A DNA stretch of 64,000 nucleotides, taken from positions 15,272 to 79,271 of the forward strand of contig JAZRAG010000014.1 of the NCBI GenBank assembly GCA_045634445.1, given 5' to 3'. The notes beneath the pieces are model-generated. The model saw nothing but the letters and a program-made list of their open reading frames with translations. It had not been told where the DNA came from and did not search any database. The position numbers were made by a program, and so were the translations under genes. The DNA comes from Candidatus Spyradenecus sp. (lineage in GTDB: Bacteria; Verrucomicrobiota; Kiritimatiellia; RFP12; DVOR01). Positions 1 through 64,000 of the stretch are shown piece by piece. Every line of letters begins with the position of its first letter. Within the stretch, counting starts at the first letter, position 1.

Positions 1-407
1 CCTTCTTCGCGGATGCTGGTAATGTGCCGGCAAATCCTGAATGGCAGGGTCGTAGCTTCTTGCCGAACTTGACCTCGGGTACTCCAAAGGATTGGCGTAA
101 GAGCTTCTACTACCGCTACTACATCCAGGGTGGTGAACATGCTACGCCCGCGCACTATGGCGTTCGTACAAAGCGTTACAAGTTGATTTCTTACTACAAG
201 GTCGGCGAGTGGGAACTCTTCGACTTGCAGAAGGATCCAGAAGAGTTGAACAACCTCTACAATGACCCCGCCTATCAGAACGTTGTGGCAGCATTGAAGG
301 ATGAACTCTTCCGCTTGAAGAACGCTGTTGGCGATTCTGATCAATTTTACGGTTGCAGTGATTACTATTTGAATCCAGGCAACAACTATCCTAATGTTTT
401 CGAATAA
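1..407 (+). CDS. Sulfatase (arylsulfatase family), C-terminal part; 5' end lies outside the window
   Basis: ORF 24..407 has a typical sulfatase C-terminal region (WELFDLxxDPxExxNL...). The reading frame is open to the window edge. Confidence 0.55.
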   Translation, partial: FFADAGNVPANPEWQGRSFLPNLTSGTPKDWRKSFYYRYYIQGGEHATPAHYGVRTKRYKLISYYKVGEWELFDLQKDPEELNNLYNDPAYQNVVAALKDELFRLKNAVGDSDQFYGCSDYYLNPGNNYPNVFE

Positions 408-422
408 TGAAGGAGATGCATC

Positions 423-1106
423 ATGCTCACGGAATACACAATCAATAAAGTAACTCGTTTGCCCGACTTCGATCCTGAAGATCCAATCTGGCAGAAGGCT
501 GAAGCTGGAGAATATGCCTACTGGCATGAAAAGAGCTCCGAACATCACCCCAAGACCACCGTTAAGGCGCTTCATGACGGTAATGACATCATGATTTGCT
601 GGCAGGTGGAAGACCGTTATGTGCGTATCGCTCACACCGCAATTAACTCGATGGTGTGTGAAGATGCTTGCGTGGAAGCATTCCTCCAGCCCTTGAAGAT
701 TGAAAAGGGTTACATCAACATTGAAATCAATGCTGGTGCTTGCATCCACTCTTCTCACATCCGTAACTGGACCCGTGCACCGGGCGGCTTCGCAGACTTC
801 GAATACATCTCGAAGGATGCCATCCGTAAGCTCACCGCTAAGGGTAATTTGCCCCAGGTTATCGACCCTGAAACCGATGAAGCTACCAATTGGTGGATGA
901 TTGTGCGCATTCCTCGCGCTTACCTTGAAGGCATCTTTGGCCAGCTCGGCGACCTCTCTGGTCAGACCTGGCAGGGTAACTTCTGCAAGTGCGCTGACTG
1001 CTCGAGCCGTCCGCACTGGGGTACCTTGTTGCCGCAGAGCCCAGAATTGAACTTCCACGTGCCGAAGTACTTCAGCCCCATTAACTTCGCTGCTGCAGAA
1101 AAGTAA
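423..1106 (+). CDS. Hypothetical protein, CBM9/DOMON-like carbohydrate-binding-like domain
   Basis: 227-aa ORF directly downstream of the sulfatase. Weak resemblance to CBM9-like proteins. C-terminal Cys cluster (CKCADCSSRPHWG). Confidence 0.35.
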   Translation: MLTEYTINKVTRLPDFDPEDPIWQKAEAGEYAYWHEKSSEHHPKTTVKALHDGNDIMICWQVEDRYVRIAHTAINSMVCEDACVEAFLQPLKIEKGYINIEINAGACIHSSHIRNWTRAPGGFADFEYISKDAIRKLTAKGNLPQVIDPETDEATNWWMIVRIPRAYLEGIFGQLGDLSGQTWQGNFCKCADCSSRPHWGTLLPQSPELNFHVPKYFSPINFAAAEK

Positions 1107-1331
1107 TCTGCTTCAAGTGATTGAATGAGTAACACAGCGCGGTACTTCGCGCTGTGTTCTTTTTTAGCGCTGAAATGTCATGTAAAAGAAGTGTCAGAGA
1201 AGAAAGGAGTATAAAAGAGATTGTTGTAAGATGAAGCGTTTTATTCAATAGATATTGATGCTTTATTCTATAAATTAATGTATAATATGACTGTTAATGC
1301 GTAAGAAGTTGCGGATCGTTGGAGGATTTAT

Positions 1332-1760
1332 ATGAGTCTCGCGACAATTTGGTTAATTAGTGCGATTCTGTTGATGGTTTCAGAATTCATTATCCCTGGA
1401 TTTGTGATTCTCTTTTTTGGTGTTGGCGCCTTGGCAGCGTCTGGCGTGGCCTTTTTTACAACTGCGTCATTGGTGGTGCAGGGATGGGTTTTCGTAATTG
1501 TGTCCATTCTCTCTTTGATCATCGGGCGTCGTTGTTTTAAGAATGTGTTACGTGGGAAGCAAGAGCTTTCTCACGGGGATGCAGATGACGATGGCGTGGT
1601 TGGACGCGTAGCAACGGTGGTCATCGCGATTAATCCGCCTCAGCCTGGCCGCATCATCATCAATGGTTGCGAATGGAAAGCTATTGCAAAGACCCCCATT
1701 GCAGTGGGCACATCGGTGACGGTGACTGCGCGTGAGAATATCACGTTGACCGTGGAATAA
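1332..1760 (+). CDS. NfeD-like membrane protein (OB-fold C-terminus), partner of an SPFH protein
   Basis: N-terminal transmembrane helices followed by a soluble beta-rich C-terminal region. Immediately upstream of a stomatin/SPFH gene, the canonical nfeD-stomatin pair. Confidence 0.55.
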   Translation: MSLATIWLISAILLMVSEFIIPGFVILFFGVGALAASGVAFFTTASLVVQGWVFVIVSILSLIIGRRCFKNVLRGKQELSHGDADDDGVVGRVATVVIAINPPQPGRIIINGCEWKAIAKTPIAVGTSVTVTARENITLTVE

Positions 1761-1803
1761 GCGTTTGTTGTGATTGAATTGAACTGATAGAGAGGAAAGT
1801 ACT

Positions 1804-2721
1804 ATGGCTCCAGAATTAATCATCCTTGCAATTATCGTGATTGCAGCATTAGTAACGGTTTTCAAGACGGCTGTGATTGTGCCGCAGCGTCAGGCATACA
1901 TTGTAGAACGTTTGGGCCGCTATTCGTCTACATTGGAAGCAGGCTTTCACATTTTAGTGCCGTTCATTGATCGTGTGGCCTATCGTCGCACCTTGAAGGA
2001 ATCCCCGATTGATGTGCCTCCGCAGCAGTGCATTACGAAGGATAATATCACTGTGGAAGTGGATGGTATCCTCTATCTTCAGGTGATGGATCCTGCTAAG
2101 GCTTCTTACGGCATTGATAACTATCTGTGGGCTTCTACGCAGTTGGCTCAAACAACGATGCGCTCTGAAATTGGTAAGTTGGACTTGGATCGCATTTTTG
2201 AAGTGCGTGAATCGATTAATGCTGCAATTTGTGAGGCTGTGGATAACGCTTCTGACCCTTGGGGGGTTAAGGTGACGCGTTACGAAATTAAGTCTGTTAC
2301 GCCGCCTCAGTCGATTCGTGATGCAATGGAAAAGCAGATGCGCGCAGAACGTGAAAAGCGTGCAATGATTGCAGAATCCGAAGGTGAACGTCAGGCGCGT
2401 ATCAATCGCGCTGAAGGTGAAAAGCAGGAAGCCATCGCGAAGTCTGAAGGTGAAAAGATGCGTCGCATCAATGAAGCAGAAGGTCGTGCAGAGGAAATCT
2501 TGCTCGTGGCAAAGGCTACTGCTGAAGGTCTTGCGACAATCGCAAATTCAATTAGTGAAAACGCTGGTGGCGCAGATGCTGTCAACCTGCGTCTTGCCGA
2601 ACAGTATATTGCAGAGTTTGGTAAGCTCGCGAAGGAAGGCACAACGATGGTACTGCCCTCGAATCTCGTTGATGTGGCTTCCGTCTTGAAGGTGGCAACA
2701 AACGTTATTCAGAAGAAGTAA
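1804..2721 (+). CDS. SPFH/band-7 (stomatin/prohibitin-like) membrane protein
   Basis: N-terminal TM plus SPFH core (QRQAYIVERLGRY..). C-terminal EGE[KR]Q..AEGE repeats typical of the SPFH family. Confidence 0.8.
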   Translation: MAPELIILAIIVIAALVTVFKTAVIVPQRQAYIVERLGRYSSTLEAGFHILVPFIDRVAYRRTLKESPIDVPPQQCITKDNITVEVDGILYLQVMDPAKASYGIDNYLWASTQLAQTTMRSEIGKLDLDRIFEVRESINAAICEAVDNASDPWGVKVTRYEIKSVTPPQSIRDAMEKQMRAEREKRAMIAESEGERQARINRAEGEKQEAIAKSEGEKMRRINEAEGRAEEILLVAKATAEGLATIANSISENAGGADAVNLRLAEQYIAEFGKLAKEGTTMVLPSNLVDVASVLKVATNVIQKK

Positions 2722-3389
2722 TGATACTAAAGGCTGAATTCCCCTATAGCTTTAAGGATTACGCGCTGTTGAAGACCGCGCTCACGGTGCCTGCGCCTAA
2801 TCGCCAAGAACCTGACAACCAACGTCTGGAGTATTTAGGCGATGCTGTGTTAGAACTCTTGATGTCAGATGCGTTGTATCGTCGTTATCCAGAGGCGAGT
2901 GAGGGCGTGTTGACGGATATGCGCTTACACTTAGTTTCAAGTCGTGGTTTACTTGAACGTGTGGAGAACTTAGGCGCCGCCTTTCGTGAAGGTTTAGAAG
3001 TGTTTAATCAACATAAGACATGGAAGCCAAAGGCGGAAGTGGATGCAATTGAGGCGCTTCTTGGGGCCGCGTGGTTAGATGGCGGATTGCCTGCCGCAGA
3101 GGTCTTCTTCAACTTGCTCTTTAAGGAAACCGATTTCCAAAGCGTGGCGCACTGTACGGGCGTTTCTGATAATCCGAAGGGTGAATTGCAGCAGTATGCG
3201 CAGCAATATCTTCAAACGGAGCCTGTCTATACGCTTTTAGAACGGAGTGGCCCTGCTCACGCACCTACGTTTCGCTGTGCTGTGACATTAAATGGGGAAA
3301 CTGCGGAAGGCTCCGCAGCGACGCGTAAGGCGGCAGAAGCCGTGGCGGCAAAGGCTTTGCTTGCGATGTTGCTTAAACTTGAATCTTAA
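2721..3389 (+). CDS. rnc: Ribonuclease III
   Basis: RNase III signature ERLEYLGDAVLELLMSDALY and C-terminal dsRBD-like region. Start overlaps the stop of the SPFH gene (ATGA). Confidence 0.85.
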   Translation: MILKAEFPYSFKDYALLKTALTVPAPNRQEPDNQRLEYLGDAVLELLMSDALYRRYPEASEGVLTDMRLHLVSSRGLLERVENLGAAFREGLEVFNQHKTWKPKAEVDAIEALLGAAWLDGGLPAAEVFFNLLFKETDFQSVAHCTGVSDNPKGELQQYAQQYLQTEPVYTLLERSGPAHAPTFRCAVTLNGETAEGSAATRKAAEAVAAKALLAMLLKLES

Positions 3390-3404
3390 TGTTGGATAAT
3401 CGCA

Positions 3405-4250
3405 ATGAATGATTACGAACTCCTTGATAGTGGCAATGGCGCAAAGCTTGAGCGCTTTGGTGATTTAGTCTTGGCGCGCCCTTGTGCGCAGGCCGTTTGG
3501 CAGAAACAACGCCCCGCATTGTGGAAAAAGGCAGATGCCTCTTTTGACCGTGAAGAGGGCAATCATTGGCATGGCCGTAATCGCTTGCCGAAGGAATGGG
3601 CGATTGATGTCGATGGCACGAAGTTTCGCCTTTCGGGTACAGATTTTGGCCACTTAGGTATCTTCCCTGAACAACGTGCTCAGTGGGCTTGGATTAAGGA
3701 ACAAGTCCGTACTGCGAAGGCAAAGAAGCGCCCTGCGCGTGTCTTGAACCTCTTTGCCTATTCTGGAGGTTCCACTTTGGCTGCAGCGCATGGCGGCGCA
3801 GAGGTCTGCCATGTGGATGCCTCTAAGGGGATGGTGCAGTGGGCGCGTGGCAATGCAGCGTTGAACGGTTTAGAAGCGCATCCGATTCGTTGGATTGTGG
3901 ATGATGTCCATAAGTTCATGAATCGCGAATTGCGTCGTGGCCGTCAATACGATGGTATCATTCTTGATCCGCCGACCTATGGTCGTGGCGGTAATGGTGA
4001 AACGTATAAGATTGAACGCGATCTCACGGAAACCTTGCGTTTGTGCCGTTCGCTTTTGAGTGACGATCCGCTCTTCTTGTTGTTAAGTGCGCATACGCCT
4101 GGCCATACGCCTATCGTATTGGAAAACATCTTAACGCAAGCATTGCGTGGTTTGGGTGGGACTTTCTCTGCCGGCGAGATGTGTTTGACTGGTGCAGAGG
4201 ACGTCTTTAAATTGCCTTCGGGTGCTTATGTTCGGTGGACACATGGCTAA
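3405..4250 (+). CDS. Class I SAM-dependent rRNA methyltransferase, RlmI/YccW-like
   Basis: SAM-binding motif region ([25 protein letters not shown]...DPPTYG) resembling RlmI-type C5-cytosine methyltransferases. Confidence 0.55.
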
Positions 4251-5703
4251 ACGCTCATTCGGTGCACTTGCGGGCGCGCTCTTTGCGGTTGTAGGCCTAA
4301 CGCCAATCGCGCAGGGCGCAGTATCGCTTTATCCAGATTACGCTGGGATTACAGTGCCGCCGAATATCGCACCGCTGAACTTTGATGTTCAGGGTGCCCC
4401 TGCAGATGCGCGTGTCCGCTTGCAAAGCGGCGAAGTCATCGCAGATTTTCCCACCCAAGTGCGCGTGCCGAAAGCGACTTGGCGACGCCTTTTGGCGGCA
4501 GGGGATTCGTATACGATTACGGTCACCAAGGACGCTGAAACGCTCTTCTGCGCGACGAATACCGTGGCCGCTGCAGCGATCGCGCCAACCTTGGCCTATC
4601 GTTTAATTCCGCCGAGTTATGAAAACTACCAAAATGTCGGCATTTACTGGCGTGATTTAACCTCCTTTGAGGAAAAACCGCTCTATACAAATCTGCAGAG
4701 TAGCACAAAGCAATGCGTCAATTGTCACCACTTTAACCAAGGTGATCCAGGTTCATTGCTCTTCCATCTGCGTGCGTCAAATGCCGGTACCGTCATCTTC
4801 ACAGACAAGGATGATGCGGGCATTAAGCGCAATTTTAAAGGTGGGCCATTCTTTGCTTCGGGTGTCTATCCCGCATGGCATCCATCGGGGAAGTTCATTG
4901 CCTTTTCGGTGAATGAGACCTTACAATGCTTTTACTATCGCAATGCTGACAAGATTGAGGTCTTGGATGCGCGCAGTGATATGTTGCTCTACGATTTAGA
5001 ACGCGATACTGCGCTGCCGATTGAAACAACGCCTGAAATCTTTGACTGTTTCCCTGCGTGGTCTCCTGATGGTAAGCAACTCTATTCTGTGGCTGCAATG
5101 CCTGGTTTTAAGGAAATGCCAGAGGATAAAAAGTCGCGCTCTGAACAAGCCATTTTGGGTTATACAAACCTCTGTTACAACTTAATCCTGCGCGATTACA
5201 ATGCTGAAACGCGGCTCTTTTCTTCGCCGCGCATGGTGATTAACGCCTCGAAGGAAAAGCGCTCGATTACCTTCCCGCGCGTTTCTCCAGATGGACGTTG
5301 GTTAGTCTTTACGTTGGGTCCGCAGGGCGTTTTTCACATTTGGCATCATAGTGCAGATTTGTGGATGCTTGATTTGCAAGAAAAGTCTTTCCGCCCGTTG
5401 AATGAGATTAATTCTCCAGATACGGAGAGTTACCATAGCTTTACGCCAGATGGCCATTGGATGGTCTTTTCTTCGCGCCGTGATGATGGGGCGTATACGC
5501 GTCCATACTTTACCCATTTCGACGCTAAAACGGGTGCTTTCACCAAGCCCTTCCTATTGCCTCAAGAGGAGCCTGCGCACCATAGTCAGCGGATGTTCTC
5601 CTATAACATCCCAGAGTTTGCGACAGGGCCCATTACGCGTTCTCCGCGTGAGATTCGTCGCGTCGCTGAACAACCAGCATTAGACGCCGCCTTCGCCGAA
5701 TAA
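4243..5703 (+). CDS. Secreted PD40/TolB-like beta-propeller protein with a CXXCH haem-binding motif
   Basis: Signal peptide ([25 protein letters not shown]). Repeated WxPDG/SPDG propeller blades. Single CVNCHH motif. Start overlaps the previous stop by 8 nt. Confidence 0.55.
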
Positions 5704-5823
5704 AACGCGTGCTAATAACGATTCACGCACCCAGTCAGCGTCTCCAACGCGAGTGGGTGCGTCTCTTTTTTATAGGAGAAAACTCTGTGAAAAGGGGAAC
5801 GGATGCAAACGGATGCAGTGCGA

Positions 5824-6486
5824 TTAGTCATTTGAGGCATGACTTTTCGCGGTGAGATTCCGCATGACCGCCTTTGCAATGTACCACTGCGCCACGCAGA
5901 ATGCCACAAAGAAGGCAGAGATGATGGTAATCACCAAGCCTGGATGCTGCGCCCAAAGACCCTTTAACCACGCAATCGCAGGCGCGTAAAGGGTTGGCAT
6001 GAAGAAGGTGATGATTGCGCTCTGGAAGAGGCAGGAGAGGCAGGAATAGAGGGTGTAGGCGCCAAAGTGCACACGGAGCATGCCAGCGGCCAATAATGCA
6101 GGGGTGCGAATCCCAGGCGTAAAACGAATGATAAACATCGTCTTACCAAGGTGACGGTCAAAGAAGTGTCCGCAGGCTTCAATTTGGTCTTGATGTTTGC
6201 GGACCCATTTCATGCGTGCGACAAAGCGCATGGCGAAGCGCACCGGAAGATACATGAGAATGTCGCCAATAAAAACACCCCAGAAGGTGCTTTGAAGCGC
6301 CGTCATCCAATGAATGATGTTTTCGGAAATCAAGGGCGGGACAATCGTCCAGCAGACGACATTTTCAAAGAAAAAGGTCGCAATCGCAGTGAACCACCCT
6401 TGAAGCCAAGGGAAATCACCAGAGGTGCGAATCGCCTCTACAAGCGAATCGAGATTAATCCCAATGGAGGCGATATAAGTCATCAT
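5824..6486 (-). CDS. DedA/VTT-family membrane protein
   Basis: Multi-TM protein with a DedA-like core (GDILMYLPVRFAMRF...RFTPGIRTPALLAAG). Overlaps the ftsI stop by 4 nt. Confidence 0.6.
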   Translation of the reverse strand: MMTYIASIGINLDSLVEAIRTSGDFPWLQGWFTAIATFFFENVVCWTIVPPLISENIIHWMTALQSTFWGVFIGDILMYLPVRFAMRFVARMKWVRKHQDQIEACGHFFDRHLGKTMFIIRFTPGIRTPALLAAGMLRVHFGAYTLYSCLSCLFQSAIITFFMPTLYAPAIAWLKGLWAQHPGLVITIISAFFVAFCVAQWYIAKAVMRNLTAKSHASND

Positions 6487-8291
6487 TTCGTTTTCTGCTC
6501 CTTTGGAAGTTTATCTGCGGGAATCCCTAAATAACGGCCAATGTCTTCTGCTACTGCAGCAAAGGTCGGTGCTGCCACGCCACCACCCGAACGCATCGAT
6601 CCGCGCGGCTTTTCAATCGTCACCAAAATGGCTAATTCTGGACGTGTGGCGGGGTAAACGCCGATGAATGAAACGTTATAGTCGCTGTGGTTATAATGTC
6701 CATTCACAGGAATCTGACCTGTGCCCGTTTTGCCTGCTACGGTGTAACTCGGCAGATTCGCGCGCCAGCCTGTGCCGCGAGGATTTAAAGCCGTTACAGA
6801 TTGTAGCATGTCCAACATCTTATCGCTCACTGTTTTTGAGAGCGGGCGCCCTAAAACATTCGGTGGATTGGCGCGCACCAATTCACCTTCGTGCGAGCGC
6901 ACTTCTTTGATGATGGTGGGCTGCATGAGATAACCGCCGTTGGCAATCGTGGAATAGGCGTTGACCAACTGAATTGCCGTCACGGAGATACTCTGGCCTA
7001 AGGGAATACGGGTAGGGGAGAGCTTATTCCACATGGCCTTTTTACGATAATCCCAGAAGATGCCATGTTCTTCACCGACGAGTTCAATGCCCGTCTTTCG
7101 GCCTAAGCCCATTGCATTAAAACTACGCCACAAAAGTTCGTTTTGTTCGGGCATTCCCTTTTTGGGGGCAGGTTGTGCCATGAGCAGACCAATCTGTGCA
7201 GTACCAATATTGGAGGACTGTCTCAAGATATCGCGAGCGGTAACCTTACCATACACCTTGTCGTGCAGCGGTTTCCCTGCATAGTACCACACCCCCGTGG
7301 TGCCCACATCAAAGACGGTGTGTTCGGTGATGATACCCATCTGCAAGGCCATCGCCACGGTAATTGACTTCATAACCGAGCCTGGCTCGTAGCAACGCGA
7401 AATAGCGATATTCTTCCACTCGTCTTGGAAGTGTTTGTTAAATTCTTGCGGTTTGAAACTCGGCAAGGTCGCCATGCCTAAGATTTCACCCGTTTTGACC
7501 TTTTGGACAATGATGGTGCCCGATTCTGCCTGGAAGTTAATCAACGCATTGGAGAGGGCATTTTCAATAATATACTGCACATTATTGTCAATGGTGAGGT
7601 AGATGTCATTGCCATGAATGGGCTCAACTTCATCAATGCGGCGCGAACGAATCTCTCGGCGACGGCCATCATAAACGGCATGCACCATGCCATTGGTGCC
7701 AGAGAGTTCCTTGTCAAAACGTTGCTCAATGCCATAGACGCCATCGCCATCGTGGTTCACAAACCCTAAAACGTGGCAGAGACGTGCACCATTGGGATAG
7801 GAGCGCACCGATTTAACGGTTGCGATGCTCACCCCTGCGATGCGATTGGTGGTATTAGAAGGGTCTTTACGACGCTGAAGCTCGTGAATGAGCGCGTCAT
7901 CGGTGATGGTGCAGATCTTGGTATAACGTCGTCCGCTGGCATAGGCTTCAATCAGTTTTTCCTGATTAATGCCTAAGAGCTCGGCCAATTCAATGGGCAT
8001 CGCATCGCGGTCAAGCTTCGGATTGGAGAGGGCCGGGTCTTGTGCGTCAATGGCGACCTCTCGCCCAGAAACGCTTTCGGCTAAAACAACGCCATTACGG
8101 TCAAGAATACGCCCGCGAAGACCGAGTAATTCGTAAGTGTTGTCATACTTTCGTTCGCGGTAATCTGGCGATTGCGGGATGAAAATATGCAGGTCAATGA
8201 GTTCCCACAAAACACGTAAAAAAACGACGATAACGCCCAGTAAAATGAGCGTCATCCATCGGTGTGCAATTTTATGCGGATTGTTGACCAT
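6483..8291 (-). CDS. ftsI: Peptidoglycan D,D-transpeptidase FtsI (class B PBP)
   Basis: N-terminal TM, dimerisation domain, and transpeptidase motifs SVMK (SxxK) and KTGT. Follows ftsL and rsmH. Confidence 0.85.
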   Translation of the reverse strand: MVNNPHKIAHRWMTLILLGVIVVFLRVLWELIDLHIFIPQSPDYRERKYDNTYELLGLRGRILDRNGVVLAESVSGREVAIDAQDPALSNPKLDRDAMPIELAELLGINQEKLIEAYASGRRYTKICTITDDALIHELQRRKDPSNTTNRIAGVSIATVKSVRSYPNGARLCHVLGFVNHDGDGVYGIEQRFDKELSGTNGMVHAVYDGRRREIRSRRIDEVEPIHGNDIYLTIDNNVQYIIENALSNALINFQAESGTIIVQKVKTGEILGMATLPSFKPQEFNKHFQDEWKNIAISRCYEPGSVMKSITVAMALQMGIITEHTVFDVGTTGVWYYAGKPLHDKVYGKVTARDILRQSSNIGTAQIGLLMAQPAPKKGMPEQNELLWRSFNAMGLGRKTGIELVGEEHGIFWDYRKKAMWNKLSPTRIPLGQSISVTAIQLVNAYSTIANGGYLMQPTIIKEVRSHEGELVRANPPNVLGRPLSKTVSDKMLDMLQSVTALNPRGTGWRANLPSYTVAGKTGTGQIPVNGHYNHSDYNVSFIGVYPATRPELAILVTIEKPRGSMRSGGGVAAPTFAAVAEDIGRYLGIPADKLPKEQKTK

Positions 8292-8322
8292 AGCCCTCCT
8301 GCAGCGACGAAATCGCGTTTAA

Positions 8323-8787
8323 TTAACGGCGGCGACGGCGGGACGTAGTGGTTTTTGTGCGCGAGGGGGTCTTTGTGGCGGCAACGCTGCTTTCCTTAGT
8401 GCGTTCTGCCTTTGCGATGCGTTCTTGTTGCAAGGACGCATGCAATGCTGCGGGGATTTCTAAGCGGCCATCGCGGCGAACGATGACACTGCGTTCCGGC
8501 GGGGCATAGGAGAGCTTCATGCCATTTTGACGAACGGCTTCATCAAGGCGCTGAGGCTCAATCAAGTGATTCCAGTCTGCAGTCTGACGACGCAAAGACG
8601 CTTCCAAAGAACGCTTTTCGTATTCGAGCTGCTTCACCTGAGTGCCCACTTGTTCAGCGCTCAAATCAACGAATACAGGATAGGCCCACGGCAGAATCAT
8701 CATTGCCCCGAGGACGATGCCGCCGAGGTGTGCTAATTTCAAATGATGTGTTTTCCGTTTCCGGTTCTGTTTTCTCATGGTGCTCAA
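8323..8787 (-). CDS. ftsL: Cell-division protein FtsL-like (membrane anchor plus coiled coil)
   Basis: Position between rsmH and ftsI. Single TM followed by a coiled-coil region. Low-complexity basic tail. Confidence 0.5.
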   Translation of the reverse strand: MSTMRKQNRKRKTHHLKLAHLGGIVLGAMMILPWAYPVFVDLSAEQVGTQVKQLEYEKRSLEASLRRQTADWNHLIEPQRLDEAVRQNGMKLSYAPPERSVIVRRDGRLEIPAALHASLQQERIAKAERTKESSVAATKTPSRTKTTTSRRRRR

Positions 8788-9719
8788 TCCTCCACGCGCC
8801 GCACGGCTCGAAGTTTAGCGCTTCTCGCCCGTGGATTAATCTCAAGTTCTTCAGGCCGCCCCGTGACAGCCTTCTTCAAAATCTGTTCAGTTCGCGGGAG
8901 TAACCCCCGCCATTCGCTACCGCCTTGCTGGAGAGAAACCTCCTGCCCGCAATGCGCCTTAAACGTCTGCTTCACCACGCGATCGGTCAAGCTCTCAAAG
9001 GTCAAGATGGCCATGCGGCCACCGGGCTTCAACAACTGCAAGCCCGCCTCAAGCGCCTTGCGCAAATCGCCCATTTCGTCATTCACCGCCATGCGGAGCG
9101 CCTGGAAGACGCGCGTCGCAGGGTGACGCCCCTTCGTGTGGGCGGTGCCAACCGCTTTCGCGACGCATTCAGCCAATTGCAACGTCCGCGTGAAGGGTTC
9201 CTTACGACGGTCGCGGTCAATCGCTTTTGCGATGGCGTAGGCGCGCTTTTCTTCGCCCAGCTCACGGAAGAGATCCGTCATCTCTTGGATGCTCAAACGC
9301 GCCACCAAATCCGCCGCCGTTTCGCCAGCATCATTGCGCATGCGCATGTCCAAAGGACCATCCTGACGGAAACTAAAGCCACGTTCTGGCGTGTCAAGTT
9401 GGTCACTGCTAACGCCGAGGTCCAACAAAATACCATCCACTTGCTCAAAGCCATTGGCGCGTGCAATCTCACCGATGTCACCATGTGCGCCATGCACTAA
9501 GGTATGCGTACCAGGGATGCCATCGCGCAACAAATTGCCCTTCGCGCGTTCAAGCGCCTCACCATCACGGTCAATGCCGAGTAGGCGGCCCGTAGGACCT
9601 GCCAAACGCATCACTGCAGAGGCGTGACCAGCTTGACCAAGTGTGCCATCGATATAGACGCATCCGGGCTGCGGATTCAATGCCGCGACGGTTTCTTCAA
9701 GAAGGACCGGAATGTGCAT
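8784..9719 (-). CDS. rsmH: 16S rRNA (cytosine1402-N4)-methyltransferase RsmH (MraW)
   Basis: N-terminus MHIPVLLEE..DGTLGQAGH is the canonical RsmH start. Follows mraZ. Confidence 0.9.
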   Translation of the reverse strand: MHIPVLLEETVAALNPQPGCVYIDGTLGQAGHASAVMRLAGPTGRLLGIDRDGEALERAKGNLLRDGIPGTHTLVHGAHGDIGEIARANGFEQVDGILLDLGVSSDQLDTPERGFSFRQDGPLDMRMRNDAGETAADLVARLSIQEMTDLFRELGEEKRAYAIAKAIDRDRRKEPFTRTLQLAECVAKAVGTAHTKGRHPATRVFQALRMAVNDEMGDLRKALEAGLQLLKPGGRMAILTFESLTDRVVKQTFKAHCGQEVSLQQGGSEWRGLLPRTEQILKKAVTGRPEELEINPRARSAKLRAVRRVED

Positions 9720-9729
9720 ATCGCCTCAA

Positions 9730-10206
9730 TTAAAAGTCAAGTGCCGATAAAGCTTCACCAAGCGCTGCCTGGTCAACCGTTGTTTCAGGTGCGAGCTGTT
9801 CAGCAGCCCAGATTTCACCGTAGGTGACCGCACCCACGAAAGCGATGCGTCCCTTGATCCCCGCAAATTCCAAAAGACGATCGCTAATGCGGATACGCCC
9901 CTGAACATCAAGCGGAAGTTGCTCCGTGTTCGCACCGATAATGCGCAACTTCTGCGCCACCGTGGGGTCAGAGAAACGCTTTTCGAGCAATTTCTTCTGA
10001 ATTCCCTGCATGCGTTCATTCGTCAAAAGACGGAGACACTTCTCATGCGGGTCAGCCATCACGAAGACATAGGCCGGCTTCCCCATCGCATCACGCCATC
10101 CCGAAGGGATCGTTACGCGGCGCTTGGGGTCCAATGCATGCGTGGCGCTGCCCGAAAAAACAGCGTCGCCTTGCAAAGTTTTGACCTGGTTGTCACTTGA
10201 TTCCAT
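9730..10206 (-). CDS. mraZ: Transcriptional regulator MraZ
   Basis: Two MraZ repeats with DxxGR motifs (LDPKRRVTIP.. and LDVQGRIRIS..). Start chosen at MESSDNQ (ATG at 10206); the ORF-track start at 10308 would be a poorly conserved extension. Confidence 0.8.
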   Translation of the reverse strand: MESSDNQVKTLQGDAVFSGSATHALDPKRRVTIPSGWRDAMGKPAYVFVMADPHEKCLRLLTNERMQGIQKKLLEKRFSDPTVAQKLRIIGANTEQLPLDVQGRIRISDRLLEFAGIKGRIAFVGAVTYGEIWAAEQLAPETTVDQAALGEALSALDF

Positions 10207-10214
10207 TGTTTGAC

Positions 10215-10248
10215 CTTTTGTGACACTATTAAACACTTTTCCCCACCA
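10215..10248 (-). promoter_or_regulatory. Candidate MraZ operator/promoter: GTGGG/AAGTGT-type direct repeats at 10-bp period, overlapping a -35 TTGACC / -10-like promoter
   Basis: Minus strand reads GGTGGGGAAAAGTGTTTAATAGTGTCAC, i.e. GTGGGGA / AAAGTGT / ATAGTGT at 10-bp spacing. TTGACC lies 17 nt upstream on the minus strand. Confidence 0.4.
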
Positions 10249-10397
10249 TAAGGTCAAGCGAAATAAAATATTTTTTTTTGTAGACACGAAAAATGCCCAT
10301 TTTTGCATGAAAAATGATGATTTTTTAGTGAAAAACGGCCGTTTTCAAAGGGAAAAAGGTGCGTTCGGAAAGGTGTTCAAAAAACCTGCGTCATTTT

Positions 10398-10430
10398 CTT
10401 TGACACTTTTCCCCACACACGCCCCCACTT
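10398..10430 (-). promoter_or_regulatory. Second cluster of GTG[GT]G direct repeats at 10-bp period (MraZ-box-like)
   Basis: Minus strand reads GTGGGGGCGTGTGTGGGGAAAAGTGTCAAAG, i.e. GTGGG..GTGTG(GGG)..AAGTGT at 10-bp phasing. Shares a 15-bp core, TGACACTTTTCCCCA, with the first site. Confidence 0.35.
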
Positions 10431-10479
10431 TTTGACTCAAAAGTCATTCAATTTGTGTGACTTTTGCACCCACAGAACT

Positions 10480-11215
10480 GAAGCGCCTAACAGCTCAAAA
10501 AACTAACCACCAAAATGCGCCCGAGCGCGAAGTGCTGGGCGTGAGCGAAGCGAACCTTCCACGGCTAAAACACACAAAACACACTAAAGGGACGTGGGGG
10601 CTGCGCGCCCCCACTCCCCGCGGCAGGGCTGAGCCCTGCACGGCATGTGTTTAGGAGTGCTCCGCAGGGAAGCCTTCGCACGGGACCTTCGCATTTTCCG
10701 CAAGAACGCTATCTCTTACTCCGCTTGCCCCTCGGCGCAAGAGAAATCCTGCTGCGCAGTCTTCCTCCCGAGGAGGCTACGCGGAGCGCTAAAGCCTTCG
10801 CTGGTTTTCCACGAGTCGCATAGGTCTTACAAGATGCTCGAAATGGGCACATCGTCCCGCTGCCCTTCGGGCCCGGGCGCATCGAGCTCATTTCTCGTCA
10901 TCTTGCGCTGACAAACCATAACATTTGGGAAAGAACTCCAATAATTTACGTAAGCGTTCCGTCGTCATACTCGGGAAGCGGAATGCAAAGCATAACGCTT
11001 CTTGCGCCGAGTTGAGCGACGGAACAAGATTTGCGTTCTTGCGTAAAATTCGTCGTGCTTTTCGCAGTCCTGCGGGCAAAGCCCGCCCAGCCCCGAAGGG
11101 GCGACAGACACATCACGAGATGCGTTGGCTTTTCGTGGGCGAAGCCCTCGTGTTACGAAAAGATCAACGTATCCTAGTGTCCTTAGTGTTAAACCCACTC
11201 GCTGTCCTGCTGCTA
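10480..11215 (+). repeat. Copy A (longest) of a modular intergenic repeat family: CA-rich tract, GC hairpin, conserved blocks
   Basis: Blocks cagaaCTAACCAC, cacaaaacacac, GTGGGGGCtgcgcGCCCCCAC, gtgctccgcagg, ttccacgagtcgca, gctcgaaatgggcacatc, catttctcgtcatcttgcgct and cagccccgaaggggcgacagacacatca-gagatgcgttgg recur in inverted orientation at 20337-20560, and partly at 13093-13190. Confidence 0.5.
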
Positions 11216-11221
11216 ACAAAA

Positions 11222-11256
11222 AAGGATGCTCCCGATGGAAGCATCCTTTTCTTTTA
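11222..11256. terminator. Bidirectional intrinsic terminator (end of sulP and end of element A)
   Basis: Hairpin AGGATGCT-cccgatgga-AGCATCCT flanked by an A-tract upstream and a T-tract downstream. Confidence 0.6.
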
Positions 11257-11270
11257 TTAAAGAGGTAGGA

Positions 11271-13067
11271 TTATTCGGTTTTAGCAGGCGCGGCCAAAAT
11301 TTCGCGGGCACGCGTTAAAGCATCCACGATGTGGCCATGGACATTGACCTGCCCAATGCGATCCAAGAAGCCCGAGCGTACCATCAGCATAAGGGGTTGC
11401 GCCGTGACGCCAGAGAGTACCAAGGTAATCCCACGCGCGCTGGCGTGTGCATACACCTCTTCAAGCGAGTGAAGGGCCGTTGCGTCCAAGACAAGCACAT
11501 GACGCATACGCAAGACCAAGACCCGCGGGCGGTTGCGACGATTCGAGAGCAAGGTGTCCTTAAACTTATCAGCGGCACCGAAGAAAAGGGCGCCATAGAC
11601 TTCGAAGACCTCAACATGCTCTGGCACCTCGATACCGGGTTGGCCCAAGTCATCTGCGCGCGGCGCTTCAGGAGCACCCGCGAGCAAACGGGTGATATTG
11701 CGCGCTTCAGTTGATTCGCTCATGCGTCGAATGAAGAGGAACGCCGCCAAAAGCACACCCGCCTGAATAGCCACGGTGAGGTCGATGAAGACGGTGAGTA
11801 AGAAGCTGGTCAACATCACGAGGATGTCTGAGCGCGTACTCTTAAAGATGCCCTTCACCAAGTGCAATTCACTCATGTTGTAAGCAACAATTGCCACCAC
11901 GCCACCCAGGGTTGCCATCGGGATCAACGCAGCATACCGCCCTAAGAACAACATAATAAATAAGAGGAAAACTGCGTGCAACATCCCTGCGACAGGTGTT
12001 TTACCACCGTTCTTGATGTTGGTCGCCGTGCGCGCGATTGCGCCCGTTGCTGGAATACCACCAAAGAGCGGAGAGAGGATATTGGCAATACCTTCACCGA
12101 TGAGTTCAGTATTTGAATTATGGCGACGCCCAATCATACCATCGGCCACCACAGCCGAGAGGAGCGACTCAATCCCCGCCAAAAGCGCGATTGAAATCGC
12201 CGGAGAAACCAATTCACGAATTGCGCTCCATTCAATCGCTGGGAATTGGGGCAAACTCAAGCTCATGCCCTCAGCCACAGCGGGGAACTTACTTCCGATA
12301 GTCTCCACATTGATGCCAAACGCCTCAAATGCCATTGCCAAAAGCGTGGTAATCACAATCGCCACAATCGACCCAGGCACCTTCTGCGTCACACGCTTCC
12401 AATAAATACAAATGAGAATGGTAATAAAGGAAATCGCCACCGCGCCCCAATTCACCGTTTCCAACGAATGCGCGTAAACATTGAGCTTCCCAACGAAGTC
12501 CCCTGGCATTTTCGCGTATTCCAGCGCCTTGAGCGCATCCGTGCAATTCAACCCAAGTAAGGCCTCAATCTGCCCCGCGAAGATGATTAAGGCAATGCCC
12601 GACGTAAAGCCTACCGTCACAGGGTAGGGAATGTATTTAATGATCGAGCCTAAACCACAAAAGCCGAGCACAATCAAAATCGCACCCGCCATCATGGTCG
12701 CAATCGCCAACCCCGACATGCCGAATTGCGCGTAAATGCCGTAGATAATGACGATAAACGCCCCCGTAGGACCGCCAATCTGCACGCGACACCCGCCCAA
12801 AGCCGAAATCGCAAACCCCGCAATCACCGCAGTGATCAAGCCTGCCTGCGGGGGGAGTCCTGCGGCGATAGAAAAAGCGATAGCCAAAGGTAAGGCTACC
12901 GCTGCCACAATCAAACCCGCCACGGCATCAGCCATGAAGGTCTTTAAATCATATCCTTCTTTGAAACATTGAACCATTTCAGGACGGAAGCGTTCCGAAA
13001 TGTTTTTGCCGATGCGTTTCCACTGGATTTTCATGTTGACCAATCCTTTTGTTTTAAAACGACTCAA
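11271..13067 (-). CDS. SulP-family anion transporter with C-terminal STAS domain
   Basis: SulP N-terminal motif (DAVAGLIVAAVALPLAIAFSIAAG), about 10 TM segments, and a STAS domain at the C-terminus. The start may instead be MKIQW at 13034. Confidence 0.8.
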   Translation of the reverse strand: MSRFKTKGLVNMKIQWKRIGKNISERFRPEMVQCFKEGYDLKTFMADAVAGLIVAAVALPLAIAFSIAAGLPPQAGLITAVIAGFAISALGGCRVQIGGPTGAFIVIIYGIYAQFGMSGLAIATMMAGAILIVLGFCGLGSIIKYIPYPVTVGFTSGIALIIFAGQIEALLGLNCTDALKALEYAKMPGDFVGKLNVYAHSLETVNWGAVAISFITILICIYWKRVTQKVPGSIVAIVITTLLAMAFEAFGINVETIGSKFPAVAEGMSLSLPQFPAIEWSAIRELVSPAISIALLAGIESLLSAVVADGMIGRRHNSNTELIGEGIANILSPLFGGIPATGAIARTATNIKNGGKTPVAGMLHAVFLLFIMLFLGRYAALIPMATLGGVVAIVAYNMSELHLVKGIFKSTRSDILVMLTSFLLTVFIDLTVAIQAGVLLAAFLFIRRMSESTEARNITRLLAGAPEAPRADDLGQPGIEVPEHVEVFEVYGALFFGAADKFKDTLLSNRRNRPRVLVLRMRHVLVLDATALHSLEEVYAHASARGITLVLSGVTAQPLMLMVRSGFLDRIGQVNVHGHIVDALTRAREILAAPAKTE

Positions 13068-13092
13068 GTTATTCTAACACAAATCCAACAGA

Positions 13093-13190
13093 AACTAAAG
13101 CGAAAAGGAAAGCCTAACATCACAGAAATTAACCACAAAACACACAAAACACACAAAAAATATGTGGGGGCTTCGCGCCCCCACCCCCGT
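13093..13190 (+). repeat. Copy B (5' fragment) of the repeat family: CA-tract plus GC hairpin
   Basis: cagaaactaa...aaccacaaaacacacaaaacacacaaaaaatatGTGGGGGCttcgcGCCCCCAC in the same orientation as copy A. Lies in the sulP promoter region, upstream of the tracrRNA. Confidence 0.5.
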
Positions 13191-13222
13191 TTCATCCCCC
13201 TCTATGTGAACGGCAAATAAAT

Positions 13223-13239
13223 GTCGCCTTTGAGGCGAC
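13223..13239 (-). terminator. Hairpin GTCGCC-tttga-GGCGAC, followed by a U-rich run on the minus strand (possible insulator between the tracrRNA and sulP)
   Basis: Perfect 6-bp stem. The minus strand continues AUUUAUUUG. Confidence 0.3.
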
Positions 13240-13364
13240 CTCTTAGACGCAAAAATATGAGATAGTAGGGGTGAAAGAAATGGAGAAAATAACGGATTTT
13301 TGAGTGTTATTTCGTTGACATCTTGAGTGGTTGTGTTAAAGTATAGATGTAAGGATGGGGGTAT

Positions 13365-13436
13365 AAAAAAGCCCTATACGGAGTACGTATAGGGAAGTCT
13401 TTCGACTGCGGCATATAGCCTTGTTGTGAAAAGACG
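13365..13436 (-). ncRNA. Predicted tracrRNA of the type II-C system (anti-repeat, nexus, terminator); the 5' end may extend to about 13460
   Basis: The minus strand reads (CUAGAAUUAAGCC)GUCUUUUCACAAC-AAGGCUAUAUGCCGCAG-UCGAAAGACUU-CCCUAUACG-uacuc-CGUAUAGGG-CUUUUUU. GUCUUUUCACAAC is a 13/13 complement of the repeat 5' end GUUGUGAAAAGAC. AAGGC..GCCGCA resembles the Neisseria Cas9 nexus. A 9-bp terminator stem is followed by U6. Confidence 0.6.
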
Positions 13437-13441
13437 GCTTA

Positions 13442-13471
13442 ATTCTAGCCCATCGAGGAAATGTTTGTCAA
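13442..13471 (-). promoter_or_regulatory. Candidate sigma70 promoter for the tracrRNA (-35 TTGACA, 18-nt spacer, -10 TAGAAT), divergent from cas9 and overlapping its 5' region
   Basis: Read on the minus strand. The predicted TSS falls at the start of the 13-nt perfect anti-repeat. Confidence 0.35.
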
Positions 13472-13486
13472 TAAGGAATTTTAATT

Positions 13487-16400
13487 ATGAAGCGTTTAGG
13501 GCTTGATTTGGGTACGTCCTCTTTGGGGTGGGCGATTATTGATGATGAGTTAATGAATACTGCGCCTACGGGGTCTGCTGCGCCGAATCCGATTGATTGT
13601 GGTGTTGTTATTTTCCCAGAGGGTATGAACCGTGATAAATCGGATAATTTATCTTCGCCGGCAGCAACGCGTCGTATGGCACGTGCTGCGCGCCGTTTAA
13701 TTTATCGTCGTAAGTTGCGTAAGTTTCACTTGCTTCGTGCGTTGATGGATGCTGGGATGTGTCCTTTGAGTGAAGCGGGGTTAAAAGCATGGAAGGATGA
13801 GGGTAAATACCCTGTGAATGATGAAGCATTTATGCTTTGGCTTCGGTCTACCAATGAAAGTAATCCCTACGCAGACCGCAATGCTGCAGCGACGGCGCCA
13901 GTGGATAAATTAGTTTTGGGACGCGCCCTTTATCATATGGCACAGCGTCGAGGATTTAAGAGTTCTAAAAAAGAGCAGTTTGAAGCTTTGAGCGCGGAAG
14001 ATGTTACTGAACAGAAAGCGAAGAAGGCTTCAGAGGCTACGCAGACAAAGCAGGCGATTGATACATTAACCGCAGAGCTTGAAAAAGAGCATTTGACACT
14101 TGGGCAGTATTTTTATCGCCTTTTCCAGCAGAATGTGAAAGAAATTAATGCGGCAGGTTCTGGCGAAGTAAAGACCGAGCGTGTTCGTGGTCGTAAGACG
14201 GGACGTATTGAACACTATCAAAAAGAATTTGAACGTATTGCTGAGGTTCAAGGCCTTTCAGATGAATTGCGTGAACGTTTTGCTTCAATTCTTTTCTTCC
14301 AGCGTCCGCTTCGTATTCAACGTCATACCGTTGGGTATTGTGCACTTGAGAAAGGTCAGAATGCGCGTAAGTATCGTCGTTGCTTAAAGAGTCATCCTGA
14401 TTTTGAATACTATCGTGCACTTTGTTTCTTGAACAATCTTCGCATTGGTGAAACGTTAGCTTCGGGGAAAGATCGTCTTCAGCGCAATGAAGGCCGACGT
14501 TTAACCGATGAAGAACGTCAAAAGGTGTTAGCCGCTCTTCAGCGTATGAGTTCGTGTACGATTGAAGACCTTTTGGGTAAAAAGAAGCCGTTACTTGACA
14601 AGAAGTACTACACGAATTATCGCCCGAAAGATGATGCGCCAGTGATGGAAATTCGCGCACGTCTGACGGATTTGGGCATTCCTGAAGATAAGTGGCAGAT
14701 GGCATTAAATGCGGCAGTTAACTTTGATGACTTAGAAAAATTACTTGCTTGGGCACAAAAGCCAACAACTTTGGGCCTTTCTGCAGCAGATGCTCGCACA
14801 TTTGTGAAGATTCGCTTCTCTACAGATCGTGCAGATTATAGTTTGCATGCTATTCGCAAGATTATCCCTTATTTAGAGCGTGGATATACCTTGCGTAAAG
14901 CGACTTTCTGTGCAAAATTGGGTGACATCATTCCGAATTATGCAGAAAAACAAGAGGCTGTCCTTCAAGGTTTGTTAGATTGTGAAGCGCGCTATGAAGC
15001 GGAAAAGGAACGTAAAAAGCAAAATCAACGCCTTAAGGTACATCCGCTTGAGGGATATCATTACAAGAATTATTTGGCTACGACTTGGGATGTTTCGGAA
15101 GAAGCATATAAACAATTGTATGTGGATATTACAGAGACGGATAAGTCTAATCCTGTGTTGCCTCCTGTGGATTTAGAGTCTATTCGTAATCCGCTCGCTT
15201 GCCGTTCGCTAACGGTTTTGCGTCGTCTCGTTAACACCCTTCGCGCAAATGGTAAAATTGATGGGGATACGAACATCTTTATTGAGTTGGCACATACGGT
15301 GAATAGTGCAAATCAGTGCCGTGCGATTGAGATGTATCAGTTAGAGCAAAAGAAGAAGCGCGAAGAGGCAGTCCTGAAACTTCAGGAAATTATTCAAGAG
15401 CACAATCTTAAGATTGCGATTAACGAAGACTCTATTTTGCGTTACATTCTTTGGCAAGAGCAGAATGGTTGTTGCGTTTATACCGGTCAATCGATTGGCT
15501 TAAAGGCAATGCTGACGGAGTGTGATATTGAACATACAATTCCGCGTTCGCGTGGCGGTACAAATGAACTTGATAACCTCACACTTTGCACCAGCCATTA
15601 CAATCGCAATGTGAAGAAAGGAAAAATCCCAACGGAGTGTCCGAATGCCTCCGAAGAGTGGTATGACCCTGAAACAAAGATGACTTATCCTGCACTTGAA
15701 TTAAGCACACCGATTAAGAATTGGAAAGATGAACTTCAAAAGCTTAGGAAAGAGTTGGACAAAAAGCCTAAGCGTGGGGGTGACATCTCGGCTTATAATG
15801 ACGCACGTAAGCGTTGGCTTGTGAAGCAGATGAAGTGTACCTATTTGAAAAAGAAACTTAAATCATTTGAACTCTCTGCCGAAACTGTAGGTGGCGATGG
15901 CTTCATGCCACGTCAAATGGTTGACACAGGCATTATTACCACACAGGCTGTGAAATTCTTAAAGAGCCGCTATGAATATGTCTTTACGCGTAATGGCGCG
16001 GTAACCGCAGCTGCGCGTAAGGCTTGGGGAATCCAACACGAAGATGAAAAGAAGTCTCGTATTGATCATGTCCATCACGCAGTAGATGCATGTGTGATTG
16101 CGGCATTGGATACGAAAGCTTTCACGGATATTTGTTCTCAATTGGGTAAAGACGAAACCTTTACGCGTTGGAATACCGTTGTTTGTGAGCCTTATCCAGA
16201 CTTTGCACAACGCGTGAATGATGCAACCGAAAGCATTTTGGTACGCCACCTTCCTACGAATCGCCAGACCAAACCGATTGATAAGCGCCGTCAACGTATC
16301 CCGTTGTCGGTTGTGAAACGCCTTAAACAAGCACAATTATCCTCTGCAAAGGCAAAAAAGACATCGACCATCCGCGGTAGTCTCCATAATGATACGATTT

Positions 16401-17173
16401 ATGGAAAGATAAAGCTGAATGGTGAAGAAGTTGTCGTGCTCCGTAAGACAATTACAGCAGCAGGTACAGACTTTAAGAAGTGGGTGACACAAGGCAATGT
16501 CGTTGACAAAGGCGTTTGCGATGCACTACGAGCGCAAATCGCTGCTTATGAAGCGCAAGGCATTGCAGAAAAGGATTTGCCTAACCAAGTCTATAAAATG
16601 CCATCGGGTATTCCCATTAAGAAAATCCGTATTAAGGTGGCAAAACCCAAAAATCCTGATGCGATTCGTCAACAAGTCTTTGTACCCAAAGCGCCTGTTT
16701 ATGGCTCAGGAAGCGACATCCTTGGATTTAATGTCTGTAAAGATGCGAAGGGTAAACTTGTCGCAGAGCAGATCTCTTTGCTTGATGAGGCAAAGTCTTT
16801 CGGAGAAGGGATGTCTTCTGTGGACAAGTGTTTCAGCATCTATCCCATGCAACTTGCTTTCGCATATGAAAAGACTCCAGAAGAATTAAAGGCGCTTTCT
16901 TCCCGAGAATTGATGAAACGATTGTATGTCGTACGTCAAGTGGAAGAAGGTCAAGTCACATTTTACTATCACCGAGAAGCGAGAAGAGCGAAATTGCTTG
17001 CTGAAGAGTTAGAGAAAAACGGAAAGTCAAAAAAAGGTGAGTCTAAATTAAACTTCATTATCCCAGAGCGGAAACTACGAGTTGCAAGAGGTGTATTCTT
17101 AGACCACATGCTTTATGAAGGGGTTCACTTTACACTTTCAATGGATGGTGAGGTAGAATGGCTCAATGATTAA
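13487..17173 (+). CDS. cas9: Cas9 (type II-C), 1228 aa
   Basis: RuvC-I MKRLGLDLGTSSLGWAII. Arg-rich bridge helix (RRMARAARRLIYRRKLRK). HNH (DIEHTIPRSRGGTNELDNLTLCTSHYNRNV). RuvC-III (HHAVDACVIAAL). RBS aagga 9 nt upstream. Confidence 0.95.
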   Translation: MKRLGLDLGTSSLGWAIIDDELMNTAPTGSAAPNPIDCGVVIFPEGMNRDKSDNLSSPAATRRMARAARRLIYRRKLRKFHLLRALMDAGMCPLSEAGLKAWKDEGKYPVNDEAFMLWLRSTNESNPYADRNAAATAPVDKLVLGRALYHMAQRRGFKSSKKEQFEALSAEDVTEQKAKKASEATQTKQAIDTLTAELEKEHLTLGQYFYRLFQQNVKEINAAGSGEVKTERVRGRKTGRIEHYQKEFERIAEVQGLSDELRERFASILFFQRPLRIQRHTVGYCALEKGQNARKYRRCLKSHPDFEYYRALCFLNNLRIGETLASGKDRLQRNEGRRLTDEERQKVLAALQRMSSCTIEDLLGKKKPLLDKKYYTNYRPKDDAPVMEIRARLTDLGIPEDKWQMALNAAVNFDDLEKLLAWAQKPTTLGLSAADARTFVKIRFSTDRADYSLHAIRKIIPYLERGYTLRKATFCAKLGDIIPNYAEKQEAVLQGLLDCEARYEAEKERKKQNQRLKVHPLEGYHYKNYLATTWDVSEEAYKQLYVDITETDKSNPVLPPVDLESIRNPLACRSLTVLRRLVNTLRANGKIDGDTNIFIELAHTVNSANQCRAIEMYQLEQKKKREEAVLKLQEIIQEHNLKIAINEDSILRYILWQEQNGCCVYTGQSIGLKAMLTECDIEHTIPRSRGGTNELDNLTLCTSHYNRNVKKGKIPTECPNASEEWYDPETKMTYPALELSTPIKNWKDELQKLRKELDKKPKRGGDISAYNDARKRWLVKQMKCTYLKKKLKSFELSAETVGGDGFMPRQMVDTGIITTQAVKFLKSRYEYVFTRNGAVTAAARKAWGIQHEDEKKSRIDHVHHAVDACVIAALDTKAFTDICSQLGKDETFTRWNTVVCEPYPDFAQRVNDATESILVRHLPTNRQTKPIDKRRQRIPLSVVKRLKQAQLSSAKAKKTSTIRGSLHNDTIYGKIKLNGEEVVVLRKTITAAGTDFKKWVTQGNVVDKGVCDALRAQIAAYEAQGIAEKDLPNQVYKMPSGIPIKKIRIKVAKPKNPDAIRQQVFVPKAPVYGSGSDILGFNVCKDAKGKLVAEQISLLDEAKSFGEGMSSVDKCFSIYPMQLAFAYEKTPEELKALSSRELMKRLYVVRQVEEGQVTFYYHREARRAKLLAEELEKNGKSKKGESKLNFIIPERKLRVARGVFLDHMLYEGVHFTLSMDGEVEWLND

Positions 17174-18071
17174 ACGGACGCTTTGCTTCTCAACTCCAGG
17201 AAAACTCCGTCTTCACTTGCGCCAACTTCTTTGGTGTGGTGAAGATGGAAGAGAAGCAAGTGTGCCCATCGAAGATCTTGGGATTGTCATCTTAGAGTCC
17301 CCCTTAATCACTGTCAGTATGGCGCTATTACAAGCGCTAACAGAGGCATGTGTCGCGGTTGTCCTCTGTGATGCGTCCCATCTCCCTTCAGGCTATCTCC
17401 TTCCACAAGTATCACATACCCTTGCGAGTCGCTTTTTGAGAAATCAAATTGAACTTACAGATGCTCAATCGAGGCGCTTGTGGCAACAAATTGTTATCCG
17501 TAAAATCCAAAATCAAGCGTCTGTAATTCGGACATTAAATCCGCAAAAGGCGAACGAATTATGTGAGATGGCAGAGTTTGTTAAACGAGGAGATGTCACA
17601 AATATTGAAGCGCAAGCTGCGAAACTCTATTTTACGGCTTTTCCAATTTCAGAAGATGTCTTTCATCGTTCGCGTTATGGTACCATGCCTAATGCGGCAT
17701 TAAACTATGGATATGCGATTTTAAGAGCCGCAGTCGCACGATGTTTAGTAGCCTCAGGATTGAACACCACCTTAGGAATCCATCATCGTAATCAATATAA
17801 CCACTTTTGCCTTGCAGATGATGTGATGGAGCCCTATCGTCCCTTTGTAGATGCAATCGTCTTAGAGCATTTAGAGGCGTTCGAGAAAGCAGAAGAACCT
17901 ACGCAAGTCTCCACAAAAGGAAAGCAAATCCTCTTGCCGTTCTTGACAATGGATGTGCGAATAGGAGAATCAACGCGACCTCTTTTTAACGCCCTTCAAT
18001 TAACCACAGCATCTCTCGCACGATGTATCTGTAATGAACAAAAAACGCTCGAATTACCATCATTCCCATGA
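17166..18071 (+). CDS. cas1: Cas1 integrase
   Basis: Overlaps cas9 by 8 nt. Cas1-like conserved acidic and His residues. Position between cas9 and cas2. Confidence 0.9.
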   Translation: MIKRTLCFSTPGKLRLHLRQLLWCGEDGREASVPIEDLGIVILESPLITVSMALLQALTEACVAVVLCDASHLPSGYLLPQVSHTLASRFLRNQIELTDAQSRRLWQQIVIRKIQNQASVIRTLNPQKANELCEMAEFVKRGDVTNIEAQAAKLYFTAFPISEDVFHRSRYGTMPNAALNYGYAILRAAVARCLVASGLNTTLGIHHRNQYNHFCLADDVMEPYRPFVDAIVLEHLEAFEKAEEPTQVSTKGKQILLPFLTMDVRIGESTRPLFNALQLTTASLARCICNEQKTLELPSFP

Positions 18072-18415
18072 GTGAAGTTGAGTTTACAGCGATTAACCAT
18101 TACAAAGCAATGTGGCTTTACGCACTCTTTGATCTCCCAACAGAAACTAAACGGCAACGAAAAGCCGCTGCACAGTTTCGTAAAGGCCTCTTGCAAGATG
18201 GCTTTACAATGCTTCAATTTTCTGTGTATATTCGCCATTGTGCATCAAGAGAAAATGCAGAAGTTCACATTAAGCGCGTGAGAATGATAACACCAGAAGA
18301 GGGGCGTGTTGCGATTCTTGCGGTAACGGATAGACAATTCGATCAAATGGTCATTCTTTACGGGAAAAAAGAAAAACCTGCGCCACCTGCGCCAGTTCAA
18401 CTAGAACTTTTTTAA
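18068..18415 (+). CDS. cas2: Cas2
   Basis: 115 aa. Overlaps cas1 by 4 nt. Immediately precedes the array. Confidence 0.85.
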   Translation: MSEVEFTAINHYKAMWLYALFDLPTETKRQRKAAAQFRKGLLQDGFTMLQFSVYIRHCASRENAEVHIKRVRMITPEEGRVAILAVTDRQFDQMVILYGKKEKPAPPAPVQLELF

Positions 18416-18463
18416 ACAAAAAAAGAAACCGATTGACTCTTTTTTGAAGAAATCAATCGGTTT
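18416..18463 (-). terminator. Strong minus-strand intrinsic terminator between cas2 and the array; it would stop antisense pre-crRNA read-through
   Basis: Minus strand reads GAAACCGAUUGA-(16-nt loop)-UCAAUCGGUUUC followed by UUUUUUUGUUU. On the plus strand the same hairpin has no U-tract. Confidence 0.6.
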
Positions 18464-18477
18464 CTAAGTCTTCGGTA

Positions 18478-18498
18478 TGCTCCTTAAGATGTTATACA
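18478..18498. repeat. Inverted partial copy (18/21) of the CRISPR repeat, 21 bp from the first repeat: a hairpin partner, anti-repeat-like element
   Basis: ctccttaagatgttatacaat versus cttcttaagatttgatacaat (the reverse complement of the repeat's first 21 nt), with a 19-nt gap to the repeat at 18520. Confidence 0.5.
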
Positions 18499-18519
18499 AT
18501 AAAGACTTATGCATTCAAT

Positions 18520-20336
18520 ATTGTATCAAATCTTAAGAAGATGTCTTTTCACAACTCTCAAGCGGATTGACGTTACATCTCCAAAATTGTATCAAATCTT
18601 AAGAAGATGTCTTTTCACAACTGTACTTTACTAACATTAAGTGTCAGATTGATTGTATCAAATCTTAAGAAGATGTCTTTTCACAACTCTATATTGTTTA
18701 GTTTTGCAATCTCTTTGATTGTATCAAATCTTAAGAAGATGTCTTTTCACAACTGGCGGCCATTGAGACCTTCCGTCGTCAGAATTGTATCAAATCTTAA
18801 GAAGATGTCTTTTCACAACAACCTTCTTCAAGAATAGATTTAGAAACTTATTGTATCAAATCTTAAGAAGATGTCTTTTCACAACTGAAGAAGCGTATTC
18901 TTATGTTTGTTCTCAATTGTATCAAATCTTAAGAAGATGTCTTTTCACAACTCCTTTAGTCTATTCAACTGTTCAACGAGAATTGTATCAAATCTTAAGA
19001 AGATGTCTTTTCACAACACTTTGAACATTATCAATGTTTCGCAGACTATTGTATCAAATCTTAAGAAGATGTCTTTTCACAACTTCCGTTTAGCTGCGCT
19101 TTTCCTCTCTTCCATTGTATCAAATCTTAAGAAGATGTCTTTTCACAACACGAAAACCCAGAAGCAATCTTTTAAAGAATTGTATCAAATCTTAAGAAGA
19201 TGTCTTTTCACAACTCCGAACGGGAAAAAATGGTTTCAATCGTAATTGTATCAAATCTTAAGAAGATGTCTTTTCACAACCGTTATTTCAGCACTTTCTC
19301 GCGGTTTTGAATTGTATCAAATCTTAAGAAGATGTCTTTTCACAACTTTTAGTTCACAAACAGGAACATTAAAAGGATTGTATCAAATCTTAAGAAGATG
19401 TCTTTTCACAACCTATCTGCCTTTCCCTGGGTCTAGTTATGAATTGTATCAAATCTTAAGAAGATGTCTTTTCACAACTATAACTGGTATGCTGCTTGGT
19501 GCGGTGTCATTGTATCAAATCTTAAGAAGATGTCTTTTCACAACCTAAAACCCAGAAGCAATCTTTTAAAGAGAATTGTATCAAATCTTAAGAAGATGTC
19601 TTTTCACAACTGCAGTATCGCGTGCCGATGCTGGAGGCGGATTGTATCAAATCTTAAGAAGATGTCTTTTCACAACACCGCCCGAAGCAGTAATCGAAGC
19701 TAGTGCATTGTATCAAATCTTAAGAAGATGTCTTTTCACAACTGCGCTTGTAGCCATTGGTGGGATCAGCCAATTGTATCAAATCTTAAGAAGATGTCTT
19801 TTCACAACCACCGGCTCAAGATTGCGCGTGCTTTAGGGATTGTATCAAATCTTAAGAAGATGTCTTTTCACAACCTCCGGTGGCCCCATCTACCGCCTCG
19901 CCATATTGTATCAAATCTTAAGAAGATGTCTTTTCACAACATACCGACGTTGATTTCAATCAGTGTCCGGATTGTATCAAATCTTAAGAAGATGTCTTTT
20001 CACAACAATTGATGAATGTTGATATTTCAGATATTAATTGTATCAAATCTTAAGAAGATGTCTTTTCACAACAATCAGTTGGTATACAGGTTCTGGAATC
20101 GCATTGTATCAAATCTTAAGAAGATGTCTTTTCACAACAAAATATACTCGCAATACACAAAAGACCCTATTGTATCAAATCTTAAGAAGATGTCTTTTCA
20201 CAACTATCATGGCGACAATTAAAACAACAATAGCATTGTATCAAATCTTAAGAAGATGTCTTTTCACAACTACTGACGCGTTTAATTATATTTGTTCACA
20301 ATTGTATCAAATCTTAAGAAGATGTCTTTTCACAAC
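18520..20336 (-). CRISPR. CRISPR array: 28 copies of a 36-bp repeat (GTTGTGAAAAGACATCTTCTTAAGATTTGATACAAT in the inferred crRNA sense) and 27 spacers of 29-30 bp
   Basis: Exact 66-bp periodicity. All repeats are identical. The orientation call (minus strand) rests on the GTTGT...ACAAT termini, an extended -10 TGATACAAT at the repeat 3' end, the anti-repeat of the upstream tracrRNA, and the minus-strand terminator at 18416-18463. Confidence 0.95.
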
Positions 20337-20560
20337 CAACGCATCTCTTGATGTGTCTGTCGCCCCTTTGGGGCTGGAAAAGCGCGAGCGCAAGATGACG
20401 AGAAATGGAGATGTGCCCATTTCGAGCAGCGTGCAAGATTCGTGCGACTCGTGGAAATCCCTCGTCGTCCTGCGGAGCACCTTTTTGTGTGTTTTGTGTT
20501 TTTTGTGGTTAGTTTCTGTGCCGTCAGGCACTCGTATCCTGTGGTTTATTTCCTCACGTG
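20337..20560 (-). repeat. Copy C of the repeat family (inverted relative to A and B), abutting the terminal CRISPR repeat
   Basis: The reverse complement aligns block-for-block with copy A (cagaaactaaccac...cacaaaacacac, gtgctccgcagg, ttccacgagtcgca, gctcgaaatgggcacatc, catttctcgtcatcttgcgct, cagcccc-aaggggcgacagacacatcaagagatgcgttgg). The gcgttgg end lies 0 bp from the repeat. Confidence 0.5.
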
Positions 20561-20600
20561 CTGCGCGTGGCGCTTGTTTGGGGGTGTTGGGTGCTGCCAT

Positions 20601-20629
20601 TTGCGTCTTTGAAAAAGATATGCTATAAT
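20601..20629 (+). promoter_or_regulatory. purA promoter (-35 TTGCGT, 17-nt spacer, extended -10 TGcTATAAT)
   Basis: Sequence motif about 60 nt upstream of the purA ATG. RBS aaggaag at 20675. Confidence 0.45.
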
Positions 20630-20686
20630 TGGTCACCGTTTTGCGTCATTGTAGACGCGTCAATCCTCCAACGTAAGGAAGTAGCT

Positions 20687-21964
20687 ATGCCAAATACCAT
20701 TTTGATTGGTTCGCAATGGGGCGATGAGGGCAAGGGTAAGATTATTGACGTTTTGACCGCACAGGCCGATATGATTGTGCGTTATCAGGGCGGTTCTAAT
20801 GCTGGTCACACGGTGATTGCTGAGGGTGAAAAGCGCGTGTTGCGTTTGGTGCCGTCGGGTATCTTGCATGATGGCAAGGTGTGTGTGATTGGTAATGGTG
20901 TGGTGATGAATCCGTTGGACTTGATTGATGAAATCGAGATGCTCCGCAGCACGGGTATTGAGTGCAAGGGGCGCCTTTTCATCTCCACGCGTACGCAGAT
21001 GGTGATGTTGTATCACCGCGCTTTGGATAAGGCTGATGAAGCTGCACGTCCGGTGGGTAAGAAGATTGGTACGACGGGTCGTGGCATTGGTCCGGCTTAT
21101 GCGGCTAAGGTTTCTCGTACGGGTTTGCGCTGCGGTGATATGTTGATCCCCGAATTCCCTGAATTGGTGCGCGAACAGGTGTTGGAAACGAATGTGAAGT
21201 TGGCCCAGCTCAATGCGGATCCTTTGGATGCTGATGAGATGGTGAAGACTTACATTGAAGCTGCTGAAAAGCTTCGTCCGTACATCATCGACACGATTCC
21301 TTTGATTCATAAGGCCGATCGTGCAGGTCAGTCGATTCTTTTGGAAGGTGCTCAGGGCACGATGTTGGACATCGACTTTGGTACGTATCCCTTCGTGACG
21401 AGCTCGAACCCCACTTCTGGCGGTGCTTGCATTGGTTCGGGTTTGAGCCCGCGCCGCATTGACCGTGTGGTGGGCGTGATTAAGGCTTACACGACGCGTG
21501 TGGGCGAAGGTCCGTTCCCGACGGAAGATTTCGGTGAAGTGGGTAAGACGCTCGCTGAACGCGGCCATGAATTTGGTGCAGTGACGGGCCGTCCGCGCCG
21601 TTGCGGTTGGTTTGACGCTGTGGTGGCACGTTATGCTCAGATGGTCAATGGCGTTGACTTCTGGACGATGACGAAGCTTGACGTGATGGATACGCTTCCT
21701 GAAATCAAGATTTGCGTGGCGTATGAACTCGATGGTAAGCGCATTGAGGATATGCCTGCATCTGCTGCTGAATTGGCACGTTGCAAGCCGATTTACGAAA
21801 CGATGCCGGGGTGGTTGGAAGAAACTTCCAATGTGACCTCGATGGATCAGCTTCCGCTCAAGGCGAAGGCTTATGTGGATCGTTTGATTGAACTCTCTGG
21901 TGGCCGTTTGGGCATTCTCTCTGTGGGCCCGGCGCGTGAATCGACCATTCGCGTGGGCATCTAA
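20687..21964 (+). CDS. purA: Adenylosuccinate synthetase
   Basis: MPNTILIGSQWGDEGKGK P-loop and GTTGRGIGP motifs. The ORF-track start at 20558 is a spurious upstream extension. Confidence 0.9.
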   Translation: MPNTILIGSQWGDEGKGKIIDVLTAQADMIVRYQGGSNAGHTVIAEGEKRVLRLVPSGILHDGKVCVIGNGVVMNPLDLIDEIEMLRSTGIECKGRLFISTRTQMVMLYHRALDKADEAARPVGKKIGTTGRGIGPAYAAKVSRTGLRCGDMLIPEFPELVREQVLETNVKLAQLNADPLDADEMVKTYIEAAEKLRPYIIDTIPLIHKADRAGQSILLEGAQGTMLDIDFGTYPFVTSSNPTSGGACIGSGLSPRRIDRVVGVIKAYTTRVGEGPFPTEDFGEVGKTLAERGHEFGAVTGRPRRCGWFDAVVARYAQMVNGVDFWTMTKLDVMDTLPEIKICVAYELDGKRIEDMPASAAELARCKPIYETMPGWLEETSNVTSMDQLPLKAKAYVDRLIELSGGRLGILSVGPARESTIRVGI

Positions 21965-22650
21965 TGGAGCATTTAGCGATCATTATGGACGGAAATGGCC
22001 GTTGGGCGAAAGCCCGCGGCCTTCCGCGTTCTGAAGGGCATCGTGCGGGGGGTGAAACGGTCCGTCGCGTCTTGGGCTTTTGCAAAGAGGCTGGGATTCG
22101 TTATCTCACGTTGTATGCGTTTTCGGTGGAGAATTGGAAGCGCCCGAAGGAAGAGGTTGAGGCTTTGATGAGCCTGCTCGTCGCTTATTTGGCGGGCGAG
22201 GAGTCAATGCTGCACGAACATCAGGTGCGGTTGCGCGTGATGGGGCAGAAGGAAGATTTGCCCGAAAAGGTGCAGGCGGCGATTGCGCATGTGGAGGCTG
22301 CAACGGCGCACTATGAGCGTCAGTTGATTCTCTGCCTGAGTTATGGCGGACGCACGGAAATCGTTTCTGCAGCAAAGCGTTTGGCAACGTTGGCCGCGGC
22401 GGGTGAATTGGACCCTGCTACGATTGATGAGGCGGCGTTTAAGCGTCAGCTCTATTTGCCAGATGTGCCTGATCCTGACTTGATTGTGCGCACGAGCGGT
22501 GAGATGCGGTTGAGCAATTTCTTGCTCTGGCAGGCGAGTTACGCAGAGTTTTATATAACGCCGGTCTTGTGGCCTGATTTTGGCCAGGCAGACTTTGATG
22601 CGGCTTTGGCTGCGTTTGGGCAACGCGAACGCCGTTATGGTGGGCTCTAA
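21964..22650 (+). CDS. uppS: Isoprenyl transferase (undecaprenyl-diphosphate synthase)
   Basis: IIMDGNGRWA and downstream UPP-synthase motifs. Start overlaps the purA stop. Confidence 0.85.
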   Translation: MEHLAIIMDGNGRWAKARGLPRSEGHRAGGETVRRVLGFCKEAGIRYLTLYAFSVENWKRPKEEVEALMSLLVAYLAGEESMLHEHQVRLRVMGQKEDLPEKVQAAIAHVEAATAHYERQLILCLSYGGRTEIVSAAKRLATLAAAGELDPATIDEAAFKRQLYLPDVPDPDLIVRTSGEMRLSNFLLWQASYAEFYITPVLWPDFGQADFDAALAAFGQRERRYGGL

Positions 22651-22784
22651 TCCGCGTTTTGGCGTGCGTCTTCTGCATTGGATAAAGACTTTCATGCGCA
22701 GTGCGTGAAAGTCTTTATTATTTATGTAGGATTTGGTTGTTGTTTTTGATATACTACAAGAAAGCCTTGATTCAAGGAGTTGTT

Positions 22785-23867
22785 ATGGCAGATAAACATT
22801 CGTTAGCATTTTTGAAAGAGCTTGTGGCTTGCCACACGCCCAGTGGCTTTGAACAAGATGGCCAACGCATTATGGCGCGTTATCTGAAGCAGTCTGGGGT
22901 GGAGTGTGCATTTGATGTGCACGGTAATCTGCATGCGGTATTGAATGAAAGCGCGCCTGTGAAGGTGATGTTAGAGGCGCACTGTGACGAAATCGGCTTC
23001 TTGGTCTCTTACATTGACAACAACGGCTTTTTGTGGTTGATCCCCAATGGCGGTGTCACGGCGCAGACGATTTTGGGCGAACGCGTGGTAATTCAGGGTA
23101 AGAATGGCCCTGTGTATGGCGTCTTTGGTGTGCGTCCACCCCATTTGATGTCGGCTGCAGAGCGTGAGAAGGTCGCACCGAAAGAGGTGACCGATTTGCC
23201 CGTGGATATTGGCGCTTCCTCGCGTGAAGAGGCTGAAGCCCTTGTGGCGCTCGGCGCTCCGGCGGTGGTGGATGCAGGGTGGATCGCACTCGCTGGCAAT
23301 AAAGTAGCTTGCCGTGGCTTTGATAATCGCGTGGGGGCTTACATCGTGGCCGAAACGATGCGCCGTTTGGCAGAGCAACCCCTTGCGCCCTTGAATGTGG
23401 CGTTGCACTTGGTCGGCAGTGTCCAGGAAGAATTGGGCTTGATTGGCGGTTCAAATGCGGCTCAATTGGTCAAGCCTGATATCGGCATTTGCGTGGATGT
23501 GGGCTTTGCAACCGATGCCCATCCGGCGGATTGTCACAAGATGGGCGATGTGAAGTTGGGCAGTGGTCCCATCATCGGCACAGGGCCTTTTTACAACAAC
23601 AAACTGCGTCAGGCTTTAGTGGATACGGCGAAGGTCGAAGAAATCCCGCTCCAGGTGCAGGTGCGTTCGCGTGCGTCGGGAAATAATGCCTATGCAATGC
23701 GTATGGCAGGGGGAAATACCGCTGTGGCATTGGTGGCAATTCCGTTGCGCTATATGCATAGCCCTGTTGAAACGCTTGACTTAGACGATGTGGAGCGCGC
23801 GGTGCGTGTGCTCTGCGCCTTCTTAGGAAGTTTGCCAGCAAATCCTGACTTGACGCCAACCTTGTAA
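22785..23867 (+). CDS. M42-family metallo-aminopeptidase (FrvX/cellulase-M-like)
   Basis: LVACHTPSGFEQ...HCDEIGF..GFDNRVG motifs typical of M42 peptidases. Start at MADKH; the upstream extension is unlikely to be real. Confidence 0.65.
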   Translation: MADKHSLAFLKELVACHTPSGFEQDGQRIMARYLKQSGVECAFDVHGNLHAVLNESAPVKVMLEAHCDEIGFLVSYIDNNGFLWLIPNGGVTAQTILGERVVIQGKNGPVYGVFGVRPPHLMSAAEREKVAPKEVTDLPVDIGASSREEAEALVALGAPAVVDAGWIALAGNKVACRGFDNRVGAYIVAETMRRLAEQPLAPLNVALHLVGSVQEELGLIGGSNAAQLVKPDIGICVDVGFATDAHPADCHKMGDVKLGSGPIIGTGPFYNNKLRQALVDTAKVEEIPLQVQVRSRASGNNAYAMRMAGGNTAVALVAIPLRYMHSPVETLDLDDVERAVRVLCAFLGSLPANPDLTPTL

Positions 23868-23917
23868 TCATTTTTGAGTGTATTTGAGAGAACTTATTCA
23901 GCAAAGAGGAGTGAACC

Positions 23918-24808
23918 ATGGCTGTGAATCCTGAAACATTACCTGATATCACTAAGGACCCGCGTGCGGTATTGGCTATTAAGGCCGCTTTGAAAGAAGA
24001 TATCGGCTCTGGCGATGCGACGACGCTTGCTTTGGTAGGCCCAGACATTTTGGCTACTGGTGAAATCCAAGCCCGCGAAGAATGCTGCGTGGCAGGGTTG
24101 AATGTGGCGCTTTACATCTTGCAGTTGTTGGACCCCACACTCTCTTACGAAATTTTGATCCCGAATGGCGCAATCGCTCCGAAGGGAAGTGTGCTCGCAC
24201 GCTTTACGGGTCGTGCTCGCGCTATTCTTACGGCAGAACGCACTGCGCTCAACTTCATTCAGCGCATGTGTGGCACCGCGACCTTGACCCATCAGTTTGT
24301 GGAAGCAGTGAAGCCGCACAACTGCATGGTGCTTGATACGCGTAAGACGACGCCCTGTTTGCGCGTCTTTGAAAAGTTTGCAGTGCGTTGCGGAGGGGGT
24401 ACGAACCATCGTTTCGGCCTCTATGATCGCGTGTTGATGAAGGATAACCATCGTCACCTCTGGGCCGGTGGTGACCCGAATCGTTTGGATCTCGCAGTGG
24501 AAGCTGCGCGTAAGGCTTATCCCTTGCTCGCGGTGGAAATCGAAGTCGAAAGCATCGAAGAATTGAAGTCGGCTTTGAAGGCAGAACCCGAATGGATTAT
24601 GCTCGATAACATGTCCTGTGATATGATGCGCGAATGCGTGGAAATCACCCGCGCAACCACCTCTGTAACGAAGTTGGAAGCTTCTGGTGGTATCAATCTC
24701 AAGACGGCAAATGCGATCGCAGCCACCGGTGTGGACGCTTTGAGCGTGGGTGCTTTGACGCACTCTGCACCGAGTACAGACTTGGCCCTTGAATGGAGCG
24801 TTATCTAA
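23918..24808 (+). CDS. nadC: Nicotinate-nucleotide diphosphorylase (quinolinate phosphoribosyltransferase)
   Basis: LDTRKTTPxLR and KDNH motifs. Confidence 0.85.
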   Translation: MAVNPETLPDITKDPRAVLAIKAALKEDIGSGDATTLALVGPDILATGEIQAREECCVAGLNVALYILQLLDPTLSYEILIPNGAIAPKGSVLARFTGRARAILTAERTALNFIQRMCGTATLTHQFVEAVKPHNCMVLDTRKTTPCLRVFEKFAVRCGGGTNHRFGLYDRVLMKDNHRHLWAGGDPNRLDLAVEAARKAYPLLAVEIEVESIEELKSALKAEPEWIMLDNMSCDMMRECVEITRATTSVTKLEASGGINLKTANAIAATGVDALSVGALTHSAPSTDLALEWSVI

Positions 24809-25566
24809 TGCGCTTGGTGTGCATTGATATCGGCAATACCTCCGCCACATTAGGCCTCTATGAAAATGGCACCATCTCGCGCGTCTCTCGCGTGGATGGT
24901 GGCATTCGTAAGAACCCTGAAGCGTGTTCGGATATGGTGCGTTTGATCGCTGATGGCGGTGTGGAAGGCGTTTCAATCGCCTCCGTCGTGCCTGAAGTTA
25001 ATCATAAATGGCGTCATCTGATTCGCGAAACATTGGGATGCACCCCGCGTTTTGTCACCTTTGAGAGTCCGCTTGGGTTTACCGTTGATTACCCACGCCC
25101 TGAACGCATCGGTGCAGACCGTTTGGCAGACGCTGCGGGCGGTTTGGCGCGTTATGGCGCACCCCTGATTGTGGTGGACTTCGGAACTGCGCTCAATTTT
25201 GAAGTTATTGATGATCGCCCAGCCTATGTGGGCGGTGTGATTACCCCTGGTTTGCCATTGATGACCAGTTATCTGCACGAAAAGACGGCACTTTTGCCAA
25301 AGGTTGAACTCGGGACTCAGGTGACGCCTGTCGTGGGAAAATCGACCGAGGAGGCTATTGCCCTTGGCGCACAGGTCGGCTATCGTGGCATTGTGCGTGA
25401 ATTGATTACCCATTTACAACGTCCTTTCAATGGAAAGGCTCACGTGGTGGCAACGGGTGGTTATGCCGGGTGGGTGCTTGAAGGAAGTGACCTTGAGATC
25501 ACCATTGACCCAACGCTAACGCTCTTTGGCTTAGGCAAAATCTTTGAAAATGGCGGAACAGACTAA
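24808..25566 (+). CDS. coaX: Type III pantothenate kinase
   Basis: MRLVCIDIGNTSAT N-terminus. TAATG overlap with nadC. Confidence 0.8.
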   Translation: MRLVCIDIGNTSATLGLYENGTISRVSRVDGGIRKNPEACSDMVRLIADGGVEGVSIASVVPEVNHKWRHLIRETLGCTPRFVTFESPLGFTVDYPRPERIGADRLADAAGGLARYGAPLIVVDFGTALNFEVIDDRPAYVGGVITPGLPLMTSYLHEKTALLPKVELGTQVTPVVGKSTEEAIALGAQVGYRGIVRELITHLQRPFNGKAHVVATGGYAGWVLEGSDLEITIDPTLTLFGLGKIFENGGTD

Positions 25567-26492
25567 TGACCGTTTTCTCACTCCTTCATGCCTTCTTACT
25601 CTTCTTTAACGTCATTGTGTTGGTGCGCATTATGATGCCTGCGCGCTATGTGTTGTTAAATCCCTATGCGGCTACGCTGGACAACCTCCTTGCGCGTCTT
25701 TTGACGGCGATTCGTCCTGCCTTTCAGATGTCCGCTAAGCCCCTCTGCGGCCTTCTCTTGGCGCTTTCGCTCTGCGCAGACGCAGTGATGCTCTCACGGA
25801 TGAACATCAATGCAATGGCCGCGAGTTCCTTTATTCTCTATGCACTTCCTGTGGGTACCTTTAAGCAGTGGTTGTTCATCGCAGTGCTGACCTTCTTCCG
25901 TCATCTCTTGACGATTTTTGCAGCGACCTTGGTCTTTCAGTTGTGGCATCGCTCTAAGACGCTGCCAGGGTATTCGGGCGATTTGCTTCGTTTGGCGACG
26001 TACCCGCTGGCACGGTTTCCGCTTGCAGCACAGTGGGCCCTTCTGATTGTGGGGAACCTGTTATTGGCAGCGTTAGTGATGGTCAATGCCGAAAGCGTGA
26101 GTTATCCCTTCGAGGCCTTAAAGTCTACCCCTGGTATGATTGGCGAATTGGCGAGCCGCTCTCAACTCTCCGCACTTGTGCCTGGCGCTCGTCTTGCGGT
26201 TACGACAGGACTCTTCATTTTGGATGTCTTCTCAGAACTCCATGGTTTTACGACCACGCTCATTCTCTTTGCAATTCTCAGCTTAATTACGCGCAATCAA
26301 TCCCTCGCATACTTCATCAAGGACCTCTGGCGCCTCTTCCGTGGGCCCTTGCCAGAATTCCGTGTGGGTATGCTTTATCTGACGCCAGTGCTCATTCTGC
26401 TTGTTCTTGCAGTCGTGGGGTCAATGTTGCCCGCAATCTTCCTTACGCTTGTGGAAAGCATCGCTAAGGTAGGGGGATGGTATGTGGTGTAA
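25566..26492 (+). CDS. YggT-like integral membrane protein (duplicated)
   Basis: Hydrophobic. YggT-like N-terminus. Lies upstream of a DUF167/YggU gene, the yggT-yggU pairing. Confidence 0.4.
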   Translation: MTVFSLLHAFLLFFNVIVLVRIMMPARYVLLNPYAATLDNLLARLLTAIRPAFQMSAKPLCGLLLALSLCADAVMLSRMNINAMAASSFILYALPVGTFKQWLFIAVLTFFRHLLTIFAATLVFQLWHRSKTLPGYSGDLLRLATYPLARFPLAAQWALLIVGNLLLAALVMVNAESVSYPFEALKSTPGMIGELASRSQLSALVPGARLAVTTGLFILDVFSELHGFTTTLILFAILSLITRNQSLAYFIKDLWRLFRGPLPEFRVGMLYLTPVLILLVLAVVGSMLPAIFLTLVESIAKVGGWYVV

Positions 26493-26766
26493 CGCCTGGA
26501 AAGACGGCTGCACAATTACCCTCAAAGTGACGCCTAAAGCCTCGCGAAATGCGGTCTTAGGCGTAGAAGAAACCTGGCTTCGCGTTGCCCTTACCGCGCC
26601 CCCTGTTGATGGCAAAGCTAATGAAGCTGCGCGCCGCTTTCTTGCAGAGACGCTCTCCGTTTCTCGCGGGAGTGTGACATTGCTCACAGGGCAAACGGCG
26701 CGCTTGAAACGCTTTGCCATCTCTGGCATTTCTCCCGAAACCGCAAGACAACGTCTTGTGCCGTAA
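26482..26766 (+). CDS. DUF167 (YggU) family protein
   Basis: ITLKVTPKASRNAV..DGKANEA..GQTARLKRF is characteristic of DUF167. Confidence 0.65.
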   Translation: MWCNAWKDGCTITLKVTPKASRNAVLGVEETWLRVALTAPPVDGKANEAARRFLAETLSVSRGSVTLLTGQTARLKRFAISGISPETARQRLVP

Positions 26767-26905
26767 CGGTCACTCAATCACAATTCTCAAGGCCCCAGCT
26801 ATCGCCAGAACGCAGGTGATGGAAATGGTGTTTCGTGGGTGCGGAAGAGGTTGCGGTTTGCTATACTAATGTTGGATGCGCGGAATCGCGCGTGAATGAG
26901 GATTT

Positions 26906-27889
26906 TTGACTATGGTACGTGGTGTTTCGCTTTTAAGTGGTGGCCTCGATTCAATGTTGGCGATTTGTATGCTTCGCGAACAGGGAATTGAGATGGAAGG
27001 CATTGTCTTTAAAAGTCCCTTTTTTGGAGTGGCTGGCGCTGAAAAGGCCGCGAAGCAACTCGGTGTGAAGTTGCACATTCTTGATTTTTCGGATGACATT
27101 TTGTCTTTGGTGAAGCATCCGCCGCATGGATTTGGTGGAGCGATGAATCCGTGCATTGACTGTCATGCCGCGATGATTCGTCGTGCGGGTGAGTTTATGC
27201 GCGCTGGCGGGTATGATTTTGTCTCTACGGGTGAGGTTTTAAATCAACGCCCCATGTCGCAGAATCGTCGTAGTCTTGAAACGGTGGCAGAAACATCGGG
27301 TTTGAAGGGACTGTTATTGCGTCCGTTATCCGCGCAACTCTTAGATCCCACAACGCCTGAATTGGATGGGCGTATTGACCGCACGCGTCTGGGCGCAATT
27401 TCGGGTCGTAATCGCCAACCCCAAATGGAGTTGGTGAAGCGTTATGGTTTGACGGACTATCCATCGCCAGCAGGTGGGTGTCTTTTGACAGAAAAGGGCT
27501 TTTGCCGTAAGTTGCGCGATCTCTTTGACCATACCGAGGGGATTCCTGCGGTGGAGGATGTGGAGTTGCTCAAATTCTCGCGTCAGTTCCGTTTGCCAGA
27601 TGGTGGCCGCATTATTGTGGGGCGTAATCGCTTGGATAACCTCGCTTTGAAGGCCTTGCGCAAACAGGGAAAGACGATTTTGCATACGGTGAATATTCCT
27701 GGGCCGACGGCGGCAGTCTTAGGGGATATTCCAGAAAGCGATCTCTATCGCGCCGCGTCAATTATTGCCGACTATGGTGATAAGGGAACGTTGACCGACA
27801 TTATTGTGAAGGTGATTACGCCTGAAGCAACGCGTGAGATTACGGTGCAGCCGTTGCCGCGCGATACGTATCAACCCTGGATGCTGTAA
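26906..27889 (+). CDS. PP-loop ATP pyrophosphatase, ThiI-like tRNA sulfurtransferase lacking a THUMP domain
   Basis: SGGLDS PP-loop. CxxC...TGEVLNQRPMSQ resembles the ThiI TGESLGQVASQ region. Confidence 0.5.
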   Translation: MTMVRGVSLLSGGLDSMLAICMLREQGIEMEGIVFKSPFFGVAGAEKAAKQLGVKLHILDFSDDILSLVKHPPHGFGGAMNPCIDCHAAMIRRAGEFMRAGGYDFVSTGEVLNQRPMSQNRRSLETVAETSGLKGLLLRPLSAQLLDPTTPELDGRIDRTRLGAISGRNRQPQMELVKRYGLTDYPSPAGGCLLTEKGFCRKLRDLFDHTEGIPAVEDVELLKFSRQFRLPDGGRIIVGRNRLDNLALKALRKQGKTILHTVNIPGPTAAVLGDIPESDLYRAASIIADYGDKGTLTDIIVKVITPEATREITVQPLPRDTYQPWML

Positions 27890-27914
27890 TTCATTTTAAT
27901 ACGGAGGATAGAAC

Positions 27915-29696
27915 ATGAAGACGATGGTACGCAATACTTTGATGGCTACGCTTGGCTTCTGCGTGACAGCATGCGCTGTGGCTCAGACGAAGTTTGTGGC
28001 TGCAGATTATGGCATTGCGCCTGGAAAGGCGTTTAAGGCGGCCGATGTGGAGCGTCTCCTTGCCGATGTGAAGGCGGCAAAGGGCGCTAAAAAGTTGGTA
28101 TTTGAAGCCGGTACGTATGATGTAGGTGCAGAGCAGTGCCAAACGCGTACGTGGTTTATCTCAAATCATGACCAGGTGAATCCGCGTAAAGTCTTCTTGC
28201 CGCTTGAAGGGCAGACGGATCTCGAGGTGGAGGGAAATGGCGCATTCTTCAATTTGAAGGGGCGTATTATTCCTGTGGGGATTTGGGACTCGAAGCAGGT
28301 CTGCGTCAAGGATGTGACGGTGGATTATGAAATCCCGATGATTACGCAGGTGAACTTCACGGCGGTGGATGCTGCTGCAAAGACGGTGACCTTCCGCCCG
28401 ATTAAAGGGACGCAGACAGAACTTGTTAATGGTCGCCTTTACTTCAAGGGTTACGATTTCGTGAACTCTCCAGGTGGCGGTATTTTGTTTGAAGCCGATG
28501 GACGCATCGCCTACCGCACGAGTGACTGCGGCTTTAACCTTGGGAATGTGACTGCAAATGCAGATGGCACCTTCACGGCGGCACATTGCGCAAATGGCGC
28601 CTTTAAGGTCGGGCAGAATATGGCGTTGCGCGCGTGGGATCGTCCTGCGCCTGGCTTCGTGGTGTCGGACTCTGAAGATGTGAAATTGTTATCGATTACG
28701 ATGCATTACGCTGATGGTATGGGATTGCTCTGCCAGAGTACGAAGAATATTGTGGTCAATCAGTACAATGTGGTTCCGAACAAGGCAAAGGGCCGCGTCT
28801 TCTCGACACAGGCAGATGCGACGCACTTCTCGGGATGCTGGGGACATATTTTCTCGCTCGACAGTGTTTATCAAGGCATGATGGATGACGCAATTAATGT
28901 GCACGGCACCTATTTGCGCGTTCAGAAGCGTATCGATGATAAGACGCTTGAGTGCGCTTACATGCATCCGCAGGCTTATGGTTTCTCCTGGGGTAAGCCG
29001 GGTGAAAAGGTGATTTTCATCAAGTCGCGTGAAATGGCGATGATGTATGACACCGAGAATATTTTGGAAGACATTACGCCGATTGACCAACCGACCATCG
29101 TAGGTGCAAAGGTCTTCCGTTTGACCTTTAAGAATGCGCTTCCTGAGGCCGTGGATCCGACGAAGGTGGCGATTGGCATTGAAAACCTCACTCGCACGCC
29201 TTCGGTGAGCTTTGTCGCTAATGTCGTGATGGATAACCGTGCCCGTGGCGCCCTCTTCTCTACGCCTCAGACGGTGGTCTGCACCAACAACATCTTTGAC
29301 CACATCTCTGGTAGCGGCATCTTGCTCTGCGGCGACTGCAATGGTTGGTACGAAACGGGCGCTTGCACCGATGTGCTCATTGCTGAAAACACCTTCGTGA
29401 ATGCGTTGACTTCGCCCTTCCAATTCACCGAAGCAGTCATCTCGATCTGCCCTGAAATCCCTGAGATTAAGGAAGATTCGCCGTATTTGCATCGTAATAT
29501 CACGATTAAGGACAACGTCTTTGCAGCGTTTGACAAGCCGCTCGTCTTTGCCAAGAGTGTGGATGGTTTGGTCATCAAGGACAATGTCTTTGTGAAAACC
29601 GACACCTATGCGCCCTATCACTGGCATAAGGAATGGTTGACGCTTCGCCACTGCAAAAATGTGGATGCAGACGCACCGCGTGGTTGGAACGAATAA
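27915..29696 (+). CDS. Secreted right-handed beta-helix protein (glycoside hydrolase/lyase-like)
   Basis: Signal peptide. Repetitive N/D/G-rich beta-helix-like segments. No specific family could be assigned. Confidence 0.4.
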   Translation: MKTMVRNTLMATLGFCVTACAVAQTKFVAADYGIAPGKAFKAADVERLLADVKAAKGAKKLVFEAGTYDVGAEQCQTRTWFISNHDQVNPRKVFLPLEGQTDLEVEGNGAFFNLKGRIIPVGIWDSKQVCVKDVTVDYEIPMITQVNFTAVDAAAKTVTFRPIKGTQTELVNGRLYFKGYDFVNSPGGGILFEADGRIAYRTSDCGFNLGNVTANADGTFTAAHCANGAFKVGQNMALRAWDRPAPGFVVSDSEDVKLLSITMHYADGMGLLCQSTKNIVVNQYNVVPNKAKGRVFSTQADATHFSGCWGHIFSLDSVYQGMMDDAINVHGTYLRVQKRIDDKTLECAYMHPQAYGFSWGKPGEKVIFIKSREMAMMYDTENILEDITPIDQPTIVGAKVFRLTFKNALPEAVDPTKVAIGIENLTRTPSVSFVANVVMDNRARGALFSTPQTVVCTNNIFDHISGSGILLCGDCNGWYETGACTDVLIAENTFVNALTSPFQFTEAVISICPEIPEIKEDSPYLHRNITIKDNVFAAFDKPLVFAKSVDGLVIKDNVFVKTDTYAPYHWHKEWLTLRHCKNVDADAPRGWNE

Positions 29697-29713
29697 GCGG
29701 GTAGGGCAACGGC

Positions 29714-30337
29714 ATGAAGTTTTTGATTACGGCAGGCCCTACGCGCGAACCGCTTGATCCAGTGCGTTTTATCTCGAATCGCTCCACGGGGAAGATGGGC
29801 TTTGCCCTCGCGCAAGCTGCCGCAGAAGCTGGTCACGAGGTGACGCTTATCGCGGGCCCCGTGACGCTTCCCACGCCTGAAAAGGTGACGCGCGTAGATG
29901 TGGAAACTGCGCTCCAGATGTTGGACGCTGTTGAAACTCACCTGCCTGCAGCGGAGGTTTATATCTCTTGCGCAGCAGTCGCGGATTGGCGTCCTGCAAA
30001 TTACTCGCCTGTAAAGTTGAAGAAGGCTGGCATGGACGGCATGATTCAACTTGTGCGCAATCCTGACATTTTGAAGACGATTCGCCCCTTAAAAGGCGAC
30101 AAAATCTTCGTTGGGTTTGCTGCTGAAACAGGCGTGCCTGATGCGGAAGCTACACGTAAACTGAATGAAAAAGGGCTTGATTTCATTGTTGCGAATGATG
30201 TCACTGCGCCAGGAGCAGGCTTTGCCACAGATACTAATCGTGTGACCTTGCTCTTTCCTGATGGTTCGCGAGAAGAACTTCCGTTGGATTCAAAACTCGC
30301 CATTGCCAAACAAATCATTGCGCGCATTGCACGCTAA
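29714..30337 (+). CDS. coaB: Phosphopantothenate-cysteine ligase (CoaB domain, stand-alone)
   Basis: ITAGPTREPLDPVRFISNRSTGKMG is the CoaB signature. Confidence 0.7.
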   Translation: MKFLITAGPTREPLDPVRFISNRSTGKMGFALAQAAAEAGHEVTLIAGPVTLPTPEKVTRVDVETALQMLDAVETHLPAAEVYISCAAVADWRPANYSPVKLKKAGMDGMIQLVRNPDILKTIRPLKGDKIFVGFAAETGVPDAEATRKLNEKGLDFIVANDVTAPGAGFATDTNRVTLLFPDGSREELPLDSKLAIAKQIIARIAR

Positions 30338-30351
30338 GGTTTGCGAAAGTT

Positions 30352-30391
30352 AAATAAAAAGAGGACGCACAATCGTGGCGTCCTCTTTTTT
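30352..30391. terminator. Bidirectional terminator between coaB and the Dabb gene
   Basis: GAGGACGC-(loop)-GCGTCCTC flanked by A- and T-tracts. Confidence 0.55.
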
Positions 30392-30421
30392 ATCCACATG
30401 TTAAATGGAAATGTGAGCTGA

Positions 30422-30718
30422 TTAAGCTTCAAAATCAAGGCAGAGACGCACCTCAGTGTAAGGGCGTACATCGCGATCAGCCACTTCTACATGTGCTGGG
30501 TGTGTCGCGTAAGCCTTCAGCGCCGCTTCGTCCACAAAGGTGGAGTCTAACATCACATCGGCGTTAGAAGAGGGGAGACCTTGCGTCTGGACTTTAATCT
30601 CAACAAGACCTGGAATGATCCCTTGTAAGCCTTCAAGGCCTGCTTTAATGCCAGCTTTGACCGTTTCGGGAGCAGAAAGATCGCCCTTTAACTTCCAGAG
30701 AATGATGTGCTTAACCAT
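30422..30718 (-). CDS. Dabb-family stress-responsive alpha/beta-barrel protein
   Basis: 98 aa with the Dabb-like pattern (IILWKLK...HVEV). Confidence 0.6.
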   Translation of the reverse strand: MVKHIILWKLKGDLSAPETVKAGIKAGLEGLQGIIPGLVEIKVQTQGLPSSNADVMLDSTFVDEAALKAYATHPAHVEVADRDVRPYTEVRLCLDFEA

Positions 30719-30960
30719 CTTTTTAAATCCTTTTGGGTTGGGTTTAAGTGAGTACGCGCAGAATGTTACTCGTTTTCACTACGGAGGCGTAAAGTAATGA
30801 AAATATTATAATACAGCGCGTTCTCAAAAAAGCCAAGTAAGGAAGAAATATTTAATCTTTTTGTATCGCGTAAAATCAGGGTGCAAACAGTTAAAATGTG
30901 GTACACTATATGTGATAATGTTTTAATGGTTTAACCAGAGTCACAAGAAAGGATATTGCG

Positions 30961-31758
30961 ATGGCAAATCTTGTGGAGCGAAAAGATTGGGAAAAACCCG
31001 ACGTGCGATGCTTGAGTAAGGGTCGCGCTGGGAATGCCAGAGTCTACCTGCTTGAAGCGGCGGGTAAGAAAATTGTAATTAAAGACTTCCGTAAGAGCCC
31101 ATGGTGGATTCGTTGGACATGGGGACGTTGGATGGCAGGACACGAATATCGATTGATGAAGTGTCTTGATGGTCTGAAAGGTGTGCCGCAAAATGTCTTT
31201 CGTGTAGATGCCTATTCCTTTGGGATGGATTTCTTAGAAGGTATGACCTTTGGTGACTACAATCAGACGAATGCGTATGTTTTCCGTGGCGAGCTTCCTC
31301 CAGAAGCGCAGTTGCCGCATTTGTCGTTGTACTATTTCCGTGATTTGGAACGCCTCGTGTGTGCGATGCATCGCCGCCGTGTCACGCATTTGGATACGCG
31401 TAATGCGAAGAATGTGCTTATTTTGCCAGGCGAAAAGCCGGCATTGATTGACTTCCAGTCGGGCGTCTATTTGCGTAAGTGGTATCCGCGTTGGTTCCGC
31501 AAGATTTTGTTGCTCGCAGATTTGTCTTCAATTTATAAGCACTATTATCATCACTGCTTTGATGTCGACGGCAATCTCAATGAAGGGCCTGGCGCTTTTC
31601 CTGAAAATCGTGCACGTCTCTTTATGGCGCATTTGCGTCTGCGCAGCTTGTGGATGTTGAAGGGGTATAGCTTCTTGAACAAACGCAAAAAGAAGGCTTA
31701 CGAACGCTTCTTCTTAGAACGCTTTGGCCACTTGCAGCAGAAGAAGAGGAGGTCGTAA
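30961..31758 (+). CDS. Protein-kinase-like fold protein, LPS/Kdo kinase (WaaP/KdkA/RIO-like) family
   Basis: Catalytic-loop-like HLDTRNAKNVLI and DFQ (DFG-like) motifs. Confidence 0.5.
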   Translation: MANLVERKDWEKPDVRCLSKGRAGNARVYLLEAAGKKIVIKDFRKSPWWIRWTWGRWMAGHEYRLMKCLDGLKGVPQNVFRVDAYSFGMDFLEGMTFGDYNQTNAYVFRGELPPEAQLPHLSLYYFRDLERLVCAMHRRRVTHLDTRNAKNVLILPGEKPALIDFQSGVYLRKWYPRWFRKILLLADLSSIYKHYYHHCFDVDGNLNEGPGAFPENRARLFMAHLRLRSLWMLKGYSFLNKRKKKAYERFFLERFGHLQQKKRRS

Positions 31759-31759
31759 G

Positions 31760-32707
31760 ATGCTTTCCATCTATCAATGGGTTAATGGTAGCTTGCGCGA
31801 GGTGGTGACGCCTGATGGTCCCTGCTGGATTAACTTAGCAGATCCCTCAACGGAAGAAATCTTGCGCGTGCAGACGCTTACGGGTGTTTCGCGAGAATTC
31901 CTCTCTGACCCGCTCGACCGAGACGAACGTCCGCGTATGGATGTTGATGATGATGGCACTGTTCTCATCGTTGTACACATTCCGTACCATGAACCCGATG
32001 AAAACTTGCATCCGTTCAACACCCTACCGCTTGGTGTGGTGCACACGTCCAATGCTGTGATTACGGTCTGTAACCGTTCGACGCCGATTGCGGCCTCCTT
32101 CTTGGATCAGATTCGCCGCGTTTGCCCGCCAGAACAGAAATTCCGCTTTACCTTCCACCTCTTGTGGCATGCTGCAATTCTTTACTTGCGCTATTTGCGC
32201 GATATCCGTCAGCGTGCAGATATGGTGGAACAGGAACTTCACGAGTCCATTTCAAATGAAGGCTTGATGCGCCTTTTGAATATTGAAAAGTCGCTCGTTT
32301 ACTTCACGACCTCGTTGAAGGCTGACGATATCTTGTTGAGCCGTATTCGTACGACGCGTCAACTTGAAATTGACGAAGATGATTTAGACGTTCTTGAAGA
32401 TGTGCGCATTGAATATCAGCAAGCCTTGGAAATGGCAAGCATTCATAGCAACATTTTGACAGGTACGTTGGATGCCTTCGCTTCAATTATCAGCAACAAC
32501 CTCAACAATGTCATGAAGTTCTTGACCTCCATGACGATTGTGTTGACAGTGCCGATGTTGATTGCTTCAATTTTCGGCATGAATACGTGGTTGCCCTTTG
32601 CCAATGCTGAACATTGGGGGGCGCTCGGCTTCTGCGTCATTATGGGTATTGCTGTTTTGCTCATTGTCGTGACGGTCTTCTTCTTCGCGAGACGGCGATT
32701 CTTCTAA
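31760..32707 (+). CDS. corA: CorA-family Mg2+/Co2+ transporter
   Basis: GMN motif (IFGMNTW) and two C-terminal TM helices. Start 2 nt after the kinase stop. Confidence 0.8.
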   Translation: MLSIYQWVNGSLREVVTPDGPCWINLADPSTEEILRVQTLTGVSREFLSDPLDRDERPRMDVDDDGTVLIVVHIPYHEPDENLHPFNTLPLGVVHTSNAVITVCNRSTPIAASFLDQIRRVCPPEQKFRFTFHLLWHAAILYLRYLRDIRQRADMVEQELHESISNEGLMRLLNIEKSLVYFTTSLKADDILLSRIRTTRQLEIDEDDLDVLEDVRIEYQQALEMASIHSNILTGTLDAFASIISNNLNNVMKFLTSMTIVLTVPMLIASIFGMNTWLPFANAEHWGALGFCVIMGIAVLLIVVTVFFFARRRFF

Positions 32708-32725
32708 TGCGGAGAAGTTTCTCGC

Positions 32726-34021
32726 ATGCAGCACCTTGAGCCATTCAAACGACTCGCCTCTCAGTATGAAACGCTGAGGGGCGCGTCTGCTCAAGCGCTC
32801 GAAGAGGGTGAGGGAGGGGAGGTCCTCGGAAATGAGTATTCCCTTCAACAACTGTGGCATCATCAAGCCTTTGAAAACCGCGTCTTACATTTAACCGATG
32901 GCTCTGCGCTTGAAGTGGTTGAACCGGGCCGTTGGAATCATGCAGAAGGCCCTGATTTTAAAGATGCCATTCTCATTATTGCAGGGGAACTCCGTCGCGG
33001 AGACATTGAACTTCATGTGCGCCCCTCGGATTGGGATGCACACGGCCATGCCACAGACCCCGCGTATGGCAATCTCATTTTGCACGTGACGTGGTATGAG
33101 AAGCCCCTCGCAAAGACCCTTTTCCCGCAAGTGCCCTCTCTTTCGCTTGCGCAGAATTTTCCTGAATACGAAGTTTTTACAGAATTGCATCGTGGTCTCT
33201 CTGCTGATGCGAATGGCATGACACATCCATGCCTCGCGCACTTTCAAAAGGATGCGATTGCGTTTGACCGTCTCTTGTGTTCGGCAGGTTACTACCGTTT
33301 GATGGCGAAGACAAATCGCTTCATTGAAAGTCTTCAAGCCGAAGATGCGACTCAAGTATTCTATGAAAATTTGATGGCGACAATGGGGTATAGTCGTAAC
33401 GCTGAACCCTTCCGTCGATTGGCAAAAGAATACCCCTTATCGCTCTTGGCGCCCTTTTCAACGAAGCGTCGTTTTGCGATTCTTGCGCGCGTGGCAGGGT
33501 TGCTCTCTGAAAACCATCGTGAATTATGGGATTTGTGGTGGAATAGTGGCATTCGACCTCCGATGGAACCCTTCATCTGGAATTTTAAAGGGTTGCGTCC
33601 GCAAAATCACCCTTTTAGACGATTAGCGGGTGCATTAGGGATCCTGCAACACCTTTCAACGTTGTTGGAACTGCCCTTTACGGAATTGCCGACTGCCATA
33701 TTAGCGGCTTCAGAGGTCTTGCGCGCAGAAATTGGCTCGAAGACTGCTTTGGTGGGGCTCAAGCGCGCCACGGTGGTGATGATTAACCTCTTTGTGCCCT
33801 ATCGCCTTGCATTAGGCGCGCTTTCAGAACGTCAATTGCAAGCCTTGCCAGGAGAGGATATTTCAATGCCGATGCGAGAAACCTGGCTGCGTCTGACAGG
33901 GAAACGTACTGGAGTGCCTAAAGATGGTTTGCGCCAACAAGGTCTTTTACAGATTTACGCTGATTTTTGTCATAACCCGCGCATTGTTTGTGCAACATGT
34001 CCCTTGTTGAAGAAGATGTGA
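32726..34021 (+). CDS. Conserved hypothetical protein (DUF2851-like)
   Basis: 431 aa with no catalytic motif recognised. Lies in an operon-like arrangement. Confidence 0.3.
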   Translation: MQHLEPFKRLASQYETLRGASAQALEEGEGGEVLGNEYSLQQLWHHQAFENRVLHLTDGSALEVVEPGRWNHAEGPDFKDAILIIAGELRRGDIELHVRPSDWDAHGHATDPAYGNLILHVTWYEKPLAKTLFPQVPSLSLAQNFPEYEVFTELHRGLSADANGMTHPCLAHFQKDAIAFDRLLCSAGYYRLMAKTNRFIESLQAEDATQVFYENLMATMGYSRNAEPFRRLAKEYPLSLLAPFSTKRRFAILARVAGLLSENHRELWDLWWNSGIRPPMEPFIWNFKGLRPQNHPFRRLAGALGILQHLSTLLELPFTELPTAILAASEVLRAEIGSKTALVGLKRATVVMINLFVPYRLALGALSERQLQALPGEDISMPMRETWLRLTGKRTGVPKDGLRQQGLLQIYADFCHNPRIVCATCPLLKKM

Positions 34022-34029
34022 TTGCGGGA

Positions 34030-35487
34030 ATGGATGTTTTAATGGATGGAGTGAATATGGAAAACGCACTATACCTCATCTCAGTGGCAGGCCCAAATGC
34101 GGGGAAGAAGTTCGCTGTTTCAACAGCTGGCGCGACGTTGGGTCGTTCAAGAACTTCAACGATTTGTTTGGAAGACTCCGCTTTGTCGCGTCAACATTGT
34201 CAAATTACCTTTTCTCCCACTCCGCAGGTGGCCGACTTGGACTCCTCAAATGGCACGCTTTTAAATGGTACGCCGTTGACCAATGTGCCCACACCGCTTG
34301 CGAATGGTGATGTTCTTTCAATGGGTGAATGGATTTTCCGCGTTGAAATCGTAGCGCCCGTATCGCAAGTGCAACCTGTATCCGTTGAACCTAAGCCGGC
34401 TGCCGCACCTGTTACAGAAGCAACGCCCCCAATTACGCTCTTTGGGGAAGAACAACCGTCAGCATCTGCCTCAGCACCAACGCAGGTGGAGAAGCCTCAA
34501 ACACTCTTTGATCACAGTGATGAAGAGAAGCCGCTTCCCTCTGGCGGATTTAACATTAAGCGTTTAATTCTTCCAATTGTGGCCGTGGTGACCTTGGCCC
34601 TCGGCGTAACGTTCCTTGTGATGGGGACAGGCGAAGAGGAGAGTGCAACGCGTCAAGTTCGTAATTTGCCACCAACTACGCGTCAGGTGGAATTTTCGTA
34701 TGAACGTTTTGTAACGGATGCACGCCATCTTTTCCGTTATACATTGTCCTATGACGCACCTACAAATGTGCTCTTCTTGGAGGTGAATGACTTAGGGGAT
34801 GCGGATCGTAGTTTCACAAAGAAATTAGAACTTCCCAAGGACGCGAAAGATCTTTTGACGAAAATGATTTTAGAGATGGAACTCGATAAAATCGGTGAAA
34901 TCTTCCGCGAACAGAGTGAGGATGGTATTTCGGTAGAGCGTCGCACAGTCACCATTGTGCGGGGGTCAGATGTGTGGACGCGTACCGCTGAAAATGTGAA
35001 GAATCTGAATACAAAGCACGTCGCATTTAGCAAGGTGTGCGATCAATTAGAAACCTTCGCAAAGAACGAATTGAAGGTCTGGGCGGCCGAGTATTCCATT
35101 GATGAACTCGCGAAAATGGCTGCTGAACAATTGGAAGTCGCCAAACGTTATTGGGAACAACGTGACTTGGGCGATGAAAAGCTTTGGTTTGCAATTGTGG
35201 CATATCGAAAGGGAATCTCGGCATTAGACACCTTAAATCCGAAGCCTGCGATGATTACGGAGCTCTCGGATGGCTTGTTTGAAGCGGAAGCCCTCTTGGC
35301 AAAGCGTTATGAAGATAGCCTCTTCCAGGTTGAACAAGCAATGAATACCCAACAGTATGAAGTGGCGATGCAACATCTTCAGAAGATTTTGCGAATGATT
35401 CCAGATCGCGATGATTCGCGTCATGGTCAAGCCTCTGAAAAATTGTTGATGGTAGAACGTCGCCGTGGTATGAAAGGAGGACGTTAA
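34030..35487 (+). CDS. FHA-domain membrane protein
   Basis: N-terminal FHA (GRSRTSTICLEDSALSRQHCQI...SSNGTLLNG), Pro/Ala-rich linker, one TM, C-terminal soluble domain. The start could instead be 34042 or 34057. Confidence 0.55.
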   Translation: MDVLMDGVNMENALYLISVAGPNAGKKFAVSTAGATLGRSRTSTICLEDSALSRQHCQITFSPTPQVADLDSSNGTLLNGTPLTNVPTPLANGDVLSMGEWIFRVEIVAPVSQVQPVSVEPKPAAAPVTEATPPITLFGEEQPSASASAPTQVEKPQTLFDHSDEEKPLPSGGFNIKRLILPIVAVVTLALGVTFLVMGTGEEESATRQVRNLPPTTRQVEFSYERFVTDARHLFRYTLSYDAPTNVLFLEVNDLGDADRSFTKKLELPKDAKDLLTKMILEMELDKIGEIFREQSEDGISVERRTVTIVRGSDVWTRTAENVKNLNTKHVAFSKVCDQLETFAKNELKVWAAEYSIDELAKMAAEQLEVAKRYWEQRDLGDEKLWFAIVAYRKGISALDTLNPKPAMITELSDGLFEAEALLAKRYEDSLFQVEQAMNTQQYEVAMQHLQKILRMIPDRDDSRHGQASEKLLMVERRRGMKGGR

Positions 35488-35490
35488 AAG

Positions 35491-36825
35491 ATGAAAACGA
35501 TGAAACAAATGGTTCTCTTGTTGGTGGCTTTTTGCATGGGTTCTCTTTCGCTCTTGCAGGCGCAGGAGGTGATGGAGGCAACGGTGCGTGTCACGGTTGA
35601 ACCCGCAGCAACGCTTGCCGTGAATCACAAGATTATTTCGGAAGGCACCTCTTTCCAATTGACGTTGCCCCCAGATAAACCCGCCTTGTTGCGTCTCTCT
35701 GCACCAGGATACAAAACGGAGTATCGTTCTTTGTTGCCTTTCGCTGGAGAACGTCGCTATGAGTCGTTTAAATTGCAACGCGCCGAGATCCCGGTGTTGT
35801 TTAGAAGTAATTCGCCCGCAAAGGTGCTCTGCGATGGTCAGGAACTCGGAACAACGCCCTTCCATTACATGTTCTCCGAACCGAAGGCTTACCGCATCGT
35901 CTTCCGTTCGGAAGGTTTTGACGATCATGTTGTGCGTCTAAATCTTGCAGATGGTCGCCCGCAAGTGATGGACGCGACCTTAAAGGCTGACGCCGCCACT
36001 TTGGTGGTGGAATCCACCCCTTCTGGTGCAGCGATTCAAGTCAATGGCGTGCCTCGTGGTGTGACGCCTGCCACCTTTGAACGATTGAGAGAGGGATTGC
36101 ATACCGTTACCTTGCGTATGACGGGGTATCATTCTTTTGAACAGGCGATAGACTTGGAAGCTGGTAAAAAGATAACGATTAACCCCACATTGAAACGTTT
36201 GTCTGCAGCATTGAGCCTTACGAGTTCACCATCGAGTGCAACGGTCTATGTAAATGGTGTTCAGCGCGGTCAAACGCCGTTAACGGTGAATGATTTGGCA
36301 GAAGGGACCTATTCGATTCGTTTTGAAAAGGCTGGGTATGAACCCGTTGTGCATGGCACAATGGTACGCGCAGGCGAAACCATGAGTTTAAAAGGTGAAC
36401 TCACACTCTCCACGGGTGAAGTAAAAGTGCAGACGCAGCCTAGTAAAGTGCAGGTCTTTTTGGGAGGGAAATGTATTTTAACAACATCTCCTGAATCAAA
36501 GGATTCCTTTACCTCTGCAGAGGCGACATTGAAGTTACCCATCGGCGAACATGCCTTAGTCTTCCGTGCAGATGGGTATGCAGATGCAGCGCGTAAGGTA
36601 ATTGTGAAGAAGTTTGGGAATGAAACAGTACGTGTGCGCTTAACGTTCAAGCCTAATTTTGAAGTGCGCACCTCCAATTCGGCTTATCGCGGTGTCTTGA
36701 TTCGCAAGGAGGCAGACGGCACGATTACCCTTGAATTGCGTCCGGGATTCTATCGCACCTTTACGCCTGCAGAAATCCGTTCTGCGCGTATTTGGGAGGA
36801 GAATAATGCTGCCTCTAATCGTTGA
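35491..36825 (+). CDS. Secreted PEGA-domain repeat protein
   Basis: Signal peptide. At least 4 PEGA-like repeats (VxSxPSGAxVxVNGxxxGxTP). Confidence 0.55.
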   Translation: MKTMKQMVLLLVAFCMGSLSLLQAQEVMEATVRVTVEPAATLAVNHKIISEGTSFQLTLPPDKPALLRLSAPGYKTEYRSLLPFAGERRYESFKLQRAEIPVLFRSNSPAKVLCDGQELGTTPFHYMFSEPKAYRIVFRSEGFDDHVVRLNLADGRPQVMDATLKADAATLVVESTPSGAAIQVNGVPRGVTPATFERLREGLHTVTLRMTGYHSFEQAIDLEAGKKITINPTLKRLSAALSLTSSPSSATVYVNGVQRGQTPLTVNDLAEGTYSIRFEKAGYEPVVHGTMVRAGETMSLKGELTLSTGEVKVQTQPSKVQVFLGGKCILTTSPESKDSFTSAEATLKLPIGEHALVFRADGYADAARKVIVKKFGNETVRVRLTFKPNFEVRTSNSAYRGVLIRKEADGTITLELRPGFYRTFTPAEIRSARIWEENNAASNR

Positions 36826-37549
36826 TACGCATTGTCACTTTGATGTTGAAGATTGTGCACAAGCGCTTTTAGACGAAGCACGTGAACAACACGTGGCGGT
36901 CCTTGCTGTGGGTGGCAATGCTATCAATAATCGCACAGCTGCGGAGTCGGGTACGCCTTTTGCATGTGGCTATGATTGGTCGTGTACAGGGGCTGAGATT
37001 CGCCTTGAAGACTATCCTGAAATGGTCGCAGTTGGCGAACTAGGCTTCGACTTCCATCGCGGTTATTCTGCAGATATAGAAGCAGACCAACGCGAACGCT
37101 TCGCTGTGCAGGCGGCTTTTGCACGCCAAGCAAATTTACCTGTGATTATTCACACGCGTGAAGCGGATGCAGTGACCGAGTCTGCCCTTGCTGAAGCGGC
37201 CTTACCAAAGACAGGGGTGATTCACTCCTTTACGGGTGATGTTGCGTTTGCGCGTCGATTACTTGATCTGGGGTACTACATCTCTTTCTCAGGGATTGTC
37301 ACTTTCCGGAATGCAGACCTCTTGCGTGAAACGGCTAAATTTGTCCCGAATGACCGCATTTTAGTTGAAACAGACGCTCCGTATTTAGCGCCCGTACCCT
37401 TACGTGGACGGCGTAATCGCCCTGCGTATGTCCGTGAAACAGCGGCCTTTGTGGCGGCCTTGCGGGGTGTCACCTTAGAAACATTTGCAACACAAACCTG
37501 CGCCAATGTCAAAGCCCTCTTTGGCTCGGTCGCACAGTGGGGAATTTAA
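36806..37549 (+). CDS. tatD: TatD-family metal-dependent hydrolase
   Basis: MLPLIVDTHCHFD N-terminus. Confidence 0.8.
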   Translation: MLPLIVDTHCHFDVEDCAQALLDEAREQHVAVLAVGGNAINNRTAAESGTPFACGYDWSCTGAEIRLEDYPEMVAVGELGFDFHRGYSADIEADQRERFAVQAAFARQANLPVIIHTREADAVTESALAEAALPKTGVIHSFTGDVAFARRLLDLGYYISFSGIVTFRNADLLRETAKFVPNDRILVETDAPYLAPVPLRGRRNRPAYVRETAAFVAALRGVTLETFATQTCANVKALFGSVAQWGI

Positions 37550-37555
37550 GTACAG

Positions 37556-38416
37556 ATGAAAGTCTTGGTGACAGGTGGCTCGGGTGCGTTAGGTTCGCAA
37601 GTCGTTCTGGCGTGTCAACAGGCAGGAATTCCCGTTGTGGCGCCTACACATCAGGCGGTGGATCTCACAGATTCAGATGCGATTAGCGCAATGTTGAAAA
37701 CTCATGCGCCTACGCATATCGTGAATTGCGCCGCGCAACGTCGCCCCGACCTCTGTGAGGCTGCAGACGATGCTGTTATTGCGCTCAATGTCTTATTGCC
37801 TAAACGCTTAGCTGACTTTGGTGTGCCGCTTGTGCACATCTCTACTGACTACGTCTTTAATGGCGCCAATGCGCCCTACGCAGAGGAGGCGATACGTCGC
37901 CCGCTCAATGCTTATGGTCGCCAAAAAGCAGAGGCTGAAAGCCTCATTGAAACATTAGAGAATGTCCTCATTTTGCGTGTGCCGATTCTCTTTGGCCCCA
38001 TTCAAAATTGGGCGAATTCTGCAGTCACGGTATTGGCCCAAAATTTGCTCAATGCCAAGGGTGCGCCAGTCCTTATGGATGATATCGCGATTCGCTATCC
38101 CACCTTCACCTGTGACATTGCGCAACAAATCCTCAGCCTTTTGCCAGAAGTGGGTAAACGATTCAAGGGAATTTATCACTATTCGGGCGAAGAACCAATG
38201 ACGAAGTTCACCATGGGGATGATAATGGCCCCCATGGTAGGGTGTGCTATTGCACAATGTCTGCCTGATCATCAACCCACTAAAGTGCCGCGTCCGTATG
38301 ATTGTCATCTCTCTACGCGAAAACTTCGGCAGACAGGTTGCTTCGTTAATCCCACACCTTTTCGCGTGGCGCTCCAAAAAACTTTGACAAAAGATGCGCA
38401 AACCCCTACAAAATAG
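37556..38416 (+). CDS. NAD(P)-dependent sugar reductase, RmlD (dTDP-4-dehydrorhamnose reductase)-like
   Basis: MKVLVTGGSGALG Rossmann motif and YxxxK region. Confidence 0.55.
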   Translation: MKVLVTGGSGALGSQVVLACQQAGIPVVAPTHQAVDLTDSDAISAMLKTHAPTHIVNCAAQRRPDLCEAADDAVIALNVLLPKRLADFGVPLVHISTDYVFNGANAPYAEEAIRRPLNAYGRQKAEAESLIETLENVLILRVPILFGPIQNWANSAVTVLAQNLLNAKGAPVLMDDIAIRYPTFTCDIAQQILSLLPEVGKRFKGIYHYSGEEPMTKFTMGMIMAPMVGCAIAQCLPDHQPTKVPRPYDCHLSTRKLRQTGCFVNPTPFRVALQKTLTKDAQTPTK

Positions 38417-38541
38417 GCAATATTCCTAATTTTAAGGTTGCTTAAGTGCATTTTTTGTGGCATACTGTAGTAGTCTTCCGTGGTCGGAAGCGAAATTAAA
38501 ACATTACTATAAAACTAAAAACAGAAAAGAAGGAAAAGAAA

Positions 38542-39393
38542 ATGGCTATTCGCGCAATGATTTTTATTGACGGATGCTGGTTATACAAGGGGCGTCAAGC
38601 GTTGTTTGACAAGCTCGGTGAAAAAGGGTTTGAAGTCGACTACAAGCGAATTCCCGATATTATCGCTCAGTCGTTGGCTGAAATTAGCGGTCAAGAGGTT
38701 GATGTTGTCCGTACCTGCTATTATGGCACCATTCCGACCAACAAGATGGGTTACAATCCTGCCAAGCAGAAGGTGTTTTACGATTTCTTAGGCGAACAGT
38801 GCGGTTACGAAATGGATGTCATGGAAATTGACTTCCGCAAGGAGCCCAATGCACTTCCTGATGCCAAGTGGGTGAATGCAAACTTGGCCTCCGAAATGAC
38901 CTATTACGCAATGCAACCTGGCGCTTACGATGTGGCCGTTTTGGTTGCTGGTGACGCAGATTACGTCCCTGTTTTGCGCCGTATTCGTCGTATGGGCAAG
39001 CGTGTGCAGTTGGTCGCGATGAATGCCATTCGTGGCCATATGATTTCTTGCAAGACCTTGTTGTCTGCGCCTGGTTGCTTTGACTTCCCGCACATCTTTA
39101 TGGATGAACACGCCAAGGAATTCCGTTTGCAACGTGAAATGCAGAAGCGTGCTTGCATGAACTGCGGCGTGGAAGAAGAAACCACTTGGGCAGGCGAAGA
39201 ATTCTACTGCGCAGAATGTCGCATTAAGCGTTCGCGTAAATTGCGTAAGTGTGACAACTGCGGTCGCGAAGAAGAAACTACTTGGGATAAGGACTTCTTC
39301 TATTGCTCGGAATGCCGTGCCAATTATCGTGGCGCGAATGCAGAAGCCGAAGCAGAAAAGAAGCGCCCGACCCTCACCCCCACTGTGGAATAA
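38542..39393 (+). CDS. NYN/LabA-like (PIN-fold) nuclease domain protein with two C-terminal zinc-ribbon repeats
   Basis: LabA/NYN core (AVLVAGDADYVPVLRRIR). Tandem CxxC-x17-CxxC units (CMNCGVEEETTW..CAEC / CDNCGREEETTW..CSEC). Confidence 0.55.
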   Translation: MAIRAMIFIDGCWLYKGRQALFDKLGEKGFEVDYKRIPDIIAQSLAEISGQEVDVVRTCYYGTIPTNKMGYNPAKQKVFYDFLGEQCGYEMDVMEIDFRKEPNALPDAKWVNANLASEMTYYAMQPGAYDVAVLVAGDADYVPVLRRIRRMGKRVQLVAMNAIRGHMISCKTLLSAPGCFDFPHIFMDEHAKEFRLQREMQKRACMNCGVEEETTWAGEEFYCAECRIKRSRKLRKCDNCGREEETTWDKDFFYCSECRANYRGANAEAEAEKKRPTLTPTVE

Positions 39394-39415
39394 AACATCA
39401 TCGTGGAATAAACGA

Positions 39416-39446
39416 AAAGAGGCGGCTTCGGTCGCCTCTTTCATTT
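39416..39446 (+). terminator. Intrinsic terminator after the NYN gene
   Basis: AAAGAGGCG-gcttcggt-CGCCTCTTT followed by a T-rich run. Confidence 0.5.
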
Positions 39447-39473
39447 CGAAGGGTAGGGTAAATAAAAGGGGTT

Positions 39474-39534
39474 AAAACTGAACCTTACTGCGACTGAAAC
39501 TGAACCTCACTTTGAGTGAAAGTCAACCTTACTT
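39474..39534. promoter_or_regulatory. Three direct repeats ((A)AACTGAACCTYACT, AAGTCAACCTTACT) at 22-23-bp spacing upstream of dapF (operator or iteron-like)
   Basis: aaactgaaccttact, aaactgaacctcact and aagtcaaccttactt are each about 2 helical turns apart. A dapF extended -10 TGATATAAT lies at 39596-39604. Confidence 0.3.
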
Positions 39535-39625
39535 CATTTTCACTTCAAATGTGCTTAAATTAGGTCTCAAAAACAAAGAACACTTTTTCATTATTATGAT
39601 ATAATAATGGGGTTGATTTTAAGGA

Positions 39626-40474
39626 GTGAATATGGTCCTTCATTTTACAAAGATGCACGGCGCGGCAAATGACTTCATTATGTTGGATGATCGCGAGAAG
39701 ACGGTGCCGTGGCAAGATTACGTATTGATGAGCTTATTGGCCGCACGCCGAACGGGTGTGGGATGCGAAGGCATTATTTTGATTCAGAAGTCTAAGCGCG
39801 CAGATTTTCGCATGCGCTTTTTGAATCCAGATGGCACCGAAGTGGATATGTGTGGTAATGGCGCACGTTGTGCGGCATGGTTTGCGCATAAGATTGGCGC
39901 GGCGCCGCGTTCCATGACGATGGAAACCTCCTGCGGTTTGTTGGACGCTGAGATTTTAGATGACTGCAATGTCAAAGTGTGGATGCCTGAACCGACTGCA
40001 CGTTCTTACGGTATTAAGATCTCGGTGGATGGTCAGATGATTGAGGGCGATTACATCAATACGGGTGTGCCGCACTTTGTGGTGCACACGGAGAGCCCTG
40101 AAGCTGTAGATATTGACAACTTAGGTCGCGCCATTCGCTTGCACGCCGCCTTCGCGCCTGAAGGGGTGAATGTGGACTTTGTGGCTTTGCGCGAATCCAA
40201 TCGTTTAAGTATGCGTACTTACGAACGTGGCGTTGAAGCAGAATCTGGCGCTTGCGGCACGGGTGCTGTGGCTGCTGCTATTACGGCCGTGGAAGCACAT
40301 GCGGGTACGTTGCCAATCACCGTACGCACGAGCGGCGGTTTTATGTTGAATATTGACGCAGACTGGCGCAATAATCGTTGCACGGGATTGACCTTGACAG
40401 GTCCGGTGCGCGAAGTCTATCAAGGCGCTATTGATTTGTCGCAGTATAGCAACGATTTGACTGGCATTGAATGA
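39626..40474 (+). CDS. dapF: Diaminopimelate epimerase
   Basis: KMHGAANDF motif and two catalytic Cys regions. Confidence 0.85.
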   Translation: MNMVLHFTKMHGAANDFIMLDDREKTVPWQDYVLMSLLAARRTGVGCEGIILIQKSKRADFRMRFLNPDGTEVDMCGNGARCAAWFAHKIGAAPRSMTMETSCGLLDAEILDDCNVKVWMPEPTARSYGIKISVDGQMIEGDYINTGVPHFVVHTESPEAVDIDNLGRAIRLHAAFAPEGVNVDFVALRESNRLSMRTYERGVEAESGACGTGAVAAAITAVEAHAGTLPITVRTSGGFMLNIDADWRNNRCTGLTLTGPVREVYQGAIDLSQYSNDLTGIE

Positions 40475-41184
40475 ATCTGATTCTCATAACAGAAGACGAA
40501 ATCGTTGCTGGCACCTGTACGCTTACAGATGCACGCGCAGAACATCTGCGTAAGTTTTTGCATGCGCAGCCGGGTAGCACCTTCCGCGTGGGTATTGTGG
40601 ATGGCTTGCAGGGGCTCGCTACTGTGACTGAAGTGACCGCGTCTGCGGTTTCATTTTCCGTAGCGTGTAATGAGCCCACGCTTCCTCCGTGGTATGACCT
40701 CATCTTGGCATTGCCGCGTCCGCGCTCATTACGTCGAATTCTCTTCCAGAGCGCTGCGATGGGCGTGCGTAACATCTTTGTGGTGGGCGCAAAGAAGGTG
40801 GAGAAGAGCTATTTCTCAATGCACCTTTTGCGCGAGGAAGAATATCGCCCTGTTTTGTTGGAAGGCTTAATGCAAGGAAAGAGTACGCTCTTGCCGCGCG
40901 TGCATATTGTGCCGAAATTGCGTGACCTTTGGACGCAGTTGCCGAGCGAAGATACCTTGCGTATCATTGCCAATCCCTCAGAGGAAAACTTCGGCATTTC
41001 GCAGTCTGCAGGCTTCCCCGTGATTGCCATTGGTCCTGATGGTGGATGGACTTCTGAAGAGAATGATGCCTTTGCCGCGCAGGGCTTCTTACCGTTTACA
41101 TTAGGTCCACGTCCTTTGCGTACCGATACGGCTGCAATCGCGCTTCCCGCGGTTATTCAAGATCGGTTGCACTTTAGAGGCTAA
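40471..41184 (+). CDS. rsmE: 16S rRNA (uracil1498-N3)-methyltransferase RsmE-like
   Basis: Size, order and a SPOUT-like C-terminus. Overlaps the dapF stop. Confidence 0.6.
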   Translation: MNLILITEDEIVAGTCTLTDARAEHLRKFLHAQPGSTFRVGIVDGLQGLATVTEVTASAVSFSVACNEPTLPPWYDLILALPRPRSLRRILFQSAAMGVRNIFVVGAKKVEKSYFSMHLLREEEYRPVLLEGLMQGKSTLLPRVHIVPKLRDLWTQLPSEDTLRIIANPSEENFGISQSAGFPVIAIGPDGGWTSEENDAFAAQGFLPFTLGPRPLRTDTAAIALPAVIQDRLHFRG

Positions 41185-41205
41185 GGAACGTACAAGGAAC
41201 ACGCC

Positions 41206-42090
41206 GTGGAAAATCTGCTGATAGCCTTTGGTTTAACGTTGATTGCTGGCCTCTCGACTGGCTTTGGTGCTATCTTTGCCTTTTTCTCTAAGCGGACCAA
41301 TACGCGCTTGCTCTCGGTGGCAACAGGCCTCTCTGCAGGGGTGATGTTGTATGTTTCTTTTATGGAGTTGCTCCCTGGGGGCATGGCCGAATTAATGGAA
41401 GCGGGCAGCTCTTCGCGTGCGGCTTCGCTTTGGGCGCTATTGGCCTTTTTCTTCGGGATTCTGTTAATCTTCTTAATTGACCGTTTAGTGCCAGAAGCTG
41501 AAAACCCGCACGAAACGCACACCCCCGCTGAGTACACAGAGTTGCGCGATGAAACGGCTGAAACACCTCCTGAGGCCCAACATCACATTGAGGAAACGAA
41601 GCGCCACCAACATCATAAGTTGTTGCGCATGGGTGTCTTTACAGCGCTTGCCATCATCATCCATAACTTCCCTGAAGGTCTTGCTGCCTTCTTAACGGCA
41701 TACGAAAATCCGCAGTTAGGCGTGGCAATTACTGTCGCTATTGCGTTGCACAATATTCCTGAAGGCATTTCGGTGTCGGTGCCGATTTATTATGCCACAG
41801 GTAGCCGCCGTAAAGCCTTCGTGTGGTCTTGTCTCTCAGGCTTAGCAGAACCCATCGGCGCTTTTGTGTTGTGGGGCCTTTTGGCATGTTGTTACCGAAG
41901 TGTTATCTTTACACCCCCAGTCTTTTTATTGGGTATGACCTCTGCCGCGGTAGCGGGAATTATGGTCTTTATCAGTTTAGACGAATTACTGCCAGCGTCT
42001 CGCACCTATGGTCGAGGTCACGATTCCCTCTATGGCCTCGTCGCTGGGATGGCAATCATGGCATTGAGTTTGGTCTTTTTGGAAGTGTAA
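41206..42090 (+). CDS. zupT: ZIP-family zinc transporter (ZupT-like)
   Basis: HNFPEGLA and HNIPEGIS motifs. His-rich loop. Confidence 0.8.
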   Translation: MENLLIAFGLTLIAGLSTGFGAIFAFFSKRTNTRLLSVATGLSAGVMLYVSFMELLPGGMAELMEAGSSSRAASLWALLAFFFGILLIFLIDRLVPEAENPHETHTPAEYTELRDETAETPPEAQHHIEETKRHQHHKLLRMGVFTALAIIIHNFPEGLAAFLTAYENPQLGVAITVAIALHNIPEGISVSVPIYYATGSRRKAFVWSCLSGLAEPIGAFVLWGLLACCYRSVIFTPPVFLLGMTSAAVAGIMVFISLDELLPASRTYGRGHDSLYGLVAGMAIMALSLVFLEV

Positions 42091-42116
42091 AGATAGAGTA
42101 GGGTGGGTGTCGGTTT

Positions 42117-43421
42117 ATGCGAATAAAAGGATATGACCATTTCCTTCGCAACATGCGCCTTTGGCTCATGGGCTTCATGATGGTGGCTTTTGCAACAGTT
42201 CTTTCTGCTGCGCCAGATGCGCCTGGTGAATTCCGTTTACGATTAGGCCCGATTTTTGAAGTCAATGTCAATAACAGCCGCCTCACGAAGTTGGCCATTC
42301 GCCCCTTGTGGGCTTGGGAAGAGTCCACCTTTGACCAACGCGATAAGGATATGGAAATTCTCTGGCCACTCTCTCACTTTGGGTGGCGTCGTCCTGCTTA
42401 TCATTGGCGCGTCCTAATGACCTTCTGGCACGAGGAGGATTGGACAGAAACCCGTAGCCGCGACTATTCTCTCGCCATTCCGCCCTTTTGGTTCCATGGG
42501 CGTGACGAGGGTGAAAATTATGCGGGTCTCTTCCCCATTTATGGACGTATGCCTAAGGTCTTTTTTGTGGAAGATGCGCAGTGGGCGATGTTCCCCTTTT
42601 GGTTACGTTATCGCACTGGTGGCTCTCAGGCGATTTGGCGTGACTACTTTCTCTTCCCCTTCTTCTCGCTCAAGTATGACGACGACAAGACGCGTTGGTC
42701 GCTTTGGCCAATTTATGGCACCAAGAAGGAAAAGGACTTCAAATCGTTTTACTTCCTTTGGCCTATTTGGAATAGCTACTATTTTACCGCTGAGAATCAC
42801 AAAGGTGTCGGGTACATGTTGTGGCCATTGGTAGAACAAGTCTATACGAATTCCGAAAAGACCTTCGGCTTAATCCCGCCCTTGTTCCGTTATACGTACA
42901 CCACATCTGGTGCGCGGAATCTGCGGTTCCCGTGGCCCTTCTTTGAATACTACGGCGCCCCGAAGGAAAGTACGTGGAAGTGTTGGCGCTTTTGGGGTAT
43001 GACCCATCGCGGTTCGCGTGATGGATGGTGGTTCTTCTATCCCTTGATGTTGAAAGAACGTCAAAAGACGGTTAATCTCTATACCCGCAAATTCCGTTTT
43101 TGGCCTTTTTACACCAACGAAGTTAACTTCGGTTATGATATAGAAGGTAAACCTCACTTGCAGACAAGCTACTTCCGCATTTGGCCCTTCTATTCAAGTG
43201 CTTACAACGAACGTGAGGGGTTGCGCCGTAAGACCTTTGTGCTCTTCCCCATTCGTGATGTGCCGGCGATTGAACGCAATTGGGCGCCCTTTTGGACCTT
43301 CTACTCTGCGCGTCAATTGCCTGGTTCTGATGAGATTCTCCATGAACTCTTTTGGGGCCTAATTTGGTGGCGGACCTATCCAGACCCCAACGATGTCGAA
43401 CTCCCCGAAGAGGAGGACTAA
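42117..43421 (+). CDS. Hypothetical secreted Trp/Phe/Tyr-rich protein (probable start MRLWLMG at 42153)
   Basis: Signal peptide. Recurring WPxFY/FWPFY motifs. Stop overlaps the mlaE start. Confidence 0.35.
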   Translation: MRIKGYDHFLRNMRLWLMGFMMVAFATVLSAAPDAPGEFRLRLGPIFEVNVNNSRLTKLAIRPLWAWEESTFDQRDKDMEILWPLSHFGWRRPAYHWRVLMTFWHEEDWTETRSRDYSLAIPPFWFHGRDEGENYAGLFPIYGRMPKVFFVEDAQWAMFPFWLRYRTGGSQAIWRDYFLFPFFSLKYDDDKTRWSLWPIYGTKKEKDFKSFYFLWPIWNSYYFTAENHKGVGYMLWPLVEQVYTNSEKTFGLIPPLFRYTYTTSGARNLRFPWPFFEYYGAPKESTWKCWRFWGMTHRGSRDGWWFFYPLMLKERQKTVNLYTRKFRFWPFYTNEVNFGYDIEGKPHLQTSYFRIWPFYSSAYNEREGLRRKTFVLFPIRDVPAIERNWAPFWTFYSARQLPGSDEILHELFWGLIWWRTYPDPNDVELPEEED

Positions 43422-43422
43422 C

Positions 43423-44208
43423 ATGACCATTATTCGAGAAACAACAGGTGGTGTGGTCGCCAATTGCTTAGTAGCGCTTGGGCGCGCAGTGCAGTTGGCC
43501 TTGCTTGCGCTCTGCCAATTCCCCTCCGTCATCTTTCGGAAGGATGCGCGGCACACCTTCCAACAGCAACTCTACGTGATTGGTATTGGCACCTTGCCCG
43601 TGGCCACCGTGGTGGCGATGTTTACGGGCATGATTCTCACCCTGCAATTAGGTATTTCCTTCAAGCAAATCTCTCAGGAATTAATGGTGGCCTACACCTT
43701 GTCCTTTGCAATGTTGCGTGAAATGGGCCCCTTCATGACAGGTGTCATTCTCGCATCATGCGTCGGTTCTGCAATGGCTGCCCAACTCGGCACCATGAAG
43801 GTCAATGAAGAGATTGCCGCTTTGGAAATGATGAGTATTGACCCCGTACGCTACTTGGTCGCACCGCGTATGTGGGCGCTGATCATTATGGCGCCCTTGA
43901 TCTCCTTCTATACGTGTGTGGTGGCCTTTGTGGGCGGTGCTATTGTGGGGTATACGCAGCTGAATGTGCCCTTTATGCAGTTTATCTACGAGATTGTGAC
44001 GGTAGCAGAACTGAAAGACCTCTATGTAGGCCTCTTTAAGACAGGTCTCTTCGGCATTCTCATCTGCACCATCTCTTGTTCGGTTGGCTTTGCAACGGTT
44101 CAAGGCGCTGCAGGGGTAGGTGCCTCCACCCGTCGCGCAGTGATTTACTCCTTCCTTGCTATCTTGGCAGGCGGCTATTTTGTGACGAGGTTCTGCTATG
44201 TCTTCTGA
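43423..44208 (+). CDS. mlaE: ABC transporter permease MlaE
   Basis: MlaE-like multi-TM protein. Precedes an ABC ATPase and an MCE protein. Confidence 0.7.
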   Translation: MTIIRETTGGVVANCLVALGRAVQLALLALCQFPSVIFRKDARHTFQQQLYVIGIGTLPVATVVAMFTGMILTLQLGISFKQISQELMVAYTLSFAMLREMGPFMTGVILASCVGSAMAAQLGTMKVNEEIAALEMMSIDPVRYLVAPRMWALIIMAPLISFYTCVVAFVGGAIVGYTQLNVPFMQFIYEIVTVAELKDLYVGLFKTGLFGILICTISCSVGFATVQGAAGVGASTRRAVIYSFLAILAGGYFVTRFCYVF

Positions 44209-44974
44209 TCAATCCCAAATCGTGGACGAAGTGGTTCGTTTTGAAGCAGTGGGCAAGACCTTCGGCACCCGTGAGGTGTTGAAAGACCAGACCTTCTCCG
44301 TGAAACCTGGCGAACTGTTTGTTATTATTGGCCCATCGGGTACGGGTAAGAGTGTTACGCTCAAACTCATTGCTGGACTCTTACACCCCACTCAAGGCTC
44401 TGTCAAAGTCCTTGGGCAAGAGGTGTGCCAATGCTCTTCTGAGGCGTTAGCCAACCTTCGCCGTCGTATCGGCTTCCTCTTCCAAGGTGGCGCCCTCCTC
44501 GGATGGAAAACCCTTGCAGAAAATATCGCCTTGCCCTTGGTCGAACACGGAGGCCTCTCCGCGAGCGAAATTCAGTCACGCGTTGCGGCTGCTCTTGCAG
44601 AAGTAGGCCTCCAAGATGCTGGCGAACTCTACCCTGCAGAAGTATCAGGTGGTATGTTGAAGCGCGCCGCCTTTGCGCGCGCCATTATTGAAAATCCTGA
44701 GGTGCTTCTCTTTGACGAACCCACTTCTGGCCTTGATCCAGTCATGGCATACACTATTGACGCGTTGATTCACAAAATCAATCGCACACACAATGCCGCC
44801 TGTATTGTCGTCACGCACGATCTCGTTGGCGCGTTACGCTATGCAGATCGAATTGGCTTCTTGAAAGAGGGTAAATTCCTCATGGTGGGAACCCCTGAAG
44901 CCATTCGTGCAAGTGAAATTCCTGAAATTAAAGCATTTTTAAATCCTGAACAAACGGAGGTCATTTATGGCTGA
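44198..44974 (+). CDS. mlaF: ABC transporter ATP-binding protein MlaF
   Basis: Walker A GPSGTGKSV, LSGG signature and Walker B. Confidence 0.8.
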   Translation: MSSDQSQIVDEVVRFEAVGKTFGTREVLKDQTFSVKPGELFVIIGPSGTGKSVTLKLIAGLLHPTQGSVKVLGQEVCQCSSEALANLRRRIGFLFQGGALLGWKTLAENIALPLVEHGGLSASEIQSRVAAALAEVGLQDAGELYPAEVSGGMLKRAAFARAIIENPEVLLFDEPTSGLDPVMAYTIDALIHKINRTHNAACIVVTHDLVGALRYADRIGFLKEGKFLMVGTPEAIRASEIPEIKAFLNPEQTEVIYG

Positions 44975-46181
44975 TTCGCGTGGTATGATTAAAGACATTA
45001 TGACGGGCATCTTCCTCTTGGCAGTTGTCGGCTTGCTCGTCTTCTTCACTGTCATCATTAGTGGTGTAGACTTGATTAAAGGCCGCTATATGAAGACTTG
45101 CAACATCTGCTTTACGGATGTCGGCACCCTCAAAGCCCAAGACCCCGTCTATGTGCGCGGGTTAAAGGTGGGTAGTGTCCAGTCGCTTAACCTCATCCCT
45201 GGCGCAGTCATGGTTAAAATCTCTGTAGACTCCACCGTGACGCTCCGAGAAGACTACGCAATCACCGTTGGGAAAACCTCTATGCTCGGCGGTACTTGCC
45301 TTCAAATCACAGAAGGTGCCTCTCCAACCCTCCTCCCTGAAGGTACCCCTCTGACAGGCCTGCCCCCCGTTGATGTTATGGCAGACCTTGGCGAACTCGT
45401 CAAGGAGTTGCGCGATGCCGTAGACCCCCAGAATCTCGAAAGCGCCGTAACCAATATCCAAACCATCTCGGCAGACCTTGCTGTGATCACCCACCGCGTG
45501 CGCGAAGGAGAGGGTACCATCGGCAAACTCCTCTCCGAAGATTCGTCTCTCTACGAAGATCTCACGGCAAACTTGGCTAATCTCAAAGTCATCACCGAAG
45601 AAATTCGCACAGGTAAAGGCCTCCTTGGTAAACTGATCAATGAAGATGACTCTACCTATGAAGCCCTCAAAACCGCCGTTGCTAATATCAATGAAACAAC
45701 GGAAAACCTTAAGGCGGGCAAAGGCCTTCTTGGGAAGTTAATCAATGAAGAAGACACCACCTACGGTAAATTGAAAGCAACGATGGCCAACCTTAATGCG
45801 GTCACCACCGATATCAAAGAAGGCAAAGGTCTCCTTGGTAAACTCCTGAAAGAGGACGATACCACCTACAATGACTTGAAAGTCGCCCTCGCTAATATTC
45901 GCCAAGTCACGGAAAAACTCAACGATCCCAACTCTGGCTTTGGTCGCCTCTTGGCAGAAGAGTCCACCCTTATTGCCGACCTTGAATCTTCTGCAGAAAA
46001 TATCCGCCTCATTACAGAGAAGCTTGAGAAAGGCGATGGTACCCTCGGCAAGTTGGTCAATGATGACCAGGTCGCGGTTGAACTTGAATCCGCTATCAAA
46101 GATGTCCGTCAAATTATTGACAACATGCGCGATACAGCACCTATCACAACCTTCTCCTCCCTCTTCTTCAGCGGCTTATAA
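44967..46181 (+). CDS. mlaD: MCE-domain protein MlaD with an extended C-terminal tandem-repeat coiled coil
   Basis: N-terminal TM and MCE domain. Six tandem units of about 35 aa, G[KE]G[LT][LI]GKL[IL]xEDDxTYxxLK... Confidence 0.65.
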   Translation: MADSRGMIKDIMTGIFLLAVVGLLVFFTVIISGVDLIKGRYMKTCNICFTDVGTLKAQDPVYVRGLKVGSVQSLNLIPGAVMVKISVDSTVTLREDYAITVGKTSMLGGTCLQITEGASPTLLPEGTPLTGLPPVDVMADLGELVKELRDAVDPQNLESAVTNIQTISADLAVITHRVREGEGTIGKLLSEDSSLYEDLTANLANLKVITEEIRTGKGLLGKLINEDDSTYEALKTAVANINETTENLKAGKGLLGKLINEEDTTYGKLKATMANLNAVTTDIKEGKGLLGKLLKEDDTTYNDLKVALANIRQVTEKLNDPNSGFGRLLAEESTLIADLESSAENIRLITEKLEKGDGTLGKLVNDDQVAVELESAIKDVRQIIDNMRDTAPITTFSSLFFSGL

Positions 46182-46417
46182 GCGCTCTGTAGCCATCGGT
46201 ACTGTTGGCGAGCGATACTCGCTATTGAGTGCCGATGGTACTTTTTATTTCCACAATACGTACAATTCTCTACCCGTATTGCGTTTTCTAGCCGATGCTT
46301 GGGCGCATATAGGCTGGAGAATCATTTTCATTGTTCTATGGCGTAGCTGTCCCAGTCTTGCGCCAGCGCTTCTTGTATCCAGTGGTATAACGGAGTACAC
46401 AACCAACGCAGTCGCCG

Positions 46418-47023
46418 TTATGCGAGGCGGCGATAGATGGCGAGTCGCGTTTTACCGTAGAGGCGATCGCGAACAAGGGTGAAGCCTGGGAGTTCTAATG
46501 CATCGGTACGGTAGTCGGTCTCAGTGATGAGAAAGCCCTCGGCGGTGAGGAGATTGCGCGTGATGAGGGCTTCAGCGATGGGAGCAAAGCCATTCTCTTG
46601 AGCCCAGAGGTAGGGCGGGTCTGCGAAGACGATGTCATACGGTCGGAGGTTGACCGTTGTGGCCATAGGCGCAGGCGCCTTGCGATGGGTGGGTTTGGCA
46701 TGGTCAGCGAGGCCAAGCCAGGAGAGGGTGTTGACATTTTGGGCGTAGTAGTCATCAACACCGAAGGCTTGAAGATTCTTCTTTAGCGTGTTGAAGACCG
46801 CTTTGTCTTGTTCTAAGAAGGTTACTTCTGCAACGCCGCGACTGAGGGCGTCTAAGCCTACCGCACCAGAGCCAGCAAAGAGGTCTAAGAAGCGTGCCCC
46901 TTGTAAGACGGGGGTGAGGAGATTGAAGAGCGCTTCGCGTACGCGGTCCTGCGTGGGGCGCACGCATTCAGATTTGGGCATGAGGAGGGTGCGTCCGCAC
47001 CATTGTCCACCAGTAATTCGCAT
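46418..47023 (-). CDS. rsmD: 16S rRNA (guanine966-N2)-methyltransferase RsmD
   Basis: MRITGGQWCGR...VRPTQDRVREALFNLL N-terminus and DPPY motif. Confidence 0.8.
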   Translation of the reverse strand: MRITGGQWCGRTLLMPKSECVRPTQDRVREALFNLLTPVLQGARFLDLFAGSGAVGLDALSRGVAEVTFLEQDKAVFNTLKKNLQAFGVDDYYAQNVNTLSWLGLADHAKPTHRKAPAPMATTVNLRPYDIVFADPPYLWAQENGFAPIAEALITRNLLTAEGFLITETDYRTDALELPGFTLVRDRLYGKTRLAIYRRLA

Positions 47024-47027
47024 AAAA

Positions 47028-47594
47028 TTAGGCCTCGGGATTGGTAATAGATTGACAGGGTAAGGGAATCTCCTGCGTGGAACCGTCAGATTTGCGTAGG
47101 AGAAGGTGCTTGAGGCACGGATTGGCTAATTGGGGCGCACCATTGTCGTACATCAAGGTATGGGGGAGGGAGATGGTTTCAGCCTCTGTGGCGTAGAGGA
47201 AGGCGAAGGGGTCTAAGGCTACCACTGTGAAATGGGTGCCGAGGTAATCAAAGTGGGCCGGGATTAACCATGTCTGCACACCCTTGATGGGGCGCGTAAC
47301 AATCGCGTGACCATTGCCATGATTGAGGCGAAAGCGGGTATCGCCGATGGCAATGCCGAGGACGCGGTCGGGGTCGGCGCCTTTGCCGAATTGGGCGGGA
47401 TCAATGTAATTACGGCGGTCATTGCGAATACGCACGGAGACAACCGCTGGTACAAAGCCGCAACCGTCCGCAATAAAGTAGAGCACTAACAATGGAATGA
47501 GCGACCAACAGAGCACCCGCCTAAAGAAGCGGTCGCGTTTAGCGCGTGCGATTTCGTCAGGATTGAGCTTCATAAGGAGAGTTGTTGAGCGCAA
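47028..47594 (-). CDS. Hypothetical membrane-anchored protein
   Basis: 188-aa ORF with an N-terminal TM. No motif recognised. Probable start MKLNPDE at 47573. Confidence 0.3.
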   Translation of the reverse strand: MRSTTLLMKLNPDEIARAKRDRFFRRVLCWSLIPLLVLYFIADGCGFVPAVVSVRIRNDRRNYIDPAQFGKGADPDRVLGIAIGDTRFRLNHGNGHAIVTRPIKGVQTWLIPAHFDYLGTHFTVVALDPFAFLYATEAETISLPHTLMYDNGAPQLANPCLKHLLLRKSDGSTQEIPLPCQSITNPEA

Positions 47595-48508
47595 GTGATG
47601 GCGTGGATCATGCTGTCGGCAGAGGCCTTACCCTGCCAAGCGAGATTAAAGGCGGTTCCGTGGTCGGGACTTGTGCGGATGATGGGGAGACCGAGGGTAA
47701 CGTTCACGCCGCAGTCAAAGGCTTGTAATTTGAAGGGGATGAGGCCTTGGTCATGGTACATCGCCACAAAGGCGTCGTAACGCGTGGCACCATTGGTGGC
47801 AATTAAGGCGGTATCGGGAACCAAAGGGCCTTCGAAATCGGCCCATTCCTGCGCTGCGGCGAGGGTAGGACGAATCACCTTTTCTTCTTCATCTCCGAAG
47901 GCTCCAGCTTCTCCAGCGTGCGGATTGAGCGCTAAGACGCCAATACGCGGACGGCGTTGCTTGATACGCTGGACTGCGGTGGCGGTGTCTTTGAGGACGC
48001 GGGAGAGGCGTTCTGGGGTGATGAGGCCGGGGACTTCGCGCAACGCGCAGTGGATGGTTACGAGGGAAACTAGCAAGTCTGGCGAGAAGAAAGCCATGGT
48101 TGCCTCTTCGCGACCACAGAGGCGGGCGAGTAATTCGGTATGCCCTGGGATATCGGTATGCCCTGCAAGGTGAAGTGCGGCTTTATTGAAGGGGGCCGTG
48201 ACAATGGCACGGACCTTTCCCGCGAGGGCATCTTGACCAGCCTGTACAACTGCGCGATAGGCGAGGTCGCCCGTTGCGGCCTGTACGATGCCAGGTTGGA
48301 TAGCACCCACGGAGGCATTAAGGGGCAAGTCCTTCCACTTAATATTGGGCGGAATGGGGATGTTTGCGACTTCACATGCGCGACAAAAGAGCGCGCGATG
48401 GGTATAGAGACGAAAGACTTCGTTGGGGAAGTGTGCAATGGCGCGGGCGGTAATTTCTGGGCCGATACCAGCGCATTCACCAACAGTTAAAGCCAATGGG
48501 GCGTTCAT
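47570..48508 (-). CDS. pdxA: 4-hydroxythreonine-4-phosphate dehydrogenase
   Basis: MNAPLALTVGECAGIGPEI N-terminus. Upstream extension to 48556 is unlikely. Confidence 0.8.
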   Translation of the reverse strand: MNAPLALTVGECAGIGPEITARAIAHFPNEVFRLYTHRALFCRACEVANIPIPPNIKWKDLPLNASVGAIQPGIVQAATGDLAYRAVVQAGQDALAGKVRAIVTAPFNKAALHLAGHTDIPGHTELLARLCGREEATMAFFSPDLLVSLVTIHCALREVPGLITPERLSRVLKDTATAVQRIKQRRPRIGVLALNPHAGEAGAFGDEEEKVIRPTLAAAQEWADFEGPLVPDTALIATNGATRYDAFVAMYHDQGLIPFKLQAFDCGVNVTLGLPIIRTSPDHGTAFNLAWQGKASADSMIHAITCAQQLSL

Positions 48509-48524
48509 AAGAGCGGTCTTTCGA

Positions 48525-50864
48525 TTAGAAGCCTTGCACTTCAGGGGTAAATTCAATTTGCGTGCGCATCTGTAATTCGTGACGCATCTTTTGCATCAAG
48601 GCTAAGATATCCGAACCATTACAAGCGTCATCGGTTGCAATCACATTAGCGTGTACAGGGGCGACAAATGCGCCACCGATACGCCAAGACTTTGCGCCGA
48701 GCTTGTCAAGTTCTGCACCAGCGCTGAAGGCGGGGTCGTATTTGAAGAGCGAACCGCAAGTGCGCAGACCTGTAAAATTGGTGCGTTTGGCATGGTATTG
48801 CATACGCGCTTCGTGGATAGTGATGCGCGGCACATTGGGCGTTAGGCGGAAGGTGACGGAGAGAATGGTCATGCCAGAGATGCCGCGGACAGAACGGTAA
48901 CCATAGGTAATCGCATCTGCGGGAATATGGCGTAATTGTCCATCGCTTAAAACAACGCGAATCTCGGTGATGCGTTCCCAAACGGCATGTTGGTGCGCGC
49001 CAGCATTCATGCGCGCCCAACCGCCCACTGTGCCCGGAATGCCGTGCATGAATTCCAAACCAGAGAGACCATCAGCTTCCAATTTATCTAAAAGGACGGC
49101 GCCTAATAAGCCAGCCCCAACGGTGATTGTGTCGCCTTCGCGATGGTATTGCTCAAAGCAGGCGCCTTTCAAGGCACAGAGGACGCCTGGTACACCAAAG
49201 TCAGAGAACCATGCATTGGAACCACCGCCAATGGTCTGCACAGGAATTTCATTGCGTTTGCAGAAGAGCATTAAGGCGGAGAGGGCGGCAATGTTTTGGG
49301 GTTCGGCGTAGATATCAGCTTTGCCGCCAGCACGGAAGAAGGTGTGCTGGGCGAGGGGCTCATTCGCACGCAATGTAACTTCGTTGGACTTAAAGTAAGC
49401 AGAGAGCAATGCAAAGGCGGCATTGGCGGCGGGTTTTATCGGGGAGGTGTTAATCTCCTGGCCAATGCGCTCAACATCGCCTGCGCCGACAATCATTAAG
49501 AGGTCACCCTCCTGCGCGGACTGACGTAAGTAATTCAATACTTCGGTGGTATCGCGTGCCAGTAAGAGGGGTTGGTTTGGGTTCTTCGCGCGCATAGCGG
49601 CGTAAAGCTCATAGGTGTCGCAACCATGATGCTTCTCTTCGCTTGCGGCATACACGGGCAATAGAATGACCTCATGTTCGCCAGTAAGCGCCTCAACGAA
49701 GTCATTTAAGAACTTCTGAGTACGCGAATAGCGATGGGGTTGGAAAATGATACGCAGGCGTTTTTTGGTCTGCAAACGCGCCATTGAGAGCATTGCGAGG
49801 AGTTCGGTCGGATGATGTGCGTAGTCAATGACTGCACGCACGGGAGCCGACTGGGCGGTCATCCACTGGAAACGGCGTTTAGGGAGTTCGGAGCAGGCGA
49901 GGGGAAGGTGCTCGCAGAGGAGTTCTTTGGGGAAGCCCAAAAGCAGACCCGCTGCCATTGCGCCGAGCGCGTTTAAGATATTGTGATCACCTGGCACGGG
50001 GAGATTAATTTCGCCGAGGAGTTCATTATTGAACCACAAGGTGAAGACGGTGTTGTCCGCAAAACGGCGTAAATCGGCAGCACGCAACATCGCACTTTCG
50101 TTGAAGCCGTAGGTCAAGATTGGCCCGCGCTTGTATTGTGTGGCCACGCGCATGGCGCGAGGTGCATCAGCGCATACTGCCACACCTTCACGTGTATTTT
50201 CGACCACGGTTGCAAAGCAGGCTTCAATTTCTTCGTAACTCTTAAAGTGGTCGACATGGTCAAGGTCGATATTGGTCATCACCGTGATGGCGGGGTGCTC
50301 ATAGGCGAGGGTGCCATCACTTTCGTCAGACTCCGCAACGGCGAGTTGGTCTTCGGAGAGACCATCATGCAGATTGCCATGAATGGGACCTGCATTGGTG
50401 TGCAAACGGGGCGTATAGCCACCTAAGCACCAGAGAGGATGTTGGCCAATACACTGTAAGAGGCGTGTGGTGAAGCAACTGGTAGTCGTTTTACCATGGG
50501 TGCCGCAGACGGCGATAGAACGCAGTACGCTAACCCACCCCGCCAAGCATTCGCCGCGAGATAAGACGGGAATTCCAGCTTCACGCGCCATGACGAGTTC
50601 GGCTTCGTTCGCACTCACAGCGGCACTGTAGACGAGGGCGTCACAGGTGGTTAAGTGCGCAGTATCGTGGTCTTGGTAGACGTGAATATTGTTGCGTTCA
50701 AAAAACTTCGAGAGCGCTGGCGGGATGTGGTGGTCGCAACCAGAGACCTTCCACCCGCGCAAGTGCAGCATCCATGCGATTGCTGCGGCACCCACACCAC
50801 AAATGCCCATGATGTGAACGCGCTTCGGCGGAAGGGTAAAGAGATTGATAGGTTGGGGCTTCAT
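48525..50864 (-). CDS. murC: Bifunctional UDP-N-acetylmuramate-L-alanine ligase / UDP-N-acetylenolpyruvoylglucosamine reductase (MurC-MurB fusion)
   Basis: N-terminal MurC (IMGICGVGAAAIA..GxxVSGCD; DYAHHPTE). C-terminal MurB FAD-binding domain (GGGSN). Confidence 0.8.
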   Translation of the reverse strand: MKPQPINLFTLPPKRVHIMGICGVGAAAIAWMLHLRGWKVSGCDHHIPPALSKFFERNNIHVYQDHDTAHLTTCDALVYSAAVSANEAELVMAREAGIPVLSRGECLAGWVSVLRSIAVCGTHGKTTTSCFTTRLLQCIGQHPLWCLGGYTPRLHTNAGPIHGNLHDGLSEDQLAVAESDESDGTLAYEHPAITVMTNIDLDHVDHFKSYEEIEACFATVVENTREGVAVCADAPRAMRVATQYKRGPILTYGFNESAMLRAADLRRFADNTVFTLWFNNELLGEINLPVPGDHNILNALGAMAAGLLLGFPKELLCEHLPLACSELPKRRFQWMTAQSAPVRAVIDYAHHPTELLAMLSMARLQTKKRLRIIFQPHRYSRTQKFLNDFVEALTGEHEVILLPVYAASEEKHHGCDTYELYAAMRAKNPNQPLLLARDTTEVLNYLRQSAQEGDLLMIVGAGDVERIGQEINTSPIKPAANAAFALLSAYFKSNEVTLRANEPLAQHTFFRAGGKADIYAEPQNIAALSALMLFCKRNEIPVQTIGGGSNAWFSDFGVPGVLCALKGACFEQYHREGDTITVGAGLLGAVLLDKLEADGLSGLEFMHGIPGTVGGWARMNAGAHQHAVWERITEIRVVLSDGQLRHIPADAITYGYRSVRGISGMTILSVTFRLTPNVPRITIHEARMQYHAKRTNFTGLRTCGSLFKYDPAFSAGAELDKLGAKSWRIGGAFVAPVHANVIATDDACNGSDILALMQKMRHELQMRTQIEFTPEVQGF

Positions 50865-51232
50865 AATAACGTGCGCTCCTCGAGCAATTCAATCAAAAAA
50901 GGGCCGTGACCCGTGGCGCAGACTTGGTGTGCACGATCAAGGGTGGCCGTCAGGGCTTCAGGACGAATACGCGCCCCACGAATACGAAAGGCTGGTGCTA
51001 AATCAACTAAACAGGGATTCGCAAAGGCCATGGGAAGGGGTTTGTCGCCCGCGAAACCATTGTTGTGGATTACGAGAATGGTGGGTTCGTGTGCCAATGC
51101 CATTCGATTTAATTCCGCAAAGAAGCCCTCCCAAAGTAAGGCTTCTGGCGTGAGATGGCGCGTTTCAACTTCACACTTATTCAAGATTTTGTACCTGTTC
51201 GCGGACCGTTTCAAGCAAGGTCTTAAATTCAA
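50861..51232 (-). CDS. Small ORF resembling the C-terminal TPP-binding domain of thiamine-diphosphate enzymes (fragment or remnant?)
   Basis: ILVIHNNGF...GPFLIELL resembles TPP-enzyme C-termini. No N-terminal partner. The 5' end overlaps the yicC 3' end. Confidence 0.2.
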   Translation of the reverse strand: MNLRPCLKRSANRYKILNKCEVETRHLTPEALLWEGFFAELNRMALAHEPTILVIHNNGFAGDKPLPMAFANPCLVDLAPAFRIRGARIRPEALTATLDRAHQVCATGHGPFLIELLEERTLL

Positions 51233-52058
51233 TTGTCAGAGTGGAGATGTGGTTGCTTGCACACTTTGAGCCCGTGGTGTTGATTTCACGGAAGAATTCT
51301 TGGCAGAGGAAATCTAAGGGGCGTCCGCAAGGTGCGTCACCTGAGAGGAGCGTCTGCGCGTGCGCGAAGTGGGCTTCGAGGCGGGTAAGTTCCTCAGAGA
51401 TATCACAACGATCTGCAAAGAGGGCAACTTCGCGTTCAAGGTGGCCTTCATCTAATGCAATGCCACTGGGGAGTAAATCCTGGATGCGTTTGGCCAACTG
51501 TTCACGATGTGTTGCGGGGAGCGTGGGGGCGATGGCTGCAATCTCTTGATACATCGCTTCTAACTTCGCTAAGCGCGTTTGGATATCCGCGGCGATGCGC
51601 TGGCCCTCGTGTTCACGCATGGTTTGGAGTTGGGCTAAAGCTGCCTGGGTGGCAGCTTCAAGTGCAGCCCAGAACTCATCAGAGGGTTCGGGGATAGCAA
51701 CGGCTTCAGGGGTAGCGGTAGAGAGTGCAACCAAGTCCGACAAGGTAGGGGTGCAAGGCACTTGTAGGGTAGTGGCTAAATCACAGACTTGTTGGTAGCG
51801 TGCTGCCAAGGATTGTGCGGCATCTGTGACTGCTGCTGTCTTGATATTCACGGCGCACTTCACAGCGCCACGCGCAATGGATGCCTTAAGCACGCTCAAG
51901 AGTTTGACTTCAAAACACATCCATTCCCGTGGTAACCAAATAGAAGCATCAAACTGCTTACGATTTACCGTTGCGATTTCAACCGTAATTGAAAACGCCT
52001 GACACGCAGCAACCCCGCGCCCAAAACCTGTCATTGATTTAACCATAATGCCACACAT
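51177..52058 (-). CDS. yicC: YicC-family stress-induced protein
   Basis: (M)VKSMTGFGRG N-terminus and ...VREQVQNLE C-terminus are typical of YicC/DUF1732. Confidence 0.75.
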   Translation of the reverse strand: MCGIMVKSMTGFGRGVAACQAFSITVEIATVNRKQFDASIWLPREWMCFEVKLLSVLKASIARGAVKCAVNIKTAAVTDAAQSLAARYQQVCDLATTLQVPCTPTLSDLVALSTATPEAVAIPEPSDEFWAALEAATQAALAQLQTMREHEGQRIAADIQTRLAKLEAMYQEIAAIAPTLPATHREQLAKRIQDLLPSGIALDEGHLEREVALFADRCDISEELTRLEAHFAHAQTLLSGDAPCGRPLDFLCQEFFREINTTGSKCASNHISTLTIEFKTLLETVREQVQNLE

Positions 52059-52204
52059 TTTATCAAATTTCTACGCGTACGCGCGCGTGTTGCTTGTCCA
52101 TTTCAGTATTTTCATCAACAACAAATACGCCTTGCAAATCAATACACACGAAGTGTAGCGTTTACAAGGCGCAGATTGCCGAAAAATGACGAATAGTACT
52201 CGTG

Positions 52205-53371
52205 TTAGAGGCACATCCGATAGATGGCTTCTACATCGGCAGGGGTAAGGGGTTTGAGGCCATTAAGCGTGCCATAACGGCAGGCTTTTTGAGCCATAAG
52301 TGGGAGGTCTTCGGCTTTGATGCCAACCTTGGTGAAGGTGTCATCAAGCTTGAGGGTCTTGAAGAAGAAGTCGCTAAGGCGACGAATGGCCTCTTGGGCG
52401 ATTGTCATCGGTGGTAATGTGGCATCAATGCCAAAGACATTTGTGCCAAATTGAACATATTTTGCAACTGTTGTTTCGTCTAAACAGTAAGTGAGCCAAC
52501 GTGGGGTCAAGATGGCAAGGCCTAAGCCGTGAGTGATGTCATAACGCGCGGAGAGTTCATGTTCCATCGGGTGGCAACTCCAATCGTGCGCTTTGCCGCC
52601 ATTGACGAAGCCATTAATGGCCCAAGAGGAGGTCCACATGAGGTTGGCACGTGCTTCGTAGTGGGTGGGCTCTGCCATCGCGATAGGGGTGTAACGGATG
52701 ATTGTCTTGAGCATCCCTTCCATAAAGCAGTCAAGCATATAGAGGTCGGCTGTTGTCGTAAAGTAGACCTCCAAAATATGACTAATCATATCAGCCGAGC
52801 CGCAAGCGGTTTGATAGGGGTTTACGGAGTAGGTGACAGTGGGATCAAGGAAGGAGACTTTGGGAAGAAGTGGTGCAGCTAAACGGCCAAGTTTATCACC
52901 TGTTTCAAGATTGGAAACAACGCCGCCAGGGTCCATTTCAGAACCCGTTGCCGAGAGGGTCAAAATCGTAACGAGCGGTAATGCTTTCTCAATGGGGGCA
53001 TGTTCAGAGAAGAACAACCACGGATCGTGATCAACATAGGCGCCAGCTGCTACGAATTTAGCAGCATCAAGTGTAGAACCACCCCCGACAGCAAGAATGA
53101 CATCAATGTGCTTTTCTTTACAAATGGCAACACCTTCACGGACAGATTCAATGCGTGGATTGGGAGCAATGCCAGAAAGTTCATAGACTTCTAAGCCTGC
53201 TTTTTCAATTTCGCGAATGACTGTGTCATATAAGCCAATTTGCTTAATGGAGCCACCACCATAGGCCAATAAGACACGCTTACCATAACGTGCGAGTTCT
53301 TTACCTAAGTGATGAAATTGGTTTTCACCAAAGTAGACCTTTACTGGAATGTCGTAAATAAAAGGATTCAT
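52205..53371 (-). CDS. Iron-containing alcohol dehydrogenase
   Basis: Fe-ADH motifs (GGGSxxD, His cluster). Start at MNPFIYD. Confidence 0.8.
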   Translation of the reverse strand: MNPFIYDIPVKVYFGENQFHHLGKELARYGKRVLLAYGGGSIKQIGLYDTVIREIEKAGLEVYELSGIAPNPRIESVREGVAICKEKHIDVILAVGGGSTLDAAKFVAAGAYVDHDPWLFFSEHAPIEKALPLVTILTLSATGSEMDPGGVVSNLETGDKLGRLAAPLLPKVSFLDPTVTYSVNPYQTACGSADMISHILEVYFTTTADLYMLDCFMEGMLKTIIRYTPIAMAEPTHYEARANLMWTSSWAINGFVNGGKAHDWSCHPMEHELSARYDITHGLGLAILTPRWLTYCLDETTVAKYVQFGTNVFGIDATLPPMTIAQEAIRRLSDFFFKTLKLDDTFTKVGIKAEDLPLMAQKACRYGTLNGLKPLTPADVEAIYRMCL

Positions 53372-53416
53372 CTTCGTGTCTCTCGTGTACGTTACACATT
53401 GCGTGTGTAACATCGG

Positions 53417-56278
53417 TTATAAAAGCGATTTGAGGGCTTGACCTGTGAAAGAACCTTCCACCTTCGCGACATCTTCAGGGGTGCCGGTTGCAACAAGGGT
53501 TCCGCCACGGTCACCGCCTTCGGGACCAAGGTCAAGAATCCAGTCTGCCGACTTAATGATGTCAAGGTTGTGCTCAATGACAACGATGGTATTTCCTTGA
53601 TCGCGGAGGCGTTGGAGAAGCGTGAGCAATTTATGCACATCTGCGAAGTGGAGACCGGTGGTCGGTTCGTCAAGGATGTAGAGTGTTTTTCCCGTAGCAC
53701 GCTTGGAGAGTTCGGTGGCCAATTTAATACGCTGTGCTTCACCCCCAGAGAAGGTGGTGGCGGATTGCCCCAAGCGGATGTAGCCTAATCCAACCTCAGA
53801 GATGGTCGCGAGTTTGTTGGCGATGGGCGGGATATCGCGGAAGAACTCCAACGCTTCATCAATGGTCATATTTAGCACATCTTCAATGGTTTTACCCTTG
53901 TAACGAACTTCAAGTGTTTCGCGATTGTAACGTGCACCATTGCACTGTTCGCATGGGACATAGACATCGGGAAGGAAGTGCATCTCAAGACGTTTCATAC
54001 CATCGCCTTGGCAAACTTCGCAACGGCCACCCTTCACGTTGAAAGAGAAGCGACCAGGCTTATAACCACGCATCTTCGCAGCGGGAGTGGCGGCAAAGAG
54101 TTCGCGAATCGCAGTAAAACAACCCGTATAAGTGACGGGGTTGGAACGCGGTGTACGGCCAATAGGGGACTGGTCAATCTCAATCATCTTATCCAAGTGC
54201 TTGAGACCTGTAATCTTCTTGTAGGTGCCCGCTTTTTCGCGTGATCCATGGAGATGGTGTGCAAGGGCGCGCTTGAGGATGTTGTCAACCAATGTAGACT
54301 TACCTGACCCCGAGACACCTGTCACGCAGACAAAGCATCCCAATGGAATCTTGGCGGTGAGGTTTTTGAGGTTGTTTTGTACGCATCCTTCTAAGGTGAG
54401 CCACTTGCCAGAAGTGGGTTTGACACGCTTGGGAACTGGGACGAATTTACGCCCTGTGAGATAGTCAGCCGTCTGCGAACGCGCACATTCAAGAAGGCCC
54501 TTTGCGGGGCCTTGGTAGACCACTTCGCCCCCATGGACACCTGCGCCAGGGCCGATATCAATAATGTAATCTGCGCGGCGAATCATCTCTTCATCGTGTT
54601 CCACCACGACAACCGTATTGCCGCGTTTTTGGAGACGATGGAGCATATTGATGAGGCGTTCGTTATCACGCGGATGGAGACCAATTGTGGGCTCGTCTAA
54701 GACGTAGAGCACGCCCACAAGACCACTGCCAATCTGTGAGGCGAGACGAATACGTTGCATTTCGCCGCCAGAAAGGGTGGCACTTTCGCGTTCAAGGGAG
54801 AGATAGTCAAGGCCCACATCCACAAGGAAGCCTAAGCGCCGGCGAATTTCCTTGAGGATATCTGCCGCCACGGTTTGTTCGTGTTCGGCGAGGGGCTCTG
54901 GCACGAGGTAATCTGCATCTGCAGGCGTCTTTTCTGCGAGGGCATCAAAGAAGGCGAGGGCATCACGCGCAGGAAGTGACATAATGTCGGGAAGTGTGCG
55001 CCCCCCAACGGTTGCTACGCGACTCTCTGGGCGCAGACGCTGTCCATTACATGCGGGACAACGCTCTGGAGAGAGGAATTGGGAGAGCGTTTCACGTGTA
55101 TCGTCATTGTCGCTTTCTGCGTAGCGACGTTGAAGATTGGGTAGGACACCTTCAAAGGGTTTGTCTGTCGTATTGCGTACTCCCTTGAGGTAGTAAACGA
55201 GCTCTACGGGCTCGTCTCCCGTGCCATGGAGTAATTCATCGCGAAACCATTTAGGCAACGCTTCAAAGGGTGTTTCAAGGTCGATGCCACGATTGTCTGC
55301 AAAGGCGCCGAGGAGCCAGTTGTAGTACATCAAGAGGTGATGTCCTCCGCGTCGCCATCCCACAATTGCTTCGCGGAGAGGTTTGGTCTTATCGGGAACG
55401 ACGAGGTCTTCGTCAAAGACCATTAAGGCGCCCAAACCAGAACACTTCGGACACGCGCCATAAGGGGAGTTAAAGGAGAAACTGCGCGGCTTGAGTGCTT
55501 CAAAGCTAATGCCACAATCCGAACAGGCATTTTTTTCAGAGTAAAGCGTGGCTTCCCCCCCAACGATTGAGACCTCAACTAATCCATCGGCTGCACGCAG
55601 GGCTTGTTCAACGCTATCTGTAATACGGCTCCGAAGACCTGGCTTGAGGACTAAGCGGTCAATCACCGCATCAATGCGGTGGGGACACTTTTTATCAAGG
55701 TCGGGCCATTCATTCTCAATATCAACAATCGTACCATCCACACGTGCACGCACATAGCCTTGACGTTGTAATTGGGCACGCACTTCATCATGACGTCCTT
55801 TACGGCCGCGAATGACAGGGGCGAAGAGGATGAGCTTGGTTCCTTCCGGAAGGCGTTCAATGTGGTCAACGATTTGTTCGGCGCTCTGTGGGTGGACAGC
55901 CTTGCCGCACTTTGGACAGTGCGCGTGACCAATATTGCCCCACAACAAACGCAGATAATCGTGAATTTCGGTCACCGTGGCCACGATGGAACGTGGATTA
56001 CTCCCACTGGCGCGTTGTTCAATTGCAATTGCAGGGGAGAGGCCTTCAATGTGTTCGACATCCGGCTTCTGGAGTTGGTCTAAGAATTGACGCGCATAGG
56101 CAGACAAACTCTCCACGTAGCGACGTTGCCCCTCTGCGTAGAGCGTATCAAAGGCGAGCGAACTCTTGCCCGAACCCGAAAGTCCCGTAATCACCGTCAG
56201 TGAATCGCGCGGGATACGGACATTGATATTCTTGAGATTATGTTGGCGGGCACCAGTAATTAAAATATCATCAGACAT
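53417..56278 (-). CDS. uvrA: Excinuclease ABC subunit A
   Basis: 953 aa. Two ABC modules ([11 protein letters not shown] and [11 protein letters not shown]). Zinc-finger Cys clusters. Confidence 0.95.
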
Positions 56279-56303
56279 CGCTAAACCTCATATTAAAGAG
56301 AGA

Positions 56304-57173
56304 TTAACGCAGTTCGCAGAAGGGGCGAACCTCAGAGAGCGCAGTTTTTCCACACGCCAACATCACTAAGCGATCAATGCCAAGGGCGATACCAGCTGTA
56401 GGCGGCATTGCAGGAAGAGCGGCTAAGAAGGGCTCATCTAAGGGGTAGGTGGGCAAGCCACGCGATTGACGCATTGCGATGGTGGCTTCAAAACGTTGGC
56501 GTTGCTCGGTGGCATCGGTGAGTTCGCCATAGCCATTGGCAATTTCAATGCCATTGAGATACGCTTCAAAGCGTTCAGCAACGCGTGGATCGTTCGGATT
56601 AAGCCGTGCTAAAGCGGCAGCTGGAGCAGGGTAATCAATGAGATACGTGAGACCAGATTTTGGAAGTGCAGGCTCAATTTTCAACGCCATATCCTCATCA
56701 AAACGGTCCTCATCCCATGCTTCAAGCGGATCCCATCCTGCCACTTCGCGATAGATCTCTGCTACGCGGATGACGGTGGGCGTGAGCGATTGTCCCAAAA
56801 CGGTACTGACGAGCGCTGCCACATCGGTGTAGAGCGCATCAATGGTTTCATTTGGGCGATACCACTCTAAGAGCGTAAATTCGGGATTGTGACGCGAACC
56901 AATCTCTGCCTCACGGAAACATGCCCCCATTTGGTAAATCTTCCCAACGCCTTGGGCGAGTAAGCGCTTCATGTGCAATTCTGGAGAAGTGCGTAACCAA
57001 CGCCCTTGACCCGCTGGAGGCGGTTCTAAAAAGGCTTCATTTGCGGGCGCAGGAATACGAATCGGTGTCTCCACCTCACAGAAGCCATGCGCATCAAAGA
57101 AAGCGCGCACCGAACGTAAAATCGCGGCACGTTGTTGCAAAACGTTAAAGTCAAGAGCACCAGAATCATTCAT
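56304..57173 (-). CDS. epmA: Elongation factor P-(R)-beta-lysine ligase EpmA (truncated class II LysRS paralogue)
   Basis: Class II aaRS motifs, and a 289-aa size lacking the anticodon-binding domain. Confidence 0.65.
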
Positions 57174-57361
57174 GGTTTTTATTATAGCATAAATCGTAGA
57201 AAATGCGGATAGATAAATTGTAATAATTACGAAATGTTAGTTTAAAATGTATGAATATCAATAAAAATAAATAAAACTATTTAATGACAATCGATGCACC
57301 TTTAGATTTTTGATTACGTAGATGAAGATACTATGACAGTCGGCGTGAGGGTAAAAGAAAT

Positions 57362-57388
57362 CAGCCGCGTGAGTACACGCGGCTGAGG
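57362..57388 (-). terminator. Intrinsic terminator downstream of gdhA
   Basis: CAGCCGCGTG-tact-CACGCGGCTG followed by a U-rich run on the minus strand. Confidence 0.55.
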
Positions 57389-57411
57389 TGTATTCGTTGA
57401 AGTAACAACGA

Positions 57412-58749
57412 TTAGCAGTGGCCCTGAGCAATCATTGCTTCAGCAACCTTTTCGAAGCCTGCCACGTTTGCACCGAAGACGTAGTCGCCCTTACGGCCAT
57501 ACTTTTCTGCGGTATCATAAGCGCTGTCGTGGATAGCCTTCATGATGTCCTTGAGCTTAGCATCCACTTCAGCAGCGGACCAAGAGAGGCGCATGGAGTT
57601 CTGGCTCATTTCGAGACCGGACACTGCCACGCCACCTGCGTTTGCAGCCTTACCAGGAGCGAATGCGATGCGACCGTTGAGGTACTTGACGGCTTCAGCG
57701 GTGCAACCCATGTTGGAGGTTTCAACGACCATGATGCAGCCGTTTGCCACGAGGGTCTTTGCGTCTTCTTCATTGAGTTCGTTCTGGATAGCGCAGGGGA
57801 ATGCGATGTCGCACTTGACTTCCCAAGGCTTGCGACCCTTGACGAACTTAGCGCCGAACTTTTCAGCGTAGGGTTCGACCACGTCGTTGTTGGAAGCGCG
57901 GAGTTCGAGCATGTAATCGACGCCTTCCTGCGTCATGCCCTTTTCGTCGTAGATGTAGCCGTCAGGACCAGAGATGGCGACGACCTTAGCGCCGAGCTGG
58001 ACGAGCTTTTCTGCAGCGCCCCATGCCACGTTGCCGAAGCCAGAGAGTGCAACGGTCTTGCCCTTGATGTCCTGGCCGAGCTTTTCGAGCATGTACTGTG
58101 CGAAGTAGACGGTGCCGTAACCAGTTGCTTCAGGGCGGATGAGGGAGCCACCGAAGGGGCGACCCTTACCGGTGAGCACGCCAACGAATTCGTTGCGGAG
58201 GCGCTTGTATTGACCGAAGAGGTAACCCACTTCGCGAGCGCCCACGCCGATGTCACCAGCAGGCACGTCGGTATCAGCACCGATGTGCTTAGCGAGTTCG
58301 GTCATGAAGCTCTGGCAGAAGCGCATCACTTCGTTGTCAGACTTACCCTTGGGGTTGAAGTCGGAGCCGCCCTTACCGCCGCCCATAGGAAGGGTGGTGA
58401 GGGAGTTCTTAAAGGTCTGTTCGAAGCCGAGGAACTTCAAACCGCCCATGGTCACAGAGGGGTGGAAGCGGAGACCGCCTTTGTAGGGACCGATTGCGGA
58501 GTTGAACTGCACGCGGAAGCCACGGTTCACGCGGTAGTTACCCTGGTCGTCAATCCACGGCACGCGGAACTGGACCACGCGTTCGGGTTCAACGATACGT
58601 TCAAGGATAGCGTTCTTTTCGTACTTAGGATTGGCTTCAATGACGGTTTCAAGGGATTCAAGCACTTCGGTAACGGCCTGAATGAATTCCTTTTCGTGAC
58701 CATTCTTAGCGATGGTCTCTTCAAGGACGCGGGCGACATATGGATTCAT
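57412..58749 (-). CDS. gdhA: NADP-specific glutamate dehydrogenase
   Basis: GDH signatures (GGGKGG and GxGNVA Rossmann motifs). Confidence 0.9.
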   Translation of the reverse strand: MNPYVARVLEETIAKNGHEKEFIQAVTEVLESLETVIEANPKYEKNAILERIVEPERVVQFRVPWIDDQGNYRVNRGFRVQFNSAIGPYKGGLRFHPSVTMGGLKFLGFEQTFKNSLTTLPMGGGKGGSDFNPKGKSDNEVMRFCQSFMTELAKHIGADTDVPAGDIGVGAREVGYLFGQYKRLRNEFVGVLTGKGRPFGGSLIRPEATGYGTVYFAQYMLEKLGQDIKGKTVALSGFGNVAWGAAEKLVQLGAKVVAISGPDGYIYDEKGMTQEGVDYMLELRASNNDVVEPYAEKFGAKFVKGRKPWEVKCDIAFPCAIQNELNEEDAKTLVANGCIMVVETSNMGCTAEAVKYLNGRIAFAPGKAANAGGVAVSGLEMSQNSMRLSWSAAEVDAKLKDIMKAIHDSAYDTAEKYGRKGDYVFGANVAGFEKVAEAMIAQGHC

Positions 58750-58944
58750 GTTGTTTGCCTTTCGCTTTTTGAATCTAAAATGCTTCTATAGAAAATGTGA
58801 TAGAAACCGAGTGCGTATTTTAGCAAGTCACTTTTTTCCACGCAAATAAAAAATACAAAAAAATGATAAAAACCGTGTTGTGTCGCACGCTTCGTAAATG
58901 GATGAGGTTGAAGATATTAGGCCTTTTTCTGGCGGATAAAAAAT

Positions 58945-58975
58945 CACGCCCTGCGAGACGCAAGGCGTGAGGTGA
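58945..58975 (-). terminator. Intrinsic terminator downstream of the aldolase gene
   Basis: TCACGCC-(loop)-GGCGTGA followed by UUUUUUAU on the minus strand. Confidence 0.5.
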
Positions 58976-58994
58976 GATGTTGAGAACGCTCAGA

Positions 58995-59861
58995 TTAGAG
59001 GTCCTGATACATCTGATAAGCTTCATCCGGCTTCATGTTCTTGTGGATGACAGCTGCGACAGCGCGAATCATGGCTGCGGGCTTTTCGGACTGGAAGACG
59101 TTACGACCCATATCCACGCCTGCTGCACCTTCGTTCATTGCGCGATAGGCGAGTTCGAGCGCGTCGCGTTCGGGGATCTTCTTACCACCAGCGATCACGA
59201 TCGGCACGGGGCAGGAAGCGGTGACGGTTTCGAAGCCTTCGGTGTAGTAGGACTTCACGATGTTAGCACCGTTTTCAGCGCACATACGGGTGGCCAAACG
59301 GAAGTACTTTGCATCGCGGGTCATCTGCTTACCCACAGCGGTCACGCCCATGACAGGAATGCCATACTTCTGGCCGATATCCACGGTGTGGTAGAGGTTA
59401 GCCATCGTCTTAGCTTCCATGAGTTCGTCGCCCACTGCCACCATGACGGCCATTGCAGAGACGTTCATACGGATGGCGTCCTCGGGATCGATCACAACGT
59501 TGTCATTGAGGTTGGTGAGGATGGAAGAACCTGCGTCAGAGCGCAAGCAGACGGGGATCGTATTGGTCGGAGGGATGACCGAGCGGAGGATACCGCGGGT
59601 GCACATCAAGCAGTCGGCATACTTCATCAAAGGAACGATGGAGAGGTCGACGCGTTCAACGCCACCAGTGGGGCCCATGATGAAGCCGTGGTCGCAAGCC
59701 AACATCAAAGACTTGCCGTCCTTGGGATTGAAGATGCGGGAGAGGCGGTTCTTCATGCCCCAATCAAGATTCGAGCAGCCCTTCAAGGGGAAGCCGATGG
59801 TCTTCTGAGGGGTGCCAACGCCGAAAGCGCTAGCTTCTTTGAAATTATCCATATCTGCCAT
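58995..59861 (-). CDS. Class I aldolase of the DeoC/FbaB/LsrF family
   Basis: LMLACDHGFIMGP motif and a Schiff-base Lys region. Co-oriented with dhaL and dhaK. Confidence 0.6.
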   Translation of the reverse strand: MADMDNFKEASAFGVGTPQKTIGFPLKGCSNLDWGMKNRLSRIFNPKDGKSLMLACDHGFIMGPTGGVERVDLSIVPLMKYADCLMCTRGILRSVIPPTNTIPVCLRSDAGSSILTNLNDNVVIDPEDAIRMNVSAMAVMVAVGDELMEAKTMANLYHTVDIGQKYGIPVMGVTAVGKQMTRDAKYFRLATRMCAENGANIVKSYYTEGFETVTASCPVPIVIAGGKKIPERDALELAYRAMNEGAAGVDMGRNVFQSEKPAAMIRAVAAVIHKNMKPDEAYQMYQDL

Positions 59862-59898
59862 GGTAATTACTCCTTAAATTAGTAAAAGTGTTAGAGAA

Positions 59899-60498
59899 TT
59901 AAGCAAAAGCGGCGAAGATCATTGCCATGGAGGCAGAACCTGCGTCGATTGCGCCGATGGAGCGTTCGCCAAGGTTACGAGCGCGGCCGAACTTAGCCTG
60001 CATCTGAGCGGTTGCTTCAGAGCCAGCCTTAGCAGCGGCAGCGGCAGCAGCGAACATTGCAGCTTCACCTTCATCCTTAGCAGCGAGGAGTGCTTCGGTA
60101 GCGGGCTGGAGTGCATCCATCATGGTCTTGTCGCCCTTGCGAGCCTTGGTCACGCAGCAGATTTCATCAAAACCGCCTTCGAACATTTCAGCGACTTCGT
60201 CAGCGTTGAGTTCGGTTTTGCCAGCAGCGACAGCATCAGCCATACCTTCGCACCATGCGCCATAGAGGGAAGAGGTGGAGCCCGATGCTTCGGTTTCCAA
60301 CTTTTCAGCCATGTCGGTGATGTAGGACTTAAAGTCATCGCCTTCAGCGTGGACGATTGCGTTCAAAGCAGCCACGATGGCAGTGCCGTGGTCGCCATCG
60401 CCGCCGGTAGCAGCGTCAAGTTCGGAGAAGTGCTTTTCGTTGGCATTGATTGCCACCTGAGCGTTCTTCCAGATGTTCTTGAATTGTTCAAGTGTCAT
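59899..60498 (-). CDS. dhaL: Dihydroxyacetone kinase, ADP-binding subunit DhaL
   Basis: ATGGDGDHGT motif. Confidence 0.8.
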   Translation of the reverse strand: MTLEQFKNIWKNAQVAINANEKHFSELDAATGGDGDHGTAIVAALNAIVHAEGDDFKSYITDMAEKLETEASGSTSSLYGAWCEGMADAVAAGKTELNADEVAEMFEGGFDEICCVTKARKGDKTMMDALQPATEALLAAKDEGEAAMFAAAAAAAKAGSEATAQMQAKFGRARNLGERSIGAIDAGSASMAMIFAAFA

Positions 60499-60562
60499 GG
60501 TTGGGAGTTTCCTTTATAAAAGTGGGCGTCAGGAGGCGCGAAGGCCTCCTGAACACAGGGAA

Positions 60563-61570
60563 TTAGCCATTGCAGACCCAGTAGGGTGCATTTGCCTTAG
60601 CTGCGAGGAGGGCTTCGGTTTCAGGCGTGACCTTAGCGAGGGTCATCTGGAAGCCAGCCATTTCCTGCACGGTCAAGAGTTCGGTTGCCAAGCCATTGAC
60701 AAGGGAGATGCCCATGCCCATGAGGACCTTAGCGGCTGCACGGTAGCAGATCAACATTTCCATTGCGGTGGTAGCACCAGAACCATTGATGATCAAGAGT
60801 GCGCGATCGCCAGATTCGAGCTTGGTAGCAGAAACGAGGCGTTCCACCATGATCTTAGCGGTTTCGTCAGCGGACTGAATCTTCATCACGCCGCCGCCAC
60901 CTTCACCATGCTGGCCCATGCCGATTTCCATTTCGTCATCAGCGAGAGCGCCGATTTCAGCGCCGTTCTGAGGATGGGTTGCCACCTTGAGTGCCACGGA
61001 AAGGGTTGCGAGCTGAGCGTGGAATGCTTCACCGATAGCGAGGACTTCGTCAATGGACTTGCCTGCTTCGCAAGCGGCGCCCATCACCTTCATCAAGGGG
61101 ATGCAACCGCCGAGACCGCGACGATCTTCGGGGTCAGCATCGATACCAGGAGCGATATCTTCCTGAACGATGATTTCCTTGACGTTTTCAATGCCAGCCT
61201 TTTCAGCGAGGCGGAGTGCCTTGCGAGCAGCCATGCGGTCGCCATTGTGGTTGAGCGTGAGCAAAATCACACCAGCGGGGCGCTTGAACATATCGATAGC
61301 TTCGAAGACCTTGGGGCCGCCAGGAGCAGCGAAGACGTCACCAGCGACAGCAGCGTCAGCCATACCTTCACCCACGAAACCATGCATTGCGGGTTCGTGA
61401 CCGGTACCACCAAAGCAGATGAGAGCAACTTTATCTTCTGCCTTGGGCTGCGTACGAACGACGATACGATCGTTGACAATCTTGACCTTGTCAGAGTAAG
61501 CGAGTGCGAGACCTTCGAGCATTTCTGCGGTGAGGTTCGCAGGATCATTCATGAATTTCTTCATTGGCAT
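60563..61570 (-). CDS. dhaK: Dihydroxyacetone kinase subunit DhaK
   Basis: DhaK N-terminus and substrate-binding His region (GGTGHEP). Confidence 0.85.
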   Translation of the reverse strand: MPMKKFMNDPANLTAEMLEGLALAYSDKVKIVNDRIVVRTQPKAEDKVALICFGGTGHEPAMHGFVGEGMADAAVAGDVFAAPGGPKVFEAIDMFKRPAGVILLTLNHNGDRMAARKALRLAEKAGIENVKEIIVQEDIAPGIDADPEDRRGLGGCIPLMKVMGAACEAGKSIDEVLAIGEAFHAQLATLSVALKVATHPQNGAEIGALADDEMEIGMGQHGEGGGGVMKIQSADETAKIMVERLVSATKLESGDRALLIINGSGATTAMEMLICYRAAAKVLMGMGISLVNGLATELLTVQEMAGFQMTLAKVTPETEALLAAKANAPYWVCNG

Positions 61571-61604
61571 GGGAGAGACTCCTTAATTAAAGGGTTACGA
61601 AAGA

Positions 61605-61913
61605 TTACTTAGCCTGGTAGAATTCAACGACGGTGTCGTTGTCATAGACGAAAGCGATGTAAGCATTGCCGATGTCCATCTTATTCCAGAGGATCGACTT
61701 GCCTTCAAGTGCTGCATCAATGTCTTCCACTGCGTAAGCCACGTGGGGCTGTTCCTGAATGGCTGCAGCCATCGGAGAATCGGGTTCAAAGTAGAGGAAT
61801 TCAACAGCGTACTTATCCTGGGAGGCGTCGGTAATCCACACCTTCAAGGGTTCTACGTAAATCATGTTGGGAAGCTTTTCGCCAACGATCATGCCAGTGT
61901 GCATGTACTTCAT
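61605..61913 (-). CDS. Small hypothetical protein (glyoxalase/VOC-like half-domain?)
   Basis: 102-aa ORF. PHVAYAVEDIDAA resembles a VOC motif. Confidence 0.3.
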   Translation of the reverse strand: MKYMHTGMIVGEKLPNMIYVEPLKVWITDASQDKYAVEFLYFEPDSPMAAAIQEQPHVAYAVEDIDAALEGKSILWNKMDIGNAYIAFVYDNDTVVEFYQAK

Positions 61914-61993
61914 GGTGTAACTCCTAGTTGGATTGAACTAAAATGGAAGTGAAACGGCCTAAAGCCACAAAGGTGGCATTAGGCCTCTAAACA

Positions 61994-62719
61994 TTAGAAT
62001 GCCACGTTCGGGCAGCTGAAGCGCAAGCCGTTGCCATCGTGATAGGTGGCATATTCGGAGACGATAGCGCCTTCGGGACCGCCCATCATGAAGTGCCAAG
62101 TTTCGTCCTTAGCCAAACGATGCACCTGGCCATCTGCTTCCCACTTTTCCACGTGAACGCTGTTCATGTGAGGGAGCTGGCACTTGGCGAGCATTGCCTT
62201 GACTTCGGGATACTGGTCGAGGTTGGGTTCACCCACTTCGCTGAAGCCATAGACAGAACCATAACGCACCTGCCATGCTTCGTGCTTGCACTGCAAGGGA
62301 CCCTTATCATCAGTGGTAGGCTTGTGGCAGTGTTCAGCAATCGACTGACCAGGGAGCAAGAAGATTTCGTGAGCGAAGTACTGCTTGTCACGGTTGTTTT
62401 CCCAGAAGACGCCGCCCATACCGAATGCAGCAAAGTCACCCTGAGCGAAGTCAACAGCCCAGAGGAAGCCTTCTTCTTCGGTGTAACGAGGATAGACGGG
62501 TGCACCGAGCTTCTTCATCAAATCAATGTAAGCCTGCTTACCCTTTTCAGCGTCAAACTTGCCGTTGGTGTAGAATGCGTCATTAGTCACTTGAACAATC
62601 TCCTTTGCTTCATTAGCTGTTGGGCAAGTTGCTTTACCACAGCAACCTGCAGAAAATCCCATAAATGCGACCGCCAATGCGGCCAATGCACCGAAGCGCA
62701 TCATCTTTACTGTATCCAT
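61994..62719 (-). CDS. Putative lipoprotein, cupin-like
   Basis: Signal peptide with a lipobox-like FSAGC. His/Lys/Glu cluster (HCHKP..KHEAW). Confidence 0.35.
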   Translation of the reverse strand: MDTVKMMRFGALAALAVAFMGFSAGCCGKATCPTANEAKEIVQVTNDAFYTNGKFDAEKGKQAYIDLMKKLGAPVYPRYTEEEGFLWAVDFAQGDFAAFGMGGVFWENNRDKQYFAHEIFLLPGQSIAEHCHKPTTDDKGPLQCKHEAWQVRYGSVYGFSEVGEPNLDQYPEVKAMLAKCQLPHMNSVHVEKWEADGQVHRLAKDETWHFMMGGPEGAIVSEYATYHDGNGLRFSCPNVAF

Positions 62720-62919
62720 AATCGATTCCTTTCAATCAAATCGTGACAGTTTGTCGAAAACAATAAATCACTATTGATAAGTATAGAATAAAAATGCGAA
62801 AATTTCAATAAAATTACCTTAAAAATGAAAGAAAATTGCCTAAAAAGTGAAGTTTTTTCGCTTTTTTATGAAAATAATGCAAGTTCTCCATTCACACGTT
62901 CTTCTTCCTAATTAAAAAT

Positions 62920-62955
62920 ACTGCCGCTAACGTCATCCGTCAGCGGCAGTGTGTA
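62920..62955 (-). terminator. Intrinsic terminator downstream of the glycosyltransferase gene
   Basis: CTGCCGCTGACGG-atgacg-TTAGCGGCAG followed by UAUUUUUAAUU on the minus strand. Confidence 0.5.
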
Positions 62956-62990
62956 GGTACGCCCTTTGGTGTGCGTGTACACATGAGCGA

Positions 62991-63980
62991 TTAGTCAGCA
63001 GCGCGTAAGAGCGTATCCATCTGCTTAATAATGCGCGAACGCTTAAAGGATTTATCCGAAAGACGCTTTGCATTACGACCCCACTTTTGAAGATCTGCTT
63101 CGGTGGTGGAGAAGAGGGTTTCAAAGGCTTCACGAATCGCATTGGGCGTTGGGTCACACGCTACACCTAATTCATGTTGACGAATGAGGGCTGCCGTGTC
63201 TCCTCCAATAATACCAAGCAATGGTTTGCCTGCTGCAATGTAGGCCTGGAATTTGGCGGGCAATGTCATCGCAAAGGCTTCCGTTAAGGAGATGATTAAG
63301 ACATCTGAATTCGCAAAGAGTTCAGGCATTGCACTTTGAGGTTGGCGCCCGGGCAGATAGATGTTTTGGTAGTTGTTTGCTTTGACTTGCGCGCGTAGCG
63401 GTTCTAAATTGATGCCGCCACCGACCAGATGCAATTCTGCATATTCAGGATTGAGTTGACCAAAGACATCAACCAACATCTCAAGGTTTTGCACTGCACC
63501 GAGATTCCCTGCAAAGGTAAAAATACGCTTGGGATGCGTGGTTTGCACCTTTGGGAGGTCATAGCTTTGAGCTGTCCATTGCGGGACAAAGTGAACCGTT
63601 TTCTTTGTGTAACGCGCCAATTTCTCAACAAAACTCGGCGAGCTAACCGTAATCACGCGACACGCTGCATAGATGGTGGAGACGAAGGTGTCAAGCAAGA
63701 ACGCTTTGAAACGTGTTTGCTTAAATCCATAGGCATAGACTGTGTCAGGCCAAACATCTTGTGTCCAAATCATCGTGGGCTTTTTACAGATGAAACGCAA
63801 CACAAGTGCTGCGGTTGCCATCGTTAAGGGGCCCGTATGATAGATGAAGACGCGGTCATAACGCCATCCTTTTACGAGAGCCCAGAGTGTGGTTAAAAAG
63901 GCAAAATTAAGGTAATTGAGCACCTTTTTAATTACACTTGTGTTGTACCCCAAAAGGGTTTTCACGCGATGAATGGGCAC
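62991..63980 (-). CDS. Glycosyltransferase family 4 (GT-B); N-terminus may extend beyond the window edge
   Basis: C-terminal GT4 nucleotide-sugar-binding region (E..G.P...). The ORF start lies 20 nt from the window end. Confidence 0.55.
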   Translation of the reverse strand: MPIHRVKTLLGYNTSVIKKVLNYLNFAFLTTLWALVKGWRYDRVFIYHTGPLTMATAALVLRFICKKPTMIWTQDVWPDTVYAYGFKQTRFKAFLLDTFVSTIYAACRVITVSSPSFVEKLARYTKKTVHFVPQWTAQSYDLPKVQTTHPKRIFTFAGNLGAVQNLEMLVDVFGQLNPEYAELHLVGGGINLEPLRAQVKANNYQNIYLPGRQPQSAMPELFANSDVLIISLTEAFAMTLPAKFQAYIAAGKPLLGIIGGDTAALIRQHELGVACDPTPNAIREAFETLFSTTEADLQKWGRNAKRLSDKSFKRSRIIKQMDTLLRAAD

Positions 63981-64000
63981 ATTGGGGAAGTCGTGCGTGG

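Follow-up and report, generated by a model that had tools for sequence, protein, structure and literature searches.

Organization of the CRISPR-Cas9 locus

The CRISPR locus studied here is probably best explained as a type II-C locus whose array lies on the minus strand, carries a promoter in each repeat and is read towards a leader on the cas2 side. It was found in the analyzed window, a stretch of 64,000 nucleotides from Candidatus Spyradenecus sp. Judged from its sequence, the locus is an ordinary type II-C CRISPR-Cas9 system of a Kiritimatiellae/Lentisphaeria-Bacteroidota lineage in an uncultured gut bacterium. A minus-strand tracrRNA is followed by cas9-cas1-cas2 on the plus strand, a terminator, the leader and the array. 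The following features were assigned:

13366..13435, minus strand: tracrRNA of about 70 nt, with anti-repeat, nexus AAGGCUAUAUGCC, second hairpin and intrinsic terminator
13442..13471, minus strand: predicted tracrRNA promoter TTGACA-18-TAGAAT, 11/12 consensus positions in the scan
13487..17173, plus strand: cas9, 1228 aa (TIGR01865 at 3.4e-113; score 380 bits, cut-off 100)
17166..18071, plus strand: cas1, type II, NMENI type (TIGR03639 at 2.6e-79)
18068..18415, plus strand: cas2 (TIGR01573 at 1.6e-19), stop codon at 18413-18415
18418..18464, minus strand: predicted intrinsic terminator for array-sense transcripts, a stem of about 17 bp (18464-18425) and U7 (18424-18418), abutting the cas2 stop
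18465..18519, minus strand: acquisition leader, 3′ of the array in the crRNA sense, with a motif and an inverted half-repeat copy
18520..20336, minus strand (crRNA sense): CRISPR array of 28 repeats and 27 spacers; the 36-nt repeats are all identical
18520..18528, minus strand: candidate extended -10 box TGATACAAT in the repeat next to the leader; all 28 repeats carry these 9 nt at their low-coordinate end, the last copy lying at 20301-20309
20337..20586, minus strand: flank on the trailer side (5′ in the crRNA sense), not conserved in relatives

Neither csn2 (II-A) nor cas4 (II-B) was present at the locus. The adaptation module consists of cas1 and cas2 only, the array comes directly after cas2, and the neighbors of the locus are a SulP/DauA transporter gene and purA. 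Relatives of the Cas9 were found in metagenome-assembled genomes of Kiritimatiellae and Lentisphaeria and, further off, in Bacteroidota II-C loci. The nearest solved structures were II-C enzymes (Nme, Geo), the match being limited to the HNH/RuvC region (E ~1e-22).

The tracrRNA anti-repeat sets the strand of the crRNAs

Read on the minus strand, the repeat is GTTGTGAAAAGACATCTTCTTAAGATTTGATACAAT; it begins GTTGTGAAAAGAC, and its last 9 nt are TGATACAAT, of the form TGnTAnnnT. All 28 copies begin GTTGT and end ACAAT with the extended -10 motif at the 3′ end, as the preliminary description had read them. Its likeness to the Neisseria meningitidis repeat, also noted there, was confirmed: that repeat (GTTGTAGCTCCCTTTCTCATTTCGCAGTGCTACAAT, as printed in the literature, including PMC12477760) is likewise 36 nt long, with the same GTTGT start and TGnTACAAT end. 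Among the 27 spacers, 26 are 30 nt long and one is 29 nt.

The anti-repeat was found on the minus strand within 13423-13440, with the 13-nt GUCUUUUCACAAC at 13435-13423, and the start of the tracrRNA is inferred from its -10 box to lie at about 13435. The intrinsic terminator of this RNA comprises a stem at 13394-13372 and a U run, and the whole RNA was predicted to fold at -24.9 kcal/mol (z = -5.6). The same element was present upstream of cas9 in 67 related loci. In related loci the -10 box stands 6-9 nt upstream of the anti-repeat, and hairpin 2 showed compensatory changes across relatives. The tracrRNA differs from that of Neisseria in lying divergently upstream of cas9 and in having an anti-repeat of 13 nt only. 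In Neisseria the anti-repeat covers almost the full length of the repeat. Because the tracrRNA appears to begin directly at this 13-nt anti-repeat, classical RNase III co-processing would probably be dispensable.

The anti-repeat forms 13 contiguous pairs with the 5′ end of the repeat. Pairing with the GTTGTG sense reached 13.2/16 positions, versus 6.9/16 with the opposite sense. Moreover, the anti-repeat co-varies with the repeat, and the cognate pairing was better than all 1000 shuffled pairings. Since only the minus strand pairs with the conserved anti-repeat, the crRNAs must be minus-strand RNAs, with the spacer first and then GUUGUGAAAAGAC... The upstream anti-repeat had been proposed to fix the orientation of the array, and it does pair with minus-strand repeats only; an array antisense to cas9-cas1-cas2, the central claim of the preliminary description, is thus supported by tracrRNA pairing conserved in 67 loci.

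The canonical arrangement, in which a plus-strand promoter in the cas2-side leader gives plus-strand crRNAs with AUUGUAUCAAAUC... handles, was also considered. On the plus strand the leader does precede the array and contains TACAAT at 18495-18500, and the hairpin past cas2 has no U tract on that strand, so the cas operon could read through into the array. However, plus-strand repeats match the anti-repeat sequence instead of being complementary to it, the scan called no plus-strand promoter in the leader, and the TACAAT belongs to a leader motif that in other clades does not resemble a -10 box (TCCAAT, ATATTA, ATCAAT). In three related loci (L004, L005 and L008), array and leader were inverted together while the tracrRNA had not moved. 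We regard plus-strand crRNAs as extremely improbable. A leader promoter upstream of 18520 had been named beforehand as an observation that would speak against the minus-strand array. A leader does lie there, but a credible plus-strand promoter was absent.

Probable reading direction of the array, towards its leader

A family-wide leader motif, ATTGA..CTTTATTG, was found at 18519-18494. In related loci 36/45 arrays had this motif at the 3′ flank, and 1/36 had it at the 5′ flank. Mutated terminal repeats were counted at the 5′ (20336-type) end in 15/36 arrays and at the leader end in 0/36. The acquisition leader, as judged from these features, is the cas2-proximal flank on the 18520 side, and the newest spacers would lie at the 18520 end. 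The earlier placement of the leader-proximal end on the 20336 side was therefore contradicted, the motif being on the cas2 side and the decayed repeats at the 20336-type end. As the leader is the cas2-proximal flank and the direction of transcription follows from tracrRNA pairing, the array appears to be read towards its leader. This agrees with type II-C systems in which transcription runs towards the leader and acquisition occurs at the 3′ end (PMC12638026; PMC8092290), the arrays being opposite to cas2 and transcribed towards the variable end (PMC7665894; PMC8092290; PMC12638026). Orientation tools that presume an upstream leader would mis-orient such arrays.

Closely related arrays were also compared. 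Loci L088 and L089 have 26 common spacers in the same order, and the cas2-proximal end is the only place where they diverge; this evidence of polarity is only suggestive because that end of L089 is a 100-N scaffold gap. No spacers were common to L082 and L083, and the nearly identical arrays of the P0103 and P0119 contig sets gave no polarity signal.

Within the leader, about 19 nt from the junction, positions 18500-18480 hold the 3′ half of the repeat as an inverted, imperfect copy. In a comparison of 37-39 distinct repeat types, this copy and the last 5-8 nt of its cognate repeat were seen to co-vary. No asymmetry between G.U and A.C mismatches was seen in the leader-repeat pairing (18 vs 18), so a role at the RNA level is not favored over one at the DNA level. 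The segment was rejected as a second tracrRNA or anti-repeat: it has no nexus, it lies inside the conserved leader, and mid-repeat changes in L082 are not mirrored in it. The sole Rfam match, BTnc231, was weak, at 27 bits where the gathering score is 80; it is explained by the leader-repeat hairpin and the terminator and was rejected as a family assignment. It is conceivable, though we hold it to be rather doubtful, that the leader is more than an anchor. It might provide a two-site or cruciform-like cue by which Cas1-Cas2 recognize the 3′ leader end, or a hairpin of leader and repeat might shape the newest crRNA at its 3′ end; combined with per-repeat promoters and the short anti-repeat, guides would then be made without 5′ endonucleolytic cuts in either RNA. 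A two-site or cruciform-like recognition element of this kind could be previously undescribed.

A candidate promoter in each repeat

In the consensus promoter scan, each repeat was called as a minus-strand site of the form AAGACA-16-TACAAT that includes a TG. The -35 element AAGACA is weak (4/6 consensus positions, at a spacing of 16 nt). The region contained 48 promoter-like sites, compared with 15.2 +/- 4.2 in shuffled sequences, and the repeats made up 28 of the 48. TACAAT is also the -10 box of tracrRNA promoters in close relatives. TGnTAnnnT sites precede several genes of the window as well, where their intergenic enrichment was modest (16/101 sites in 11.6% of the sequence).

The motif was then followed through the Cas9 family. 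TGnTAnnnT was flush with the repeat 3′ end in 16/59 distinct repeats, and these represent at least three clades. By chance, 0.76 per 59 shuffled repeats (~1.3%) would carry it there, and the reverse complement gave 0. Among the repeat ends with the -10 box, only the consensus positions were invariant (TGATACAAT, TGGTACAAT, TGCTATATT, TGTTATAGT...). When TAnnnT was present at the 3′ end, TG stood exactly one base upstream in 16 of 23 distinct repeats, the chance being about 1 in 16. On the other hand, 36/59 distinct repeats (~60%) lack the box, indicating that this Cas9 family can do without a repeat-borne -10. The 5′ part of the repeat, GTTGTGA, is kept family-wide, and the 3′ part is variable. 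The repeat 3′ end is also the leader-proximal end and one half of the terminal inverted repeat GTTGT...ACAAT; its conservation may for this reason partly serve the integrase instead of RNA polymerase.

Promoter-like sites outside the repeats were compared between arrays with and without the box. By the consensus scan, the window and its close relatives L085 and L093 were free of promoter-like sites over 250 nt on the 5′ side of the array. Where the repeats lack a -10, arrays had an external promoter-like site on the trailer side in 12/14 cases, and TGnTATA[AC]T was found there in 9/14, against a background of 0.9%. For arrays with a repeat -10 the number was 3/9, two of the three sites being inside decayed repeat copies. 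This complementary pattern gave a Fisher p of 0.023, or 0.0066 without the two decayed-repeat sites, over 23 arrays that are phylogenetically non-independent. The distribution supports promoter-bearing repeats, and this Cas9 family, with a single trailer-side promoter in some arrays against one promoter per repeat in others, offers a natural experiment in which it can be tested why promoters in repeats are selected.

Alternatively, the minus-strand array could yield a single long precursor, started at an undetected promoter past the trailer end or produced by read-through antisense to purA. Many relatives get by with a single trailer-side promoter, the repeat -35 is weak, and the covariation of the last 5-8 nt of the repeat with the leader copy, at even numbers of G.T and A.C mismatches, points to constraint at the DNA or protein level. 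The external flank is nevertheless free of promoter-like sites in the window and in the two relatives named above, and TG has its promoter spacing in far more of the TAnnnT repeats than expected. Moreover, the inverted leader copy keeps the terminal bases but loses TG and often the first T of the hexamer, indicating that promoter-specific positions are conserved in the repeats alone. A long precursor therefore appears unlikely, and the extended -10 motif at the repeat 3′ end is most likely a real promoter. The promoter that had been proposed within every repeat thus gained support, both from the lack of an external promoter and from the tendency of the two promoter types to replace each other.

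With promoter-bearing repeats, TGATACAAT and the weak AAGACA would place the transcription start some 6-8 nt inside the adjacent spacer. The primary transcripts would form a nested set, with 5′ ends that leave a guide of about 23-24 nt. All of them would stop at the minus-strand terminator (18464-18418) before reaching cas2 and then be trimmed at their 3′ ends. With one promoter per repeat, expression would still reach the newest spacers, those at the greatest distance from the trailer end.

A strong minus-strand terminator next to cas2 serving such transcripts had been predicted, and both stem and U7 were found. The terminator is kept with compensatory changes in L081, L082 and L086. Many relatives have a terminator-like hairpin 92-108 nt past the last repeat, and it lies within 170 nt in 28/44 arrays. 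The palindrome in the middle of the repeat was rejected as a terminator of each unit, as the repeat of the window reaches no more than -2.5 kcal/mol on folding (z = +0.6) and lacks a U tract.

Spacer targets and integrity of the locus

BLAST searches of the window array against phages and plasmids, and of two related arrays (L041 and L033) against phages, returned no protospacer. Exact scans of viral contigs with the window spacers, or with the core common to two near-duplicate spacers, found none, and the 1325 spacers of the family had no protospacer in all the related loci collected. The searches thus yielded no PAM-side evidence on the orientation. That they gave no protospacer for the 27 spacers would fit a silent or decaying relic, in which the motif has no present function. 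We consider a relic very unlikely, as the 28 repeats do not differ from one another, the three genes cas9, cas1 and cas2 are intact, and tracrRNA, leader and terminator are both intact and conserved. L093, on the other hand, lacks cas1, cas2 and the leader, and 11/26 of its repeats are mutated.

Comparison with known type II-C systems

Repeat-borne -10 boxes with transcription starts inside the spacers have been reported in Campylobacter jejuni (PMC3656092) and N. meningitidis (PMC5965381; PMC12477760). The N. meningitidis II-C system (Zhang et al., 2013; PMC12477760), like the present locus, has cas9, cas1 and cas2 only. Its array is read towards the leader, where spacers are added, and the same is proposed here. 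Its repeat promoters start transcription inside the spacers, which for the present locus is predicted from the sequence; on the same basis the two systems are taken to share a leader-adjacent repeat that yields no crRNA. The two Cas9 proteins are only distantly related, with 1082 aa in N. meningitidis against 1228 aa here and a match (E ~1e-22) over HNH/RuvC only. In the minimal II-C system of C. jejuni (Dugar et al., 2013, PMC3656092), the repeat:tracrRNA duplex is still cut by RNase III, whereas the duplex here is predicted to be too short; the C. jejuni Cas9 also belongs to another clade.

As promoters in repeats and reading towards the leader are established for II-C, the main claim adds a new uncultured lineage, the gut Kiritimatiellae, and no new principle. 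The crRNA strand, guide end, tracrRNA and leader are now assigned for an uncharacterized family of 1228-aa Cas9 proteins, and these four underlie the assignment of spacers to hosts, the discovery of the PAM and the design of sgRNAs.

The Bacteroidota II-C systems of Riemerella anatipestifer (PMC5006608), Flavobacterium columnare (PMC8092290) and F. psychrophilum (PMC10309648) belong to the same Cas9/tracrRNA lineage. The promoters of Bacteroidota are of the TTG or TAnnTTTG type and not of the sigma-70 extended -10 type, and the authors of the R. anatipestifer study reported no promoter in the repeats (PMC5006608). Their repeats also differ from those here in being mostly 46-47 nt long. Shared with the present locus are the nexus (AAGGCTATAAGCCGAAG), a short anti-repeat (...ATTCACAAC) upstream of cas9, the leader between cas2 and the array, strain-specific spacers at the end next to the leader, and transcription towards the variable end.

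Organization of the Locus

The locus, which lies between a SulP/DauA transporter gene and purA, is of type II-C as judged by its gene content, with csn2 and cas4 absent. Every element described in a preliminary description of the sequence was present at the coordinates given there, and cas9, cas1 and cas2 each scored above the NCBIfam cut-off.

Features of the locus (coordinates, strand, feature)
13471-13442, minus, predicted tracrRNA promoter, TTGACA-18-TAGAAT
13435-13423, minus, predicted tracrRNA anti-repeat, GUCUUUUCACAAC
minus, predicted Cas9 'nexus' of the tracrRNA, AAGGCUAUAUGCC
13487-17173, plus, cas9 (1228 aa)
17166-18071, plus, cas1
18068-18415, plus, cas2
18464-18425, minus, predicted terminator hairpin, then seven U, abutting the cas2 stop codon
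18519-18494, cas2-proximal flank of the array, leader motif
18520-20336, crRNA sense minus, CRISPR array of 28 identical 36-nt repeats and 27 spacers

The closest solved structures to the window Cas9 were II-C Cas9s, the match being restricted to HNH/RuvC. Relatives of this Cas9 (fetched loci, given L numbers) came almost all from uncultured gut or rumen Kiritimatiellae, Lentisphaeria and Victivallales and, further off, from Prevotella and other Bacteroidota. On the minus strand the repeat reads GTTGTGAAAAGACATCTTCTTAAGATTTGATACAAT, and the spacers are 30 nt long (26) or 29 nt (one). The repeat core 13-mers (GTTGTGAAAAGAC and its complement) did not occur in the CRISPR-related literature searched. 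The middle of each repeat (18533-18545 in the first) is a short palindrome with compensatory substitutions among the close relatives L001, L081, L082, L086 and L006 (ATCTT/AAGAT, ACCTT/AAGGT, TCCC/GGGA, CCC/GGG); its stability as RNA is low (-2.5 kcal/mol for the window repeat).

The entire tracrRNA-cas-array locus is flanked by a GT-rich 39-nt inverted repeat (13121-13159 and 20482-20520, 37/39 identical), which includes ...GTGTGTTTTGTG..GGTTAaTTTCTGTG and whose arms each face the outward gene, SulP transporter or purA. Upstream, at ~10480-10600, is a third copy, a looser one that shares the GC-rich hairpin. The element looks like a dispersed intergenic one rather than a CRISPR-specific one.

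The tracrRNA and the Strand of the crRNA

A complete small-RNA gene was recognized upstream of cas9 on the minus strand, with promoter, anti-repeat, nexus, second hairpin and intrinsic terminator, and a fold of -24.9 kcal/mol (z = -5.6). In 67 fetched loci the motif AAGG[CT]TAT[AT][AT]GCC recurred with unchanged position and strand; ...CACAA[CT] came before it in every case, and the second hairpin showed compensatory changes among relatives. In Cas9 systems, including those of S. pyogenes and N. meningitidis, the spacer is followed by the 5′ end of the crRNA repeat, and this end pairs with the nexus-side 3′ end of the anti-repeat. When the 16 nt before the nexus were set against the opening 16 nt of the repeat, a mean of 13.2 positions paired in the GTTGTG sense and 6.9 in the opposite sense, and cognate pairing exceeded all 1000 shuffled pairings (for example, GCTGTAAAAAGAC goes with GTCTTTTTACAGC). 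By this complementarity, therefore, the crRNA is spacer-GUUGUGAAAAGAC..., encoded on the minus strand and antisense to the cas genes, in agreement with the preliminary description. Canonical plus-strand crRNAs are effectively excluded by the same pairing and were considered highly improbable. Where arrays are co-directional with cas9 (L003, L004, L005, L008), the tracrRNA is unmoved and the repeat is still GTTGTG in the transcribed sense.

Only 6-9 nt separate the tracrRNA -10 box from the anti-repeat downstream (window 13423-13447, minus, and the 67 related loci), and the RNA is therefore predicted to begin with the 13-16-nt anti-repeat. A tracrRNA starting at the 13-nt anti-repeat of the window would probably pair over too short a stretch for RNase III co-processing of the classical kind. 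In L003, the segment after the tracrRNA nexus, GCCGTAGTCGTGACTACAT, is tandemly triplicated in about three copies (~9850-9945, minus).

The hairpin beside cas2 had been proposed to terminate minus-strand array transcripts. This assignment was supported by its U tract, which the plus-strand version lacks, by compensatory changes in close relatives, and by a terminator-like hairpin at most 170 nt from the array in 28/44 arrays. In many relatives this hairpin, often bidirectional, stands at a near-constant 92-108 nt past the last repeat. Rfam gave a weak match at 18422-18559 (minus) to BTnc231, a Bacteroides sRNA, with 27 bits where the gathering score is 80. The leader-repeat hairpin and the terminator together account for it, and membership of that family was rejected.

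Candidate Promoters within the Repeats

The last 9 nt of the minus-strand repeat, TGATACAAT, match the extended -10 consensus TGnTAnnnT, and a consensus scan called all 28 repeats on that strand as AAGACA-16-TACAAT plus TG; the N. meningitidis repeat printed in the literature, used for comparison, ends in TGCTACAAT. Of 59 distinct family repeats, 16 had the box right at the 3′ end, compared with 0.76 in shuffles (maximum 5) and 0 in the reverse complement. It was found in at least three clades with differing sequences (TGATACAAT, TGGTACAAT, TGCTATATT, TGTTATATT, TGTTATAGT), the consensus positions being fixed and the free positions variable. Moreover, 23 distinct repeats end in TAnnnT, and in 16 of these TG stands one base upstream of it. 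Judged by sequence, extended -10 promoters are in use in the window and its relatives: the tracrRNA promoters of L081, L001 and L002 use TACAAT as -10 box, and TGnTAnnnT sites lie upstream of the SulP transporter, cas9, other window genes and, by eye, purA.

The 250 nt 5′ of the array held no promoter-like site in the window, L085 or L093, and one weak site in L088. Of the arrays without the repeat box, 12/14 had a promoter-like site directed into the array, 45-140 nt out from the trailer-side repeat; with the box the figure was 3/9, near the 18% background, and decayed repeat copies contained two of these three (Fisher p = 0.023; 0.0066 without these two). Near-consensus TGnTATA[AC]T occurred in 9/14 box-less arrays and in 0.9% of random 250-nt windows.

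Loci with a near-consensus TGnTATAAT on the trailer side
L008, L021, L022, L028, L032, L036, L053, L060, L063

Therefore, the family appears to have two alternative promoter arrangements, a single trailer-side promoter or one per repeat, all read towards the 3′ leader. The preliminary description had placed a promoter in every repeat; the box in 28/28 repeats, its enrichment and the missing external site agree with this, and promoter activity is probable.

Since the box ends at the repeat's last base, standard spacing predicts a start ~6-8 nt into the 30-nt spacer, leaving a guide of ~23-24 nt. This is comparable to Neisseria, where transcription was reported to start at the sixth spacer nucleotide (PMC12477760). 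Transcription from each repeat would give nested transcripts all ending at the 18418-side terminator, with crRNA 5′ ends set by initiation. The leader-adjacent repeat would fire into the leader alone; the resulting RNA of ~95 nt could not serve as a crRNA, as with the Neisseria R26 allele, whose leader-adjacent repeat likewise yields no crRNA (PMC12477760).

A silent relic is unlikely because every part of the window locus is intact, unlike L093 (13901-15582), which lacks cas1, cas2 and leader and carries point mutations in 11/26 repeats, some within the -10 box. L093 and L094 encode a Cas9 of the window's 90%-identity protein cluster with the array directly after it; L094 also lacks cas1, cas2 and leader, and these arrays look no longer able to acquire spacers.

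Position of the Leader

The leader had been expected on the 20336 side, which the data contradicted. The 3′ flank of the array (crRNA sense) carries the family-wide motif ATTG[GA]-N(8-12)-YCTTTAYTG, which abuts the last repeat in 36/45 arrays of the window's type and was at the other flank in 1/36. In L004, L005 and L008 the motif has moved together with the array and lies cas-distal. The leader-adjacent repeat is the template for each new repeat, so that old variants persist at the far end. The 5′-most repeat differed from consensus in 15/36 arrays and the 3′-most in 0/36, and further decayed units lay beyond the 5′ end in relatives; the sole variant repeat of L085 is its distal-most and is identical to the consensus repeat of L081 and L093. 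Therefore, motif and repeat decay place the leader and the acquisition end at the cas2-proximal (18520) flank. L088 and L089 have 26 spacers in common and differ at the cas2-proximal end alone, where L089 ends in a scaffold gap, so that this turnover is suggestive evidence of polarity. The polarity agrees with published type II-C behaviour, in which spacers are acquired at the 3′ end and transcription runs towards the variable end (PMC12638026; PMC8092290; PMC12477760; Riemerella, PMC5006608).

Thus the preliminary interpretation held for strand, tracrRNA, terminator and, probably, repeat promoters, but not for the leader end. By its sequence features the locus adds a Kiritimatiellae member to the type II-C arrays already known to have promoters embedded in their repeats. 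Prevotella-type relatives (L044-L052, L056, L062) have canonical polarity, opposite to the Kiritimatiellae and Lentisphaeria arrays; their arrays are co-directional with cas9, with a decayed repeat at the 3′ end, no leader motif, and a repeat end, GATACAAC, missing the final T.

An Inverted Copy of the Repeat in the Leader

The leader holds the 3′ half of the repeat a second time, inverted and imperfect, at 18500-18480, 19 nt (18519-18501) from the repeat (whole region 18480-18541, minus), as do L001, L015, L028, L054 and 30+ other loci. The last 22 nt of 39 distinct repeats were reverse-complemented and aligned to leaders; the mean score was 9.08 with the cognate leader and 6.25 +/- 0.23 with permuted partners (maximum 7.03 in 2000 permutations). 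Minimum-energy folds contained 15.7 repeat-leader pairs in cognate and 8.6 in non-cognate combinations. An alignment of 37 of these sequences gave a junction helix and a small inner hairpin, with standard pairs in 78.8% of cells versus ~40% with slid partners. The covariation score was 0.419 versus 0.165, and 0/500 shuffles reached 0.419; one pair, for example, was AU 11, UA 9, GC 8 and GU 5 times. G.U and A.C mismatches were equally frequent (18 each), therefore the constraint looks DNA- or protein-level and not bound to one RNA strand, which suggests a role such as integrase recognition. We found no description of such a copy in a type II-C leader in the literature searched, which does not in itself prove novelty.

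The co-variation of the repeat end with the leader element would also fit a single distant promoter with the repeat box conserved solely for the integrase. The leader copy, on the other hand, does not preserve the promoter-specific TG nor, in many cases, the first T, and we consider this explanation unlikely compared with promoters in the repeats.

Spacer Content

Two spacers (19150-19178, 19545-19574) have a common 26-nt core, AAAACCCAGAAGCAATCTTTTAAAGA, with no match in viral contigs. Because both ends differ and the cores are offset by 1-2 nt, they were acquired independently from variants of one target. Spacer GC content falls into blocks (18556-20300), with means of 0.37 for spacers 1-13, 0.54 for 14-22 and 0.32 for 23-27 (window 0.50). 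The last spacer base in crRNA sense, adjoining GTTGTG, is A in 14, T in 8, G in 5 and never C.

What the first reader, a model, noticed from the sequence alone, without database searches (positions are those of the whole stretch)
19150..19574. Spacer pairs derived from the same or homologous protospacers (spacers 10 and 16; spacers 6 and 27)
Spacer 10 (acgAAAACCCAGAAGCAATCTTTTAAAGA, 29 nt) and spacer 16 (ctAAAACCCAGAAGCAATCTTTTAAAGAga) share an identical 26-nt core. The register is shifted by 1-2 nt and the flanking bases differ, which suggests independent acquisitions from nearly the same site of related targets. Spacer 6 (tgaagaagcgtattcttatgtttgttctca, 18886-18915) and spacer 27 (tactgacgcgtttaattatatttgttcaca, 20271-20300) are 20/30 identical in register, as if taken from the homologous site of two diverged relatives of one mobile element. 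Repeated sampling of one target family points to recurrent encounters, or primed-like re-acquisition, and gives handles for PAM inference.
Basis: seen in the sequence. Interest (0 to 1): 0.5.

Follow-up and report, generated by a model that had tools for sequence, protein, structure and literature searches.

The report
Re-sampled phage targets in CRISPR array
Two pairs of spacers in a type II-C CRISPR array of an uncultured gut bacterium were taken from the same, or a homologous, site of an unknown invader; this is a real but already well-documented trace of repeated encounters with variant invaders.

Summary
The array (18520-20336) has 28 identical 36-nt repeats and 27 spacers. Spacers 10 and 16 match at 27 of 28 overlapping bases. 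Their ends are offset by 1 nt on one side and 2 nt on the other, and they differ at one base. That match is significant within this array (p about 0.006) but much weaker.

The locus is a chromosomal type II-C system (cas9-cas1-cas2-array) in a Kiritimatiellia-like genome. A conserved tracrRNA, promoters inside the repeats and a terminator show that crRNAs are made from the minus strand. The 10/16 mismatch therefore lies 2-3 nt from the PAM end, in the seed. Sister arrays show that new spacers enter next to cas2, so spacer 10 is newer than 16.

The best reading is two independent acquisitions of one site from two variants of one invader. A sister array (L014) shows the same pattern. Unit duplication is excluded, because the true duplicates seen in these arrays are exact and in register, and four of the five are adjacent.

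No protospacer was found in any collection, so the target, the PAM and any priming remain untested. The same pattern is already described in Legionella (PMC5071653). Interest is low.

The parts
18520..20336 (-). CRISPR array with 28 identical 36-nt repeats and 27 spacers. crRNAs are read from the minus strand, where the repeat is GTTGTGAAAAGACATCTTCTTAAGATTTGATACAAT.
   Evidence: Exact repeat extraction and TRF. On the minus strand every repeat ends in an extended -10 box, TGATACAAT. The tracrRNA anti-repeat is complementary to the 5' end of the minus-strand repeat.
19150..19178 (-). Spacer 10 (29 nt), the newer copy of the shared site. crRNA sense is TCTTTAAAAGATTGCTTCTGGGTTTTCGT. The variant base G19152 (C in crRNA sense) is the 3rd nt from the PAM-proximal end.
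   Evidence: Orientation. Relative age from the polarity seen in sister arrays.
19545..19574 (-). Spacer 16 (30 nt), the older copy of the shared site. crRNA sense is TCTCTTTAAAAGATTGCTTCTGGGTTTTAG. The variant base T19546 (A in crRNA sense) is the 2nd nt from the PAM-proximal end.
18886..18915 (-). Spacer 6, 21/30 identical in register to spacer 27. It is the newer of the two.
20271..20300 (-). Spacer 27, the cas2-distal and therefore oldest spacer. It is the diverged counterpart of spacer 6, with mismatches at PAM-proximal positions 2, 3, 4, 7, 12, 14, 15, 20 and 28.
13487..17173 (+). cas9 (1228 aa).
   Evidence: TIGR01865 scores 380 bits against a cut-off of 100. Homologues carry the HNH and RuvC_III Pfam domains. 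Among solved Cas9 structures it matches only over the HNH region, E about 1e-22.
17166..18071 (+). cas1, of the type II (NMENI) class.
   Evidence: TIGR03639 scores 266 bits against a cut-off of 120.
18068..18415 (+). cas2.
   Evidence: TIGR01573 scores 70 bits.
13366..13471 (-). Predicted tracrRNA gene. Promoter TTGACA-18-TAGAAT at 13471-13442. 13-nt anti-repeat GTCTTTTCACAAC at 13435-13423, followed by AAGGCTATATGCC (nexus-like). Terminator hairpin at 13394-13372 plus a T run.
   Evidence: Duplex scan, sequence, promoter and terminator scan, cofold at -41 kcal/mol with a perfect 13-bp duplex, uniqueness in the window. It is conserved in seven loci of two lineages from the anti-repeat onward, and the terminator stem shows compensatory changes.
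18416..18519 (.). cas2-array junction, which is the functional leader (acquisition end). It holds a minus-strand intrinsic terminator (hairpin 18424-18465 followed by a T run) and an inverted copy of the first ~21 nt of the repeat (18480-18500) that can pair with repeat 1.
   Evidence: 88% conserved in L001-L006 and L012, while the distal flank is not conserved. Folds. Polarity.

Best explanation
Spacers 10 and 16 are two separate Cas1-Cas2 integrations of the same protospacer. They were taken at different times from two variants of one unknown invader that differ by a single base.

The array belongs to a Neisseria-like type II-C system. crRNAs are transcribed from the minus strand by promoters inside each repeat. 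New spacers enter at the cas2-proximal end, which is the downstream end with respect to transcription. Spacer 16 is therefore the older memory and spacer 10 the newer one. In crRNA orientation the single difference lies 2 nt (sp16) or 3 nt (sp10) from the PAM-proximal end. That is inside the seed and next to the expected Cas9 cut site, so neither guide should efficiently cleave the other variant.

The most likely sequence of events is as follows. The host was immunised by spacer 16. A variant carrying a seed mismatch, either an escape mutant or a co-circulating allele, was then met. The same favoured site was sampled again, with the 1-nt imprecision that also produces the roughly 15% of 29-nt spacers seen in this repeat family.

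Spacers 27 (oldest) and 6 (newer) are most likely the same kind of event at greater divergence: the homologous, probably protein-coding, site of two more distant relatives, sampled in the same register because the PAM position is conserved.

Shown here: the sequences, the boundaries, the orientation, the polarity in sister arrays, and the exclusion of duplication. Inferred: that the SNP was in the target rather than arising in the array, that it affects cleavage, and that the site is PAM-defined.
For: Sequence identity and offsets. Beyond chance.

Type II-C gene content.

Minus-strand crRNA: a 13-nt perfect anti-repeat sits in a conserved tracrRNA with its own promoter and terminator. TGATACAAT promoter-like boxes occur in all 28 repeats on the minus strand. 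A minus-strand terminator lies between the array and cas2.

Polarity: the sister arrays L013 and L014 share the cas2-distal 27 spacers, differ only at the cas2-proximal end, and have a degenerate distal terminal repeat. L011's distal terminal repeat is the one variant repeat in that array. The cas2-array junction is conserved while the distal flank is not. The literature reports 3'-end acquisition and repeat-embedded promoters for II-C (PMC12638026; PMC12477760).

Parallel case: in L014 the newest spacer (sp1, 15084-15113) differs from its own sp6 (15413-15442) by one base at PAM-proximal position 5, 29/30 in register.

Same-site sampling between strains: L013 sp9 vs L016 sp5, 26/30 in register.

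Length variation: 29-nt spacers make up about 14-15% of this family.

sp6/27: the peptides in the shared open frame +2 are conservative (BLOSUM62 score 32; 4.6% of random 9-mismatch variants do as well).

Precedent: in the Legionella type I-C array, overlapping spacer pairs have an older member mismatched in the seed or PAM (PMC5071653).
Against: No protospacer was found anywhere, so the existence of two target alleles, of a PAM, and of the 1-nt slip relative to the PAM are all unverified.

Polarity in the window's own lineage rests on sister arrays and on flank conservation. It was not shown by a strain that shares part of this particular array.

The seed bias rests on two pairs only (about 0.03 under a uniform position model).

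The 1-nt shift at the PAM-proximal end means that one of the two spacers may lack a correctly spaced PAM and may be poorly functional.

For sp6/27, a score of 12 is only just above the chance tail (10-11) in the pooled set of 229 spacers, and the mismatches are not concentrated at third codon positions.
Confidence: 0.65

Rival explanations
1. Primed re-acquisition. The older spacer 16, imperfectly matched to a variant target, actively recruited the adaptation machinery through Cas9 binding or cutting, so that the new spacer 10 was taken from the very same site.
For: In both within-array pairs the older spacer would mismatch the newer one's target in the seed (window 10/16; L014 sp1/sp6). Priming-like behaviour has been reported for type II-A (PMC8265633, listed). 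Rao et al. proposed the same reading for their overlapping pairs (PMC5071653).
Against: Priming as known in type I and II-A enriches new spacers near the primed site, not on it. Cas9 cleavage would cut the protospacer in two. In-register same-site pairs also occur between different strains (L013 sp9 / L016 sp5), where no priming spacer is shared, so a hot spot alone is sufficient. Nothing here tests dependence on the older spacer.
Confidence: 0.12
2. One target allele only. The same site was sampled twice, with a 1-nt slip, and the single base difference arose later by mutation of one spacer inside the array.
For: The different boundaries show two integrations but say nothing about where the SNP arose. 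No target sequence is available to decide the question.
Against: All 28 repeats (1008 nt) are free of mutations, which argues for a young or well-maintained array. The identical pattern in L014 would need a second such mutation, again in the seed.
Confidence: 0.1
3. Intra-array duplication of a repeat-spacer unit, by slippage or recombination, followed by divergence.
For: Unit duplications do occur in these arrays: L003 sp32=33, L011 sp1=18, the '47 47' pair in L020/L021 and the '71 71' pair in L019-L021. Kupczok et al. report 1-11% duplicated spacers (PMC4524480).
Against: Those duplicates are exact and in register, and all but L011 sp1=18 are adjacent. Spacers 10 and 16 are five spacers apart, differ in length and differ at both boundaries (+1 and -2 nt), while all flanking repeats are intact. 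Duplication would require three extra events exactly at the repeat junctions.
Confidence: 0.03
4. The sp6/sp27 similarity is chance resemblance between two AT-rich spacers.
For: In the pooled set of 229 spacers the chance scores reach 10-11 against 12 here. 4 of 700 shuffles of the window's own spacers reach 12. The mismatches are not biased towards the third codon position (positions; codon phase worked out by hand).
Against: The match is exactly in register, in the same orientation and over the full length, giving a Bonferroni-corrected binomial of 2e-4 to 2e-3. The next best pair within this array scores 5. The peptide pair is conservative in a shared open frame. A clearer analogue exists between strains (26/30).
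Confidence: 0.15
5. Assembly artefact. The window comes from a metagenome-assembled genome, and spacers from two co-existing strain variants were stitched into one array.
For: The closest Cas9 record is a contig of a metagenome-derived genome. CRISPR arrays are hard to assemble. L004 has an N gap, L015 collapses to one repeat, and L011 sp1=18 may be an assembly loop.
Against: Five unique spacers lie between the two copies, and the array is regular with no gaps or partial units. Each spacer plus both flanking repeats spans 102 nt, which is short enough to be bridged by ordinary reads or k-mers. The L014 pair comes from an independent assembly.
Confidence: 0.05

Closest known systems
Overlapping spacer pairs against LME-1 in the Legionella pneumophila type I-C array (Rao et al. 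2016, PMC5071653)
   Same: Two spacers in one array cover the same or an overlapping protospacer. The older spacer carries a seed or PAM mismatch relative to the variant matched by the newer one. The authors read this as repeated invasion by closely related elements, possibly with priming.
   Different: That system is type I-C with a known target and PAM. Here the system is type II-C, the target and PAM are unknown, and acquisition is at the transcriptionally downstream end.
Neisseria meningitidis type II-C CRISPR-Cas9 (repeat-embedded promoters, leader at the downstream end; PMC12477760, PMC12638026)
   Same: Same gene order (cas9-cas1-cas2-array), 36-nt repeats of the form GTTGT...ACAAT, and 30-nt spacers. 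An extended -10 box lies at the end of every repeat. The array is transcribed towards the leader-adjacent repeat, and new spacers enter at that end.
   Different: Cas9 is 1228 aa and aligns with NmeCas9 structures only over the HNH region. The tracrRNA anti-repeat is only 13 nt, and the middle of the repeat can form its own hairpin. The PAM is unknown. The host is a Kiritimatiellia-like gut bacterium.
Biased or independent re-acquisition of the same spacer, and duplicated spacers in arrays (Kupczok et al. 2015, PMC4524480)
   Same: Independent acquisition of the same protospacer through biased sampling, and repeat-spacer unit duplications, are both recognised sources of similar spacers within and between arrays.
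   Different: The window pair is not identical. It is a shifted copy with a seed SNP, which points to two target alleles rather than one.
Slipped (±1 nt) spacers and primed adaptation in type I and type II-A systems (own knowledge; S. mutans II-A priming, PMC8265633)
   Same: There is a 1-nt offset of the PAM-proximal boundary between two spacers from one site, and more than one spacer against one invader.
   Different: Whether the shift is a slip relative to a single PAM, or reflects two usable PAM registers, cannot be told without the protospacer. Known priming gives neighbouring protospacers, not identical ones.

Membership tests
Type II-C CRISPR-Cas | cas9 with HNH and RuvC domains is present. 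| tested here: met
   TIGR01865 scores 380 bits. Homologues carry PF13395 and PF18541.
Type II-C CRISPR-Cas | Only cas1 and cas2 accompany cas9, with no csn2 (II-A) and no cas4 (II-B). | tested here: met
   cas9, cas1 and cas2 overlap or abut from 13487 to 18415, and the array starts at 18520. The flanking genes are a SulP-family transporter and purA. No room is left for another gene.
Type II-C CRISPR-Cas | A tracrRNA with an anti-repeat complementary to the repeat. | tested here: met
   A 13-nt perfect anti-repeat is followed by a nexus-like hairpin and a terminator, has its own promoter, and is conserved in two lineages. Expression was not tested.
Neisseria-like II-C arrays | Repeat-embedded promoters, with the array transcribed towards the acquisition end. 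| tested here: met
   TGATACAAT lies at the end of each of the 28 repeats on the minus strand. A minus-strand terminator lies beyond repeat 1. Growth at the cas2-proximal end is seen in L013 vs L014. This is consensus-level evidence only, with no RNA data.
Re-acquisition of one protospacer from variant invaders (arms-race signature) | Two spacers in one array overlap the same sequence but have independent boundaries. | tested here: met
   27/28 identity, offsets of +1 and -2 nt, lengths of 29 and 30 nt, and perfect flanking repeats.
Re-acquisition of one protospacer from variant invaders (arms-race signature) | The difference lies in the seed or PAM, so that the older guide fails on the newer allele. 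| tested here: inconclusive
   The position is PAM-proximal nt 2-3 given the inferred orientation. The effect on cleavage was not tested and the PAM is unknown.
Re-acquisition of one protospacer from variant invaders (arms-race signature) | Both target alleles exist in invaders from the habitat, each with a PAM. | not testable with these tools
   No protospacer was found in phages, plasmids, IMG/VR, JGI metagenomes or GTDB genomes. The ENA and Logan assemblies that hold the relatives cannot be searched by nucleotide sequence here.
Primed adaptation | Acquisition depends on a pre-existing, partially matching spacer, and new spacers cluster around the primed site. | not testable with these tools
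   This needs the target map or an experiment. The between-strain same-site pair shows that priming is not required.
Repeat-spacer unit duplication | The copies are in register with identical boundaries, and usually adjacent. | tested here: not met
   The boundaries differ at both ends and five spacers lie between the copies. By contrast, L003 32=33 and the '47 47' and '71 71' pairs are exact, adjacent and in register; L011 1=18 is exact and in register but not adjacent.

The most novel reading that the evidence does not exclude
In this type II-C clade an old spacer whose guide still binds a seed-mismatched target, but no longer cuts it, might direct Cas9 to hand that very protospacer to Cas1-Cas2. 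This would be an 'in-place update' of a memory rather than priming of neighbouring sites. It would explain why, in both within-array cases (window 10/16, L014 sp1/sp6), the newer spacer is the same site with a single seed change. It would connect with the recent finding that Cas9 itself selects spacers and regulates their acquisition in II-C (PMC12477760).
Probability: 0.08. Interest if true: 0.6.

Novelty: new member of a known kind. Interest (0 to 1): 0.2.

Why it matters
The pair is a small, clean natural record of an arms race. One site of an unknown invader was sampled twice, and the two memories differ at a seed position. It shows that this uncharacterised Kiritimatiellia type II-C system has acquired spacers repeatedly from a limited set of sites. 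Once the invader is found in ruminant-gut data, the pair gives a ready-made test (two alleles, two guides) for the seed and PAM rules of a Cas9 that is distant from any characterised one. It does not reveal a new mechanism, since the same pattern has been described in Legionella and is expected from biased spacer sampling.

Tried and rejected
1. Protospacer searches all came back empty.
   - The whole array against cultured phages and against plasmids by blastn gave only chance hits with E of 0.6 or more.
   - The 26-nt core was searched in IMG/VR, JGI metagenomes and GTDB genomes.
   - A degenerate sp6/27 consensus was searched in IMG/VR.
   - A back-translated pattern for one reading frame of sp10/16 was searched.
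   - 22-mers of spacers 1, 2, 13, 23 and 25 were searched in IMG/VR.
   - Arrays of related strains were searched against phages.
   - All 229 family spacers were searched against the window and every fetched locus, which gave only chance matches of 15 nt or less and no self-targets.

2. I considered finding protospacers through the protein index, using 9-10-aa spacer translations as queries.

3. Exact look-ups of the window's own Cas9 and Cas2 found nothing. A Cas9-based scan of GTDB genomes found no relative. As a result no strain sharing part of this particular array was obtained.

4. I first considered crRNA on the plus strand, with the inverted partial repeat at 18480-18500 as the anti-repeat. 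I rejected this because that element has no downstream tracrRNA body. The conserved tracrRNA upstream of cas9, the repeat promoters and the terminator all point to the minus strand.

5. I considered type VI-B, which also has a 36-nt repeat ending in CACAAC and 30-nt spacers. I rejected it once cas9, cas1 and cas2 were identified.

6. Rfam at gathering threshold found nothing in the window.
Full report
**1. What is there**

Exact matching of the repeat ATTGTATCAAATCTTAAGAAGATGTCTTTTCACAAC finds 28 identical copies between 18520 and 20336. They separate 27 spacers, 26 of 30 nt and one (spacer 10) of 29 nt.

Spacer 10 (19150-19178, ACGAAAACCCAGAAGCAATCTTTTAAAGA) and spacer 16 (19545-19574, CTAAAACCCAGAAGCAATCTTTTAAAGAGA) align without gaps at 27 of 28 positions. 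The exact core is 26 nt and the single mismatch is G19152 against T19546. Spacer 10 reaches 1 nt further at the low-coordinate end, and spacer 16 reaches 2 nt further at the high-coordinate end.

Spacer 6 (18886-18915) and spacer 27 (20271-20300) are 21/30 identical in register.

In 700 composition-preserving shuffles of the 27 spacers, the best pair at any shift or orientation never exceeded a score of 12. The 10/16 pair scores 26. The 6/27 pair scores 12, a value reached in 4 of the 700 shuffles. For the in-register case, the binomial tail multiplied by 351 pairs is 2e-4 to 2e-3. The first pair is therefore certain. The second is probably real but less secure.

**2. The system**

Immediately upstream lie cas9 (13487-17173, TIGR01865 380 bits), a type II cas1 (17166-18071) and cas2 (18068-18415). 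Housekeeping genes flank the locus: a SulP-family transporter on the left, and purA and uppS on the right. There is no csn2 or cas4. This is a chromosomal type II-C locus.

The closest Cas9 proteins come from metagenome assemblies, and the named relatives are Kiritimatiellia. Several of the relatives' contigs come from two large metagenome sample sets (XIEF21-1, LIUQ22-1). That these are ruminant-gut samples is my own reading of the sample names. Solved Cas9 structures, including NmeCas9, match only across the HNH region, so the PAM cannot be borrowed from a characterised enzyme.

**3. Orientation**

A scan for complementarity to the repeat found a perfect 13-nt anti-repeat, GTCTTTTCACAAC, on the minus strand just upstream of cas9 at 13435-13423. 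An 11/12 sigma-70 promoter precedes it (TTGACA-18-TAGAAT). AAGGCTATATGCC, a second small hairpin and an intrinsic terminator follow it.

This roughly 70-nt tracrRNA is conserved in seven loci from two lineages. Conservation starts exactly at the anti-repeat, and the terminator stem shows compensatory changes. It pairs with the 5' end of the minus-strand repeat, GTTGTGAAAAGAC.

On the minus strand every repeat also ends in an extended -10 box, TGATACAAT. A strong minus-strand terminator lies between repeat 1 and cas2. crRNAs are therefore made from the minus strand, as in Neisseria meningitidis. There, crRNAs start inside each spacer from repeat-embedded promoters (PMC12477760). The PAM-proximal end of each spacer is thus its low-coordinate end.

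**4. Polarity**

No strain sharing part of this particular array was found. Relatives with about 90% nucleotide identity across the cas genes (L003, L004, L009, L011, L012) carry entirely different spacers.

A sister lineage (Cas9 69% identical, same architecture and same repeat termini) decides the issue. Arrays L013 and L014 share their 27 cas2-distal spacers and differ only next to cas2. The distal terminal repeat is degenerate.

In the window's own lineage, the cas2-array junction is 88% conserved across seven loci while the distal flank is not conserved. L011's distal terminal repeat is the one variant repeat in that array.

This agrees with reports that II-C arrays grow at the transcriptionally downstream end (PMC12638026; PMC12477760). 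Spacer 1 is therefore the newest and spacer 27 the oldest. Spacer 16 predates spacer 10, and spacer 27 predates spacer 6.

**5. Reading the pairs**

In crRNA sense, spacer 16 is TCTCTTTAAAAGATTGCTTCTGGGTTTTAG and spacer 10 is TCTTTAAAAGATTGCTTCTGGGTTTTCGT. The single difference is at the 2nd (sp16) or 3rd (sp10) nucleotide from the PAM end. That is the seed, next to the expected cut site.

The 2-nt difference at the PAM-distal end probably falls outside the mature guide, if transcription starts a few nucleotides into the spacer as it does in Neisseria (an inference).

The different boundaries and lengths, with perfect repeats on all sides, require two separate integrations. True unit duplications do exist in these arrays. 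They are exact and in register, and four of the five are adjacent:
- L003 sp32=33 (adjacent);
- the '47 47' pair in L020 and L021 (adjacent);
- the '71 71' pair in L019-L021 (adjacent);
- L011 sp1=18, which is not adjacent and may be an assembly effect.

The ±1-nt imprecision is normal for this family, in which about 15% of spacers are 29 nt.

The same pattern recurs independently. In L014 the newest spacer (sp1, TTATTTCAAT...) is identical to its own sp6 (TTATCTCAAT...) except at PAM-proximal position 5. Under a uniform model, both sole mismatches falling within the first five positions has a probability of about 0.03. That is suggestive and no more.

Same-site sampling is also seen between strains: L013 sp9 and L016 sp5 match at 26/30 in register. 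A favoured site alone can therefore produce such pairs without priming.

For spacers 6 and 27, the nine mismatches include PAM-proximal positions 2, 3, 4 and 7, so the two guides cannot cross-react. Only two reading frames are open in both spacers. In one of them the peptides EEAYSYVCS and TDAFNYICS are conservative (BLOSUM62 score 32; 4.6% of random 9-mismatch variants do as well). That fits a homologous coding site in diverged relatives. The support is modest, however, and in the pooled 229-spacer set chance scores reach 10-11 against 12 here.

**6. What could not be done**

No protospacer was found for any spacer of this array or of related arrays. I searched cultured phages, plasmids, IMG/VR, JGI metagenomes, GTDB genomes, the window and all fetched loci.

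The target, the PAM, the existence of two target alleles and any role of priming therefore remain untested. The assemblies that hold the relatives (ENA, Logan) cannot be searched by nucleotide sequence with these tools. A protein-index workaround was shown by simulation to be impractical.

**7. Comparison and verdict**

The phenomenon is known. Rao et al. described two pairs of overlapping spacers in a Legionella type I-C array. In each pair the older member is mismatched in the seed or PAM and the newer one is a perfect match. They read this as repeated invasion, possibly with priming (PMC5071653). Independent acquisition of the same spacer and spacer duplication are standard items in analyses of array evolution (PMC4524480).

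What is new here is only the setting: an uncharacterised type II-C system in an uncultured Kiritimatiellia-like bacterium. The finding is real, and its main interpretation is the best available one. It is ordinary, so interest is low.

The most novel reading not excluded is that a seed-mismatched old guide directs re-acquisition of the very same site. It rests on two cases and has a simpler alternative.

Noticed in passing
window 13112-13159 and 20482-20529; also 10567-10618, 10803-10853, 11087-11127, 13137-13188, 13219-13272, 20337-20460: A 48-nt inverted repeat (90% complementary) brackets the whole tracrRNA-cas9-cas1-cas2-array cassette. Its core, TTTTGTGGTTARTTTCTGTG, occurs only at these two sites in the 64 kb. 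Other pieces of the array-distal flank recur, inverted, to the left of the sulP gene. Related strains share only 13315-18519 plus the array, and their flanking genes differ in three separate contexts. Segment 13219-13272 lies beyond the distal end of the array in L009 and L011. The cassette may be mobile, or may sit in a recombination-prone repeat family.
   Followed up: partly
window 18475-18555 (leader plus repeat 1); the same region in L001, L003, L013 and L025: The conserved cas2-array junction contains an inverted copy of the first ~21 nt of the repeat (18480-18500), which can form a hairpin with repeat 1 on either strand. The pairing co-varies with the repeat sequence across lineages: CTTAAG/CTTAAG in the window family and CCTCTT/AAGAGG in the sister lineage. 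It may be a leader-repeat recognition element or an RNA hairpin.
   Followed up: partly
window 13366-13438 (minus strand) and all repeats: The tracrRNA anti-repeat is unusually short, at 13 nt. The middle of the repeat can form its own small hairpin: ATCTT-CTT-AAGAT here, ACCTT-YTT-AAGGT in L001, L003 and L009, and TCCC-TCTT-GGGA in the sister lineage. The stem is kept by compensatory changes while the first 13 and last 12 nt of the repeat stay invariant.
   Followed up: partly
L009 13687-15582 and L010: One related lineage has cas9 followed directly by the array. cas1 and cas2 are missing, and homology with the window stops at about 17365. Its repeats carry several point variants, as expected for an array that can no longer be renewed.
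   Followed up: no
L003 sp32/33; L019-L021 labels '71 71'; L020/L021 labels '47 47'; L011 sp1=sp18; L015 9760-9795: Exact tandem duplications of repeat-spacer units are frequent in these arrays. One of them ('47 47') is polymorphic between samples. One assembly (L015) shows the array collapsed to the single degenerate terminal repeat, which could be a real deletion or an assembly collapse.
   Followed up: no
window spacers 17-21 (19611-19904): Five consecutive spacers have 57-70% G+C, against 20-50% for almost all the others (spacer 4 is the exception at 60%). This suggests a burst of acquisitions from a different, GC-rich element at one period of the array's history.
   Followed up: no
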